Assembly (NCBI GenBank): GCA_025201805.1
Contig: MU619369.1
Location: 7,535 to 71,534 of the forward strand
Length of the DNA: 64,000 nucleotides
DNA from: Parasitella parasitica NRRL 2501
Taxonomy: Eukaryota; Fungi; Mucoromycota
Direction of reading: 5' to 3'
Shown: piece after piece, positions 1 through 64,000 of the stretch
Layout: each line of letters starts with the position of its first letter
Numbering within the stretch: position 1 is the stretch's first letter
Translations under genes and position numbers: made by a program
Notes under the pieces: model-generated
What the model was told of the DNA's origin: nothing
What the model saw: the letters and a program-made list of their open reading frames with translations, nothing else
Databases searched by the model: none

Positions 1-498
1 GTGGTCACTCGCTGGTGCAGAGCATTTGCTAGAAGTCGAGCATTGAGAGATATTGAAGCTTCTCCTCAAGGAAATCTACTAATGCAAGATAAAGTTGATG
101 ATGTGATACCATTTGAGCAACTACAGCATTTATGCCCGATTGAAAAACACAGTGATGCAACCATGCTGAACTCGACATGTGCTATTTGTTTGGAGGACTT
201 TGAGGACGATTACTATATTCGTGTGTTGCCCTGTCATCATGGCTATTGCACTGCCTGTATAGACGTATGGCTAACAAAGAAATCGAGTAAATGTCCTATT
301 TGTAAGTACGATTGCAGAATAACCTTACAAGAGAAAGGTTTACTAGAATCCAGATCAGAGGAAAATTTGACAGTTACAAATGATTCGCCGTTGGTTGCAA
401 ACGCTACAGCCCAAGTGAATATTGCAATGGAAGCTGTTGCTTTGCCTCAGCATAGCGATGATCGAAGCAACCCTACTACAACCAACCACATTTACTAA
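1..498 (+). CDS. 3' part of a RING-finger E3 ubiquitin ligase (ATL/RNF13-like), gene begins before the window
   Basis: CAICLEDFE...RVLPCHHGYCTACIDVWL...KCPIC RING motif; stop at 496-498; similar RING in the next gene. Confidence 0.85.
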   Translation: MVTRWCRAFARSRALRDIEASPQGNLLMQDKVDDVIPFEQLQHLCPIEKHSDATMLNSTCAICLEDFEDDYYIRVLPCHHGYCTACIDVWLTKKSSKCPICKYDCRITLQEKGLLESRSEENLTVTNDSPLVANATAQVNIAMEAVALPQHSDDRSNPTTTNHIY

Positions 499-696
499 TT
501 ATGTACATATATTAATTAACCTGTATTGTCTTACTTTCTACTTGTCTCGGAATTGATATCAAACCGAGCTTCTTTTTTTTTTTTTTTTGGTCTCATGTAA
601 TAAACATTTGTTATCATTTCTACTCCATCCATAGATCAACTCTTTTTTCTCTTTTATTTGTTTGATCTGCATAAATCTTAAAAACAAACATTAGAA

Positions 697-2250
697 ATGC
701 CTAAAATCAGACCTGTTGTAACCTACTCATTAGCCGCAGTCATTGTTGTTTGGGTGATGCTTGGCGCTATCACATTGCCAAATGCTACTCGGTGGTTTAG
801 AGGGTCAGGAAACTTCATAGTAGAAGGTATGGATTGCTGTAAATGCAATGTGCATGTATTAATATGTAAGAAAGACATTATTTTTTTTAATGTTAGTAAG
901 CCAGTTACAATTGGCAATGCTGTTCCGGTCCAATATGCTCAAAAAGAATTCAGAAACAACATCTTTTTGGTTGACAATTCTCCAGAAATTTCCAAGGAAG
1001 GATTACAAGTATAGTGGGTAGCTTGAATGGTCTCTATATATCTAACGTCCAAGTATTGATAAAATAGGGGATCTTGTATAATAGAGGCGAAGCATGCGCT
1101 TTGCATTTTCCAAATGTCTCAACATTTATCACTGACAGCAATATTTCGAAAATCGCTTTAATAGAACAAAGTACTAACTGTTATTTGATTGATAAAATCG
1201 TGAATGCTGAAAGAGATGGGGCCATAGCTGCTATCATATTCGATAACGGAACATCTTCAAATCAGCAATCCATGGTAAATATATTCAATAATTAAAGTAA
1301 CTGGAGAGTGTATGTTGATCCTCTTATTAGGGAGTGATGCCAAAATCTGTAAAGATTCCTACATATTATGTGAGTCAGGATACTGGTATCTCAATGATAA
1401 ATGATCTGGAAAATGCTGCCAAAGCCAAGCAGCAAGAAGGAGCAACTCAGTTCATGATTCGAGTCGATCTGATGCCTCCTAGTAAACCACCACTGGATCA
1501 TTGGCAGTTTGCATTGATTATCATGGGTGCGATGCTCGTTGCCAGTGTTATTTCCATATGTAAGTAGCATCTGTTATGCCAATATTGTATTCAAATATTC
1601 TTCTTTTGCAAGCTGCTTTGCAATGCCACATGTGGCGCATAGCTAGAGAACGGCGCCAAGAAGAGAATGAGACACTAACGCTGGCAGAACAACAGCAGCT
1701 GACAGCCGATGAAAATTACTGGAGAAACATTATTGGACAGCCACCCAGACTTATGCCACAACCACGAGCTAAAAAACAGCGTTTGGAACAAGCGCTTGTG
1801 GATCTATTGCCTACACGTGTATATAAAGACAAGGAGATCGTTGGTGGCGAAGAAAAGGTGGATTGGAGAAAAAACACCTCAGTTAATTCATTAGAGACAG
1901 CATATGAGCCATCCAGCTGTGTTATCTGCTTGGATCCTTTTGAAAATGGTAATACCTTGCGGCGGTTGCCTTGTAACCATGAATATCATCGAGATTGTGT
2001 TGATGTTTGGCTTACAAAAAAATGCGGCTCATGTCCTCTTTGCTTGCATCACATCCAAATCCCAACAGTGCCTGATGAAATTCACGCGCAAGAACTAGCA
2101 GAAGACGATTACTATGACACTGGCGATATAGCTACAACTTGGCAAAGTCTGACTAGAGATGAAGAGGTTTTGCTTCGACAGCATCCTTTTGCTTTCCATC
2201 CCACCCCATCATCAGCTGCATCATTTGGAAATCCTTATCCTCCTGCTTGA
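697..2250 (+). CDS. PA-domain / transmembrane / RING-H2 E3 ubiquitin ligase (RNF13/GRAIL/RMR-like), multi-exon
   Basis: Hydrophobic N-terminus; PA-like KIALIEQ...DKIVNAERDGAIAAIIFDN and KIPTYYVSQDTG; TM segment FALIIMGAMLVASVISI; RING-H2 CVICLDPF...LPCNHEYHRDCVDVWL...CPLC; ORF pieces joined by GT..AG introns. Confidence 0.88.
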
Positions 2251-2552
2251 ATACAGCCATAGTATAATTTTTCTGAACACTCTTTCTCCAAAGCAAAATG
2301 ATTAAAGAAATTTGCGATTTGCAGAACAGGCTATTCTTTATATAAATGACTTGAGTTCTTATAATACTTGCAACATCCTTATAGTGATACTCGGAATGGA
2401 CCTTTACGGACATGCAGTATTATACACAGTACCTTGTGAGCTGATCCTATTTAAACGCATTCATACTTGACGTATGATTCTCAGAACAAGTGTCAAGATT
2501 GGGGATTTCTGTCAACGAGAAAGGTTTATTTTTAAATTGACGATCTATTCTT

Positions 2553-3035
2553 CTAATCTTCACTACCACCCAATGCAGGTAGTGCAGGTAGTGCAGGTAA
2601 AGTTGGAATACCGCCCAAGGTAAATCCTGTAAACGGATCCAAAGCAGGCAATGGAGGAAGCGCTGGTAATTCTGGAAGGCCTGGAGCAGCTGGAGCAGCT
2701 GGAGCAGGAGGGACTGGCAAGGCAATAGGCAAGAATTGTGGAGCAGCTGGGACAGGAAGGCCAGGAAGTCCTGGAGGCGTTGGAAAAGCAATGCAAGAAA
2801 AATCGGGCGTGAGCGATGGAGGAGATGATTTGGCGGCGCAAGCGGGATCCATTGACCCAGGAGCACAATTTACTGGTGATGCTGGTGGTGCTGGTGCTGG
2901 TCCTGAGGCTGGGGCACCTGGGGCAGGTTGTGTTCCTGGAGGACATCTTTTCACCAACACTGGAGCTGCTGATGCTTGATGGAAGGTAGCTAAGATAGCC
3001 AGGCAGTATACAGATAAATAGATAGATACTTGCAT
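2553..3035 (-). CDS. Secreted proline-rich pre-pro-protein 1 (160 aa)
   Basis: ATG at 3035; signal peptide MQVSIYLSVYCLAILATFHQASA; APVLVKR Kex2-type site; 4 Cys in the mature part; LPX repeats; ends LGGSED; TATATAAA at 3093-3100. Confidence 0.85.
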   Translation of the reverse strand: MQVSIYLSVYCLAILATFHQASAAPVLVKRCPPGTQPAPGAPASGPAPAPPASPVNCAPGSMDPACAAKSSPPSLTPDFSCIAFPTPPGLPGLPVPAAPQFLPIALPVPPAPAAPAAPGLPELPALPPLPALDPFTGFTLGGIPTLPALPALPALGGSED

Positions 3036-3847
3036 TTTCTTGATATATTTAGTTGTAAAAAAAACAAAGATATTTGGTAATAAAAAGGTCTTTTTATATA
3101 CAAAACATACAATATGTGTACAGTCTCTTATCGTCAGTGGGTGTAATGGAAATATTATACATTGCATTAACAGAAACAAATACAACTTTCTGACCAAAGA
3201 GCAATATTCAATGTACAATATTCTGTGCAGAACTAACACTTGTATACCAATTGTTGATGGAGAGGCGTTGTGACATAATAACCGCTCAGTTCATCGTAAC
3301 GAAACTGAGGGCGATCATTTTTGTCTTTGACTTTCACATGCTGTTGATCTCTTATTTATTTTTATCATACTCTACAATTACTGGCTCGTGTCACTTTTGC
3401 TGGATTCTCTTGGCAGCAAAATAATACTATAGCACAAATCTGTATATTCGTCTTGCATATTTGAAATGCAAGCTACACTAAAATAAATTGTCGATCCATA
3501 CAAATACTGCAGCAGTAATCATTTAAGTCTCCTCATTTCTGCTCAAGGATGTAGTGATTTCTAAACCTACCAAACGCCGAGAAGTAGCGTATAGATACAT
3601 TATATAGAGGGAAAAAAAGGTAATGGTCCCCTGTGTGATTCTTATCTTTGGAATATTCTTTGTTCATTTAGGCGTACATGATACATAAACTAAAAAAAGG
3701 TTGCTCAAAGGCACTCCCTGAAGGTACGTTTTCACAGCGACAAACTGTTCCACATGGACGATAAATGTTGGTATTCTAAATTTATAGTTTTTATGTGGTT
3801 TTTGCATCATTTTATTAAACTTGTTTGTAAATTAAAAATAATTATGT

Positions 3848-4249
3848 TTAGGCTTCGTCTTCGTCTTCTTCCTCTTCATCTTCTTCGTCCGTCTTTTTGG
3901 GCTTTGGAGCAGGAGCTGGAGCATATTGAGGTGGATAGGGCGAAGGTGGACCAGGAGCAGCGTAAACTGGAGCAGCAGGAGCAGCAGCGGCTCCAGGTAA
4001 TGCTGGAACTGCTGGGACCTTAACAGCTGTTAATGATGCCAATAATGGTGAAAGCACAGTGCTGGGATCAACATTTGGTAAAGTAGGAAGAGTTGCGGCT
4101 TGTCTTTTGTTGAAATCCATTCGACGTTTATTAGAAATCACTGATCTTTTGCCACCGTTGGCTATCACAGTTTTACACAGAGCTTCTTGTACTAATGTGG
4201 TGTAGATGGCTACAACCACTAAGAAAGTAATAGTCTTCAAGCTCAACAT
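3848..4249 (-). CDS. Secreted proline/alanine-rich pre-pro-protein 2 (133 aa)
   Basis: Signal peptide; three KR sites (GGKR, NKRR, FNKR|Q); Pro/Ala-rich body; strongly acidic tail DEEDEEEEDEDEA; TATAAATA at 4345-4352. Confidence 0.85.
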   Translation of the reverse strand: MLSLKTITFLVVVAIYTTLVQEALCKTVIANGGKRSVISNKRRMDFNKRQAATLPTLPNVDPSTVLSPLLASLTAVKVPAVPALPGAAAAPAAPVYAAPGPPSPYPPQYAPAPAPKPKKTDEEDEEEEDEDEA

Positions 4250-4937
4250 TATATATATGTTCTAGTAAATATGTGTATGTAATGTGTTAGTTAAGTATAT
4301 GGAGATGAAAGGTAATGCAATCTTTAAAACGCAATGTGTGCTTATATTTATACTTAGAAATCCGTATTCAGCCAAACAAACGGGGTAGATCTCGAGCTAA
4401 TGCTGCTTTCCTACTCCGTTGTCTGCAGTTTTCTTTATTAAAACACTGCCAAGATTAGAGCAGCATGATGCATGAAGATCGTTTTTTTTTTTTTTTTTTT
4501 TTCATATGCTGATAACCCGTTTTTGAGTACCACATTCTTTTATTTCTCTTAGCATTAATATATGCATATCTGATGTTATCTTCGACACATCTCGTACACT
4601 TTGACGGTGACTACAGACAAAACGCAAGGAGTCCACCATAAGTGCAAGTATTTGGGTGCCAAACCCATATGCGTAAGGAAACTGATTGATACGAAGTGGT
4701 CTAACACGGCAGTATCACCCAGCGTGGATGTTTTAACAGAAATGACCGAGGTAAAGCACTTAACGATATTTCATATTCACATTTACCAAATGACATACAT
4801 TATTGTATTATTTTTAAAATTTTTTATTTATTTATTTTGAGCATCTATATATAATTGGATAGTAATAGTAATAAAAAAATAAACTCTGTATTTTGATGAT
4901 ACAAATGAAATGAAGTTTTTAATATTGGCTAATGATC

Positions 4938-5423
4938 TTAATCTTTTTCACCACCACCACCTAACAGGCCAGCAACAGTGGTTGAAGCATCGGGGATGGT
5001 AGGAAGCACAGGAAGTTCTGGGAGTCCTGGAACACCTGGAAGTGCTGGCAATGTTGCAGGAAGGGCAGTTGAGAGGTCAGGAAGTACTGGTGCTGCTGGA
5101 ACGGGCACACCTGGTAAACCAGGAAGAGGTACAGCAGGAGCGGCAGGTGGAGCTGGGAGAGGTGGAATTACGACTCCGGGAACTGCTGGAGCAGTGTATG
5201 GAGGAGGAGGGGGAGGAGGACATGCTGGATCTTGGGGATTTGCTGGGTTGGGGCAAGTTTTTTGTCCAGGAGGAGGAGGAGGAGGGCCAGCAGCAGCATT
5301 TTGACGGCTTTGAAGCTTTCTTAAGATACGTTTATCTTTGATTTCTCCTTGAGCAGAGACTTGCAGCAAACATGCGAGGGTTGCAACGATGGCAAAAAGA
5401 GTGTATGTGAGAGCAGAGCGCAT
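4938..5423 (-). CDS. Secreted proline-rich pre-pro-protein 3 (161 aa)
   Basis: ATG at 5423; signal peptide; basic propeptide KDKRILRKLQSR|Q; polyPro runs flanking CPNPANPQDPAC; LPX repeats; ends LLGGGGEKD; TATATAAA at 5503-5510. Confidence 0.87.
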   Translation of the reverse strand: MRSALTYTLFAIVATLACLLQVSAQGEIKDKRILRKLQSRQNAAAGPPPPPPGQKTCPNPANPQDPACPPPPPPPYTAPAVPGVVIPPLPAPPAAPAVPLPGLPGVPVPAAPVLPDLSTALPATLPALPGVPGLPELPVLPTIPDASTTVAGLLGGGGEKD

Positions 5424-6236
5424 CTTGTATCTTTGAATTTGAAAGTAAGAAAGATGGAAAGAAAGGAAGAAAAAAAACAATAAACGAAAAGAAGGTTGAG
5501 GGTTTATATAAGATTACCAGGCGTTTTCATATGAGAGGTGCGTACGTCGTCATTTAACGCTAAATGCATGTCAAATTCTTTGTTCCCCCATTTTCAAAAG
5601 CATTGACTTGTTTCTCGGCCTTCTGGCTGTATTTCTCCTTTATATACCATACATATATTTACATCGAATGAAAAAAAAAGGGGTCGTGATGTTATGAGAC
5701 GTAGTTCTGGGTCGTTTTCGTCTTGGAACACAAACGTTAATAGTCTCATTTTTCGAAACCAACATTATATCGATTCGAAAAAAACATTTATTCGCAAGTG
5801 CATATATCGTATGGATTAGCTTCTTGACTGTCAAGTAACTCTGCCTTGCATGTCTATTTGTATGTAGCAAACAAGTAGCAGAAAGTTGTTGCAAGGAGCT
5901 GGATCCACTGCTTTGGTCATGAGCCCTTTTTTCGTCTATATCTATAATATATCCAGGTATTTGTTTGCCACTGCGCATCATATCAACGGAGATCCTTACG
6001 GGATGGCTAGATAGAAATATATTTATATGTAAATCAAAAACACAAGGTAGATCATATTTGATAAGGGGGGTGTTTAGATTTTTATGCATCTCGCCCCTGA
6101 GATTATCGGCTGTGGATCATTTTGATGGTTTTGTATGGTGTCAATTGTATGCAGTAGGCTTAAAAACAAAATTTTCATCTTTATTTCAAAAACAAAAAAA
6201 GAAAATAACAAAAAATTGATGCTGCATAGACATACT

Positions 6237-6617
6237 TTAATCTTCATCTTCCTCATCATCTTCACCGCCGCTTGGTTTACCACCAAGATTCGGAAGAGCA
6301 GGCGCTTTGGGTAGTGTTGGCACAGCTGGGACTGGAGCAGTTGGAATTGCAGGTAACTGAGGAAGTGCCAGGATAGGGAGAGCTGGCAAACCTGGTATAG
6401 CTGGTAAACCTGATGGTGGTGGTGGTGGTGGTGGTGGGCCTCTTGGATCATAGCCACTGGCAAAATATTCCCGGTGATGTCTTCCCCTCTTGATTAGCTT
6501 TGATTTTGAAAGATGCATCTTTGTACGACTTGTGCCAGCTGCTGAAACATAATGCAGCGAGGAGAACAACAGTAGGCTAACAAGGGCCATCGTTGAAAAT
6601 AAAGAAAGGATTTGCAT
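6237..6617 (-). CDS. Secreted proline-rich pre-pro-protein 4 (126 aa)
   Basis: ATG at 6617; signal peptide; propeptide ...SKSKLIKR; P8 run then LPX/IPX repeats; ends LGGKPSGGEDDEEDED; TATATAAA at 6675-6682. Confidence 0.85.
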   Translation of the reverse strand: MQILSLFSTMALVSLLLFSSLHYVSAAGTSRTKMHLSKSKLIKRGRHHREYFASGYDPRGPPPPPPPPSGLPAIPGLPALPILALPQLPAIPTAPVPAVPTLPKAPALPNLGGKPSGGEDDEEDED

Positions 6618-7319
6618 GTTTGTACAAGTATTATTTGTTTGTAGATATCGAAAAAATAAACGAAAAGTTTCATTTTTATATACCTTGACAGAAATTGGTT
6701 TCTGGATTGTGGAATGAATAAATAGACTGTATATATTGATTGAAAAATTACTAATGAAATAATATAATACACCCTGTCCATGTATTTCATCTCCTTGGAT
6801 ACAATGGGTGCTCCTAATTTCTGTATGATCTTCTGTGTTTATCATTTTTTCATTATGACACAATTCTTGCTCAATATTCAGGGGATTGACACTATTGTAT
6901 ACATCATACAGAAATTTTTTATTTGATAAACATTAATTATTATTAAATTCTTCTAGGCTTTTTTTTTTTTAATTTATAGCATAATATACAACTTTTGTTC
7001 CACGTGCTGCTTTTAAATCAAATATGGTCGGTTTTCGCCATACAGTATACCAAGATTAGGTTCTGTTATTTTTAATATGTATCCCTCGTCTGGCATTGTC
7101 TATTTATACACCCACCGACTCGAGATAGCACTTATTTAAACGCATATGTATGCATATTCACGGAAAAAGAGCAGTAATGAAGGGATATATAGAAAAGATC
7201 GACAATCAAGTGTAAGCCCATCATGAGATGGAAAATTAATTTATTGTTGTAATTTGGAAACATCATATACAAAAACTGCTTTTACAATGGATTTGGATTG
7301 CTATATACGCCTAACAGTT

Positions 7320-7538
7320 TTAGTCATCATCAGGAGGTTGCCCACCAAGCAAGTTTGGAGGAATAACACTAGCGAAAGCTGGGAGCTCGGGAAGAACAAA
7401 GCCTCGGGCAGCACCACCAATTTGAGATTCTTGCTGTCTGTCTGCTGAGTCTTCTCTTTTTGCGATAATCGATGCAGTAGGAGCTGCATAAAACAGTGGA
7501 AGAGCGCAAACAAAAAAAACGATTAAAAGCTTGATCAT
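7320..7538 (-). CDS. Small secreted pre-pro-protein 5 (72 aa)
   Basis: Signal peptide MIKLLIVFFVCALPLFYA; SIIAKR|E; LPELPA; ends LLGGQPPDDD like its neighbours; TATAAAAG at 7615-7622. Confidence 0.8.
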   Translation of the reverse strand: MIKLLIVFFVCALPLFYAAPTASIIAKREDSADRQQESQIGGAARGFVLPELPAFASVIPPNLLGGQPPDDD

Positions 7539-8520
7539 AATTACTTCTTTTTCTTGAGCAGATACTATATCCTTGAAAAATATATGTGAAAAAAGAATGT
7601 TTTGTACAAAGATGCTTTTATACTGTCTTTCGAATAGGGTTTTTCAGGAGAAAAAGAGAGAGTAAGATACACAATACATTTAGATATGCATGAATTTAGC
7701 TCTTCTCCCTAAAATACGAATGTATTTCTACATATGCTGAATTGAACAAGTTATGCTATGTACAGTAATGTTTTCTTTGTGATGAATACATTATAGCAAA
7801 ACCTCGGTTGGTATTATTATGTGTTAGTAGGTTACTAATATACATTTCATTGATTCTCACTGACATACATATTATGTGCAGGGTAAATAGAGTCTGTACT
7901 AGTCTTTTTGCATCCAAATGGTGTGCTTTGCAAACGCACAGAAATTTTTTTCAGATAAAAGTCTATAGTTTGCATAGTTATTACCTAAAATAGCGATTAT
8001 GCATATATCTTGAATACTTTCGATTATTATAGTCAAAATTTACATTCTTGAGGTCAGATTTGACAAGGTGTGTGTGTTTTCAATCCAGCTCACCCCAAAT
8101 GTAAATTAAATTAAGCCCGCGGGTGATTAAGAAGCCACGGCATCTATTTAGTGAATAATAAAATAGCATTTTATTATGTGTAAGTGTTCACTTTCTTTCA
8201 AGACAGCCAAAAAATAATACTCCAAAGATGTAAATGTCGCAAAAAAAAAATGCGTTTGCAATCGGACAAAACAAATGGTAAATGCGTATTCAAAAGGTAT
8301 TTTTATTTATGAACATACACTGCAATGAAATAGAATGTAGTGCTATTACATCCTCAAGCTGCAATTTCGTGGCGGTGTCAACGGAATGACTTGGTTTTTA
8401 AGTGCATCGATTTGTAGTTTATGTGGGAATTCAGCCAACCAAAGGCTACTTTTTTGAATTAAAAACAAGCTTCGTGTCTCTTTTTCACTTTTCTTTTATT
8501 TTCCAAAACATAAAACAACA

Positions 8521-9966
<1,446 letters not shown>

Positions 9967-10113
9967 GTTGTAATAAAATGAATAGAGGTGTGTTGCCATG
10001 CTGTTACATGGAAATTTCATGCACACGTGATAAAATAAAATGCAGCTTGTAATCAACTTGATCTTTTCCTCTTTTTTTTTTCGTTTTTTCTCCATACAAC
10101 TTCATCAACCAAG

Positions 10114-13100
10114 ATGTCCGAAAAACGTAGCATAAAGACCAACAATGGCGACGAGAAGAGTAGTAGTGTACTTTCAAGACCGCCTCTGAAAAAGAGGTTC
10201 GTGTTAGGATCCGGTACAACATCGACCGTTAGAGATCCGCACCCACCAAAAAGACAGGCGTTTGCTAATGTAGGAAACACCCAGATTAATCCCCTATGAT
10301 TTGATCCGTATTCATCAAACTACCATAGAAATTGCCTGATAATCTGTCAAAGAAAGAGCTGCTGGAACACATGTATTCAGTCAAAGTAAAACCACTGACC
10401 CCAAGTATTGACCGAAACTTAACCACGTATGAAATGTAGAATGCTTACATTCAAGAAAAGCAATACTTGGGCCAATTGAAAGATAATGCCGCTGAAGCAA
10501 ATGCGCTATATGGCGCTATTAGGTTACAATTTACGATGGTAAGGATATTTTATTTTCTGATCTGTTGAACAAATCGCGAGAAAATGCAGGAAACTTACCA
10601 CTACTTTCATTGCCATAATCACTACTATGGCTGTTGAAGCTCCGCGATGAACTTGCTGCATTTCCTGCGATTGGCAACTTACCAGGTATTATATCATCAG
10701 CATGCAGTCTTGACAATGTTGACGTTTTAGTACAATCACATAGGCGAGAGTGAAAATAGCAGCATAGCGAATCAATTGAAGCAGGTGTGCTTAAAAATCA
10801 CTGAGAAAATCCAAAGTTGGAACGCACAAACGAATCAATTGATGTCGGCCGAATTTCAAAGCGCAGGTAGATTGAGCAAAGTGAAGTTTGGCAATATTTT
10901 TCCAGGTTTTTTTTTTTAAAAAAAAAAAAAAAATGCATGTAGATTTGGAGAAGCAAGGCCAGACCTTGTCAAACTATATTCGATTTGATATGGAGCAGCT
11001 TGTAGCTTCGGATCCTGGGACCACCGTCAATTCTCTCAGACAAGCAAACGAAACGAAATTGAGTCTCATAGCAAAGACCACGAGCGACATTAAATCTACT
11101 CTTGGCCACCTTGAGAAATCAAACGATTTACTTGAAAATTGTGTACAGTCTATTGCTTCCATTGAAAAGCGTCAAGATCGACTGCAAAGCGATGTGGTCG
11201 CCTCTGCACTTGGCTCCCTATCGACATCCACACCTGTCGGCGACAAAGAAGTAGACATGACAGAACAACCAGATGAACTACCGCAACGCACTCAAATGGA
11301 CAAGCTAATTGAATGTCAACAGCTATTGGCATCTCGTAACCAAGAACTGGCCCAAAATCAGCAGGACAGAGAAGAGCTACATTCTAGACTTGATGATCTT
11401 CTGGATAGATTAGCAAGACTAAGCAGCGATTACATCAAATATAATTCAATTTATGTCAATCATTTGCAATTTATGGATGAATTAGAGTGCAATCTGGCAG
11501 ATTACTACGAGCAAAGGAGGATCCATTTACTGAAAGAAGAGGACATTTTCTCAAGAGAAAGGGAACAATTGGTTAACCAACAAAAGTCTGAAATGGCGTC
11601 AAGAGAGGCCATGTTCGCAAATGAAACAAAACGCTTACAAGAAACCTTAACCCGGATTCGTCATAATCGTGATGAGCTGCAACACGTTTTCCAAAGACGC
11701 GTGATGGAAGAAAAGGAAGCGAGGGCGTACAATGACCAAATAATAAAGGTCGCCGACGAACAGCAGGTACGTGGAAAATATGCATATTTTGTGTTGCCAT
11801 AGAGATTATATATACAGACGGTGGTTGTGACCAATGTGCTATTTTAGAGCCGCATGGTTGAATTGGAACAAGATGTATTACACAAGCGCCAAGCAATGGA
11901 CACGGAGACATTACTGCCAGACGATTATCTAAACTATCGTAAGTTGAAACTGCAGATAGAGTAAGTTTTAATTTACTGGCGAATGTGTCTTATCAGAGCG
12001 AAGCATATTATTTATTATTACTTGCAGGAAAACACATGGCATCTTGCATGGTTTACGGCAGCACAAACAAGTAAATAATGCCCAGCGTGTTATGGATTCG
12101 CCACTCATGGACATATTAAATTTACTCATCCTACACAGACAGCAGCTAGAATTGCTGATTCTTTTTTACGAAAACGTTGGTGTGCTTGGTTTGGCATACA
12201 AAACAGGAGAAAACTTACACGCGCGGTTTATTTTTAGACTGAATTGGACCTTTATGCCCAAATGGATTACGACGGCAGCGCCATTGAACGCCGAATACCC
12301 CTTATACAACGTCAGATCAATGATAAAAGAGCCCACCAACAAAAGCTGCAGGCAGAGATAAGCAAATTTGTATCCTCAAATGCAAAGCTGGCAGACAAAA
12401 AGCATGAAAATGACATACAGTACGCACAGCACCGACATCAAACCCAATTGCATGAGAAATCCATCTCGCATTTAGATGAGAAAATAGCATCAATCGAAGC
12501 CGAAATCGTGAGTTTATGCTTTCTTTTGTTTCTGAAAACCAAAACAAAAAAAAAAGCTCCAATGATTCATATATCGTGAATATAGATGGAAAAGGAGAAG
12601 GACCTTGGACAATTAGAGACCAATGTGGAACATTACAGATTGACATTTGATGATATTTCTCAGGAGAGCAATGAGCTACAATCGAATTATGAGAAATACG
12701 AATCGCATTTGAGCCAGCTGCTAGATATGGCAAAGGAAAAAAACAAGATTTTAGAGCAGGAAACGCTGCTCGTCCAGCAAGCCAAGAGCGAGCATGAAAA
12801 GTTTCTGAAAAGATGGAATTTGATCCAGCAAGGCGAAAATCCAGCGTCGCAAGAGTTAATTGATGAAGTGGAGGAGCTTCGGGTACGTTTTGATGGTTGC
12901 ACATAGACGACGTCGCATTTACCAAAAGTCAACAGGCACACTTTAAATGCAGTGCTTGCAAGACTCGCACCAGGGAATGTATTTTGACTAGCTGTATGCA
13001 TACATTCTGCAATGAGTGTATAAGAATTCGATTGGAAACCAGACAGCGAAGATGCCCCTCTTGCGCGATTACCTTTGGAGCCTCTGATGTCAAGGGTATT

Positions 13101-13118
13101 TGTTTGTATGGCAAATAA
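10114..13118 (+). CDS. BRE1: BRE1-like E3 ubiquitin ligase (long coiled coil plus C-terminal C3HC4 RING), multi-exon
   Basis: N-terminal PPLKKRF, extensive coiled-coil exons, terminal CSAC...CMHTFCNECIRIRLETRQRRCPSCAITFGASDV typical of Bre1. Confidence 0.82.
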
Positions 13119-13312
13119 AATAATATGACCCCCTCCTTTTTTCATCTTAGACAAAACCAATGATGATGAAAACAAAAATTCCTTCTCGAGTGCCTGAACA
13201 CCTCCTTAATAGTTTGTGTAATTTTATGCACTAAAAACATATATAAATGGCCAAGTTCCTTTCTCGTTTTTTTAACTGCCCTTTTTCTGGATAATCATAT
13301 TAAATTCTAAAA

Positions 13313-13561
13313 ATGAAATTATACGCTCTTATTTTGACCATTCTTTCTATCCAAATTGCTCTTGTTTATGCCGCTGAACGCAAAGCTCAACTTTCTCGCC
13401 GCAATATTAAAAAATATCTCGCAGAAGAAACTACCATCGAGGAACGTTCAATTGATCATGGTTTGTATCTGATAAAAAAGTCAGTGCGTGCATAGAAACT
13501 TACTCGTTGGTCTCTTTTAGACAAGCGTGGTTCCGACAGATGCCCTTGGATACGTTGTTAA
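13313..13561 (+). CDS. Small secreted pre-pro-peptide (62 aa, 2 exons: 13313-13460, 13521-13561) releasing C-terminal GSDRCPWIRC
   Basis: Signal peptide MKLYALILTILSIQIALVYA; RKAQLSRR; 60-nt intron GTTTGT...ACTTAC...TCTCTTTTAG; exon 2 reads in frame (G)AC AAG CGT GGT TCC GAC AGA TGC CCT TGG ATA CGT TGT TAA; TATATAAA at 13240-13247. Confidence 0.8.
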
Positions 13562-13886
13562 ATATTTGCCAGCACTACTATCAATGTCATTGACATATGT
13601 ACTATTAGATCCATGTAAAATTCCTTGAGAAATAAATGTCCCCTGAACGAGGGCTATCATGTAATAATAAAATACTTTGTAACATTAGCCCTATTTTAGA
13701 ATGAGTCACTACGGGAGGATTCAGATCCAGGAGTGAACACATTTATACAGACTAAATATTGGCTTTAAACCAGACAAGTAAAAAGGAGAAACTTGTAATA
13801 TGTGTATATCTAGGCTATAATCCAGCATAATGGGGTTTTGTCTCTCTTTTTTTCCATCTCTTTTTCCATCCTATTTAACACATATT

Positions 13887-14105
13887 ATGAAATCGTCCGC
13901 ATTATCACTTCTTGTGTTACTACTGTCATCGTCTGCCACTACTGTTATTACTGCACTTCCAGCGCCAGAGCCACAGCAACAGCCAGCCATTATAGCCCCA
14001 ATGGACATTGCAACGCCAGTGAAGCAAGATACTGACCAGATAAACAGAATTCTTCATGAAGGCACACTATTCCTGAGTTTCCCTGATAACGGTCCAGAGG
14101 AATAA
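13887..14105 (+). CDS. Small secreted protein (72 aa) with X-Pro dipeptide leader
   Basis: ATG at 13887; signal peptide MKSSALSLLVLLLSSSATTVITA followed by LP-AP-EP-QQQ; acidic end DNGPEE. Confidence 0.75.
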   Translation: MKSSALSLLVLLLSSSATTVITALPAPEPQQQPAIIAPMDIATPVKQDTDQINRILHEGTLFLSFPDNGPEE

Positions 14106-14449
14106 ATTAATAATAAATCTACATTTTTCACATCGTCCATGTACATTGCTATATTTTACCACATTTATTAACGGGGTCAATTTTTTAATTTGTATAAATA
14201 AATGTACCTTGCAAATTGTCTTTGTGTATAAACATTCCTTCAGTATCAAGCATGGTCAGCGCCTTGAAGTTTTTTAGTGGCTAGGGGTTCATATTACTTT
14301 TCATCATACTAGACGTATGAAAAAAGGTTGCTAAATTACTGCCACATACCAACTGATAGTACTATATAAACACTTACATTCATGCCCTTTCTTTTTTTTT
14401 TTGTTTTTCTGTCCAAGTATTCCATACACAAGCTCATTCGTCCTTATCG

Positions 14450-15100
14450 ATGCGCATTTCATCTGTAATTTTGTCAATTAGCATAGCACTTGGTGTAGTT
14501 TACGCTGTTGAAAGTAATCACGAAAAACAAACACTGATTTCTGATTATGGACTAAAGAAAAGATCGACACTGATAAAACGTGATTATGCTACGACGTTAA
14601 AATATCTGCGTGCTGCCATGGCCAGTTATCGAAAAGATGCCGTGACTCCACCTTCTGCTGCATTCGTGCAGTTAGAACAGAGTTTGTCTCCTCAACCAGT
14701 CAAGGCAGCACAACCACCGCCAGAAGTAGTGGACCCTGTTTGGGCGGTAGAAACAGAACCCATGCCATCACCTTCTAAGCAGCAAGTTATATCATCACCA
14801 GCTACGCCTGAACTACAAGGTCCTCAGCATTTGGATGCACCTGAACCGTCTACGCCTGATTGGGAAGCCTCTTCTCCTTCCCCCGACTCGTCCTCTTCTT
14901 CAATCGATTCTGCTACACCCCCTGAACAGCCTGCGAATGAGAAATCTGCCTCTCCAGAATTAGTCAATGAGAGAAAAGAAAAGAGCCTTCCTATCAACGC
15001 AGATATTGAAGAAGATGATACTTTTGATCCAGAAGAAGACCCAGATGATGTTGACGACCCTCCCATTGTGAACGGAGTAGCAGTAGATAGAGAAGAGTAG
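14450..15100 (+). CDS. Secreted Pro/Ser-rich acidic pre-pro-protein (216 aa)
   Basis: Signal peptide; LKKRSTLIKR|D; short amphipathic segment; P/S/E-rich body; very acidic tail; TATATAAA at 14363-14370. Confidence 0.85.
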   Translation: MRISSVILSISIALGVVYAVESNHEKQTLISDYGLKKRSTLIKRDYATTLKYLRAAMASYRKDAVTPPSAAFVQLEQSLSPQPVKAAQPPPEVVDPVWAVETEPMPSPSKQQVISSPATPELQGPQHLDAPEPSTPDWEASSPSPDSSSSSIDSATPPEQPANEKSASPELVNERKEKSLPINADIEEDDTFDPEEDPDDVDDPPIVNGVAVDREE

Positions 15101-15989
15101 TTCGTTAGCCAATAAAATTGCATGCCATCATATCATACTATTCGGCTGTTTGTCCTGCACATAATCAAATGAGTGTAGACACTAATGCTCTGACATACAT
15201 GCTATCACATCATTCTCTCCTATAGTAATGCAGAGAACTGTTGTCTCGTATATTTGGTGAGAAAGATTCACAGGTTACAGAAAAGAAGGGGTTTGTAGAG
15301 TGAGTGTGATGTGGCAAGGTAGCATTATGGTGTCTAAAATGCAAACACTAGCATAAAATGTTATCCTGCACGGTCAATCCAATATTCTTTGTTTGCCTCA
15401 AGTATAAAGAATATATGGCAGATTAGGTGGGTGTGTTTGTTTGTTTACCTCTTGGAACAATAAGACTTGTACATGTACACTATATAACTGCCTTTTGCGC
15501 CTTTTCGTTTTGGAGTATCAAGAGACACGGCAGACGTAGGCTTCGTTGGAAGGGGAAAGAGATGTCTTTGCTCCTATGTTTGATATTTGATAGTATCATG
15601 ATGGTTACGGTGATATTTGCTGATACTTTTGCTGGATGAAATGCGTGACAACCCACGCCTCCCCCCCCCCCCTTGACCCCCTTTCACTTTCATTGATCGA
15701 TGTATGCTTGATGATTGCTTTTCACAGGCTATAAACTTCAAGAGACGTTTGGGTCGATATATATATATGGACAGGAAAAAACTTGTATCAGGAAAATGCT
15801 ACGTAATATTTCTTTACATTGTGCCTTTAGCTTATTTATACCTCCCCCGTATACATGGCGCCAATCCTGGTTAGCGGGAAGGGGGGGGGGCAAATGCAGC
15901 GATATTTTGAGGAGAGAGCCTTCGCCGAAAACATATAAAAAGAGGGACTTTTGAATGAATATTCAATAAACCAACATCTCTACAACAAA

Positions 15990-16427
15990 ATGACAAGAAT
16001 CATCGTCTTATTGTTTGCCATGGCCATTATGGTCTCATCATGTCTTGCTGCTGGCAGTATTCAGAGAAAGGCTCGCCTTTCAAGAAGAGAAGTTCCCGAT
16101 GCAAAGACTGCAGTCAAATTGGCTCAATTTGGCGTGCACAACATGCTGGGTATTGCAACAACGACTACAAATCAAGAGTTACATCTTTTCCAACCAAAGA
16201 CACCACCAGCCACTGCTTCTGGAAATACCGGTGCTCCTGCTCTAGGTAATGCTGCCGCTACTCAAGACAAAACTGCTGCTGAAGGCGATGCTGCTGCTTC
16301 TACTGAAAGCAAAGCTACTACTTCTCCTGCCAAGGACGGCGCTGCTGCTGATGTTGAGGATGGAACTGATGCTACCGCTGAAAGTGGCGATGTTCAAGAC
16401 GAAGCTGGAGAAGACACTAGCTCATAA
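15990..16427 (+). CDS. Secreted Ala/Thr-rich acidic pre-pro-protein (145 aa)
   Basis: ATG at 15990; signal peptide; IQRKARLSRR|E; A/T/D/E-rich tail; strongly biased codons (GCT, ACT); TATAAAAG at 15934-15941. Confidence 0.85.
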   Translation: MTRIIVLLFAMAIMVSSCLAAGSIQRKARLSRREVPDAKTAVKLAQFGVHNMLGIATTTTNQELHLFQPKTPPATASGNTGAPALGNAAATQDKTAAEGDAAASTESKATTSPAKDGAAADVEDGTDATAESGDVQDEAGEDTSS

Positions 16428-16723
16428 GTTTGAAAGACACTCTAAAAGTCTGATTACATTTTGTTACTGAACATACATATACTCGAACAAATTAATTTTA
16501 ATACTATAATAAAAACATTTTCACTTATAAATGTTTGCTGTCACCAGGTGGAATAACTGAGCATGCATGCAAAATTCATGATTGTCCAATTCAGTTCAAC
16601 CACATATGGGCTTGCCTGGAATGACCTGATTTCCGGGTCGGTCCTACACATGTTCATTTTAATGGAAACAAGTGATGGTTCAATTTCCTCTCTTTTTTTC
16701 CTTTAAACCTCATACATAACATA

Positions 16724-17557
16724 ATGGACAAACTTCAAAAATACTTGAAACCGCATCAGATCGTAGCCCTGATACTTTACCCAAGCACGGTGTTTATAGC
16801 ATTTATATATTCCACCATTGGACACCCACCAGATTCCTATTTCAGTAACAAGCGTAATATTTTCAATATGCTCTTTGTCAAAATTGGGTGGTTCTGGGTG
16901 ACGCTGGTGTATTTTGCATATCTGTATCTAGTTGCGTCAAAGCGCTTACAGAATACGCAAGCGTTTGTAGGAGGTGCTTCACGCTATGCACTAGTGACGT
17001 TATACTGGTACATCATGACACAATGGCTGCTGGGGCCAAGCTTCATTGACAGAGTCTACGTATTGACGGGCGGTAAATGCACTTCCTTGCTTCAAGATAC
17101 TAAATTGAATGCAGATTTGGCCATGGTAGTTCAGCAACAAGTGTGTCGTAAGATGGGAGGTCAATGGACTGGCGGACACGATGTTTCTGGACATTGTGTT
17201 TTGCTGATTCACGCAAGTTTGTTTTTATGGGAGGAGTTAAGCTGGATGTTCTACAATGCAAAGCCATTTATTCAGATGAAGACACGCGAACGTGCCCAGT
17301 ACTTTTCTGTGGTCAGCGTCTTGTTGCTTGCGTCATTGTGGTATTTGATGCTTTTCATGACCGGTGTATACTTTCATGGACACTTTGAGATCCTATCTGG
17401 CTCGATTTTTGGGATATTGGGCTGGGCATTATTAGTACGTACAAATTACGCAAAAAATGTAAATTTCATATGTTTATTTTAATCAAATTTATAATAGTAT
17501 CTTGGTGTATTCCCTAGGCTTCCAGAAATTGGTCTTGCGGCAGCAGCAATTCAATAG
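16724..17557 (+). CDS. SCS3: FIT family (Scs3/FITM2) acyl-CoA diphosphatase / fat storage-inducing transmembrane protein
   Basis: YFSNKRNIFNMLFVKIGWFW, GGHDVSGH and MTGVYFH motifs, multiple TM segments; intron 17435-17497, last exon ends AIQ*. Confidence 0.92.
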
Positions 17558-17603
17558 ACATTTGTATAGTATAAATAAAACAAAACCTTTATAGATTTTG
17601 CTA

Positions 17604-20353
17604 CTACGTTTGTCTTTTCAGAAAATAGAGATATGCTTCTCCAATAGGTGGGTTCGGGGCAACGGCGACTTTGTTATCATTGAACAATATCCATTCGCCA
17701 TCCTTGTAGACATGAGCTACGTAGTGACCGCAGTGAACAGAAGTGCCCTTGTGAGATACAAAGGAATCCAGCTTGTAATTGAACGGAGGAGTAGAGTCTG
17801 ACAATCAAAACAAAGCATGATTACAAATTCGCAGAAAAAGCAACAAGGTTCTACTTACCGCCGACAACTTCAGGCGAAGTGGCGTCGCTTGCAGCTTGTT
17901 CGTCCATTTCTCCATTGTCACCAGGATGACTAAACAGCCAATCCAGTGCTCTCTCTGTATCGTTATTCTATCAACCCATCCATATCAATTATCAGTCAAC
18001 CATTTGTGAACCGTTACTCCCAATGCACACAACTTACAGTCTCATGTAACGCCTTCTTTGCTTGCTGTGCTGTGAATCCCATTTCTTGCAATGTCGAAAT
18101 TTGATCTTGAGTTGGCCCAGACGTACCTGTAGCAGCAGTATTATCGGATGAGGTGGGTAGAGGATCATCAATATCAGGATCCTCCATGTGCTCAAACATC
18201 CAGTTCATAGCAATGTCAGCGCCATTGTGACCAGTATTCAACAGAGCTCTCTTGCAGCGGTTCTCAGAGAAGCCCATAGCTTTCAACTGGTCAATGTCAT
18301 TCTGATTAAAAGATGGTCCTGAGCAAGTAGAGGGTTCAGCAATTTCTTCTGGCAATAACTCTTCTCCTGGCTGCTGACCCAGACCAAGGTATTTGTCAAG
18401 TTGTACTGATCCTCGAGGAAAGTTGATGGGAATATCTTTCAAACTGATAAATGTCACAAACCCCGTACGACATGTCAATACTTACTTAGTTTTTGAGGGA
18501 CCCAATTGACGAAAGCAAAACGGCGAGGATTAATCACCAAAATTTCAGGGAATGTACTAAATTTGACAGATCTACGTGTTGTATTATGATGAGACTTGCA
18601 TGCAGCAAAGAATAATTAGTTTTTTTTTTTTACCTCTGAGCAATAGTTTTTTCGTTACAATTGGGACATTGGTATCCATCGACCGTCTCTTCTCTCACAA
18701 ACACATCCAGGCATTCTGTGAAATCGACGGCTTCGTACTCATTTTCAGTATTCTCCTTGAGACGAGCAGGCACTTCTACAGAGATGCAACTTGTCTTGTC
18801 CTTTTGATATCGAACCTTTTTACATTTCCCACATTGAAGGCGCTGTTCGGTGAAAAAATCGAACGCCTTTGTAGGATCGTACTTTGTGGTGTGTTCTCTT
18901 TGTTGAATTGTCTTGCACAAGAATTGGAAAAACTCAAACGCATCTTGCTGGCGCATAGTGGAGAATTCCTGGTGGTTTTTACCGACAAGAGCCTTGAACA
19001 TGCCCGGCGCAATGCCGTCTTGATATTGAACACCGTCATCATTTGTCATGGGCTGAGAGTATCTTCCCGAGACCAGACCATCCGCTAGTTTGTGCAACTG
19101 GCAATGCCAGCAATTGGCAGGATCCGCAGTGCATGTCAGTGCATGATCGGATAGCTGTTGGTTGTATCTTGATTGAAACTGCTCCAGGTTGAACGCTGCC
19201 TGTAAAACGGATGCCATATAGCAACTGTTGCCTAAATTCTTGAGTCCAGTATAACCAGCACCAAACTTGGGCTCCAACTGCTTTCCATCCTCGGTTGTCA
19301 TGCTAAAGTCAAACTTCATGTTTTGCTCCAGTTGTAGTTCAATCATACTCTTCTCGGTCTTTTGCTGCTGAGCCACGTTGATACCCCAATTAGCTAGATG
19401 GGTAGCTAAATTATCGTCGACACGAGCATCATCACAGCTGTAGCAGTAGATATCCGCAGTACCTTCTGCTGTGATTGTTCCCAACTTCACATTGACGCCA
19501 TGGCCTGTCTTTTCAAAATGTTCAATAGCGTGATTGTTGCCTCCAGAACCATCGTACTGTTTGCGACCACATCCCAAATTGCCGCAGACTAAACACAGCC
19601 ATAAATTTTGATTCAGCTCGCAATCAGCGCAATGCGCTAGATCTTGGTTCTGCAATTGTTTGGGCTCTTCTTGGACCAAGCACAATGTATGTTCACAGGG
19701 GGTGATCACCTCTTCCCAAGCCTTTACCTCAGATTGCTTGGCAGATGACAGAGATTTCATCACCGCATCAACCATTGCATTCAACTAGATACAAGCCTCA
19801 AATTTAATTTTCTTGCGTGAGCTACCAACAAAAGACATACCTTGGGCGTAGCCGCTTTGGATTCCTCAGTATTGCAAGCGTAACATCTGACACTAGTGGC
19901 AAACTCGTACGTAGGCTCTTCATTCTCCATTACAATAGCAATTTTGGTGATTTTTTGAGGTGGCGCGTCTTCGTCGCTCTATCAGGCGTTTAGTTTTCAA
20001 GTGGACTTTATGCATAAACATGCAAAACAACTTACTCGTTTGTTGGGATTGGTGACAGTAATGCGACGAATATTAACAGCTAATGGATGGCCTGTGAGCT
20101 GACTATGAGTCAGAGCGTGGTGTCTGTCTTTATCCAAACAACCACCGTTGAAACATGTTAGACAGACATCAATGCCTTCAGGGCCATCCTATGATGTAGT
20201 GTTACGTAGTTTTATCAGAGATGGATGGCACATCAATCCAACGTTCTGTTTTCCTACCTGATTATCAAAGCATTGGGTACATTCTTCTTTGTGTACTTGG
20301 ATGAATTCTGAAGGTGGGTTTAGCGTAGCCTTGTTGATATGAGAGCAAACCAT
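17604..20353 (-). CDS. UBP14: Ubiquitin C-terminal hydrolase 14 (USP5/isopeptidase T orthologue)
   Basis: HKEECTQCFD N-terminus, ZnF-UBP NLWLCLVCGNLGCGR, GLKNLGNSCY Cys box, two UBA domains (MGFSENRCKRAL; MGFTAQQAKKAL), SHKGTSVHCGHYVA His box. Confidence 0.96.
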
Positions 20354-23300
20354 GATGAGACGAAAGAAAAGCAAAATGAGTTCTATCGCGTACATGAATG
20401 GCATTTTGTATTTGCATAGTCACGGAACATCATAATAAAAGGTTCAAGTGCTGTCATTTTGCATTTTCTGAAAAAAAAAAAAACGTAAATAAATGATAAA
20501 GGTCATGGCGATTGCGATAACATATATTAGGGTTTCTGGTAACAAACCTTTCATTTCTGATAAAAGCCAAGAAGTTTCTGAGACAACAGAAATGTTTCCC
20601 TGTAAATATTCTATCCATATTTAGAGAAAAAGTGTAATTGCTTTGTTTCATACATAGTGAGAATACAAAGAAACGATGTTTTGAAATAAGCTAACCACAT
20701 CATATCGTAAAGCCCAACGTAGTCTTTGAAAAAAGGTTATGGTTGTCTATTGACAAATGCTTGTGATTCTGGGTGTAAGTCTTTCTGTTGACTTTGGATC
20801 AAAAACTTTTAATTGGATTCAGGAACGGGGAACAAGGTTGAAGATAAATACATTTATGTCCTTGAGATTTAATCAATCTCTATACAAATACTTTTTTATG
20901 AATGGGTTAGGGCAGATTGTTTCCTTTTCTCTGGCTTTTTCTTACACCTTCAGTTGATCTGGCGTCTTCTAGTGTAGAGGGTCTTGTCAGACAAGTGCCA
21001 AACTGGGTCCTCTATATCCAGTTGTACAGTAAAACAGCTAATTAAACCTGTGCCATCTTTTCCATAATATTGGAATGGTTTAAAAATACCATATGTGTCT
21101 TTGCAAAGCCAGCGTAGATTTTAGGCACCTGATTTTTTTTTTTTTTTTTTTTTGTGTGCTATTATCAGAAAATAAACAAAAACAGTAAGAAAACAATGCT
21201 TAGCGATCTCAAACACAAAAAAAAGTAATGCAAAGTAATGCATTAGACTATAAGGCACCTTTTGATTAAATATTTGCATAACTTAGAGCAAGTTTTTGTA
21301 CTTTTCAAGTTGACATCAGACGAAGGTGGCGACTTTTCTGAGTATTTTTGGAAAAGTATTTTTCAAAATCGGAGCGTGAGATCGTCAGGCCAGATGAAGA
21401 CATGCAAGTACTACCATTAGAAAGCCAAAAAGCACACCATTTGAACAAACTTAATCACCATTGTTTTTCTCTTGAATTGAGTAAGCTGTGGCTTCTCAAA
21501 GCTAACGCGTTCTTCAAAAAAAACGCCATTTTTCTTTGATAGCGGAGACTAAAAGCATCCAAAAACAGGAAGAAAAACTTCTTTCAAAAACTCCATTTGG
21601 ACAATTAGAAAACAAAATTACTTCTTTGAGGCAAGATATCATCTTCTGATACTATGCATACCACGGCTGTCAGTTTATGATAGTAGCTGTATATTTGGGC
21701 ACGCTACACGATGGTGTTATTTTCATAATCCCCGTATGTCTATGGAAGGAATCCTGCCGAAAAATCTGAAAAACAGATTAAGAGGGAAAAGTCGACATTT
21801 TGCTTAATCAGAGCGCATTTCCAGTCTTTCAGATCAAGGAATGGTCTTTTACGATCATTTTCTTCTAATATATAATATAGTAAAAAGTTGCATTTCTGAG
21901 GTCAAAATCGAGAATAATGCACAATCGATGATTTTGGATGGGTGGATACAAGGGAAAAATCGAAAAAATCCGTGATTTTGCATCGAAAAAAAAATCATGC
22001 TCAAATTGCACCAAAATCATATATAATATAGTGTTTTACCAATCGATACTATTTTTCGTGTTTTCAGGGCACTTTTGATTATGGAAATTAATCAAAAAAT
22101 GGCTCACGAAGCTAACGTTTTTGCTTTTAAGCCGTAAAAATATCTTTCTGGAGGTGCTATCACGTCAATATCAACTCTAGTACATGACACAGCTTTATAA
22201 AGCAAGTATTTTGATGCCACAAGTATACGTTTCTTCATAGTAATATGATCAAACAGGTGCGGCTCATCGAGTTGGAAGCAGAAGAGAATAATTAATGAAG
22301 ACAATTTTTTGCTGTAATAACCCCTTATTTGTGAATAATTCATATAAGTTACTAATTGTTAGTGACAGAGAAGCTCTATTACCATTGTTGCTTATAATAA
22401 TGCTTAACGTCTGTTCAAAAGCTCCTTTTTTTTGTAATTCTAACGCTAAATATGCAAAATAGAAAGTAAAATAGAGTATTACTAACAAAAGTTACGCTTC
22501 ATAATCAGCTTCTGGTAAATTCCAGGTTCCAGGCACTGTACTGTAGAGTATCAAATTCTGAATAGGGGATAATTCGTTATACCAAACACATTTTTGTACA
22601 CCAAACCGTCTCCAAAATATCTCACTATACCAATTATCTAAAACGGATTTGCATTGCATGAAAAAGGAATTTGAGACAAGTTTGTATAGGCATTATGTTG
22701 AAATGCTACCACCAATTTGCTAGATAAAAAGCATTTTTTAAACTTCATCTCTACTTCATGCTGACCAATGCTATTTTTCTCAATCGCCCAATGTTCATAG
22801 AATCCTTTAAAATCGATAAATGTGAATCCAACAATGACTAATTTTGGAATATCTACTGCAAAAAGCATCGTTTATTTATTATGAGCCTATCTTAATTTGT
22901 ATCAAATGTTGATTTTTAATGTGATCTCTTCTTTTCCAAATACCAAATACTATGTGGTAAAAATCATTGAGTCAAAACCATGAAACAAAGCTCTCTTTTT
23001 TTTTTTTTTTCATAGCTTACCTGTTGGTAGCGAATGCTAATGGAGCAATAGGCTCATCCTGGATTAAAAAATCTCAGTACATTAATGCGTTTTATACGTA
23101 AAAGCAATGAATATTTACACTTTGTCCTCTAAGTGATCCAGTCAAACGTCTATCACGTTCCATCATTTGCTTCTCCCAGGTATCAAGTCCAAATCTCGTA
23201 GGCTAAGTTTATCTAAATGTCAGTGATTTCTTTTTTTTCTTTTTTTTTTAAATGAGCTGTCAATTGTCTATTCTCTGACCTTTTTATCATTGGAAATGTA

Positions 23301-23667
23301 TCTAGTAACGTTCAAGCCTGTTGCAGTGACGGCAAACATACCGGAAATAATGACAAAAGGAAGGAGTGATTCAAAAGGTACAGGCTATAAAAAGAGCACA
23401 CAAATCATTAAAATTCGAGAATTAATATCTTGTATTGCGAAAGCATGCTACCATATTTTATAATTTTGCTGGATAGAAAGAGATGGGGGTAGTTGTTATA
23501 GAGAGAAGATGAAGGGCGGGATATATAAAAAAAACATACCATTTAGGAGGCAAGGTTAGTTGCCAGTCTGTCTGATGACGTCTAGGTGGCGTCGTTTGAT
23601 GTCTCTTCTGAGGCAAGATACTTTAATAACTACCCAACTTGCTTGATGCATGATAAAATACCACAAA

Positions 23668-24543
23668 ATGCCATTGAATTTGCCAGTATTAACAAATCTC
23701 TCCAAGAAAACTATTGTACTTGCGTCAGCATCGCCAAGAAGACGAGAAATTTTGACAGACATGGTATGCAAAAAGACTAAATTATGGTCGCTAACCGTTA
23801 ACAAAATTACCATTAGGGGGTCCATTTCTCGGTAGTAACTACCTTGAAACCCGATGAAAATAACCCAAAATTATATAAAACTCGAGCAGATTATGTAGCC
23901 GATACTGCGCGTATGAAAGCAGAGGAAGTATTTGAGAGATGCCAGGTAAAGTATAGATCATTCAATATTGATGATGACTTTTAATCTCGTTTCCTCCTTT
24001 TGATAGCAAGATTCGCAGTTGCCTGTCGCAGATATTGTTATTGGTGCAGATACGGTAGTAGTAAAAGATGAACATGTCCTGGAAAAGCCCAGAGACAAAG
24101 ATCATGCATTAGTGATGCTTCAACAGTTGAATGGACAAAGCCATTATGTCTTGACTGGCGTACAAATTATTTTCAAGTTGAACGATAAAGTCGAAAGGAT
24201 TCAGTTTGTTGAAAAGACAGAAGTTCGCTTCAGTCAGATTGATCCCGAGATAATACAGGCGTGTAAGCAAGTTCTTTTATCGTCTGTTACTTTTGATATT
24301 TAATTTCATAGAGTAGACATTGATTCAGGTGAGCCATTTGATAAGGCAGGTGGATATGGTATTCAAGGCCAGGCATCATTATTTGTAGAATCCATCCATG
24401 GAGATTATTGGAATGTGGTGTGTAGATTTGAAAATGTTTCCTCTCATAGAAAACTAACAAAGGCTTTAAAATTTTGACAGGTTGGATTACCAAAGAATCA
24501 TTTATTCCGGGAGTTGAGTAAATTGAGTTTACTCTTTCAATAA
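23668..24543 (+). CDS. Maf/YhdE-family nucleoside triphosphate pyrophosphatase
   Basis: [47 protein letters not shown] motifs across five exons. Confidence 0.92.
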
Positions 24544-24621
24544 GCTCTTTTATGCTTTTGTGTAAGCAACTTTCCATCTCTCTAGGCAACTATTTATTTT
24601 TATTTTTTCGTGTCCTCCCCC

Positions 24622-24881
24622 NNNNNNNNNNNNNNNNNNNNNNNNNNNNNNNNNNNNNNNNNNNNNNNNNNNNNNNNNNNNNNNNNNNNNNNNNNNNNNN
24701 NNNNNNNNNNNNNNNNNNNNNNNNNNNNNNNNNNNNNNNNNNNNNNNNNNNNNNNNNNNNNNNNNNNNNNNNNNNNNNNNNNNNNNNNNNNNNNNNNNNN
24801 NNNNNNNNNNNNNNNNNNNNNNNNNNNNNNNNNNNNNNNNNNNNNNNNNNNNNNNNNNNNNNNNNNNNNNNNNNNNNNNNN
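24622..24881. other. Assembly gap (N run)
   Basis: Run of N bases. Confidence 1.
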
Positions 24882-24904
24882 TTTTTGGTCAATAACTGGT
24901 AACC

Positions 24905-25873
24905 ATGGAGAACCATTTCCTAGTCTGTAGTAACGACAGTGAGAATAATGCCTCGTTTGTAACCATGGGAGCAGCAAATCAATTGATACCACCCGAGGCA
25001 CTATATAATAGCAATGGTGTTGTTGTAAGTTGATCATATAATGTAAATCACAAATTTAATAATTATTTCCAGACTGGAGATAATCAATATTATGGCCAGT
25101 ATACACCTCATATCACAACAACTCCTGTAGTGAAGAGTCATCATCCAACTACTATTAATACGAGTATACCAATGTTTACGCCTCCTTCTCATAACAACAA
25201 CACTGTATATCACCATCAACAGCAATCAAACTACACACCTGTTGACATAGCTGCATCTCATATCATGAACATGGAGATTGACGACTATTTTGCGCCAAGC
25301 ACTGCCATGGATAACAACCAAATATTTACCAATACTATGCAAAATGTAGTCTACTCTCCTTCTTCAACATCAGTTACTACTAACAGCTCGTCTGTTATGA
25401 TGATAGACACAATGTCCCCAACCTCACCTACACACAATATGATGATGAGTCCAGAATACACGAGTCAAGTCATGGTATGTCATTTTACAAGTGCTTGAGC
25501 TTCTGAATTCTCGTTAACATAAAGTTATAAGGATGCTGCTTTCGTTTCGTCTTCTGGCTACCACCAACAACTTTTGCATAATGGAATGGACAACCATATC
25601 TTTACAAAAACCCCTATTGTGCCCACCGACCTTGGCATGCATTCGAACTATGGTACACAAAATACTTTGCATTATAGAGGCAATACGGATGATTTGGTTT
25701 ATCATCAGCAACAACAGCAGCAGTATGTAGACAGAAAGAATCGACGCCCGCTTCCCAGAAGACATACCGTATCTACACCTTATACGACCAGTATGAATAA
25801 TACTATCAAAGGCAAAGAACCATTGATTGAAAATATCAACGTTAACTCGGTATTAGATCCTCTTTTTATCTCC

Positions 25874-25905
<32 letters not shown>

Positions 25906-25906
25906 T

Positions 25907-25959
<53 letters not shown>

Positions 25960-27117
25960 GCAGCCTGCTAAATCTCGCAAATCCTCATTAAAGGCTAAAA
26001 GGCATCGTTCTTTGGGCAAGTTGGATATCTATGGGTCTTCAACTACAACTCCCCCACCTATACCAGATATGGCTTCTCTTGATCCTCTCCCTGCTAAACT
26101 AGAGCTGTGGACTCATGCGCAGTTATTAGAAAGAGTTATGGAACTCGAAAAAGAGAAGCAAGTAGCACAAACATCTATGATCAAACAAAAAGGTATATAC
26201 AAAGAGAAAATTGGCTTGAAATTATTCTAAGCGTGTTACACTAGATGAATGTGCTATTTCTGATGCTGCTGCCGTTACTTCTATAGCAATTGCTACACCC
26301 ATGGTTCGTAAGCCCTCTGCTGCTACAAACAAAGTAAGGTCTACTCCACACACTGATACAGAGTTGGAGGAAGACGAAGAGGAGGAAGAAGAAACTCAAA
26401 TCTGTAAATGGGATACTTGTAGCAAAGAATTAAGTTCTCTTGATGAGCTTATTAACCATGTCAAAACGGATCATATTGGCAGTGGAAAGGTATATAATAT
26501 CGAAAAAAAAAAAAAAAATGGCAACTTGCAACTTCACTCACACGCACACACCATCAATTTAGGCTAATTACTATTGTTTGTGGAAAGATTGTGCACGCAA
26601 ACAGAAACCGTTTACAAAAAGACATAAAATGCATAATCATCTTCGTACGCATACAGGAGAAAGGCCCTTTGTTTGTCAAGAACCAGGTGAGTAAATTATG
26701 TAGTGCAATTGTTTATCAAAACCTGATTTTTGATCATCGATAGATTGTGGCAAGAGATTCTCTAGGCCTGATTCTTTAACAACACACGCCAAGATCCATT
26801 CAAATATTAGACCATACACTTGTACCTTCAATGATTGTGGCAAGGCCTATTATCACCTTCGATCATTACGCAAGCACGAAAGAAGCCACGCCACATCGAC
26901 CACCACAGCAACACAAGACATGCCTAAATCATTGTCCTCCTCTTGTCCTCCTCCTGTCCCTGCTCCTGTTTCAATGTCGGCTGTGGCACACACTACAACT
27001 TTACATCCTGCTGATGATCTTTTGGTAGGACGAGACGACCAGATATTCTCAGATTGGGGATTATCTGCTCAAGCGGCAGTTTTTGATGTCATGAACAGAG
27101 AGAATGTGAACATGTAA
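24905..27117 (+). CDS. C2H2 zinc-finger transcription factor, GLI/Zic-like tandem fingers, polyQ
   Basis: Spliced fingers CKWDTC...HVKTDH, CLWKDC...KPFTKRHKMHNHLRTHTGERPF, CQEPDCGKRFSRPDSLTTHAKIH, CTFNDCGKAYYHLRSLRKHERSH; start at 24905 inferred from a phase-compatible intron 25025-25072. Confidence 0.88.
25874..25963 (+). repeat. CAG/CAA trinucleotide tract (polyQ) inside the C2H2 gene
   Basis: About 30 consecutive codons, almost all Gln. Confidence 0.95.
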
Positions 27118-27187
27118 ATTTAGATTTTTGTAAATTACAGATATATACCAATTTTTGTTAAAATAAGTCTTGCAATATAAACACTTG

Positions 27188-27218
<31 letters not shown>

Positions 27219-27231
27219 TCTCTTTCTCTCT
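27188..27231. repeat. (CT)n microsatellite
   Basis: ctctctct... tract downstream of the C2H2 gene. Confidence 0.95.
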
Positions 27232-28145
27232 TTTTCCCCCTAAATCCTAAAACATGATATTTATGCGCAAAGTATATATTTATATATTGTATGTAAATAG
27301 AGAATTTGAAGAATTTATATGCAATTTGTATTTATAAAATGAATCTAATCTCTCCTTGCACAGTTTTCTCGTTTGAGAGAGAGTCTAAATATAAACTTTT
27401 ATGTAGCCATAAAGATTTTCTTATTTCTCGCAATGCTCAGTCATCTTTTTAATACAAGCAGTATCTATATTATACAATCAAATCACGATATAGGGATCCG
27501 TTGATTGACGGAAGGCATGTACAAATGTGTATATAAACGCAAAAGATATAAAAAAAAATGCAATTTTGCAATTAGGTTGCACCAGATACATTATTCTCGG
27601 GAAAGGGCCGATGCTAGTGTTTTTATTACAAATACTTGTATGTTTATATACTTCGCAGTCGTGTCAATACATTATCACAGGTTAATATGTGTGATTTCAA
27701 AAGGATGAACTATATAAGGTTTTTCCTTTGCTATAGATTGGATTATTGTTATCCTTGTATTTTTAAATCACTGCTGGTAAACTGTTTTGTTGGATGGATT
27801 CGTTATACAGATTTCCCTAGTTTTGATTCAACCGATGAACAAACGAAAGGGTCGTGCTTCAAATTCAGATGTTTTATGTATGTGCCTTTGCAATTCTCAA
27901 CCATATCATACTGATAATTAAGAGTAAAGAACACGCCCGCTTATCTTTTATTGAGTATCGCCTACTTCACAAGTAATTGGGGGCAAAATGAGCAACTAGG
28001 TGGTATTTTAGAAACTTCAAGGTATTTTAGTGCTAAATAGACAATGAATAAAACATGTAGACGACGTAATTCTCCTTGAAGTATAGGACATTATAATTAT
28101 TATTTCAGTGATCTTTATTTCCTGGACATGTATATATAAATGAAT

Positions 28146-30472
28146 TTACAACGCTTGAGATACATTTTCAAAAAGAGCTTTAACAGCACCAGGGAGCTCT
28201 CTTTCGACAGAGGCAAGCGATCTTTGTAATGATTCCACGGCTGCTAAACTCTTGGGGTTTTTGCAGTTTTTCTGGAGCTATATGAAAACGTGAGTTTAGT
28301 GTGTATTTCACTTTTCTTATTGAAACCTTACTTCGATCAACAAGGGTGAAATTAACTCTAAAATTGGAGTATCGCTATATTGTCTTGACGAAGCCACAGT
28401 GTTGACACTTCGAGTAGAAGAGAATCTATTGGAAGTTGATGGCAAAACATTGGAGGCAATGTTCTGAATCATACTGCTTCGTTTATTTTGTTCAGCAAAA
28501 CCTCCAAATTCTGCCTTGCGTACAGTATCGTGATCGTATTCGGTCATGCTATTTCTGAAACTGGTTTTTTGTAACTGGTTCTATCATCGATATTAGAGTA
28601 GCTTTCTGGAAAGGGGCATAGTTCACTTACAGTTATTTCGTTTACCCGCGAAGAAGGTTGCTGGCTTTGCTGCTGAGGTTTTACTTGCATTCTGCTTGTA
28701 GTGCGTGGTAGTTGATTTTGGTTCTGCTGTTGGTAGCTTGTTTCGCTAGACAAACTGCTCACAGAATATTGACTGGGCGAGTGATTCATTTGCTGAAGCA
28801 CTTTTTTTGGTGGCTCTTTGATTGTACCGAAATCCCAAGCATCATCATCGTCATTGTCGACACTGTGCAATATGCGTTACACCCTTTTGCGCTTATAAAT
28901 CTGATGAAATCCTAAACTTACTCGTTTTCCTCTTCAGAAGAATTATCGTCATATCCATTAGTGCTACGCCATCTCTCGTGGCCTTCAATCAATTCTGTTA
29001 AATACGCAACTTTTTTACTGCTCTTGATGAATTTGTGCTTCAAAAGATCTTTTGCGGTGGGTCGCTAGTCGTTGGCTTGTAAGTGAGAATGCGTATAGAT
29101 GACATGCAAAAAAAAACAGAAACTTACATTGGAAGGACTTGTCTGTAAACACATGCTAACAAAATCGCGAAAAGCTTTACTGTGAGGAGGGCCAAGGGTC
29201 GGAGGGTCATTTTTGGGTATATGGAATAAAACTTTCATAGGGTGCATGTTTGCATAAGGTGGCTCTCCTTTGGCGAGTTCGATTGCTGTGATGCCAAGGG
29301 ACCAAATATCAGCTTTGTAATCGTAACCGGATTGTTTAATAACCTCTGGAGCCATCCAAAACTATCGGACGCAAGTTACTTACACGATTACAACATGATT
29401 CCCTAGTTGTGCACTTACTGGTGTTCCAACAAATGTGTTTTTCTTTGTCAGAGTAGCAGTGATCTACAACAGAATATACAAATTAACGATGTTTTGAAAT
29501 TGCAATGTTTTCAGTTCAGTTACTTGTCCTGATACACCGAAATCTGCCAGTTTGACTAAAAAGAATGGTCATGATTTAGCAACCTTCAGATATTGGATTT
29601 ATATCTCTTTTTAAACCTTACCTTCACCATTGGAGCTTAACAAGATGTTGGCGGCTGTGAAAGACGGTGAGCTTCTTGGAAAAAAAAAACTCTCCACCCA
29701 AAAAAATGTTGCTGTTTACCTTTGATGTCTATTTTGAAGCTGCTACTTAGTAACTCTTCAATGTAAAATCTCTTTTGGTATCTCCTTACCTCTGTGTAAT
29801 TTTCCTTCGTTATGAAGGTAATCTAAACCTTTCAGTAATTCCTTGATAATGATTGCAATGTATTCTTCACGGATGATTCCCATTTTCATCTGGTCGATGA
29901 ATCAGTGCATGCGTTTATTTGGTATGAAATTCATAACTCACCAAATCACTACAAGAACCACCTGAACAGTATTCCATAATAATCCATAAGCCAGTTCCCT
30001 TAAGATATGATCCATGGTACCTGTAATTTAGGGAGAATCAGATGGATTATTTTTAATAAAAAGGAGGTGAAAAGGTGCAATTACTTTGTTACGAAGGGCG
30101 AATCCAATTGAGAGAGGATAGCTATCTCTTGCTGAATATCATCGATTTCGTCTTCTGCGCTCTCAAGATCAATGATTTTGATGGCAACTGGCTTATTTGT
30201 ACGTTTATCCAACCTATTTAGTGATCTCTCGCGTTAGCAACTTTTGCCTCGCGGAATATGCCTGAATTTACCCTTTGAAGACTTCACCAAAAGAGCCTTT
30301 GCCTGCGTCGAAATGGGTCAAATAACAATGAAAACATGCAAAGCTTAAGAAGCTTACCAATGCGCTCTTGCTTTAAATAATATACCTCTGGATCGGTAGA
30401 CTGATTTGCAGCACTCTAAATTCAAGGCTGTCAGAGAAAACTACACCTGATCTCATGCAAAAAATGTACCAT
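28146..30472 (-). CDS. STE20-family GCK-III Ser/Thr kinase (STK24/25, MST3-like), highly fragmented by introns
   Basis: [88 protein letters not shown]; C-terminal helical region ending VSQAL*. Confidence 0.93.
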
Positions 30473-30669
30473 TTAATAATTTATACAGTTTCTGGTTGAA
30501 AGAAAACAAAAAAGAAAGAAAGAAAGAAAATCAAGGAGAAAAATCATTCAAATTATAGATATCGAGGGGAGCGGGAAAAGGGAATCATCCAAATTAGGAT
30601 TTACAGTAAACAACACGTTTTTGAGATTGAAGCAAAAGGGCATGAATTTTATTGTTGTCAGTTTATGTT

Positions 30670-32286
30670 TTAAAACAACAAGCTCGCTGCTAAATCTGGA
30701 TTGCCTCCAGCCATTTCTAACGCATTCAGCGCTTCCTGTCAATTTCAGATGGGTCAGCGATACATGTAGGTTTGAGTTGCAGAGACATGTTTACCTGACG
30801 ACTAACTCCCATATCAGTGAGAACTTTAATGTCTTTTTCTGGATATGCTGCTGTTGTTTCTGCCGCTGCCGAGCTAGTCGAGGGTGGGGTGGATATCTGA
30901 GGCACAACTGTTCGTCCCTCTATGGCGGTTTCATCTTCATCACTGCCATGAATTTCTATTCTTCTCTGCTTTTCAGGAAGTTCATGTTCTGCCAAAAACG
31001 GGATGTCACAACTATCAAATGTTAAAGCATTCTTGCGAAGATCAATACAGGCACGATGCTTTTTTAACATATCGAGGCCGAAAAGCAGTTCAGACCCTTT
31101 CCCCTCGACAACAATGAATGAGCATGGCAAGAATAAATTTTGTGATAGTCGCATTTGAGCACTATGAATACGGCCTAAAATTTTTGCTGTACCAACGCCT
31201 TTAGCTACCCCACTGAATCGTGTATCCAGTAACCGCATCAAACCACATGATTCAGCCGTTTCGGGGCTGACTATAGTATGGCCTTGGGTTAACTTTTTTT
31301 TTGCTTATCTCCACTTTAGCAATATGTTACTCACTGACTGTGCTTTGGGCACCTGAATCGACAAGAGCGACCAAATGCTTACCATTAATTTCGACATTGA
31401 TATAAAGACGAGTTACCTTTGATTTTAAAGAAAAATAAAAAAAAAGATTACTACGCAGAAGATAAAGTTGTCATGGAAACAAATTACCCTAGCAAATGAT
31501 TCAGGGTTATGCTCCATGGCAGCTTCTAGGTTGGCTGCAATATTTTCTTGTCGGATGGCATCTTCAATTCGTTTTTGAGCTTCGACATCAAATGGATCGT
31601 CATTGGTTGCAGCCTAATGTCGGTAGAAGTTAGTGTATCTTACGGCAACCTATGCCTATCGATAAACTTGCAAGTTGTGCTTTCTGCACGCTTGCAGAAT
31701 GCCTAGTTTGTTCAATCTGCTGGACCATGGTAGAGAATTTTTCAGGGTCGTTTCTAGCAGCACGAGCCAATTCTGGATTCGTCTAATGAGGAGGAATCGT
31801 TTAGACAAACATAATATACTGCAACATCCAATTTGTCAACTTGCACTTTCTAACTGTTGTAAAAGACGAGGATCGTTTAATACATGTTGACGCATAAGCT
31901 CAAAATTAGAATTGCCTCCCCTATATTATCGGTAATCAGTTGACAAATCGAATCGCACAAGATTCATGTATGTGTGTATATCATTTTACGTTGTGCTGCC
32001 TTGTTGTTGTTGCTGTCGCATAGAAATAATCTCATTCTGGCCAACTCCATATTCTTCTAATGTCTTTTTAGGCTCGTTCAGCTCATGGCCGTTATAAGAC
32101 AAGCGCAGCAATTGAGGTGAGATGCCAGACTGTATACAGAAATTAGACATTAGCATAAAAAAGTAAAAGAGGTTCCCCTTTTTCCTCTACCTCTTCTCCC
32201 AACAGAGCCTTCAAGTCTTCGATAGCCATTTGGCTATCAACATCGAGATTGTATATCTCTTCGCCATCTACAACGGTTACTAACAT
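30670..32286 (-). CDS. DDI1: DNA-damage-inducible protein 1 (UBL, retroviral-like aspartyl protease, UBA)
   Basis: N-terminal UBL, DPFDVEAQKRIEDAIRQENI, ALVDSGAQ protease motif, DTRFSGVAKGVGTAKILGRIH, GLDMLKKH, C-terminal UBA EALNALEMAGGNPDLAASLLF*. Confidence 0.95.
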
Positions 32287-32770
32287 TTATTTAGAAAGAA
32301 AAGAATAAATAAGAGTAGTTGAGAAAGGAAGGCCCACAAGACGCGATCGTTTATGAGACACAAATTCCCCGGAATTTCAAACATTACAGGAACTTCTGGA
32401 TATTGCGCAACATTGGTGATATGTATTTTAAGCAATTATCGATCAACTAGCAATAAACATAGTAGCCACATTTATAAATCAGTTCAATAAGGTTAAATTT
32501 TTAAGTTTATTTATTGAGATATCCAGTTGCTTTCACATGTTGAGGTTTTGGATTGATTATATACGTTACATACAAGCCTCTCTTTTTCAGTGATCATCAA
32601 TGCTAAATTAAATTTTGCATAAATTAACTCTTGAAAAATCTTTTATTGAGCATTTCTGGCATAACATAGGCTTGAGGATGGGAATAAATGCCATGTTCTG
32701 CTACGAAACTTTATACAAGCAGTATCAGTTGATATATTAAAGTTTATTAGTAATGTATGTGTGTGTATTA

Positions 32771-33406
32771 TTAAAAGGGGTCTAACATGAAATTATATAC
32801 TTGTCCAGCAGATCGAGCAACTCTCTGTGCACAACGAGTGGAAGACGAAAATGTATACAAATTCGACAGCAAGTTAAAGATGCGGGTAGGCAACAAAGAC
32901 GTGGCCCAGACGACATCAACGGGAATAAAGTCCTTGAGTGGTATTCTTACATTACGAGAAGAAGCAGTGTTTCTGTGTTTCTGCTTAAATAATTGTACAA
33001 CATGTTTATGGCCAGCCTCTATTGCCAAACGTTCAGCGGTTTTCCCAACGCTATTTACAATTCTTAAATTGCTTGCATCAATCAACAATTTTACAATTTC
33101 AATTTTGCCAGACCAGCTTGCAAAATGAAGAGCTGTAAATCCATTTTTATCAACCTGATCCACGTTGCATTTGAGTTTGACGAGTGTTTTGACCAAACTG
33201 GTATAGCCGCAAAGTGTGGCCAGATGTAGTAGACTGTGCTGATTGACGTTGGTTAGCAACAGATGACTAGAGTTGCATGGAATGTATTCAATGGCCAGCA
33301 AACTGGCAATGACAGTCTGTTCTAGATGTGAAAGGAACAGTTTTCGTGCATTGTCGTAAACTGCTGTTGCCGCCATTGTAGTCATTTTTTGCTGTTGCTG
33401 TTGTTG

Positions 33407-33445
<39 letters not shown>

Positions 33446-36144
33446 GTGGTGTGTAGGACCTTTTCCTTGGGAATTGTCGCCTTGAACAATACGCATGGCG
33501 ATTTGTCTAGCGTCTTCCACTTTGCCCATTGTTTTGAGTCCGACTACTTGCAATGCTAGCTCCATAAGTGCACGATCGCTTTCGTCAAAGTAGGTGAACA
33601 ATACGACATCTTGACCTTCCAGCATCAAGGGGTGTTCCTTGAAAGACACAACAACAGGACCTGCAGTAGCTGCAGGCGGCAAAATACACAAAAGCGTATT
33701 AGCACTCCAGCAATGAGTAGGGATAGCCGGATTTTCGCCAAATAAGCATGTCAGCCCTTCATAGAAATTACTGCCTAACACTGTCACTTCAGCGCCACCG
33801 TAAATAGGGCCTTCAGACGGAATTAATCGATGCAAACGAGGCAAATTATTTTTGCCGCCTTCCAACGCATTTCGTTCGGATAGCTTAGCATAAAGGTTAT
33901 TCTGATATTGATTCTGTTGTTGGTGTGTTGACTGCTGTGCTTGGGACATGCAATTACCGAAAACAGTGGCTCTTCTTCTGTTCATAGATGACTGCACGGG
34001 ATTCTGTGTAAAGTGGCTCAACATTTGCTGCTGTTGTTGTAGATGCTGTTGCTGCTGGTGGTGGTGCTGTTCTGGGTTCATCAACGATAGAGACTGGTGT
34101 GTAATATGCGTCATATGAGACATTTGCGATTGAGAATGTAGTGGTTGTTGATGCTGCTGAGGTAATAAATTGAGATCATTCGAGTTGAGAAAGTCAAACA
34201 GTTCGCTCTGTTGTTGCTGAGCTTGAGGTTGTTCATGATGATGCTCATACTGGTGTTGGTGGTGCGATTGTTGCAGCTGAGATACAAAATGGTCTTGATT
34301 ATCTTCTGCCAATGGATGCTGTTTGCTGTCATTTACAAACTGCTGATGATTCGACATACTCAAAGCGGTAGGGATGATGAGGGTGGATGAGGTGTTTATG
34401 GACGCAGGCGCATTAGTATTAGTATTATTATTACTATTAGCCGTTGTCGTGGCCGTTGCTGCAGTAGATGTAGTCGGGCCATCAGTTTTTGAAGAGCGTT
34501 CAGGTATGTCATCTACTTGAGAGGATGGTGTAGCTGGCGTCGATGCAACAGGGCTAGAAACACCAGAATCAGTCTCAATCTCTGCCTTTCTTCTCGATGT
34601 TGATGGGGCATCGCTTTCAGTTGCAGAAGCGTCCATGTCTGCACGAGTTCTTTTTCTTGCGGCTGCTTGCTGCATTTTGGAGCTTTTGTGATCGTCTGTT
34701 ATCATGATTGGAGGTGAACGGCCTGTAGCAATCACATGGTCCAAATTGTCTTTCACAGTAAATACGATTCTTGAAAAAACATAGAAAAAAAAAATTGGGT
34801 TAATGGAGAACATGTAAAGGCAATTCATTGTCCGTCGCTTACCTAAAGCCTGCTTTTTCGCTATGATGGCGACAGTAGCATGTTACTCGTGTTGGCAATG
34901 TCGCTTCACCACTGTTGAATTCGACATACTCATTGCAATTAAAGAGCAGTATTCTTTTTCTTTCCTCTGCCATAACGGTTTCATTGCTCAAATCAGGCAA
35001 ATCGTTAGCAAACAAAGCAGCAAGTTTGGCCGCACCACCCTCTTTATTTGCAGCACGAGCGACCTTATTGTCACGTTTTCTCTTTAGTCTTTTACGCTAA
35101 AAATTAAAAGAGTTGAGCCTTACAGGGCATAATGGTCTTGAAATTAGTCCACATACCTCTCGATGAACACAGCTTGTACACATGATGATTTCATTGTCTG
35201 GCTGGCCGTTGCAAACGACAGCAGCTTCCAAGGTCAATACTTGGTTGTCCGTAAGGGATGCCTTTTCATCCGCCCCATACTTTTGGTTTTTGCGCTTCAA
35301 TTTGTCTTTGGCCACAAGATGTTCAGGTAATTTGATGTGAGACCAATTGGTGGCTAATTCTCCAGTAGTATCCACTAGCTGGAGACAGATCTTGATTTGC
35401 GTTTCTACTCTGGACTTTGCGCCAGTATGGGGTAAGCCCAATACTCGAATATGCCATGGACTATCATTCCGGATGCTTTTTTTTTGTAAGGTTAGAGTTT
35501 TCACTCGCAAACATTTTCAGACTTACATTGGGGAAGATGTCAAGTTTGCATCTGCTTCTTCTTCTATTTCTCCAGGGCCAAGTAAGCTTTGACTAAAAAC
35601 ATATTAATCGCTTGTGATGTTTGCTATCATGACTAAATTTTACCCTGGAAGCGATGTTTGAGCTAAAAAGTCTTCAAAATTCAAGCAATTTCTGGCCAGG
35701 ATAGGAATGGCATGTAATAAGGGATTTGTGAAAACCTTAATTTCCTCGTTAGAGATAGTATTGCTATGTGGATTGTGGAGAACCACTTACATGCAGCAAA
35801 GAAGAATGTCCTGCTTCTTTCGCTTTCTGCTTATCCTTCTTTGTACGCTCTGCCGGTTTGGCAAATCCTGGTTGCTCCTCTTGCTTTATCTTCATATTTT
35901 GCTCAAGAAGCTGATTAGGATCGATCCCCAGCTGACTATTCGATGAGGAATCAAAGGATAAATGCTGATTGTTATATCCGGCCACTTGGCTCAGGAAAAT
36001 GTCCATCGCTTGATCATTATTGTTAGTGTTATTGTTATTGTTATTATTATTGTTATTAGGTAAAAGAGATAGGCTGTCATCGACTCTTTGCGAATGCGGT
36101 GGGGGTGATGGTTTTTTGTCGTTTGTTTCCAGTGGTGGAGACAT
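32771..36144 (-). CDS. SPT23: SPT23/MGA2-like transcription factor (IPT/TIG domain plus ankyrin repeats)
   Basis: KSRVETQIKICL, CTSCVHRE, PIMITDDHK, IPSEGPIYGGAEVTVLGSNF, DRALMELALQVVGLK, ankyrin repeats; 3' end could include a further small exon. Confidence 0.88.
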
Positions 36145-36309
36145 TGTGCGTTGTTGCTTAAAAAAGAGAAAAAGAAGAAGAAAAAAGAAAAGAAATAAAG
36201 AAAAAAAGAAAACGAATGATTCATCTCTCTTCGGTTAAAATATCACCACTGGCTTCCAACAGCCAGCCTTCGGTACGTCATGAGCAAATTTTTTTATTAG
36301 CACAAGAAA

Positions 36310-37494
36310 CTAATTGCTCTTAGCAAACTCGACTCTTAAAATGAGATTATCATAGCCACGGCCGTTGATATTCTGCTGAGCCTTCTCAGCTTGTTCACGC
36401 TCGTTGAAGGTAACAAAAGCGAACCCCTTACAGAGATTGGTTTCACGATCACGAGCCAGAAAGACACGGGCGAGGCCGTTGAACCGGCCAAAGAGATCAT
36501 ATATATCGTTGTCAGTAACATCTTCAGACAAGTTTGTAACACGGAGAGTGGCAGAATCATCACGCTTTTGATCGCCACGCATAGACTCACCACTACCACC
36601 TTGCGCCTTACCACGAAGATGGGGAGGTGTATATTTGCTAGGTCCTGAACTACTGTCTGCTGCTTCTGATGCAGTCTCGGCTCCGTCGAGTTTAACAGCT
36701 TCGATTGTAGAAGCAATTTCGTCCAAAGGCTTCATAGTGTCCTTATAAGGACACTTACTTGTGAAATGCTCTCCTTTACAAATACGGCATGCAATATTCT
36801 TGGCCTTGAGTTGACCATTAAGCTTCTCCTTGGCTTCTTCTTCCGTAGCCGCTTCCACAGTCTAATTACCATTGAATATCATTAGCTAAACATGCTCACT
36901 AATGCATAACATGTATCTTTTCCATACCTTGCCGGTACTTGATCCCAATTTCAAAGGAATATTTTCACCAATAGTGGTAGTAGAAAGATCAGGGCCGGCC
37001 TTGTTACCCTTCTCTTCTCCAAATTTAGCCCACTTTTTACGCAGTGCAACACTTTTATTGACATGTTCAGTTATGAGCTTTGCACGAAGTTTACGAGTAA
37101 CCTAAGTAGATGAAATAATTCGCATTAATACCATCCGAGTTTATTTCGCTTAAATAATCCAACCTTGACTTTCTTGCCATCATCGTTGTCTCTATATTCA
37201 ATAATAACCTTGTTGCCATCTTCGTCAGTGTACATTTGAGGTTGGAAAGAATCTAGTTTTTCAAGTTTTTTCGTTTTTTTTTTTTTTTTGAGCATTCGGT
37301 TATCGAGTGTTTGTCGCCATCTTTGGTTGTGATAGATTACCTTCCTCGTCCTCATATTCATCAGCCCAGGAAGCCTTAGCTGGTGCACTACAAATGTTGA
37401 TACAGAAATCGTTAATACAAGATTTCATGTCGTGTCACTGTACAAGAAATGCTTTGTTTCAGAAATCAATAACATACGCAGTATCAACAGCCAT
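36310..37494 (-). CDS. TIF35: Eukaryotic translation initiation factor 3 subunit G
   Basis: ASWADE, RKKWAKFG, zinc knuckle CRICKGEHFTSKCPYKD, RRM ATLRVTNLSED...KGFAFVTF...GYDNLILRVEFAK. Confidence 0.96.
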
Positions 37495-38001
37495 TATATT
37501 ATATTATTAGAGAGGTTAAAGAGATTGTAAACTCAAGTAGAGATTGAATTCAAAGTATCCTGTATCAATATTTTTTCTATTTCAATAAGCCACTTCGTTT
37601 TGAACGTTGGTCGAGTCACATTGGGGTTGAAGATCTGAACATTATCTCTAAATTTAAGGTTCATTTCAATGCTCTACCATAAGAAGTTGATGTCTGTTTG
37701 AAAAGCCAAAAGGTAGAATAGATTTCTCTACTTGTTTTTACCTTGGATGCTTGGCAAATCACATCTGATCTGGTCGCCTAGCAACTAAAGATAGAGTCGT
37801 CTTTGGTTGCTATGATGAGGAACTCCGCTTTTCTCAAATGACGTTGCTTCGAGGAAGCAAACATATATGGAGCTTTGCCGCGCTTTAGGTTACTATTATT
37901 GCTTTTCTCCTTCTATTTTTATAAACAAACACAAACAGGCGGAAAATCCTCTAACAATACAGCGAAAAATATTTATAAGCACATATATCAGTATATAAAA
38001 A

Positions 38002-40241
38002 ATGTCAAGTACATCGCTATTCAAATGGATGGGTTTGGTAATTCGAATAGCCAATTTGAAGCCATGACAATAAACATCATATTCATGTCATATGCATTAG
38101 GGTCAGCAATCTGGAAATGGACATGGAGCAAAACCAGCTATTGATAACGATGCTGTTGATGAAGGAGAACGCTATTTCGGTCTAGAAAATGTAAGTTGCA
38201 ATCTACTCTACAATTAGCCTTTCCGCTGATGGTCTTTCCTTTTTTTTTGTTGTTATTTTAGTTTGGTAATACATGGTAGGTACAATTGAATAAAGAAATA
38301 CGTATAAGACCTAACAATTGAGAACAACAGTTATAGTAACTCGGTAGTTCAAGCTCTTTACTTTTGTAAACCATTTCGACAATGTGTATTGAATTTTCCA
38401 CAAGTCAGCACAGCTCAACTTTTTACACCACAACCGATACATCCTAATTCTCCTATGAGCAATGGACATTCGTATTTTCCAACGACAAGCTCGTCTACCA
38501 CCTCTTCATCTCCTTCCTCGAATCCAAAAAGTGGGACGAATACACCAAGTAAAGAGAATACTAATAAACGCTCGAGTAATACGACACCGGCTACCCAGCC
38601 AACTGTTATTGAGAAAGATCAAAATAATATGAATTTAGCTCCTGGTATGGAAGACACTCTTTTTTCCTCGCTAAAAGACTTATTTTGGAAAATATCACAA
38701 AATAAAAAGAAGAATGGAGTAATTGCACCTGTGAACTTTATCAACAAGGTCAAAAAAGAGAATGGTTGGTATTCTTAATACTTTTTGTATGCAGTGTGCT
38801 GATATTTATACACAGAGCTATTTCGATCAAGCATGCATCAAGATGCTCATGAGTTTTTAAATTATACATTAAACACTATTGCCGAAGATGTCCAGAAATA
38901 TCAACAAAAAATAGCAGATGAAAATGAGAGCAAGCAAGGAAGTACCAATAGTGATAGCCAAACCGACAGTACGGCAGGTACGATGTATTATCTTTGTGTA
39001 CGGTATTGAAACCAACTCAACATTTGCGACAGGTACGGGACAAAACCCAAAGAACACATGGGTTCATCAATTATTCGAAGGTGTATTTTCGAATGAAACA
39101 AAATGCTTATCTTGTGAAACTGTAAGTTTGCTGCATCAAGTTTTGTCGAGATAACCAAACAACTATTAGGTCACTAGTAGAGATGAGTGTTTTATGGATT
39201 TATCGATAGATGTGGAAATGAATTCGTCTATTACATCTTGCCTAAGGCAATTCTCGGCAAGCGAAACATTATGCCATAAAAACAAATACTTCTGTGATGT
39301 TTGCTCCGGTCTTCAAGAAGCAGAAAAAAGGTAATATCCTCATATGAATGCTGATGTTGTTGATTTTTAAAGAAATTTCGTCTAGAATGAAGATTAAGAA
39401 ACTACCCAACATATTGGCACTTCATCTAAAGCGTTTCAAATATCAAGAGCAACTGCAAAAGTACATCAAATTAACTTATAGAGTGGTTTTTCCTTTTGAA
39501 TTGAGATTATTCAACACAGTATGATTTAATGTATTGTATTTTACTATAAAAGTACTAAACTAAAGTGATTAGAGTGACGATACCGAAGATGCCGATAGAA
39601 TGTATGAGCTTTGGGGCATAGTAGTGCACATTGGAAGGTTTTTTTTTTTTTTTGAAATTCAAATCAAAGGCTCGACTTACTCATGTTTAATATAATAGTG
39701 GACCTCATCATGGACATTATGTTGCTATTATCAAAAGCAATGGCCAATGGATGCTTTTTGATGACGATGTAGTGACAGTAAGTACCTCTACTGTGAAATT
39801 TGAAAAGGACGATTTCAATTGAGACTATTCTAGCAAATCCAAGAGGAGGATATTCAAAAGTACTTTAGCGATCTTCCGGGAAGTGGATCAGGATATGTCC
39901 TGTTTTATCAAGCAGTCGATTTGAATATGGATGCTATTAATATAGGATTGGAAACAGCGAAAAAAATGGATGAAAGTAATAATAATCAAAGCAACGGCGG
40001 GCCATCAGCACTATCATTACAGCATCCCACTATTGCCACTATTCCTGTAAATCCTTTGCGATCAGACAATAATAACGATAACCACTTTAATCTTAAATCA
40101 CCTATACTGCAGAAAGAAGAGTGCAATGATATCCCTACACCAGAATCGACTCCTCCGCCTGTATTCGCTCCTCAACCACAGCAGCCCGAAGAAAAGAAGA
40201 CTAGATGGGGGTTAGGTCGTAAAAAGAGGGATAAAAAATAA
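38002..40241 (+). CDS. Ubiquitin-specific protease, USP12/46 (Ubp9/13, CreB)-like
   Basis: [74 protein letters not shown] across many exons. Confidence 0.92.
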
Positions 40242-40997
40242 AATAAAATTACGTTTATTTGTGGTATTACTAGCAATTTATATGGTTGATAATTACCCAA
40301 AATTCTTAAAATGAAAAGATCGTCTGTCATGTAAATCAAATGTTATGTCGCTTCCAACAAATTGTTCGACTTTGCTTACATTTCATATAAACGCATAAAC
40401 GTTTTGATATACAGCGAAATAAGCTTCTTTTAAGCTTGACAAAAACATGCATGAATATCGCTATCTGAGCATAACTTACTCTCCACTGGGCGATGTGTCT
40501 ATCAAAAGGTATGAGTAAAAATAGTTTTTATTTTCATAATAATTCATCTTGAATACAAATATTTGGTTACAAATTCTGAAAACGTAACGAGAAGATTATC
40601 GCTAATGTATCAATTCCCCAACCGTACGTCAAATCCAAGTAAACTCACCCCAGAACAAAATCCAGGAACATATCTCAGTAGATCCCGTTCCATAATAAAT
40701 TTTAATTTATCATGGCTTGCTTATGGACAATATAAACAATAATCTATCGTCACATTCCCTAAATCACACCACACCTCACATCTACACTTTACCTTCCCAT
40801 CAGTTCACTTGAATTCACTAGTAGTATATAATTAAACAAGCATATTTTCCGTGTAATAAACAATTATTTCTTCACATTAATTCACAGCAGCAAATTGTTA
40901 TATTTTTGAATAAAAGGTTTATGCGACGAAAAATTATTACAGAAACGAAATGGCCATACATAGGATTGACCGCAGGACACTGTTTGTTGTACATTTT

Positions 40998-43900
40998 TTA
41001 CTTGTCCTGAGATTTTACATCATCACCGTTCGTATTGTCATTCTTTTTCTCCCATTCCCCCTCTTCAATCAAGGTCTCCTCGTCTCCAACCGGCGCCAAG
41101 CGCTTTTTTGTAATGTTCTCCTCTTCAGTAGCAGCAGTGCCAGGAGCATGGTTTCTCTGAATAACCAAATCAGTCTCACCATTCTCTAGAGTTTCTACTG
41201 AGATCTTTGCAGTTTCTCCTGTGCGAACACCTCCATCGATCAATAGGCGAGCTAAAGGATTCAGCAATTTCTTTTGAATCAAGCGATTCAAGGGTCGAGC
41301 GCCGTACGCAGGATCATAACCACGTTCTCCTAACCAATCTCTTGCCTTAATGTCAACGTCAATCTTAATACGGCGATCCGCTGTACGGCTCTCCACTTCC
41401 TTGATACGAACATCAACAATATCACGCAGAGCAGACTTTGAAAGTCGATTAAAGATTACCATTTCGTCAATGCGATTGACAAACTCGGGGGCGAAGCTGC
41501 GTCTAACAGCTTCCATAACGCTCTCCTTGGCACGAGCGCTGACAATGCCTTCTTGGTTCGTATCATGGACTAAGGCCTCAGCACCCAAGTTGGATGTCAT
41601 GATAATGATTGTGTTACGGAAGTCGATCTTGCGGCCTTTAGTATCTGTCAAGACGCCATCATCAAGCACCTGTAATAAAATGTTGGATACGTCGTGATGT
41701 GCCTTTTCCATCTCATCAAGCAGAACAACAGCATATGGACGACGACGAACAGCTTCAGTCAATTCACCACCTTCTTCATGGCCGACATAACCTGGAGGGG
41801 AACCAATCAGGCGACTGACGCTGAACTTCTCCATATATTCAGACATATCCACACGAACAATGGCGTTTTCTGTGTCAAACAAGAACTTTGCGATAGTCTT
41901 GCACAGCTCAGTCTTACCAACACCAGTGGGGCCTAGGAACAAGAACGAGGCGATGGGCTTGCTTGGATTTTGCAAGCCAGCACGACTCAAGCGAACAGCG
42001 TCAGCAACAGCGTGAATAGCTTCATCTTGACCTACGACACGCTCTGTCATGACATCTTCCATGTGCAGCAGTTTCTCGCGCTCTCCCTTCATCAAGTTGC
42101 GTACTGGAATACCGGTCATTTGAGAAACTACACGAGCAATGTCGTTTGATGTTACTCTTTCGTGGATAAACGACTCGGTGTTCTCATCTTCGGCTTGATT
42201 TTCGGTGGGCAGTTTCTTTTCTAGGTTGGGAATGACACCGTATCTCAATTCAGACGCACGCTGGAAGTTGCCAGCACGCTGGGCTTGCTCCAGATCAACA
42301 CGAGCCTTTTCCAAATCTTCTTTCACCTTTTTGATTTCGTCCAGCTTCTGACGCTCGGTATTCCAAATCTCTGACAAACGCTTGCTTTCTTGTTGCTTGT
42401 CTTCGAGGTCCTGCTTCAATTTGTCACGACGTTCAACAGACATGATATCGGTTTCTTTGCGCAAACTTTCTAGCTCGATTTGAAGCGTCATGATTTGACG
42501 GTCAAGGTTTTCCAGTGCTTCCGGCTTACTCTCTTGTTGCAGACGAAGCTTCGAACACGCCTCATCAATGAGGTCAATGGCCTTATCAGGAAGGAAGCGG
42601 TCTGCAATGTATCGATGAGAGTGAATAGCAGCAGCTACAATGGCAGCATCAGAAATACGAACACCATGGTGCACTTCATAGCGCTCTTTAAGGCCACGTA
42701 AAATGGAGATTGTGTCTTGCACGGAGGGCTCTTCAACCATAACTTGCTGGAAACGACGAGCCAAAGCAGGGTCTTGCATAATATACTTGCGATACTCATC
42801 AATTGTGGTAGCACCGACACATCGTAGTTGACCTCTAGCCAATGCAGGCTTTTTTTTTGTTTCAGCAAGTTGATAATTGTGTTTTTATACTGATAGTCCT
42901 TACCTTGAGCAAATTGCTTGCATCCATAGCGCCCTCTGATTTTCCCAATCCGAGCAATGTGTGAATTTCGTCCACAAACAGAATGATATTCCCTTCTGAT
43001 TCAGACACCTCCTTCAAGACACCTTTAAGACGATCTTCAAATTCGCCGCTAGACAAATGTAAGTATACTGAGACTTGAAACATGACTTGGATTGACTAAC
43101 CGATATTTTGCACCTGCGACAAGAGCCTAGCTTGAAAATGTTAGTGGTTGCAATACATTTGCATGGATATATTTGACAGCTTACACCTAAATCCAAGGCA
43201 ATTACTCGCTTCCCTTGGATTGATTCGGGTACTTCATTCGCGACAATACGTTGAGCCAAACCCTATAAATTTGTTTTTTTTTTTTTTTTTCATGAGCGTT
43301 CTACCAAATCTCAATTCATGCAAATGGCTTTTACTTCAGCAATCGCGGTTTTACCGACACTAAATTTTTGTCATTCACAAACAAGGGTTAGATATTTGAA
43401 TCATAATACACGCAATTCTTAAATCAACGTTTACCCTGCTTCACCAATCAATACTGGGTTATTCTTGGTACGTCGAGCCAATCTACATTACTCTGGCGTT
43501 AATGGCTTTCGCACAAAAACGTCGCAAAAACTTACACTGTGATGGAAAATATAAGTATGCATCACCTTTATCAATTTTTCTACTACTATACCTTCCAAAG
43601 TTCGTCTAATCTCTTCATCCCGGCCGATGACAGGGTCTGTTTTGGTTAGGTTTTAGTAAATTATGTTATATAACAATCGTGATGGCATCTCTTCACAAGT
43701 CCGACATCGAAATATCCAGAACATTTGCCTTCATACATACCCAGTTTTCCCTTCTCTGCCATTGCAGTGAGATCAATTCCCTAAAAAAAAGAATACCCCC
43801 ATTAGAAAATACATCGTCATTCTGTTGAATAACAAATAATTTTACGAATTGTTCTAGAGGTTTTTGCTGCTCCTGCTCTTGATTAGGATTCAATCTGAAG

Positions 43901-44171
43901 CCTTGTCCACCTTGCCCAGGTGTTCCTCCTGGCTTAACGCATCAGAATACTTGTGCATGCATGTAATATATAGTCATCAACTACCATTATAAAATCGTTT
44001 GGCACCGTAATACGTGGCTAACATGGGCTGTCTCTTCAATGCAACAGCTATTAAGGAAGTCGCTTTGACAGTTCCCTCCAATGATTTGTTTGTCAAAATA
44101 CGGCGTTCAATGTTTGCATGCAATTGACGTCGTGTTGCAACACTAAAATTTCTTTGTGAAAACCTCAACAT
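40998..44171 (-). CDS. HSP78: Mitochondrial ClpB-family disaggregase Hsp78
   Basis: Arg-rich mitochondrial presequence, no N-domain, two AAA+ modules ([15 protein letters not shown]; [11 protein letters not shown]), M-domain, [10 protein letters not shown]. Confidence 0.95.
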
Positions 44172-44391
44172 TGCTAATTTGGGAAGAAAAAAAATGCAAG
44201 AGAAAAGGATGAGATAAAAATTATCGGGAGCTTTTTTCGCATTTATATATGGTTTTGACAACAAGGCGGGGAAATCATGGCTCGGATGATATGCAGTAGA
44301 CTGGCACCACTCTTGCTACCACGGTGACTAGATTAAATTTTTGCTTGATTTTCAAGAGGGGAGGGCTGTTCCAATTTTCTCCAAAACAATC

Positions 44392-47169
44392 ATGTTTATA
44401 CAAAGGACTTCCTTGTTGTTTTGTAAGCATATAAAAACAACATCATATGGTTCCATATCGTGCGTCTATAAAAGATGGAACTCAAAAAGCTCTACTGAGG
44501 TAAGCATAGGCATTCAAGTTTGAAAGCTGGAGCATAACGAATGTATCCTAGAAATTAAAAGGTGCCAATCCCAGCAAAGTGATCGATTTGACAGCATTTC
44601 CTGCAGAAAACATAAGAAACTTCAGCATCATTGCTCATATAGGTAAAATGAAATACTAGTGTCTAGTTTGACATCATGCTTACTACGTTGAAACCGCAGA
44701 TCATGGAAAAAGTACTTTGGCTGACAGGTAAAAAAATTCTTCAAGGTCGGGTTGTGCAATAATTTTGAAGCTTGATGTATTTTGCGCTAGATTATTAGAG
44801 TTGACAAACACAATATCGGCAACAGGTTCGAATAAGCAAGTGCTGGATAAGCTGAAAGTCGAGCGAGAAAGAGGAATCACTGTAAAAGCTCAGGTAAGAA
44901 GGATCCAACCTTTCCTTGACAAAGATCCCACCCTTTCTTACCTGTTGCAACATGGTAGACAGTATCCATGTTTTATAGTCACAATGGCACAGAATACCTA
45001 CTGAATCTAATTGACACGCCTGTATGTATGCACATTTCACTGATTAAGAGTCGTCAACTTATCCGTAGGATAGGGACATGTTGATTTTAGTTACGAAGTG
45101 TCAAGATCATTAGCTGCATGTCAAGGGACGCTGCTGTTGGTGGATGCTGCACAGGGCATCCAAGCACAAACAGTAGCAAACTTTTATTTGGCATTTGGAG
45201 AAGGATTAGAGATTATACCCGTCTTGAACAAGATTGATTTGCCTGGTGCAGAACCCGAGCGAGTATTGAAGCAGATTGAAAGTGCTTTTGAGCTGAATAC
45301 AGATGACATTCTGCAGATTTCTGCCAAATCAGGGATCAACATTGATAAAGTATTGCCGAGCGTTATTGAAAAAGTGCCGCCGCCAGCTGCGTCCATAGAC
45401 AAGCCATTTCGAGCATTGCTGTTTGATTCGTGGTATGATAAGTACGTTGGTGTAGTCTGTATGCTTGGAATGAAGGATGGTATGCTGCGAAAAGGCGACA
45501 AGGTTGTTTCTGCGCATTCTGACACTAAATACGAAATCACTGAGATCGGCATCATGCACCCTGAGCAAGTACCCACAGGTTATTTGTAAGTGTGCCATCT
45601 GATCACCTGGTTTTCACTCACAAAAATATAGACATGCTGGTCAGGTTGGATATATTGTTTGTGGCATGAAAAGTGCGTCAGAGGCCCATATCGGTGATAC
45701 CTTTCATCATTTGGGCCAAAAAGTAGAGATTTTACCAGGCTTTCAGCCTGCCCAATCCATGGTGTTTGCTGGCATCTTCCCTGTAGACACGAATGATTTC
45801 AGAAAATTGGATGAAAATATCAAGAAATTGACCTTAAACGACGCCAGTGTCACGGTGCACAAAGAGACTAGCCATGCTCTTGGTCAAGGATGGCGATTAG
45901 GATTTCTGGGAACATTGCATATGGATGTGTTTAGACAGCGTCTGGAAAATGTAATTGCTTTCAGATGAGGTCAACATGTATGCTGACTAGACAGCTTTTT
46001 GATTTAGGAATACGATGCTAATATCATTGTGACACAACCAACTGTGCCTTACAAAGGTACAATCCTGTCCTCAAATGGCAAGGAAATATACGCTCTCCAT
46101 TAAACCTAGTTTTCGTTTTGTAGTCGTTTACCGAGACGGCAGCTCGAAATTAGTAAGGAATCCAGCAGATTTTCCTGATCTCGAGGAGCGTTCATTCAAA
46201 GTGTCGAAATTGCAAGAACCTATGGTATTAGCAACCCTTATTTTCCCTGATGTAAGTTGCTATTGATAGCAACCAATTTTTAGTCTGACATGGGCGCGTA
46301 GGAATATATGGGTAAATTGATTGAATTATGCGGCGTAAGTAACAAGATAATTGGGCAATAGACGATAATTGACATTTACTGTGCAGTCTCGCAGAGGAGA
46401 GCAATTAGAATATGTGTATGTGGATGAAACACGTGTCATGATGAAGTACAGAATTCCTCTTGCAGAAGTGGTGACAGACTTCTATGATGAACTCAAGAGC
46501 AGATCTTCTGGATACGCCTCCTTTGATTACGAAGACGGCGGATATGAAGATAGCGATTTAGTAAAGGTATCCTAATATCATCAAAAATATGTCAAATGTT
46601 GAATATTTACACCTCAAATGCTGGACAGATGAATGTTCTTTTGAATTCAAAGCCTGTCGATGCACTTTCTGTGATTTTGCATCGAAGCCAAGTTGACATT
46701 GTTGGCAGAGACTGGGTCAAGAGACTAAAAGGAGTCATTCAGAGACAGCTGTTTGACGTTTCAATCCAAACTGCTTTAGGGACAAAGATCATTGCCAGAG
46801 AAACGTAAACGTTTGAATTATTGATGATCCTCACATGATGCTAAACGTTTTTCTTTTCTTTTTACAGTGTATCCGCCATGCGTAAAAATGTCACGGCTAA
46901 ATGCGTAAGCACATAAGATCAAAATGAAATGCTACACTCACTTATAAAGCAATATATACAATATATAGTATGGTGGAGATGTCTCGCGAAAAATGAAGCT
47001 CCTGCAAAAGCAAAAGGAGGGCAAAAAAAGGATGAAAATGATTGGTAATGATACATCGTACAACGGAAAGAGAAGGCTGTCATTTCTAATTTATCATCAA
47101 CATTTAGGTAATGTAGAATTGCCTCAAAAAGCCTTTTATGATTTCATGGATAAAAGTAAAAACTCTTGA
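44392..47169 (+). CDS. GUF1: Mitochondrial translation factor GUF1 (LepA/EF4)
   Basis: [76 protein letters not shown]. Confidence 0.96.
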
Positions 47170-47289
47170 AAGTTATAAGGTCTTGATGCCATTTTGTAAA
47201 AATAAATGACTTTGTAGATTTCTTCTTGCGCAGTTTGACCGGATTTGAGCTTTTTGAACAGTTTTCCTTGCAGTCCAGTGGCATATTTT

Positions 47290-47800
47290 GTCCTTACGGC
47301 TTCAAAACTATGGCATCTGTTTCTTCCCTTATTTCATTTCTGTTGTAACTCGGGCGAAACTATTTTAGGACCATGGAAAGCAACTCCACCAGAGATTTCT
47401 AACTTGCTTAGTGGAAATAATGCTCTGTCGAAAGAGTTCAGAAAAAACATAAGGTTGTACAATAGTTCCTTAAGTTCCACTTCTTTGGGTGTTGATCTTG
47501 ATCTCAACTTGGCCAACAAAAGAATTAGATCTTACACTTTCCGTATTCAAAGAAGTGCTTATCATTTGATTGAATCTGCACTGCCTCAGAATGGATAGGA
47601 ACCGAAATTTGCTCAGATCTATATTTTATGACGCTGCAGAGGAAATAAGTGATAAACATGCCGTAGCTTCACATCTTTCTAGCACAACTTTAGATTGCTT
47701 GCAACGTTTGATTCACAGGTTGAATCCTCACATACAAAATTTTAAGAGTATGATTGAAATCGCAGGCAGTCAAGCCAACTTCAAAGAATGGATAAGGCAA
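47290..47800 (+). mobile_element. Degenerate Helitron RepHel N-terminal fragment
   Basis: CCNSG...PPEISNLL...SKEFRKNIRLYNSSLSSTSLG...YTFRIQRSAYHLIESALPQNG*EPKFAQIY(I/F)YD resembles the conserved Helitron N-terminal block; in-frame stop at 47596 and a frameshift. Confidence 0.85.
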
Positions 47801-48516
47801 TTTTGGTTCCCACCAAACTACGAGAGCGACTCAGATGATGCCTAAACCTACATGAACTGAAGCACGACGTCTTTATTGCCTCAGTTCATTCCAAGGCCAC
47901 ATGTGCAAACTCATTATGAATCTACGACACATAATAATAATAGTAATAACAATCAATTGATATTACTTATTACACCTAATGATATTGAAGATATTCAAGA
48001 TTAATTATTCTATACGAAGCTTAAAGTTATACAATCTTTTTTTCTTTATTCAATGAAAAGGTCTCATGAATAATATTACAAACCTGACAAAGTAATTCGA
48101 TACCATTAACCGCATCCATCATCTTCCTTGTTATCACAAGCTTGTGTATATATACTCAAATTCAATTCGGTCAATAAAGCAAAGGTTACATTATATATGC
48201 ATAGATATAGGCTAAACAGAATTCTTATTCAAAACAAGCATAATACTGTGTCATAAAAGTAGTAGTTTATTTGTATAAATATTAGCTGTTTGTCATAAAT
48301 TAGGTAAATTATAGGGGATCAAGACATCAATTTTGACATCGGCGATTAGGAGAGAGTGACTGAGAAGGATTGATGTGAAAAAATCTATAGAAATATGAGC
48401 ATAATAGTAAATTAAATTATCGTAACTATATAATAATGTATAAAGTAATAGTAATAAGTTGTTGAAATGTTGAATAGGTTGAAAATTGGACCGAAATGAT
48501 CCTATAATTCGTTCAT

Positions 48517-49326
48517 TTATGCTAACCCCTTCGGGGTCAAGCTAAGCTTAAGAGTGCTTCCACGGCGGCCAGTGATCAAATCCTCGAGCTCTTGTATTTT
48601 GCGTTGCTTCTCAACATCGTCTGTTTTGCTCTGAACGTTGTACGCCTTGATTTTGCTTGGCGTGGACCTGCTAGTACAGGGCTCCACAGATGCTACAGAA
48701 GGAGACCATGCGCCAACTTTACTGCTGCGAAGTCCTTTCAAGAGAAATTTACTGCCACTGCTGGCTTCTTTCTCGGCGTCCTTGTAAATGGTAGACGAGC
48801 AAGAGTGTCTTCGGCTACTCTTTTTCTTTTCAGAATTGCCTTTAACCACTCGAGGATCGCTTGCAACGGTGCGACGGGCCTCAGCATGGCGCATAGGGTT
48901 GTTGGTTGATCTAGTGTTTTGTTGTTGCTGCTGTGATACTTCCAGAGTATGCACGGGACGTTTAAGGTTTTGCTTTGAGCCATTAGCTATTAGATGACGA
49001 CGAGGGGAGGGAGAGATTGAATTAACCTTGGCGGGCATTTTCTTTGCAAATGGGCTCTTTTGTTGAGGAATCGGCGGAGGTGCAGATAACGGCTGATAAA
49101 GCTCATAAGGCATTTCATTTTGATTCTTCTCGTCACAAAAAGCGTGAAATGCTGTTCTCGTAGGAGAAACCAAAGAAAAAATGCTTGTTGAATGTTGAAG
49201 GATTGGCGGGGAAATCTCTAAATGTGCAGCTGATTTGCGACCCAAAGACGTTTGATTTGTGTCAATTTGTTGTCGAAATATGCTTTTGAACTTGATGGAA
49301 CGTTTTTGCTCAATGCTTTCAAGCAT
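48517..49326 (-). CDS. Hypothetical basic, Ser-rich low-complexity protein (269 aa)
   Basis: Long uninterrupted ORF with coding-like GC in AT-rich flanks; C-terminal KIQELEDLITGRRGSTLKLSLTP; no family recognised. Confidence 0.65.
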   Translation of the reverse strand: MLESIEQKRSIKFKSIFRQQIDTNQTSLGRKSAAHLEISPPILQHSTSIFSLVSPTRTAFHAFCDEKNQNEMPYELYQPLSAPPPIPQQKSPFAKKMPAKVNSISPSPRRHLIANGSKQNLKRPVHTLEVSQQQQQNTRSTNNPMRHAEARRTVASDPRVVKGNSEKKKSSRRHSCSSTIYKDAEKEASSGSKFLLKGLRSSKVGAWSPSVASVEPCTSRSTPSKIKAYNVQSKTDDVEKQRKIQELEDLITGRRGSTLKLSLTPKGLA

Positions 49327-49362
49327 TTCGTTGTTTTTAAAAAAATTTATTAAAGGAGAGGG

Positions 49363-49402
<40 letters not shown>

Positions 49403-51656
49403 CAAACAAAAAGAATGAAAAAGAATTTTTTGTTTGAAAGCTGTCGTTTTTAAATACAACAGAATACAGCTGTGTGCCTGCAAGAGTAACGGATGACAAC
49501 CTTCCGTTTTAGGGAGGGCTGTCTTTTCTACTAAATTCATGTCACACCAGCTCGGTGTTGTGCCATATTTATATACAAGACATATCTGAATGGTGCGATA
49601 CAACATGGTATTGTATAACGATTCTGAGTTGCGTTTATCAACACTAGCCGTCCGATGTCGCTTCGCTTAATTATAGAGTCGCACTACTGGTTCACAGAAG
49701 ACAGATTCTAATATCGCTTAAAGATGAGTGTTTTAATGATGAAAGAATCTGATTACTATCAACTTTCAGGTTATGAAACAACTGCCTCAAAACAATTTGC
49801 TGAGATTAAGCCCTTTTTCATTCCCTATATGCAATAACCAGATGTTTTATAGGAAACCCCAATAAATCCGTCAGCTGCTAAAAAAAACTAAATGGCACTG
49901 TATACTTCGAGTAATTACTACTTGGGATAACGATATAATTTCATTATTATATCAACTTAATAATATGACTATAATGTTCCTGAGTAAACTAGCATTTCAT
50001 TCATCCGAAGAAAAACGACTTTAATTTCCTAAAGAGGATTCATTGTATTCTATAACTCTTTTTGTCTGTCTCCGAATAAATGCCTGATCATTTGACAGCA
50101 ATTGATTGTTGTCAAATTGAGATGATGGCCATGGGAAACAGTAGCTTATTCTCATTCTTCTTTGGCAAAGGCAAATGATATACTTATTATCAATTTTACT
50201 TGAGAGTTACTCTTGGTTACAGCATATAGTTTTTGGTTCATAGTAAATGAAGAGAGGGAAAGAAGAGTAAAAAATTGACTAACAGCATTTTGAAATTGTT
50301 ATAGGTTTACACGAAAAAGTAGACATGTCGTTGTCATATTTGAGCACAAAAAAGTGCGTGAAAATATGTAGATCTGCAATTCTTACATATTATCTGCCAC
50401 TTTGGAAGCAACACTCCAACTATACGGTTGTATTGCATCTAGAGTGGTTTGACGGCGGTTGAGTATACACAAAAGCCTTCTGTTTCTTATTTCAAACTTC
50501 CATTTCTGTGCCGTAATCTGGCGGGAAAATATACATGATGTATTATCAAGTGCTTTAAGATTATTATGGAAATGTTGTTTGAATTATTGGGTACACTATT
50601 ATTTTATATTCGTTGACTATAAACCCAAGGTGACCTCAGGAACGATCAGAATCGAACAGTTGAGTTTTACCTATTTGCCACATTTATAATTGACAACTGA
50701 TCTTCAGTTTTCATTTAATATTTCTGCTGATCCTATTAAAAAGGAAAGATCCAAAACCAAGGCAACATGCTTTTGGAGGTTGCAGTATGCATAATCTCAG
50801 AAAACCACATTCTCGTATTTTGATTTGAGAAAGTGGTTTATTCAAACGTGGTACCAATTGAATAACTATTAACTCCAAACATTTGTTTTCTCTAACCTAT
50901 GATACTTTCTTATTTCATTATTAATTATCTAAAAAGGTGAAGGAAAGTAGCTAGAAATGTAAATATGTAAAATATCGTGATTCATCGTAAAAAACTGTTT
51001 ACACATCACGTCTTTATAGTAATGCAAACAATTCTACCTTCCACTGATATATAGTTCTCACTTGTTGGTTGTCAGATTTACAATAATTTTTTTGAAACGA
51101 ATAGCTCAAAACTGTGTACATCTGAAAGATTTACTCCAAAATCTTCTTTTGTCAAAAGTAATGCACTTGACCCACAATTCGTATGTGAGAACTTGGTTAA
51201 AAGAGGATGCCCCAAATAACATAGAACGGGCGTGATATAATATTGCTTCCACATATTGGTAGATGACAAAATCAACTGTGCATGTCCATTGAAAAAGCAT
51301 AAGATTATAGCTTATCACTTTATATTATATTTTTTCTGAGGATCAAACAACGGTTGAATGCAGATTATTTACTAATTGCAGTATAATTAAAAGTTGTCTG
51401 CAAAAGTCATGTAAATATGTTTATACTAGGTATAGCTGATTCTTACTATTGAAGCATAAGATACAATACTGTACACATGTCAACAGCAGCATTTATAACA
51501 CAACCTTGTTGCTCGTAAACTAAATCCTGAATTTTTTATTCCTCCATATCGTAAATACTATGTATTACCTAAAACAAATTCGACACCACACTTACACCAA
51601 ACTGTACAGAGGAGTAGAGGTAATGTAGGCGAGTACTGCATAAAAGTCTGGTGGCA

Positions 51657-51955
51657 CAGGGTTTCTCGAAATTATTCGTCCACTTGGTGAAGCAGTTACT
51701 GAAAAAAAATTCAAGTACTAGTCTAAGCGCAAACTTAATGAAAAAATCGTGCACAAAAAGTAGCGAAGATCGAGCATTGTTTGAACAGGAAATTTATTTA
51801 ATATAATTGAACACGCTTGAATTTTTTATCATTTTTCAGCTTGGATTGTCATTGCCTTCATGCTTGAATTTTTTTTCAGTAACTGGTTGATTTTTTAATT
51901 TTTTATTGCTTGGAATTTTTTTCTCCAAGTGCACGAATGATTTCGAGAAACCCTG
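51657..51955. mobile_element. Non-autonomous TIR element (MITE), Tc1/mariner-like
   Basis: Left CAGGGTTTCTCGAAATTATTCGTCCACTTGGTGA versus right TCTCCAAGTGCACGAATGATTTCGAGAAACCCTG (inverted, 3 mismatches); right flank TA, left flank CA; inner inverted pair CAGTTACTGAAAAAAAATTCAAG / CTTGAATTTTTTTTCAGTAACTG. Confidence 0.85.
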
Positions 51956-52079
51956 TATATGGACTTTACACTCAAAATCACAGCTTTTTGCTGCTTACTC
52001 TGGGTAAAGACTTCATCTTTACGCGCAACACATCTGGGAGAAGAGAGGGCAGCTTTTGTGGATTCAGTAACCTATTTTG

Positions 52080-52874
52080 CTGCTTCGGATGTCTCTTGAA
52101 TGGTATGCGATGGATGATAGTGTCATATTTCCCAGCGAAATCACCACAACATCACTGCTTTTTGCTGGTTACTCTGGATAGAAACACCACCCTTACACGA
52201 AATTGTAACAGTAAAGTTTGCTCTTCTGCTGCTTTCAAAAGAACTCGAAGGGGAATACCTACAAATCTTCACCGACAACACTACCACCGTTAAAGACGCT
52301 ATGAGATCAGGCGGTACATCCTCAGTAGCCCTCCAAGACCTCGCAATAGAGATCCAAGAGATCATCCTTCTGGACAACTTGCAGGTAAAGTTCCAACGCT
52401 TTGCGTTGTAATCTCACAGAAGACCAGGCATTATTCTTGGCAAACATTAATGATAAGAACTCATGTCGTTCAATTCTTCCCTCAACTGCTACCTCTTGAT
52501 TAACCGCCCTGATGAAAGTCTCTGGAGTTGATACGAATGTGTTCAAGGCCCACTCCTTAAGGTTTACTGCAAGCACAAAGGCAGTGCAAGGAGTGGTTGC
52601 CATCCAGACAATCAGAGAACATGGCAATTGGTCACAATCTGCAAATACTTTCGAACAGTATTATGATAGACCATCCGAACAACACGCACGTGGATCATTA
52701 ATTACAAAACAATTCTCTAATGATGCAGAGAACAGAGCCACATCGGAAGTCGGAGTGGAGGCAACCTCAATTGTGTTAGGAACGACACACAATGGTGCTG
52801 TTGTCGAAACGAAGACAGAGGATGTGGTGGGGTCCTGTTGCAAGAAATTATGGAAATTGCTATCTTTTAAATAA
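52080..52874 (+). mobile_element. Internally deleted DIRS-like (tyrosine-recombinase) retrotransposon remnant
   Basis: RNase H-like frame ...KFALLL...LQIFTDNTTTVKDAMRSGGTSSVALQDLAIEI at ~52200-52410, followed by YR C-terminus ...FKAHSLRFTASTKAV...IREHGNWSQSANTFEQYYDRP; premature stops. Confidence 0.82.
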
Positions 52875-53230
52875 GTTTATCAGCTAATTTCTCTCCCTCA
52901 TACCACCAATCCATCAAAAGAGTTGCGTGCTTGGTTTTAGTCATAAACAGGAGATAGTATTACAAGTTTTGTTAATTAATATATGGAAAATAAAACGTGG
53001 CTTGAAGGCCTGTAACTACATCCTCTGTCTTTGTTTTGGCAATAGTACCATTTTGTTAGATGCTTGGAAGACTAGAACGATGAGATCTGCGCATTTTTGC
53101 GCAATATTTTACATTTGGCTGGTGTTGTGTCACAATAAGCTTTTCTGGAGGAACCGAATTTCCAGTTTGTCATGTAAAAAGGTAACCTGGGAAAACCAGG
53201 CTCTCTTTATATTCTTTATCAGTAGAAAAT

Positions 53231-54634
53231 ATGTCGACACCTGCTACCAAGGTTAATTTTAGAGAAAACAAAAACGAAGGAATAGTAGAACAGATACAAG
53301 ATGTGGATTTCGCATTGAAGATGAGGAATGCAGTTGATGTGCAGTTAATTGATACTAACCTCTACATGAGCAAAGAGTTGTGGCTGCCTTGGGGGGCAAG
53401 AGGAGCGTTTGGTGGGCAAGTAAGTTAATGTGTAAAACGAACCATAACAACGGCATTTGATATATTTATAATATTCTAGGTTGTGGCTCAAGCATTGAGA
53501 GCTGCTTGGGATACCGTAGACGAAGACTTCTTTGTTCATGTAAACCATACAATTTACTCTGGTCACTCAACACTAACATTTGGCTATGACCATAGTCCCT
53601 CCATGCTTATTTTATATTGGCTTGCAGTGTTGAGATACCAGTGATTTACAGCATTCAGCGAATAAGAGAAGGAAAATCATATGCCACTCGTACTGTAACG
53701 GCAACGCAAAAGGGAAAAGCCATCTTTATCTGCAGTTGTAGTTTTGTTAAGGCTGATGATTCAGTTACATTAAGTCATCAAGTGAGTTGTGGATTTGGAA
53801 ACAAATATGCGAGCTGACGATATACTAGACGCTTATGCCTCAAACGGTAGATCCGGAGACATTGACTTCGTAAGATTTTGTATATAGTCGCTTTTTTCAC
53901 TTGAAAAGTGCCTAACATAACGATTTAGTGACATTGAAGTATTGAAAAACACTTTGGCTATCACTGAGAGTATTTCTGAGAATGTGAAAAAGACGACCCA
54001 AAAGAGATTAGAGGAGGTGTGTGTACCATCAAGTCTGATAGCCCAATTTCATAATGACATCTTTAAACAGGACCTAGCCATTGACTCCCGTGCAGTTAAA
54101 ACGCTATCACCGCAACAAGTGATTACAGGTAGAGTGGAACCCAGCCCTCACAGTGTAAGTTTCTTTTTCCAATATGCAACAAGCGTGTGGTTTACTAATG
54201 GCTGCACTTGTGAACAGCAACGTTGGTTTAAAACCAGAGGATCGCTGAACGATGATATGAAGCTTCATGCTTGCATCATTGCATATGCATCTGATAGTGG
54301 GTTTATTACCACTGCTGCCGCTGCTCATGGCCATCTTATTAATTCAAGAGGCCTTGGTATGCTTGCCTCACTAGATCATAGTATATGGTTCCATTATCCA
54401 GCAGCCAGAGCAGATACATGGCTGTTGTATGACGTTCAAAGTCCTCAAGCTGACAACGGAAGAGCCATAGTTTTCGGCAAGATCTACAGCCAAAACGGTA
54501 CTTTGGTAGCGACAACTGCACAAGAAGGTATTTTACGTATTTCTCAGCGTGAGCAAGAAAAAAGAAAGAAGGCTGCTGCTGCTGCTGATGCTGCTGCTGC
54601 TGCTGCTACAAACTTAACAAAGAGCAAACTCTAG
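53231..54634 (+). CDS. TES1: Peroxisomal acyl-CoA thioesterase II (TesB/ACOT8 family)
   Basis: RGAFGGQVVAQAL, VHSLHAYFI, RIREGKSYATRTVTATQ, AYASD, ASLDHSIWFH, VATTAQEG; C-terminal SKL PTS1. Confidence 0.93.
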
Positions 54635-55022
54635 ATTGAATGAATTGTCACTACATTTTGTTAGAATAAAGCGATTTATTTTTTACTGTCATACCTCGCA
54701 GATTTTATCGCAGCCATTGCCAAACCTCCAGCATGACAGACTACAAACCAAATTGGCTGTGTGTCTGTCCCTATCACAGTTTTCAGTCATTTCGTTGAAA
54801 TCCAACTAATTTAATCACAAACGGTACGTATGTTCAAGAGGAAAGATAAAGGGAAAGTTATGTATCGTATAAGTCAGTGTTCCTTGAGTCTGTGTGCACT
54901 CAAGCAGCAATCAGCTCGAAACCTGCCAATTTACCCCTGGATTTCTTGCTTTATTCAAAAATACAAGCAAAGGGCATCATCTGTTCTTTTAAAAAAATGA
55001 ATATGAGGCCTCAAAAATTCAA

Positions 55023-57047
55023 CTAGTCCCTCATTTTCACGTTCTCGTCAATATCTTTCTGCTGCTCCTGGTGCTGGCTATCAGCTACTTCGTCATTTAT
55101 GCCATCGGATTCGTCTTCGTCGTCGAACTCCTCAAAAGCGTCAATCACATCCAAGTTTGTATCGTCTTCCAGGTCGTTCGCCATACTCTTATTTACAGAT
55201 GCCAGCTGCTCGATGTATTCATCTGCCACTTGTTGTAACCGTTTGCTTGAGCCCTCATCGTGACCCATTGCATGAATAGCTTCTCTTGCTGGCTTTTCAA
55301 AATCGGTGATCATTGAGCTATTGAGATCATCTTCCTCGTCGCCTTCTTCGTCTATAGTACTCTCTCGTCCAGAGGCAATTTCCTTGGCTATATCATCAGC
55401 TAATCCTTCTTCAATATTTTGGGCAGGTGCAGCACTTCCAGTATCTACCAATTCACCATACTTTAGTTTCAGTTTTTTTCTGAGGCGTTCAAATACACAT
55501 TTGTAAAAAAATCCTCCATATTTCTATTTTGTGAGTGAGCAAAAGTGAGCGCGAAAGAGAGAGTGTGTCTATGTGTGTGTCTGTGTGCGTATTGAGAGAA
55601 GAAACTTACGGTTGAATACTGCTTGATATAGTCTTGGTTGTGAGTAATAGGCGTAAAATCAGGATCAGTAAGGTCGCATATTTGATACATGCACGATGCG
55701 CCGGGTACGATTTTACCGTCGAAAACATGTTGATTGGGCATTTGTCTGCAGATATGGTTAATAGCTAGGGCATTGGCATATGACCTCAGCTTACCTGGGA
55801 ACCTCAGATTTAGCTGTGCTACTAGCACGGGTTTTTCTATAGATGGCTCGTTTAGTCTGCCCCTCTTTGTAAATCCTTCTAATGTCAATTTGCTGATAGC
55901 TGATGTCTGATTAGCAGACAATATGGTTGGGTGATCTTAGGCGGCCTTACATGTAATATTTTGGGTTTGATTTAGGATTTATGCCATACTTGACCCAGCA
56001 CTCTCGCCAAGGACCCGTTTGGAACGTATATGCTATATGTACAAGTCCTTTGGTGATATATTTATGATATTTTGGGTCTAGGTTATTGCGAATCGCAAAT
56101 CGTAACCAAATAGGGCGATCAACAAACAGATCAGCTATTGCTTCAATTGCTTCCTTTTCGAGCTCTGTCGAAGGCCCCTTTACATTATGCCAAGATTTCG
56201 AAGGAATGTTCTCGTCATCGTACTTGATAGCTGTCACTTCATGTCCATAGTATCTAGATCGGTTCAGCAGTTTGATTTTGTACTAATTTTTAACAACGAG
56301 TTAATGTGTATCTGCAATGGCAACGTGTCATTATAGTGCTTACCGATCCGTCAGGTTGTCTCACTCGTACTCGTAATACAGGTTGGTTTTGCTTGTAACC
56401 GTAGTTGAATGGTGCTTCGATGGGTGTAAATGTAGGAGGCGGAATATTGCGAAGGTTATCAAAATCATCATCGTCATCTGGCACCCTGTAATTTACAATT
56501 CTTTCCACTATTTATGACAGAATGAGCTGCATGTCCTATGCGAATAATCAAAAATGCATTACCATCTCCCATATCCAATGCTTCCTTCAATTGACGAATT
56601 TTATCGTCTGCTGGTACAATGTACTGAAAATCGGCCAATGCTGTAAATCATTATTAGCCATTTTTTCTGTCAAAAGAACTGGAATCTACGCTCACCTCTG
56701 AATCGTACAGTCTTTTCTACCGTCCCCAAGATTTGAATTGTCCATGGCGCATCGCTATCATCTTGAACGATTTCTCCTGTTTTCTTGTTCTTCTTTACGC
56801 GCCTAGTTACCTTGGCCAGCAGCTTGCACGTATCTAAAAAGTCGCCATTGATGGGATGTGAGAAAATGTCTTTGGCCCTATATCTTAATTGCACTTGATC
56901 GTCGTTTGACAATGCTTCGCTCAGAATACTTTCTCCACCCAGCGTCCTGATAGCACGGTCGGTTCTTTTCACAAAGCCTGGGTATTCGATACACAGAAAT
57001 TTCTTTTTCTCGATGGGGATTAATGGACTTGGTTCATGACCTGACAT
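55023..57047 (-). CDS. TFC1: RNA polymerase III transcription factor TFIIIC subunit tau95 (Tfc1/GTF3C5)
   Basis: CIEYPGFVKRTDRAIRTLGG, RFRALADFQY, IPPPTF, LFVDRPIW, YTFQTGPWRECWVKYGINP, YQICDLTD; acidic tail. Confidence 0.88.
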
Positions 57048-57226
57048 GTTGTGAAGTAACGCGGAAAGAAATGTTTGTGAGCAATTTTTTTCATCTTTAC
57101 GGTCACTTGGTCATGCTTCCTAAAATTGCATCTGTGCAAGAACTGAAAGCCTAATTAGCGATTGTCTCTCTGAGTTGCAACCTACCAAGAGCTCCTTTTT
57201 CTCTTTCTATTTCTCATACCCAAGCC

Positions 57227-58389
57227 ATGCCGTCCACTGAAGAACAAGTGCTTACGCTGGAAACAGCAACACTGATACCACCCAATGCTGCTGGACGAGC
57301 TGGCATATACACTGCAATTACACAAGATCCAGAGACAGGCATTTCATCTGTCGCAACTCAAAAAGAAAAAAGAGCTTGGTTTTGGACTAGCAATTCTTAT
57401 GCATGGTCATTAACAACACTTGTGCTATTATTTCTGCTATTCACTGCTCTAGAATACGCTTTGATAAAGCTAAATTTACCAGCTATGAATTCGTAACGTT
57501 TGAATTATTTCCCTTTTCCCTTTTCTCTTTTTGACAATATTAATGGCATAAATTTGTAGACATGATAGAGACGCTATTAAATTCCCAAGAAATCTGGACG
57601 ATTTAAGGAAATTGAACGCTGTGCTATCCATCTACATGGATAAACACTTTATTAATGTATATGTTACATTCGTCATAACATACATATAGTGAGTTTTTAG
57701 TAAATCATCCGGTTAATTGCTATTTGCATTTTTATTGAAAACTCTCAAAATTCAGTCTTCAAAGCTTTTCGATTCCTGGTTCCATGTGGTTGTCTATTCT
57801 CGGTGGCACATTGTTCGACTTTTGGCTCATATTATTTACAGTATCTATGGTAAGTGTTCTCTTGTCAGCCCAATCAGCTAAATAATAATAATAATGCCTG
57901 TTATAAGTGTTCTGCTGTCGGTGCATCATTTGCCTACATCATTTCAAGAAGTCTTGCCTCTGTTGCCGTCATTAAACTCATGGGCGAAAGATTGAAAACG
58001 TGGAATGAACAAGTAAGCTGTCAATCTTATTATAGATATCAAGTGCCCATCTTCGTCTATTGTAGCTCGTGCAGCATAAGCAGCATATGATAAACTATAT
58101 GATTGTCTTGAGGATATCGCCATTACCACCTAACTGGACAGTTAACTTAGGATCGCCTCATCTAGGTGTACCTCTTGGCGCTTTCTTCTGGGGTACGTTT
58201 ATAGGTGTTACCCCTCCTTCATTTATACATGTACAAGCTGGGGCTGCTTTGGATCGTTTGTCCTCGTCTGACAACCTAGAACTGTTAACTCCCATCAATG
58301 TGTTGTGTTTATTAGCCGTGGCTGTGGTTGCGTTAATACCTGTCTTTGTAAGAAGAAGATTTGAGAGTCCTCCTCCTATTTCCATTTAA
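57227..58389 (+). CDS. TMEM41/VTT (DedA superfamily, SNARE-associated Golgi) membrane protein
   Basis: LQSFSIPGSMWLSILGG, CSAVGASFAY, LRISPLPPNWTVNLGSPHLGVP...FFWGTFIG. Confidence 0.9.
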
Positions 58390-59368
58390 AAATACCCCTT
58401 TCTTCATAATGTAACATATTCTCAGAGCATACCAGTAAACTTTTTTTTTCAAATTTGTAAGAATAAAAATAGTAACGAAGTATTTAGAAGAGGAAAGAGT
58501 GAAATAAGACGTTATGAGGGGAGAATAGCTTGCCTCGATTAGAACTATAAAATTATTATGAACATCGCAGACAAGCCATACTTTCAGTTAAAAGAAAGTC
58601 AATATAATATGATATATAGGACATCTATATCCTGATCTTCAATTTGATCTTTTTCAAGAATGCTCACCACAGAAATGACACGCAAAAATGTGTTGAATGA
58701 ATACATGCTCAGCACGAATAACCTTAGGATGGCATCTTCAGAGAGAAATTAAATAGGCTTTAATGACTCCTTGAAGAGCAACAAAAGCAAAGAATTGGAG
58801 ATGCTAATCAGTCTTGAGATTTTAAGCAGATTCACGGACAAGATGCTGGAGAAGGAGGTTACGGATCAAGAGCAGTAGACCTTTGGTTAGTTTGGTAACA
58901 TTAGGCTTTTAACATGAATGCCAAGCGATACACAATGACATAGTTATCGCTAGGGCTATTGATCCAGATAATGAGCAATATACCCTGTTTACAGGCTGTA
59001 AATCTAGAGCTATAAAGATGGCGCTGCTAGTCTGAAATATGTCAGGTAGCATTACATATAAATATAATATTACCTTAAAATGTTACTGCCCAAGTTTCTT
59101 GAATTTCTGAAATTGTTTCAGAGTTTTTTGATACTATGAGTGCATTTCAAGTAACTATAAATATTACTTGAATATAAAAAATATATATAGAGCTATAAGG
59201 TATTTCCTGAAGTCAGTTCTAATCAACTTCATGAACCTTGCAAGTAGACCGGCTCCAAAGCAATCCTTTAAACTCCTTGTAACTTATTTTGGAGTCACAA
59301 CAGTTCAATTGCACTACTAATATCACGCAACTCGACAATTTTTTCTTCTTTACAAATATTCAGCTTAA

Positions 59369-59979
59369 ATGGACCAAGAAGCACAAAAGAGGAAGGAACG
59401 TCTTGCTGCTATGCGAAAGAGAAAGCTGGGAAGCAATGCCGAGACTGACCGCTTTACAGATGAAGTTGGAAAGTAAGAAGCGTGTAAAAAAAAAATCGAT
59501 TTTTAACTAATTGCATTTGTTTGTATGAAATCAAAAGAACACTTAAATTTAGAAGTTACATACCTAGCGATGAGTTATTGAAAGAGCATGTTGATATTGC
59601 CACACCTAGCGATGTTGGGGATACATTAGAAACAGAAACTAAAGATTTTACAAAAGAAACTCTGGCACAAGCTGCAGAAAAGCAAAAAGAAGAAGTGGTT
59701 AGTATAAAGAAACAATTATATATAAAAATACATTACCATTAACCACTTATGACTATCAACAATAAGGATCTATTCAACCTGGCACCAAAGAAACCAAATT
59801 GGGATTTGAAAAGAGACGTCGAGAAAAAGTTGGAAAGATTAGATCGTAAAACACAGCGTACCATTTATGAAATCATTCGCCAGCGATTACAAGGTGATAA
59901 AGACGCTACATTGGCAGAAAAAGTAGCCAATGCCGAAGCTGCCCAAAAGTTTGAATCCCAAAATCAACAAGACGAGTAA
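59369..59979 (+). CDS. CWF18: Pre-mRNA splicing factor Cwf18/CCDC12
   Basis: MDQEAQKRKERLAAMRKRK, LKFRSYIP, DLFNLAPKKPNWDLKRDVEKKLERLDRKTQ. Confidence 0.93.
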
Positions 59980-60054
59980 AGCAAGCAATTGTAAATAAAA
60001 ATATATAATACACACGAGATTTATTACAAAATACTATTACACGTATGAAGGATT

Positions 60055-60666
60055 TTAGTAATTAATACGAGCGAAATGTGGCCTTTGCAATCTAATTTCT
60101 GGAATATTACTATTGAACTTGGTGGAAACAACCATTGGGTTAAGGGTGGTTTTGATCTCATTTACGGAGATACCATGGTATATCAGTTCGTCTTTACCGT
60201 CATCATACACACTGTTTGGCAGCTTTGGTCTTGCTGTTGCACTTCTGGCCCAATTTGAGAGGCTAGTTGAGAATTGATCATTCCTCTTTTTTGACGATAT
60301 TTTGTCGTATATAATAGATGCATTGCCGGAAAAAAATGAATATATGCATTTACTATTCGACATCGATGATTTAATAGCTGCTGCGACTACATGCGACAAC
60401 CTTTCCAATGTGATATCATTATTATCAGTAGATGAGCAATATAGTGAAGAGCTGTTGCTACTATCCGAGCAAGATGAATAACAAGTATGAGAAGCGCTAC
60501 AGGTGTCAAAATCGGCCCCTTTAAATTCATTTTCAAATATACTACATAGGGGAAGAGATGATGGTGACGAGTTTTTGATGATTTGCCAAAATTGCAAGCT
60601 AGTAGTGCGTGGTGGTGTCTCTAAATACGTATCCGGTTGTGTGTTCGATGTACGCATCAAAGCCAT
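60055..60666 (-). CDS. Hypothetical Ser-rich protein (203 aa)
   Basis: Uninterrupted ORF from ATG at 60666; ends EIRLQRPHFARINY; no family recognised. Confidence 0.6.
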   Translation of the reverse strand: MALMRTSNTQPDTYLETPPRTTSLQFWQIIKNSSPSSLPLCSIFENEFKGADFDTCSASHTCYSSCSDSSNSSSLYCSSTDNNDITLERLSHVVAAAIKSSMSNSKCIYSFFSGNASIIYDKISSKKRNDQFSTSLSNWARSATARPKLPNSVYDDGKDELIYHGISVNEIKTTLNPMVVSTKFNSNIPEIRLQRPHFARINY

Positions 60667-63600
60667 ATCAATAGAATTGAAAAAAGAAAAGAAAAGAATA
60701 AAGATAAAAGGCAATAGCAAACACTAATCTGATAATTATCTGATTTAGCTAAATATTAATGTAAGGAGGTGTTCCATTGATTACAAACTATTATAGTGTT
60801 GGAAATAATGAGTAACTATCAACATACGTCTCCCTAATAACAATTCATGATTACTACCCGAATCAAGCGAGTTAGCCTAAGAATAACATCCACATACAAT
60901 TGATCCAGTCAAATACATTCACTACAATGATTTGCATTCTACTTTTAGATTCATCCAGCTCCCTCAAATTGATATAGACTACATATTTGCACAGTTAATA
61001 AAATGTACATTACAGATATATACTATATAAGATATAGGCTCGAGATGGCACCATTAGCATGATAACGGTATAGAATTATATTTGTATCTTGACATGAGCC
61101 TTTGACATTTACTAGATTTGGTATGTGCTACGAGCTTATGCCATATACGATCTATTCTTCAGATGTGTATTCCCAGTTTCCAGATACGCACTACAAGACA
61201 TACATTTATATCCATGATGCTAGCTACAGATACATTATGCACTACAGACTTGTACAATACATATGTGCAATGCTATAGATATACTCATAACATGCTATAG
61301 ACATGCTACATATTCAGATATATGCTAAGATAACTACTAAGTGATATACACTCGGACATATACTATTAATGTGTAAACTAAATAAGCTTATATACTGAAA
61401 ATGATATACGCTTATACTGGATCGATATTAATAATTTTCATATGGAAGATTTATCAGGATACCTCGGGTAAAGTCTATCTACTCACCCAGATAGATCTAA
61501 GTTATCTTTAGTCTGCTGAGATGTCGTTTAGCACGAAATTAAAGATGCTAATTAATCAAAATTGTTGTGCACGTATAATCATGATAGTAGAGCATTTATC
61601 CATACCTTAAGTATATAATAAAAGTTTATCTGCCTGACCAGTAGATGGACTAGAGCTTATACACCTTGTTTAAAATAACAAAATATAGACAGAAAAAATA
61701 CAATTGGAACTGAATATATTTATTTTGCTATTTCAAGATTGAATGAGGATTTAAATTGGTGTACACTTTGAAGTTATTTATAGTTATTTGACAGTGCCGC
61801 AGCAATAACACCATGATCTAGGATGAGGGATAATTGGGTACGCCTTGAACCAATCCCTAAGAGCTTGGTGGATCAAAGTTTCCAAGTTACCAGTAAGACA
61901 AGAGCGCAAATACGTATATATGAAGGATAGAGTGTTGTTCATAGTAGTTTTGATGGAAGAACATTCATCAAGATTTAACACCGATTTCAGGAACCACATG
62001 TCATAGGATATCACCACTTTGTACTGGGATAAAGATCAGCCATTCAATGGCACCACTCATATCTCTTTGCTATGTCTAAATAAAGTCATTCCATTCTTCT
62101 ACCCATTTCTACTCATGCTCGCTCGCTTTATGATATATTATACAGAGTATAATCTATTACCGCTAAGATTTGATCTGTATCCTTAACACACCTGTCAATT
62201 TGATAATAAAAACCTATACCTTTATCAAGTGTGCAATGGAATGGTATAAATAAAAGTGCATAACTGAAAAAAATAAGACTCAAATGTCGCGCATAGTCAA
62301 TTCATACCATTCGAGTTCGCATAACATATAAAGTCATATAAATCAAATCGAATTACAAATACAATTTAAGACCTTATCAATGAATGTCGTGTGAAAGAAA
62401 ATACTCCTGATCAAATTGCTTTCCCTTACACAATAGACATTCAGAATAAGAATAATAATGACAAAGATATCAATTATATGGCAGCTCGTCATTCAATGAG
62501 TTTTTCCCATCATTCTAGATAAGGATATCATTAACACAATAACTAAAGTATATGACGATAGTCATCCTAACACGGCCAACTAATGTTATGCAAATCTCCA
62601 TCAATGGTGAAAGCATTCAGCATAATTTGCTTCTCCTGAAAACCTAAAATTAAACAACGACAAATTAACGCATTGACTCTCGGATCAATGCTTCATCCAT
62701 GAGAACTGATATACAACAATTTAAATCCTATAAATACTAATATGTTTTCCTCTAGATAAAACCTCTGTTGGGTTAAAAAAAGATAATAAACACCAAAGGT
62801 TATCGAGATACGAAAAATTAAAGATACTTTATTTATTAAGATCGAAATTGCATCTGCTATTTATACTTTTTACAACTACATAAATTTATGGTGACTTATT
62901 TAGATTACTAATTGACAAGACTAATTCACAGTGACAATCTACTTGACAGGGTACGATATGAGGTTATACAGCAAGGGTTACACGTCTTTGATCTGACAGT
63001 GCCTTAACCTTTATCCTGGTGCTCAGATCTGTGTTACTTACTACAGGAATAACCTTCTTGATTTGAAACAGAGACTTTATTCTCCAATTTACACAAGCGT
63101 ATCACATCACATCATTGGACAATCGTCAATCTTCAATTGAAGTACATTGCCATGATCTCCTGTCTATAATTATGGCAGATCAAATGTAATAAAAAGTGTA
63201 AAACAACAATAGATACAATTTAATTCCTTCTTTATTTTTTGGAATAGGATAACGTGCAAAGGTTAGACAATTCTACACTATTTATATTCGTTGTTGTAAA
63301 CGGTCTGTCTGTCAGTTACGCCGTAACTGTCAGTCAGGTTTTTCTGTATTTGATTTTACATAATCAAGTACGGTATTCTAATATCGATGTTTCTGACACA
63401 TTTGTAAATGACATGCATGGACCAGTCCTTACATTGGTCTATGCGTTCCAAATGTGGTTTGTTTGTGGTTCGATTTCTTTTTATAAATGTTTCGCGGTTT
63501 TACGGTTAGATATTTAGGTAATCTGTTTATTAGCTTGATTTGGAATCTCTAAGGTAGCTCCGTAAGAGATGATATTCAATTACTTTTTGTGGGAAGTTCT

Positions 63601-64000
63601 ATCACTTCAGCACAACTAAGTTAGATATGACATATGTAGCCTTTATATGAGTACAACAAATAGTAGTAACTAAAAGTTAAAAAGAGGAAATTCAATTTGA
63701 TTGATTTATCAGAAAAGTTCAATAGAAATTAATCAGGTAAAGATTCGTTTATTACATTCAAAAATAGAGGGTTTATATACTTTCTATATGAACTGAGGGA
63801 AGCGATGTGAGGACAAAGGTTTTAATGATGAGATCCGGGAGATAGGGTAGATTTTATCTATCCCAAATGTCATGTCATATTATTTTATGATTTGATGTTT
63901 TACTCTTCAGTATAAATTTATATTATATTGACATCCGGTTTTAGAATTGATACATCATTATATTTGTTGTGCCAGTGTCAAAGGGCGCAGCGTAATGTTA

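What the first reader, a model, noticed from the sequence alone, without database searches (positions are those of the whole stretch)
13313..13561. Intron-hidden hormone-like precursor releasing a disulfide-looped decapeptide GSDRCPWIRC
Seen: the ORF track ends this gene at ...KSVRA*. A canonical 60-nt intron (13461-13520, GTTTGT...ACTTAC...TTTTAG) instead gives signal peptide | AERKAQLSRR | NIKKYLAEETTIEERSIDHDKR | GSDRCPWIRC-stop. The only two Cys in the protein sit in the last six residues as C-x4-C with a Trp. Established: signal + acidic spacer + KR + short cyclic C-terminal peptide is the layout of peptide hormones, toxins and antimicrobial precursors (for example the C-x4-C ring of urotensin II; some ascomycete alpha-pheromones also contain two Cys). 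Mucorales mating is known to use trisporoids rather than peptide pheromones. Inference: a candidate new signalling or antimicrobial peptide. The similarities are architectural analogies, not claimed homology.
Basis: partly seen in the sequence, partly recalled or inferred. Interest (0 to 1): 0.88.

Follow-up and report, generated by a model that had tools for sequence, protein, structure and literature searches.

The report
Mucor mould disulfide-ring peptide precursor
A pin-mould genome holds a tiny two-exon gene, spliced as predicted and shared with Mucor species, whose likely secreted product is predicted to release a short two-cysteine ring peptide that may act as a signal in mature mycelium, in a group of fungi for which our searches found no described peptide signal.

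Summary
The 60-nt intron 13461-13520 is spliced out in an RNA-like run, giving a 62-aa precursor. A profile lacking exon 2 retrieved Mucor orthologues. All 4 spliced full-length models, from M. lusitanicus, M. bainieri and M. circinelloides, end R-C-P-W-I-x-C-stop. One correction: the KR beside the decapeptide is peculiar to this genome. All 14 homologues carry EKR seven residues earlier, where the window has EER. The Mucor product would therefore be a 17-mer; only the ring is shared. The spacer is not acidic in the orthologues. The probable M. lusitanicus orthologue is single-copy and about 570-fold higher in mature, sporangiophore-forming mycelium than in yeast (ID match inferred). No Pfam, PDB or Atlas family, KEP-catalogue entry or paper was found. 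Best reading: a kexin-released disulfide-ring peptide acting outside the cell during aerial development. A signal is somewhat more likely than a defence or structural role. Processing, disulfide, receptor and activity are all untested. Mucoromycotina reportedly lack Dikarya pheromone receptors, so it is not an alpha-pheromone.

The parts
13240..13247 (+). TATA-like box (TATATAAA), 73 nt upstream of the ATG, in the 194-nt gap after the upstream RING gene
   Evidence: sequence; promoter function inferred
13313..13460 (+). coding exon 1 (aa 1-49 plus one base)
   Evidence: homologous to 14 proteins
13313..13372 (+). predicted signal peptide, aa 1-20 (basic residue 2, hydrophobic core 4-19 with mean hydropathy 2.09, small residues at -3/-1)
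   Evidence: sequence; 13 of 20 identical to each Mucor orthologue; no dedicated predictor was available
13397..13402 (+). first dibasic site RR (aa 29-30) in the LSRR motif
   Evidence: LSRR in 12 of 14 homologues; cleavage inferred
13439..13447 (+). EER (aa 43-45), the position where all 14 homologues have EKR; 17 residues follow it in the window and in all four spliced orthologues
13461..13520 (+). 60-nt phase-1 intron, GT..AG, branch-like ACTTAC at 13498-13503
   Evidence: spliced out in run X1; the same H|G junction in 8 of 9 unspliced homologue calls and in P0004
13521..13561 (+). coding exon 2 (13 codons including the split codon, plus stop)
13523..13528 (+). KR (aa 51-52), a second dibasic site found only in the window's sequence
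   Evidence: absent at this position in the 4 spliced orthologues
13529..13558 (+). predicted decapeptide GSDRCPWIRC; conserved core R-C-P-W-I-x-C at 13538-13558, Cys codons 13541-13543 and 13556-13558
   Evidence: 6 of 7 invariant across window and 4 orthologues; release and disulfide inferred
13631..13636 (+). AATAAA, 70 nt after the stop; the RNA contig ends at 13643 in adapter sequence

Best explanation
The gene is spliced into a 62-residue precursor that is predicted to be secreted and cut at basic sites by a kexin (Kex2-type) protease, releasing a short peptide whose conserved two-cysteine ring likely acts as an extracellular signal in mature, sporulating mycelium. Shown: the splice; the same ring in three Mucor species; EKR in 14 of 14 and LSRR in 12 of 14 homologues; and strong mature-mycelium bias of the probable M. 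lusitanicus orthologue in published RNA-seq (ID match inferred). Inferred steps: (1) signal peptide removal after residue 20; (2) cleavage after LSRR and after the last dibasic site, giving a 17-mer in Mucor and a 10-mer (or 17-mer) here; (3) an intramolecular Cys57-Cys62 bond making a six-residue ring; (4) the invariant R, P, W, I face binds a specific partner, most simply a surface receptor, while the N-terminal tail and the residue before the last Cys tolerate change. Probability that a ring peptide is released: about 0.8. Probability that its job is signalling: about 0.4 overall.
For: Splice seen. The ring was found in orthologues by a profile with no exon-2 information. 4 of 4 spliced full-length models end RCPWIxC-stop at the same distance, 17 residues, from the exon-1 site. 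Ring 6/7 versus 5/24 invariant elsewhere, Fisher one-sided P=0.004 for the pre-specified ring. The window lost EKR but has a new KR 7 residues downstream, as expected if cleavage ahead of the ring is maintained (inference). Net charge -1 to +1 and no predicted helix in the tail fit a ligand better than a membrane-lytic peptide. ID 1538080 has log2FC yeast vs mature mycelium -9.15, padj 3e-35, row 200 of a sheet sorted by fold change with over 6,100 rows, and is a singleton cluster (PMC12957363 supplements). ID 1538086, lying between it and the GroES-like ADH, goes the other way (+2.6 yeast vs primary mycelium), which fits independent control if it is the upstream RING gene (inferred).
Against: No peptide, disulfide, receptor or phenotype was observed. 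Mucoromycotina are reported to lack the Dikarya pheromone-recognition genes and class D GPCRs (PMC5705715 passages), so no obvious receptor exists. No receptor family was seen in 62 of 92 long frames scanned. The four Mucor proteins are 82-90% identical to P0006, so this is close to a two-lineage comparison, and a scan-corrected permutation gives only P=0.058. The M. plumbeus gene model P0004 lacks the ring and joins exon 1 to the next ORF. Exon 2 could not be seen for 9 unspliced homologues. Neighbouring hypothetical genes 1538073 and 1538075 are also mycelium-biased (-7.4, -4.1), which fits a block of structural secreted proteins equally well. The yeast versus mature-mycelium contrast confounds oxygen, solid versus liquid medium and age. 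The primary-mycelium difference is borderline (padj 0.042 in one file, 0.053 in another). The other locus-tag number, 1459867, also occurs in those tables as a non-differential gene; if it were the right one the expression argument would fall.
Confidence: 0.4

Rival explanations
1. The released ring peptide is a defence or competition factor that works on a specific target, for example a miniature protease inhibitor or a narrow antimicrobial deployed by aerial mycelium against bacteria, fungi or grazers.
For: Same precursor layout. A conserved Arg next to a constrained ring suits a protease-binding loop (general knowledge). Expression peaks in the nutrient-depleted, secondary-metabolism stage. 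An unchecked earlier scan note proposes this for a mushroom two-Cys loop family.
Against: Single copy with a near-invariant core, whereas defence peptides are usually expanded and fast-evolving (general knowledge; singleton). Charge -1 to +1. No match to any PDB sequence or Pfam family above cut-off.
Confidence: 0.25
2. The product is a structural or surface component of sporangiophores, sporangia or spores; its two cysteines cross-link between molecules or bind metal, and the basic sites only remove a pro-region.
For: It sits among small secreted-looking, low-complexity ORFs without Pfam families (13890-14105, 14450-15100, 15990-16427, and four more at 2.5-7.5 kb). Neighbouring M. lusitanicus IDs are co-induced in mature mycelium. 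One neighbour shares the RKA-x-LSRR pro-motif.
Against: After predicted processing only 10-17 residues remain, small for a structural protein. The invariant R-P-W-I between the cysteines suggests a binding surface more than a simple cross-linker (inference).
Confidence: 0.22
3. The functional product is the middle segment between the two basic sites or the uncleaved pro-protein; the ring is not released as a free peptide.
For: The KR beside the decapeptide is not conserved. The KA-x-LSRR region is 7 of 10 identical to the orthologues.
Against: The middle segment is only 3-4 of 14 identical. EKR is in 14 of 14 homologues, which points to cleavage ahead of the ring.
Confidence: 0.1
4. The spliced segment is an intron in a long 3' untranslated tail of the upstream RING gene, and the small ORF is not translated.
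For: The one RNA contig that shows the splice also spans the upstream gene.
Against: Protein-level conservation of signal, basic sites and ring in 14 homologues; its own TATA-like box; a separate annotated gene with separate regulation in M. lusitanicus.
Confidence: 0.03

Closest known systems
Ascomycete alpha-type pheromone precursors with two conserved Cys (Sordariomycetes, Leotiomycetes and others; PMC6339444, passages seen)
   Same: Signal peptide, Kex2-type basic sites, and a 10-17 residue peptide with two Cys plus Pro and Trp near the C-terminus.
   Different: One copy of the peptide, not repeats. No run of Ste13 dipeptides; only one S-P follows the site, and only in Mucor. The order is C-P-W with a C-x4-C spacing. 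No MF_alpha Pfam hit. Mucoromycotina are reported to lack the class D receptors (PMC5705715).
Kex2-processed repeat proteins (KEPs; PMC6339444, PMC7329392)
   Same: Secreted fungal precursors cut at dibasic sites into short peptides; KEPs occur in Mucoromycota with unknown roles.
   Different: No repeated unit. The orthologues' accessions and the motif RCPWI are absent from the KEP catalogue's 3 supplementary files although both Mucor assemblies were surveyed.
Animal prohormones with a C-terminal C-x4-C ring, such as urotensin II (recalled, no call)
   Same: Prepropeptide layout with a variable N-terminal tail and a conserved terminal six-residue disulfide ring that contains Trp.
   Different: No sequence similarity was detected. 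The resemblance is architectural only.
Fungal RiPPs of the ustiloxin type (dikaritins; PMC7329392 passages)
   Same: A short cyclic peptide from a secreted, Kex2-cut precursor.
   Different: No repeats, no Tyr in the core, and no DUF3328/UstYa-type or other tailoring enzyme among 62 long frames within 1-40 kb. The ring would be a plain disulfide.

Membership tests
Alpha-type peptide pheromones | secreted precursor with Kex2-type dibasic sites | tested here: met
   hydrophobic N-terminus; LSRR in 12 of 14 and EKR in 14 of 14 homologues; cleavage itself not shown
Alpha-type peptide pheromones | repeated mature units with Ste13 dipeptide spacers | tested here: not met
   one unit in the window and in 4 orthologues
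Alpha-type peptide pheromones | sequence similarity to known pheromone precursors (Pfam MF_alpha and the like) | tested here: not met
   no Pfam family above cut-off for 6 proteins at E<=10
Alpha-type peptide pheromones | cognate class D GPCR and mating-type-specific action | not testable with these tools
   no genome held; PMC5705715 reports class D receptors absent from R. microsporus and Dikarya pheromone-recognition genes absent from Mucoromycotina
Kex2-processed repeat proteins (KEPs) | repeated peptide motifs between Kex2 sites | tested here: not met
   no repeat; accessions not in the catalogue
Dikaritin-type fungal RiPPs | DUF3328/UstYa gene nearby | tested here: not met
   none in 62 of 92 frames of 90 aa or more, those starting below 40 kb; short exons could be missed
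Cationic membrane-active antimicrobial peptides | net positive charge with an amphipathic helix or sheet | tested here: not met
   net -1 to +1; tail without secondary structure in a low-confidence model
Fungal defensin-like peptides | six or more Cys in a stabilised alpha-beta fold (recalled) | tested here: not met
   two Cys in the mature part
Prohormone-type precursor of a disulfide-ring peptide (works-like claim) | ring peptide is released and oxidised in vivo | not testable with these tools
   needs peptidomics
Prohormone-type precursor of a disulfide-ring peptide (works-like claim) | ring conserved while spacer and tail diverge | tested here: met
   6/7 versus 5/24 invariant, P=0.004 pre-specified, P=0.058 scan-corrected

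The most novel reading that the evidence does not exclude
This is a peptide hormone of early-diverging fungi: a single-copy, prohormone-like gene whose disulfide-ring product coordinates aerial development or sporulation in Mucorales through a receptor outside the Dikarya pheromone-receptor class. The cleavage site ahead of the ring has moved during evolution while the ring stayed fixed.
Probability: 0.3. Interest if true: 0.85.

Novelty: new variant of a known kind. Interest (0 to 1): 0.62.

Why it matters
Mucorales are known to signal with apocarotenoids (trisporoids), and the papers read here describe no peptide ligand for them. This gene gives a short, synthesisable, conserved candidate. 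Its orthologue lies in the genetically tractable model M. lusitanicus and is among about the 200 most mature-mycelium-biased genes in one dataset, so the question whether these fungi use peptide signals becomes testable with one deletion, one LC-MS run and one synthetic peptide. It also shows a blind spot: repeat-based KEP surveys miss single-copy precursors, and this genome's own spliced protein is absent from the protein collection. If it proves to be a defence or wall peptide, it is still an undescribed family, but of less consequence.

Tried and rejected
No whole genome is held, so paralogues and receptors in this organism were not searched. No listed run is on record as RNA; X1 is a guess that behaves as RNA. 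Re-laying X1 on 12700-14500 did not lay the contig that covers the gene; the tool says a hole proves nothing. Two metagenome scans (204 and 369 pattern hits) and one prokaryote-genome scan (72 hits) confirmed no locus, so there is no orthologous DNA, no dN/dS, and no exon 2 for the unspliced homologues. The N-terminus of neighbour P0002 found no shorter relatives. Its likeness to the precursor is 7 of 11 residues around RKA-x-LSRR, too little to call it a paralogue. ESM Atlas gave no usable feature hit for exon 1 or P0006, and its structure hits were generic helices. AlphaFold2 on 4 orthologues gave mean pLDDT 61.9 with the tail below 50, so no fold search was run. PDB sequence searches: 0 hits in 3. 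The orthologue IDs were not found in the supplements of PMC9031258, PMC12818731, PMC11258239 or PMC12596049; these may use other ID schemes, so there are no data on phagocytosis, azoles or mating. Three files of PMC12957363 were not searched. The sigma-70 promoter scan does not apply to a fungus. Alternative donor/acceptor pairs were listed; several keep the ring, but only 13461-13520 is seen in RNA. The HotDog and SNARE-associated genes with nearby M. lusitanicus IDs were not found in the window's long frames, so synteny was confirmed only for the ADH side and the next ORF. No complex prediction was run: there is no candidate partner.

Full report
OBSERVATION. The ATG is at 13313, the unspliced frame stops at 13495, and removing 13461-13520 gives a 189-nt CDS of 62 residues with Cys only at 57 and 62. 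The donor GTTTGT is less typical than most donors of the neighbouring introns, but its length (60 nt) sits within their 53-101 nt range. One public run was listed. Laid on 9000-18000, it shows 15 joints, 12 GT..AG and 3 CT..AC, with no other letters. One of them is 13459->13520, skip 60, GT..AG (cut +1), with 124 letters beyond it ending at 13643 in adapter. This is the predicted intron. The evidence is one contig from one study.

HOMOLOGUES. A search with exon 1 found one relative, P0001. A profile of these two, holding no exon-2 residues, was run over 1.84 billion representatives and gave 4 hits at E<=0.001. One, P0006, is an annotated 61-aa hypothetical protein of Mucor lusitanicus ending RCPWINC, so the ring emerged from a search that could not favour it. 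Cluster look-ups and a last profile search brought the set to 14 homologues. Four are spliced full-length gene models (M. lusitanicus, M. bainieri, two M. circinelloides), and all four end R-C-P-W-I-x-C-stop. Nine are unspliced calls from unnamed assemblies that run into the intron. Eight of these, and P0004, have H then G at the junction as the window does, and four continue G-L-Y exactly like the window, which places the same phase-1 donor there. One, the M. plumbeus model P0004, reads past the donor and joins the homologue of the window's next ORF (56% identity over 55 residues). It shows conserved gene order but lacks the ring; I read it as a mis-joined model and could not check. The window's spliced protein was not returned by either search of the collection, although two neighbours are in NCBI nr, so the gene appears unannotated in this genome. 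No relative was confirmed in metagenome or prokaryote contigs. All named homologues are Mucor; the window's organism is a related Mucorales fungus by inference.

WHAT IS CONSERVED. Against each spliced orthologue the window matches 13/20 in the signal, 7/10 in the KA-x-LSRR piece, 3-4/14 in the middle spacer, 3/10 in the tail and 6/7 in the ring. Over the last 31 columns 11 are invariant, 6 of them in the last 7: P=0.004 for the pre-specified ring, but 0.058 if any 7-column window is allowed. The four Mucor proteins are close kin. EKR occurs in 14 of 14 homologues and LSRR in 12 of 14. The window alone has EER there, and alone has KR seven residues later. Exactly 17 residues follow that position in the window and in the four orthologues. 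The spacer is not acidic outside the window.

EXPRESSION. In the supplements of PMC12957363 (searched for IDs; methods section 18 and passages read), ID 1538080, the number in locus tag V8B55DRAFT_1538080 of P0006, has log2FC -9.15 (padj 3e-35; about 570-fold) for yeast versus mature mycelium. For yeast versus primary mycelium it is -2.84 (padj 0.042 or 0.053 by file). Mature mycelium is described as the nutrient-depleted stage that forms sporangiophores. The ID match is inferred. The paper mapped to v3.0. 1538080 is a singleton in cluster 8947, and no cluster 9100 or 9200 exists, which fits a very short protein if clusters are numbered by falling length (recalled). ID 1538091 is labelled GroES-like, as is the ADH upstream in the window. 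The MU402-tag number 1459867 also appears, as a non-differential member of a 5-protein cluster; I take it to be a different gene. Nearby hypothetical IDs 1538073 and 1538075 are also mycelium-biased, while 1538086 is yeast-biased. Four other papers' supplements held none of the IDs searched in them.

CONTEXT. The gene lies 194 nt after a gene ending in a RING domain ('BRE1-like' is my recalled label) and heads a run of small secreted-looking ORFs before a FIT gene. No tailoring enzyme or receptor family was found in 62 of 92 long frames.

MECHANISM. The best-supported anatomy is a prepropeptide: signal, short pro-piece ending LSRR, variable spacer, dibasic site, free tail, terminal six-residue ring. 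Cleavage by a kexin and formation of the disulfide in the secretory pathway follow from established fungal biology and were not shown here; I put release of a ring peptide at about 0.8. For its job I favour an extracellular signal in aerial development (0.4). The gene is single-copy, the core near-invariant and the tail free, the charge near neutral, and expression sharply stage-specific. A targeted defence role (0.25) and a structural or cross-linking role among co-induced secreted neighbours (0.22) remain open. Nothing here separates these three directly. Against signalling stands the reported absence of Dikarya-type pheromone receptors in Mucoromycotina (PMC5705715, passages).

COMPARISON AND NOVELTY. 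It resembles two-Cys alpha-pheromones and KEPs in layout (PMC6339444, passages and section 18; PMC7329392, passages and supplements) but fails their defining tests: no repeats, no Pfam match, no catalogue entry. It has no PDB or Atlas relative. The likeness to urotensin II is recalled and architectural. Accession, locus-tag and motif searches of the paper library returned 0 papers. Topic searches (listings and abstract starts only, except for the papers named above) showed none describing it. The library lacks most subscription journals, and bioRxiv supplements were closed. I rate it a new variant of a known kind: an undescribed, single-copy, prohormone-like fungal precursor family, real and testable, with unproven function. 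Interest 0.62.

Noticed in passing
window 13785-15155: One RNA contig spans two plus-strand secreted-protein ORFs and has two introns in minus-strand orientation (CT..AC at 14148-14208 and 14308-14378). This points to a spliced antisense transcript; no long ORF was found across the joints.
   Followed up: partly
window 15990-16427: A secreted-looking 145-aa Ala/Thr/Asp-rich ORF (P0002) has RKA-x-LSRR right after its signal, the same pro-motif as the peptide precursor; no shorter relatives were found.
   Followed up: partly
window 2556-7538 (minus strand) and 13890-16427 (plus strand): Two groups of small, secreted-looking, low-complexity ORFs without Pfam families, several with KR sites, flank the ADH and RING genes. 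Nearby M. lusitanicus IDs 1538073 and 1538075 are mature-mycelium-biased.
   Followed up: partly
P0004 (M. plumbeus KAG2210832.1): The public gene model joins exon 1 of this family to the homologue of window ORF 13890-14105, probably a mis-joined prediction.
   Followed up: partly
P0007 (JGI/IMG): A more distant homologue (E 1.8e-5) keeps EKR but not LSRR; its second exon could not be retrieved.
   Followed up: partly
PMC12957363 supplement 5, sheet Figure 4g: ID 1538080 is listed with positive values in the dkl and dfl mutant columns but not in the wild-type column; decimal points are lost in the file, so it was not interpreted.
   Followed up: no
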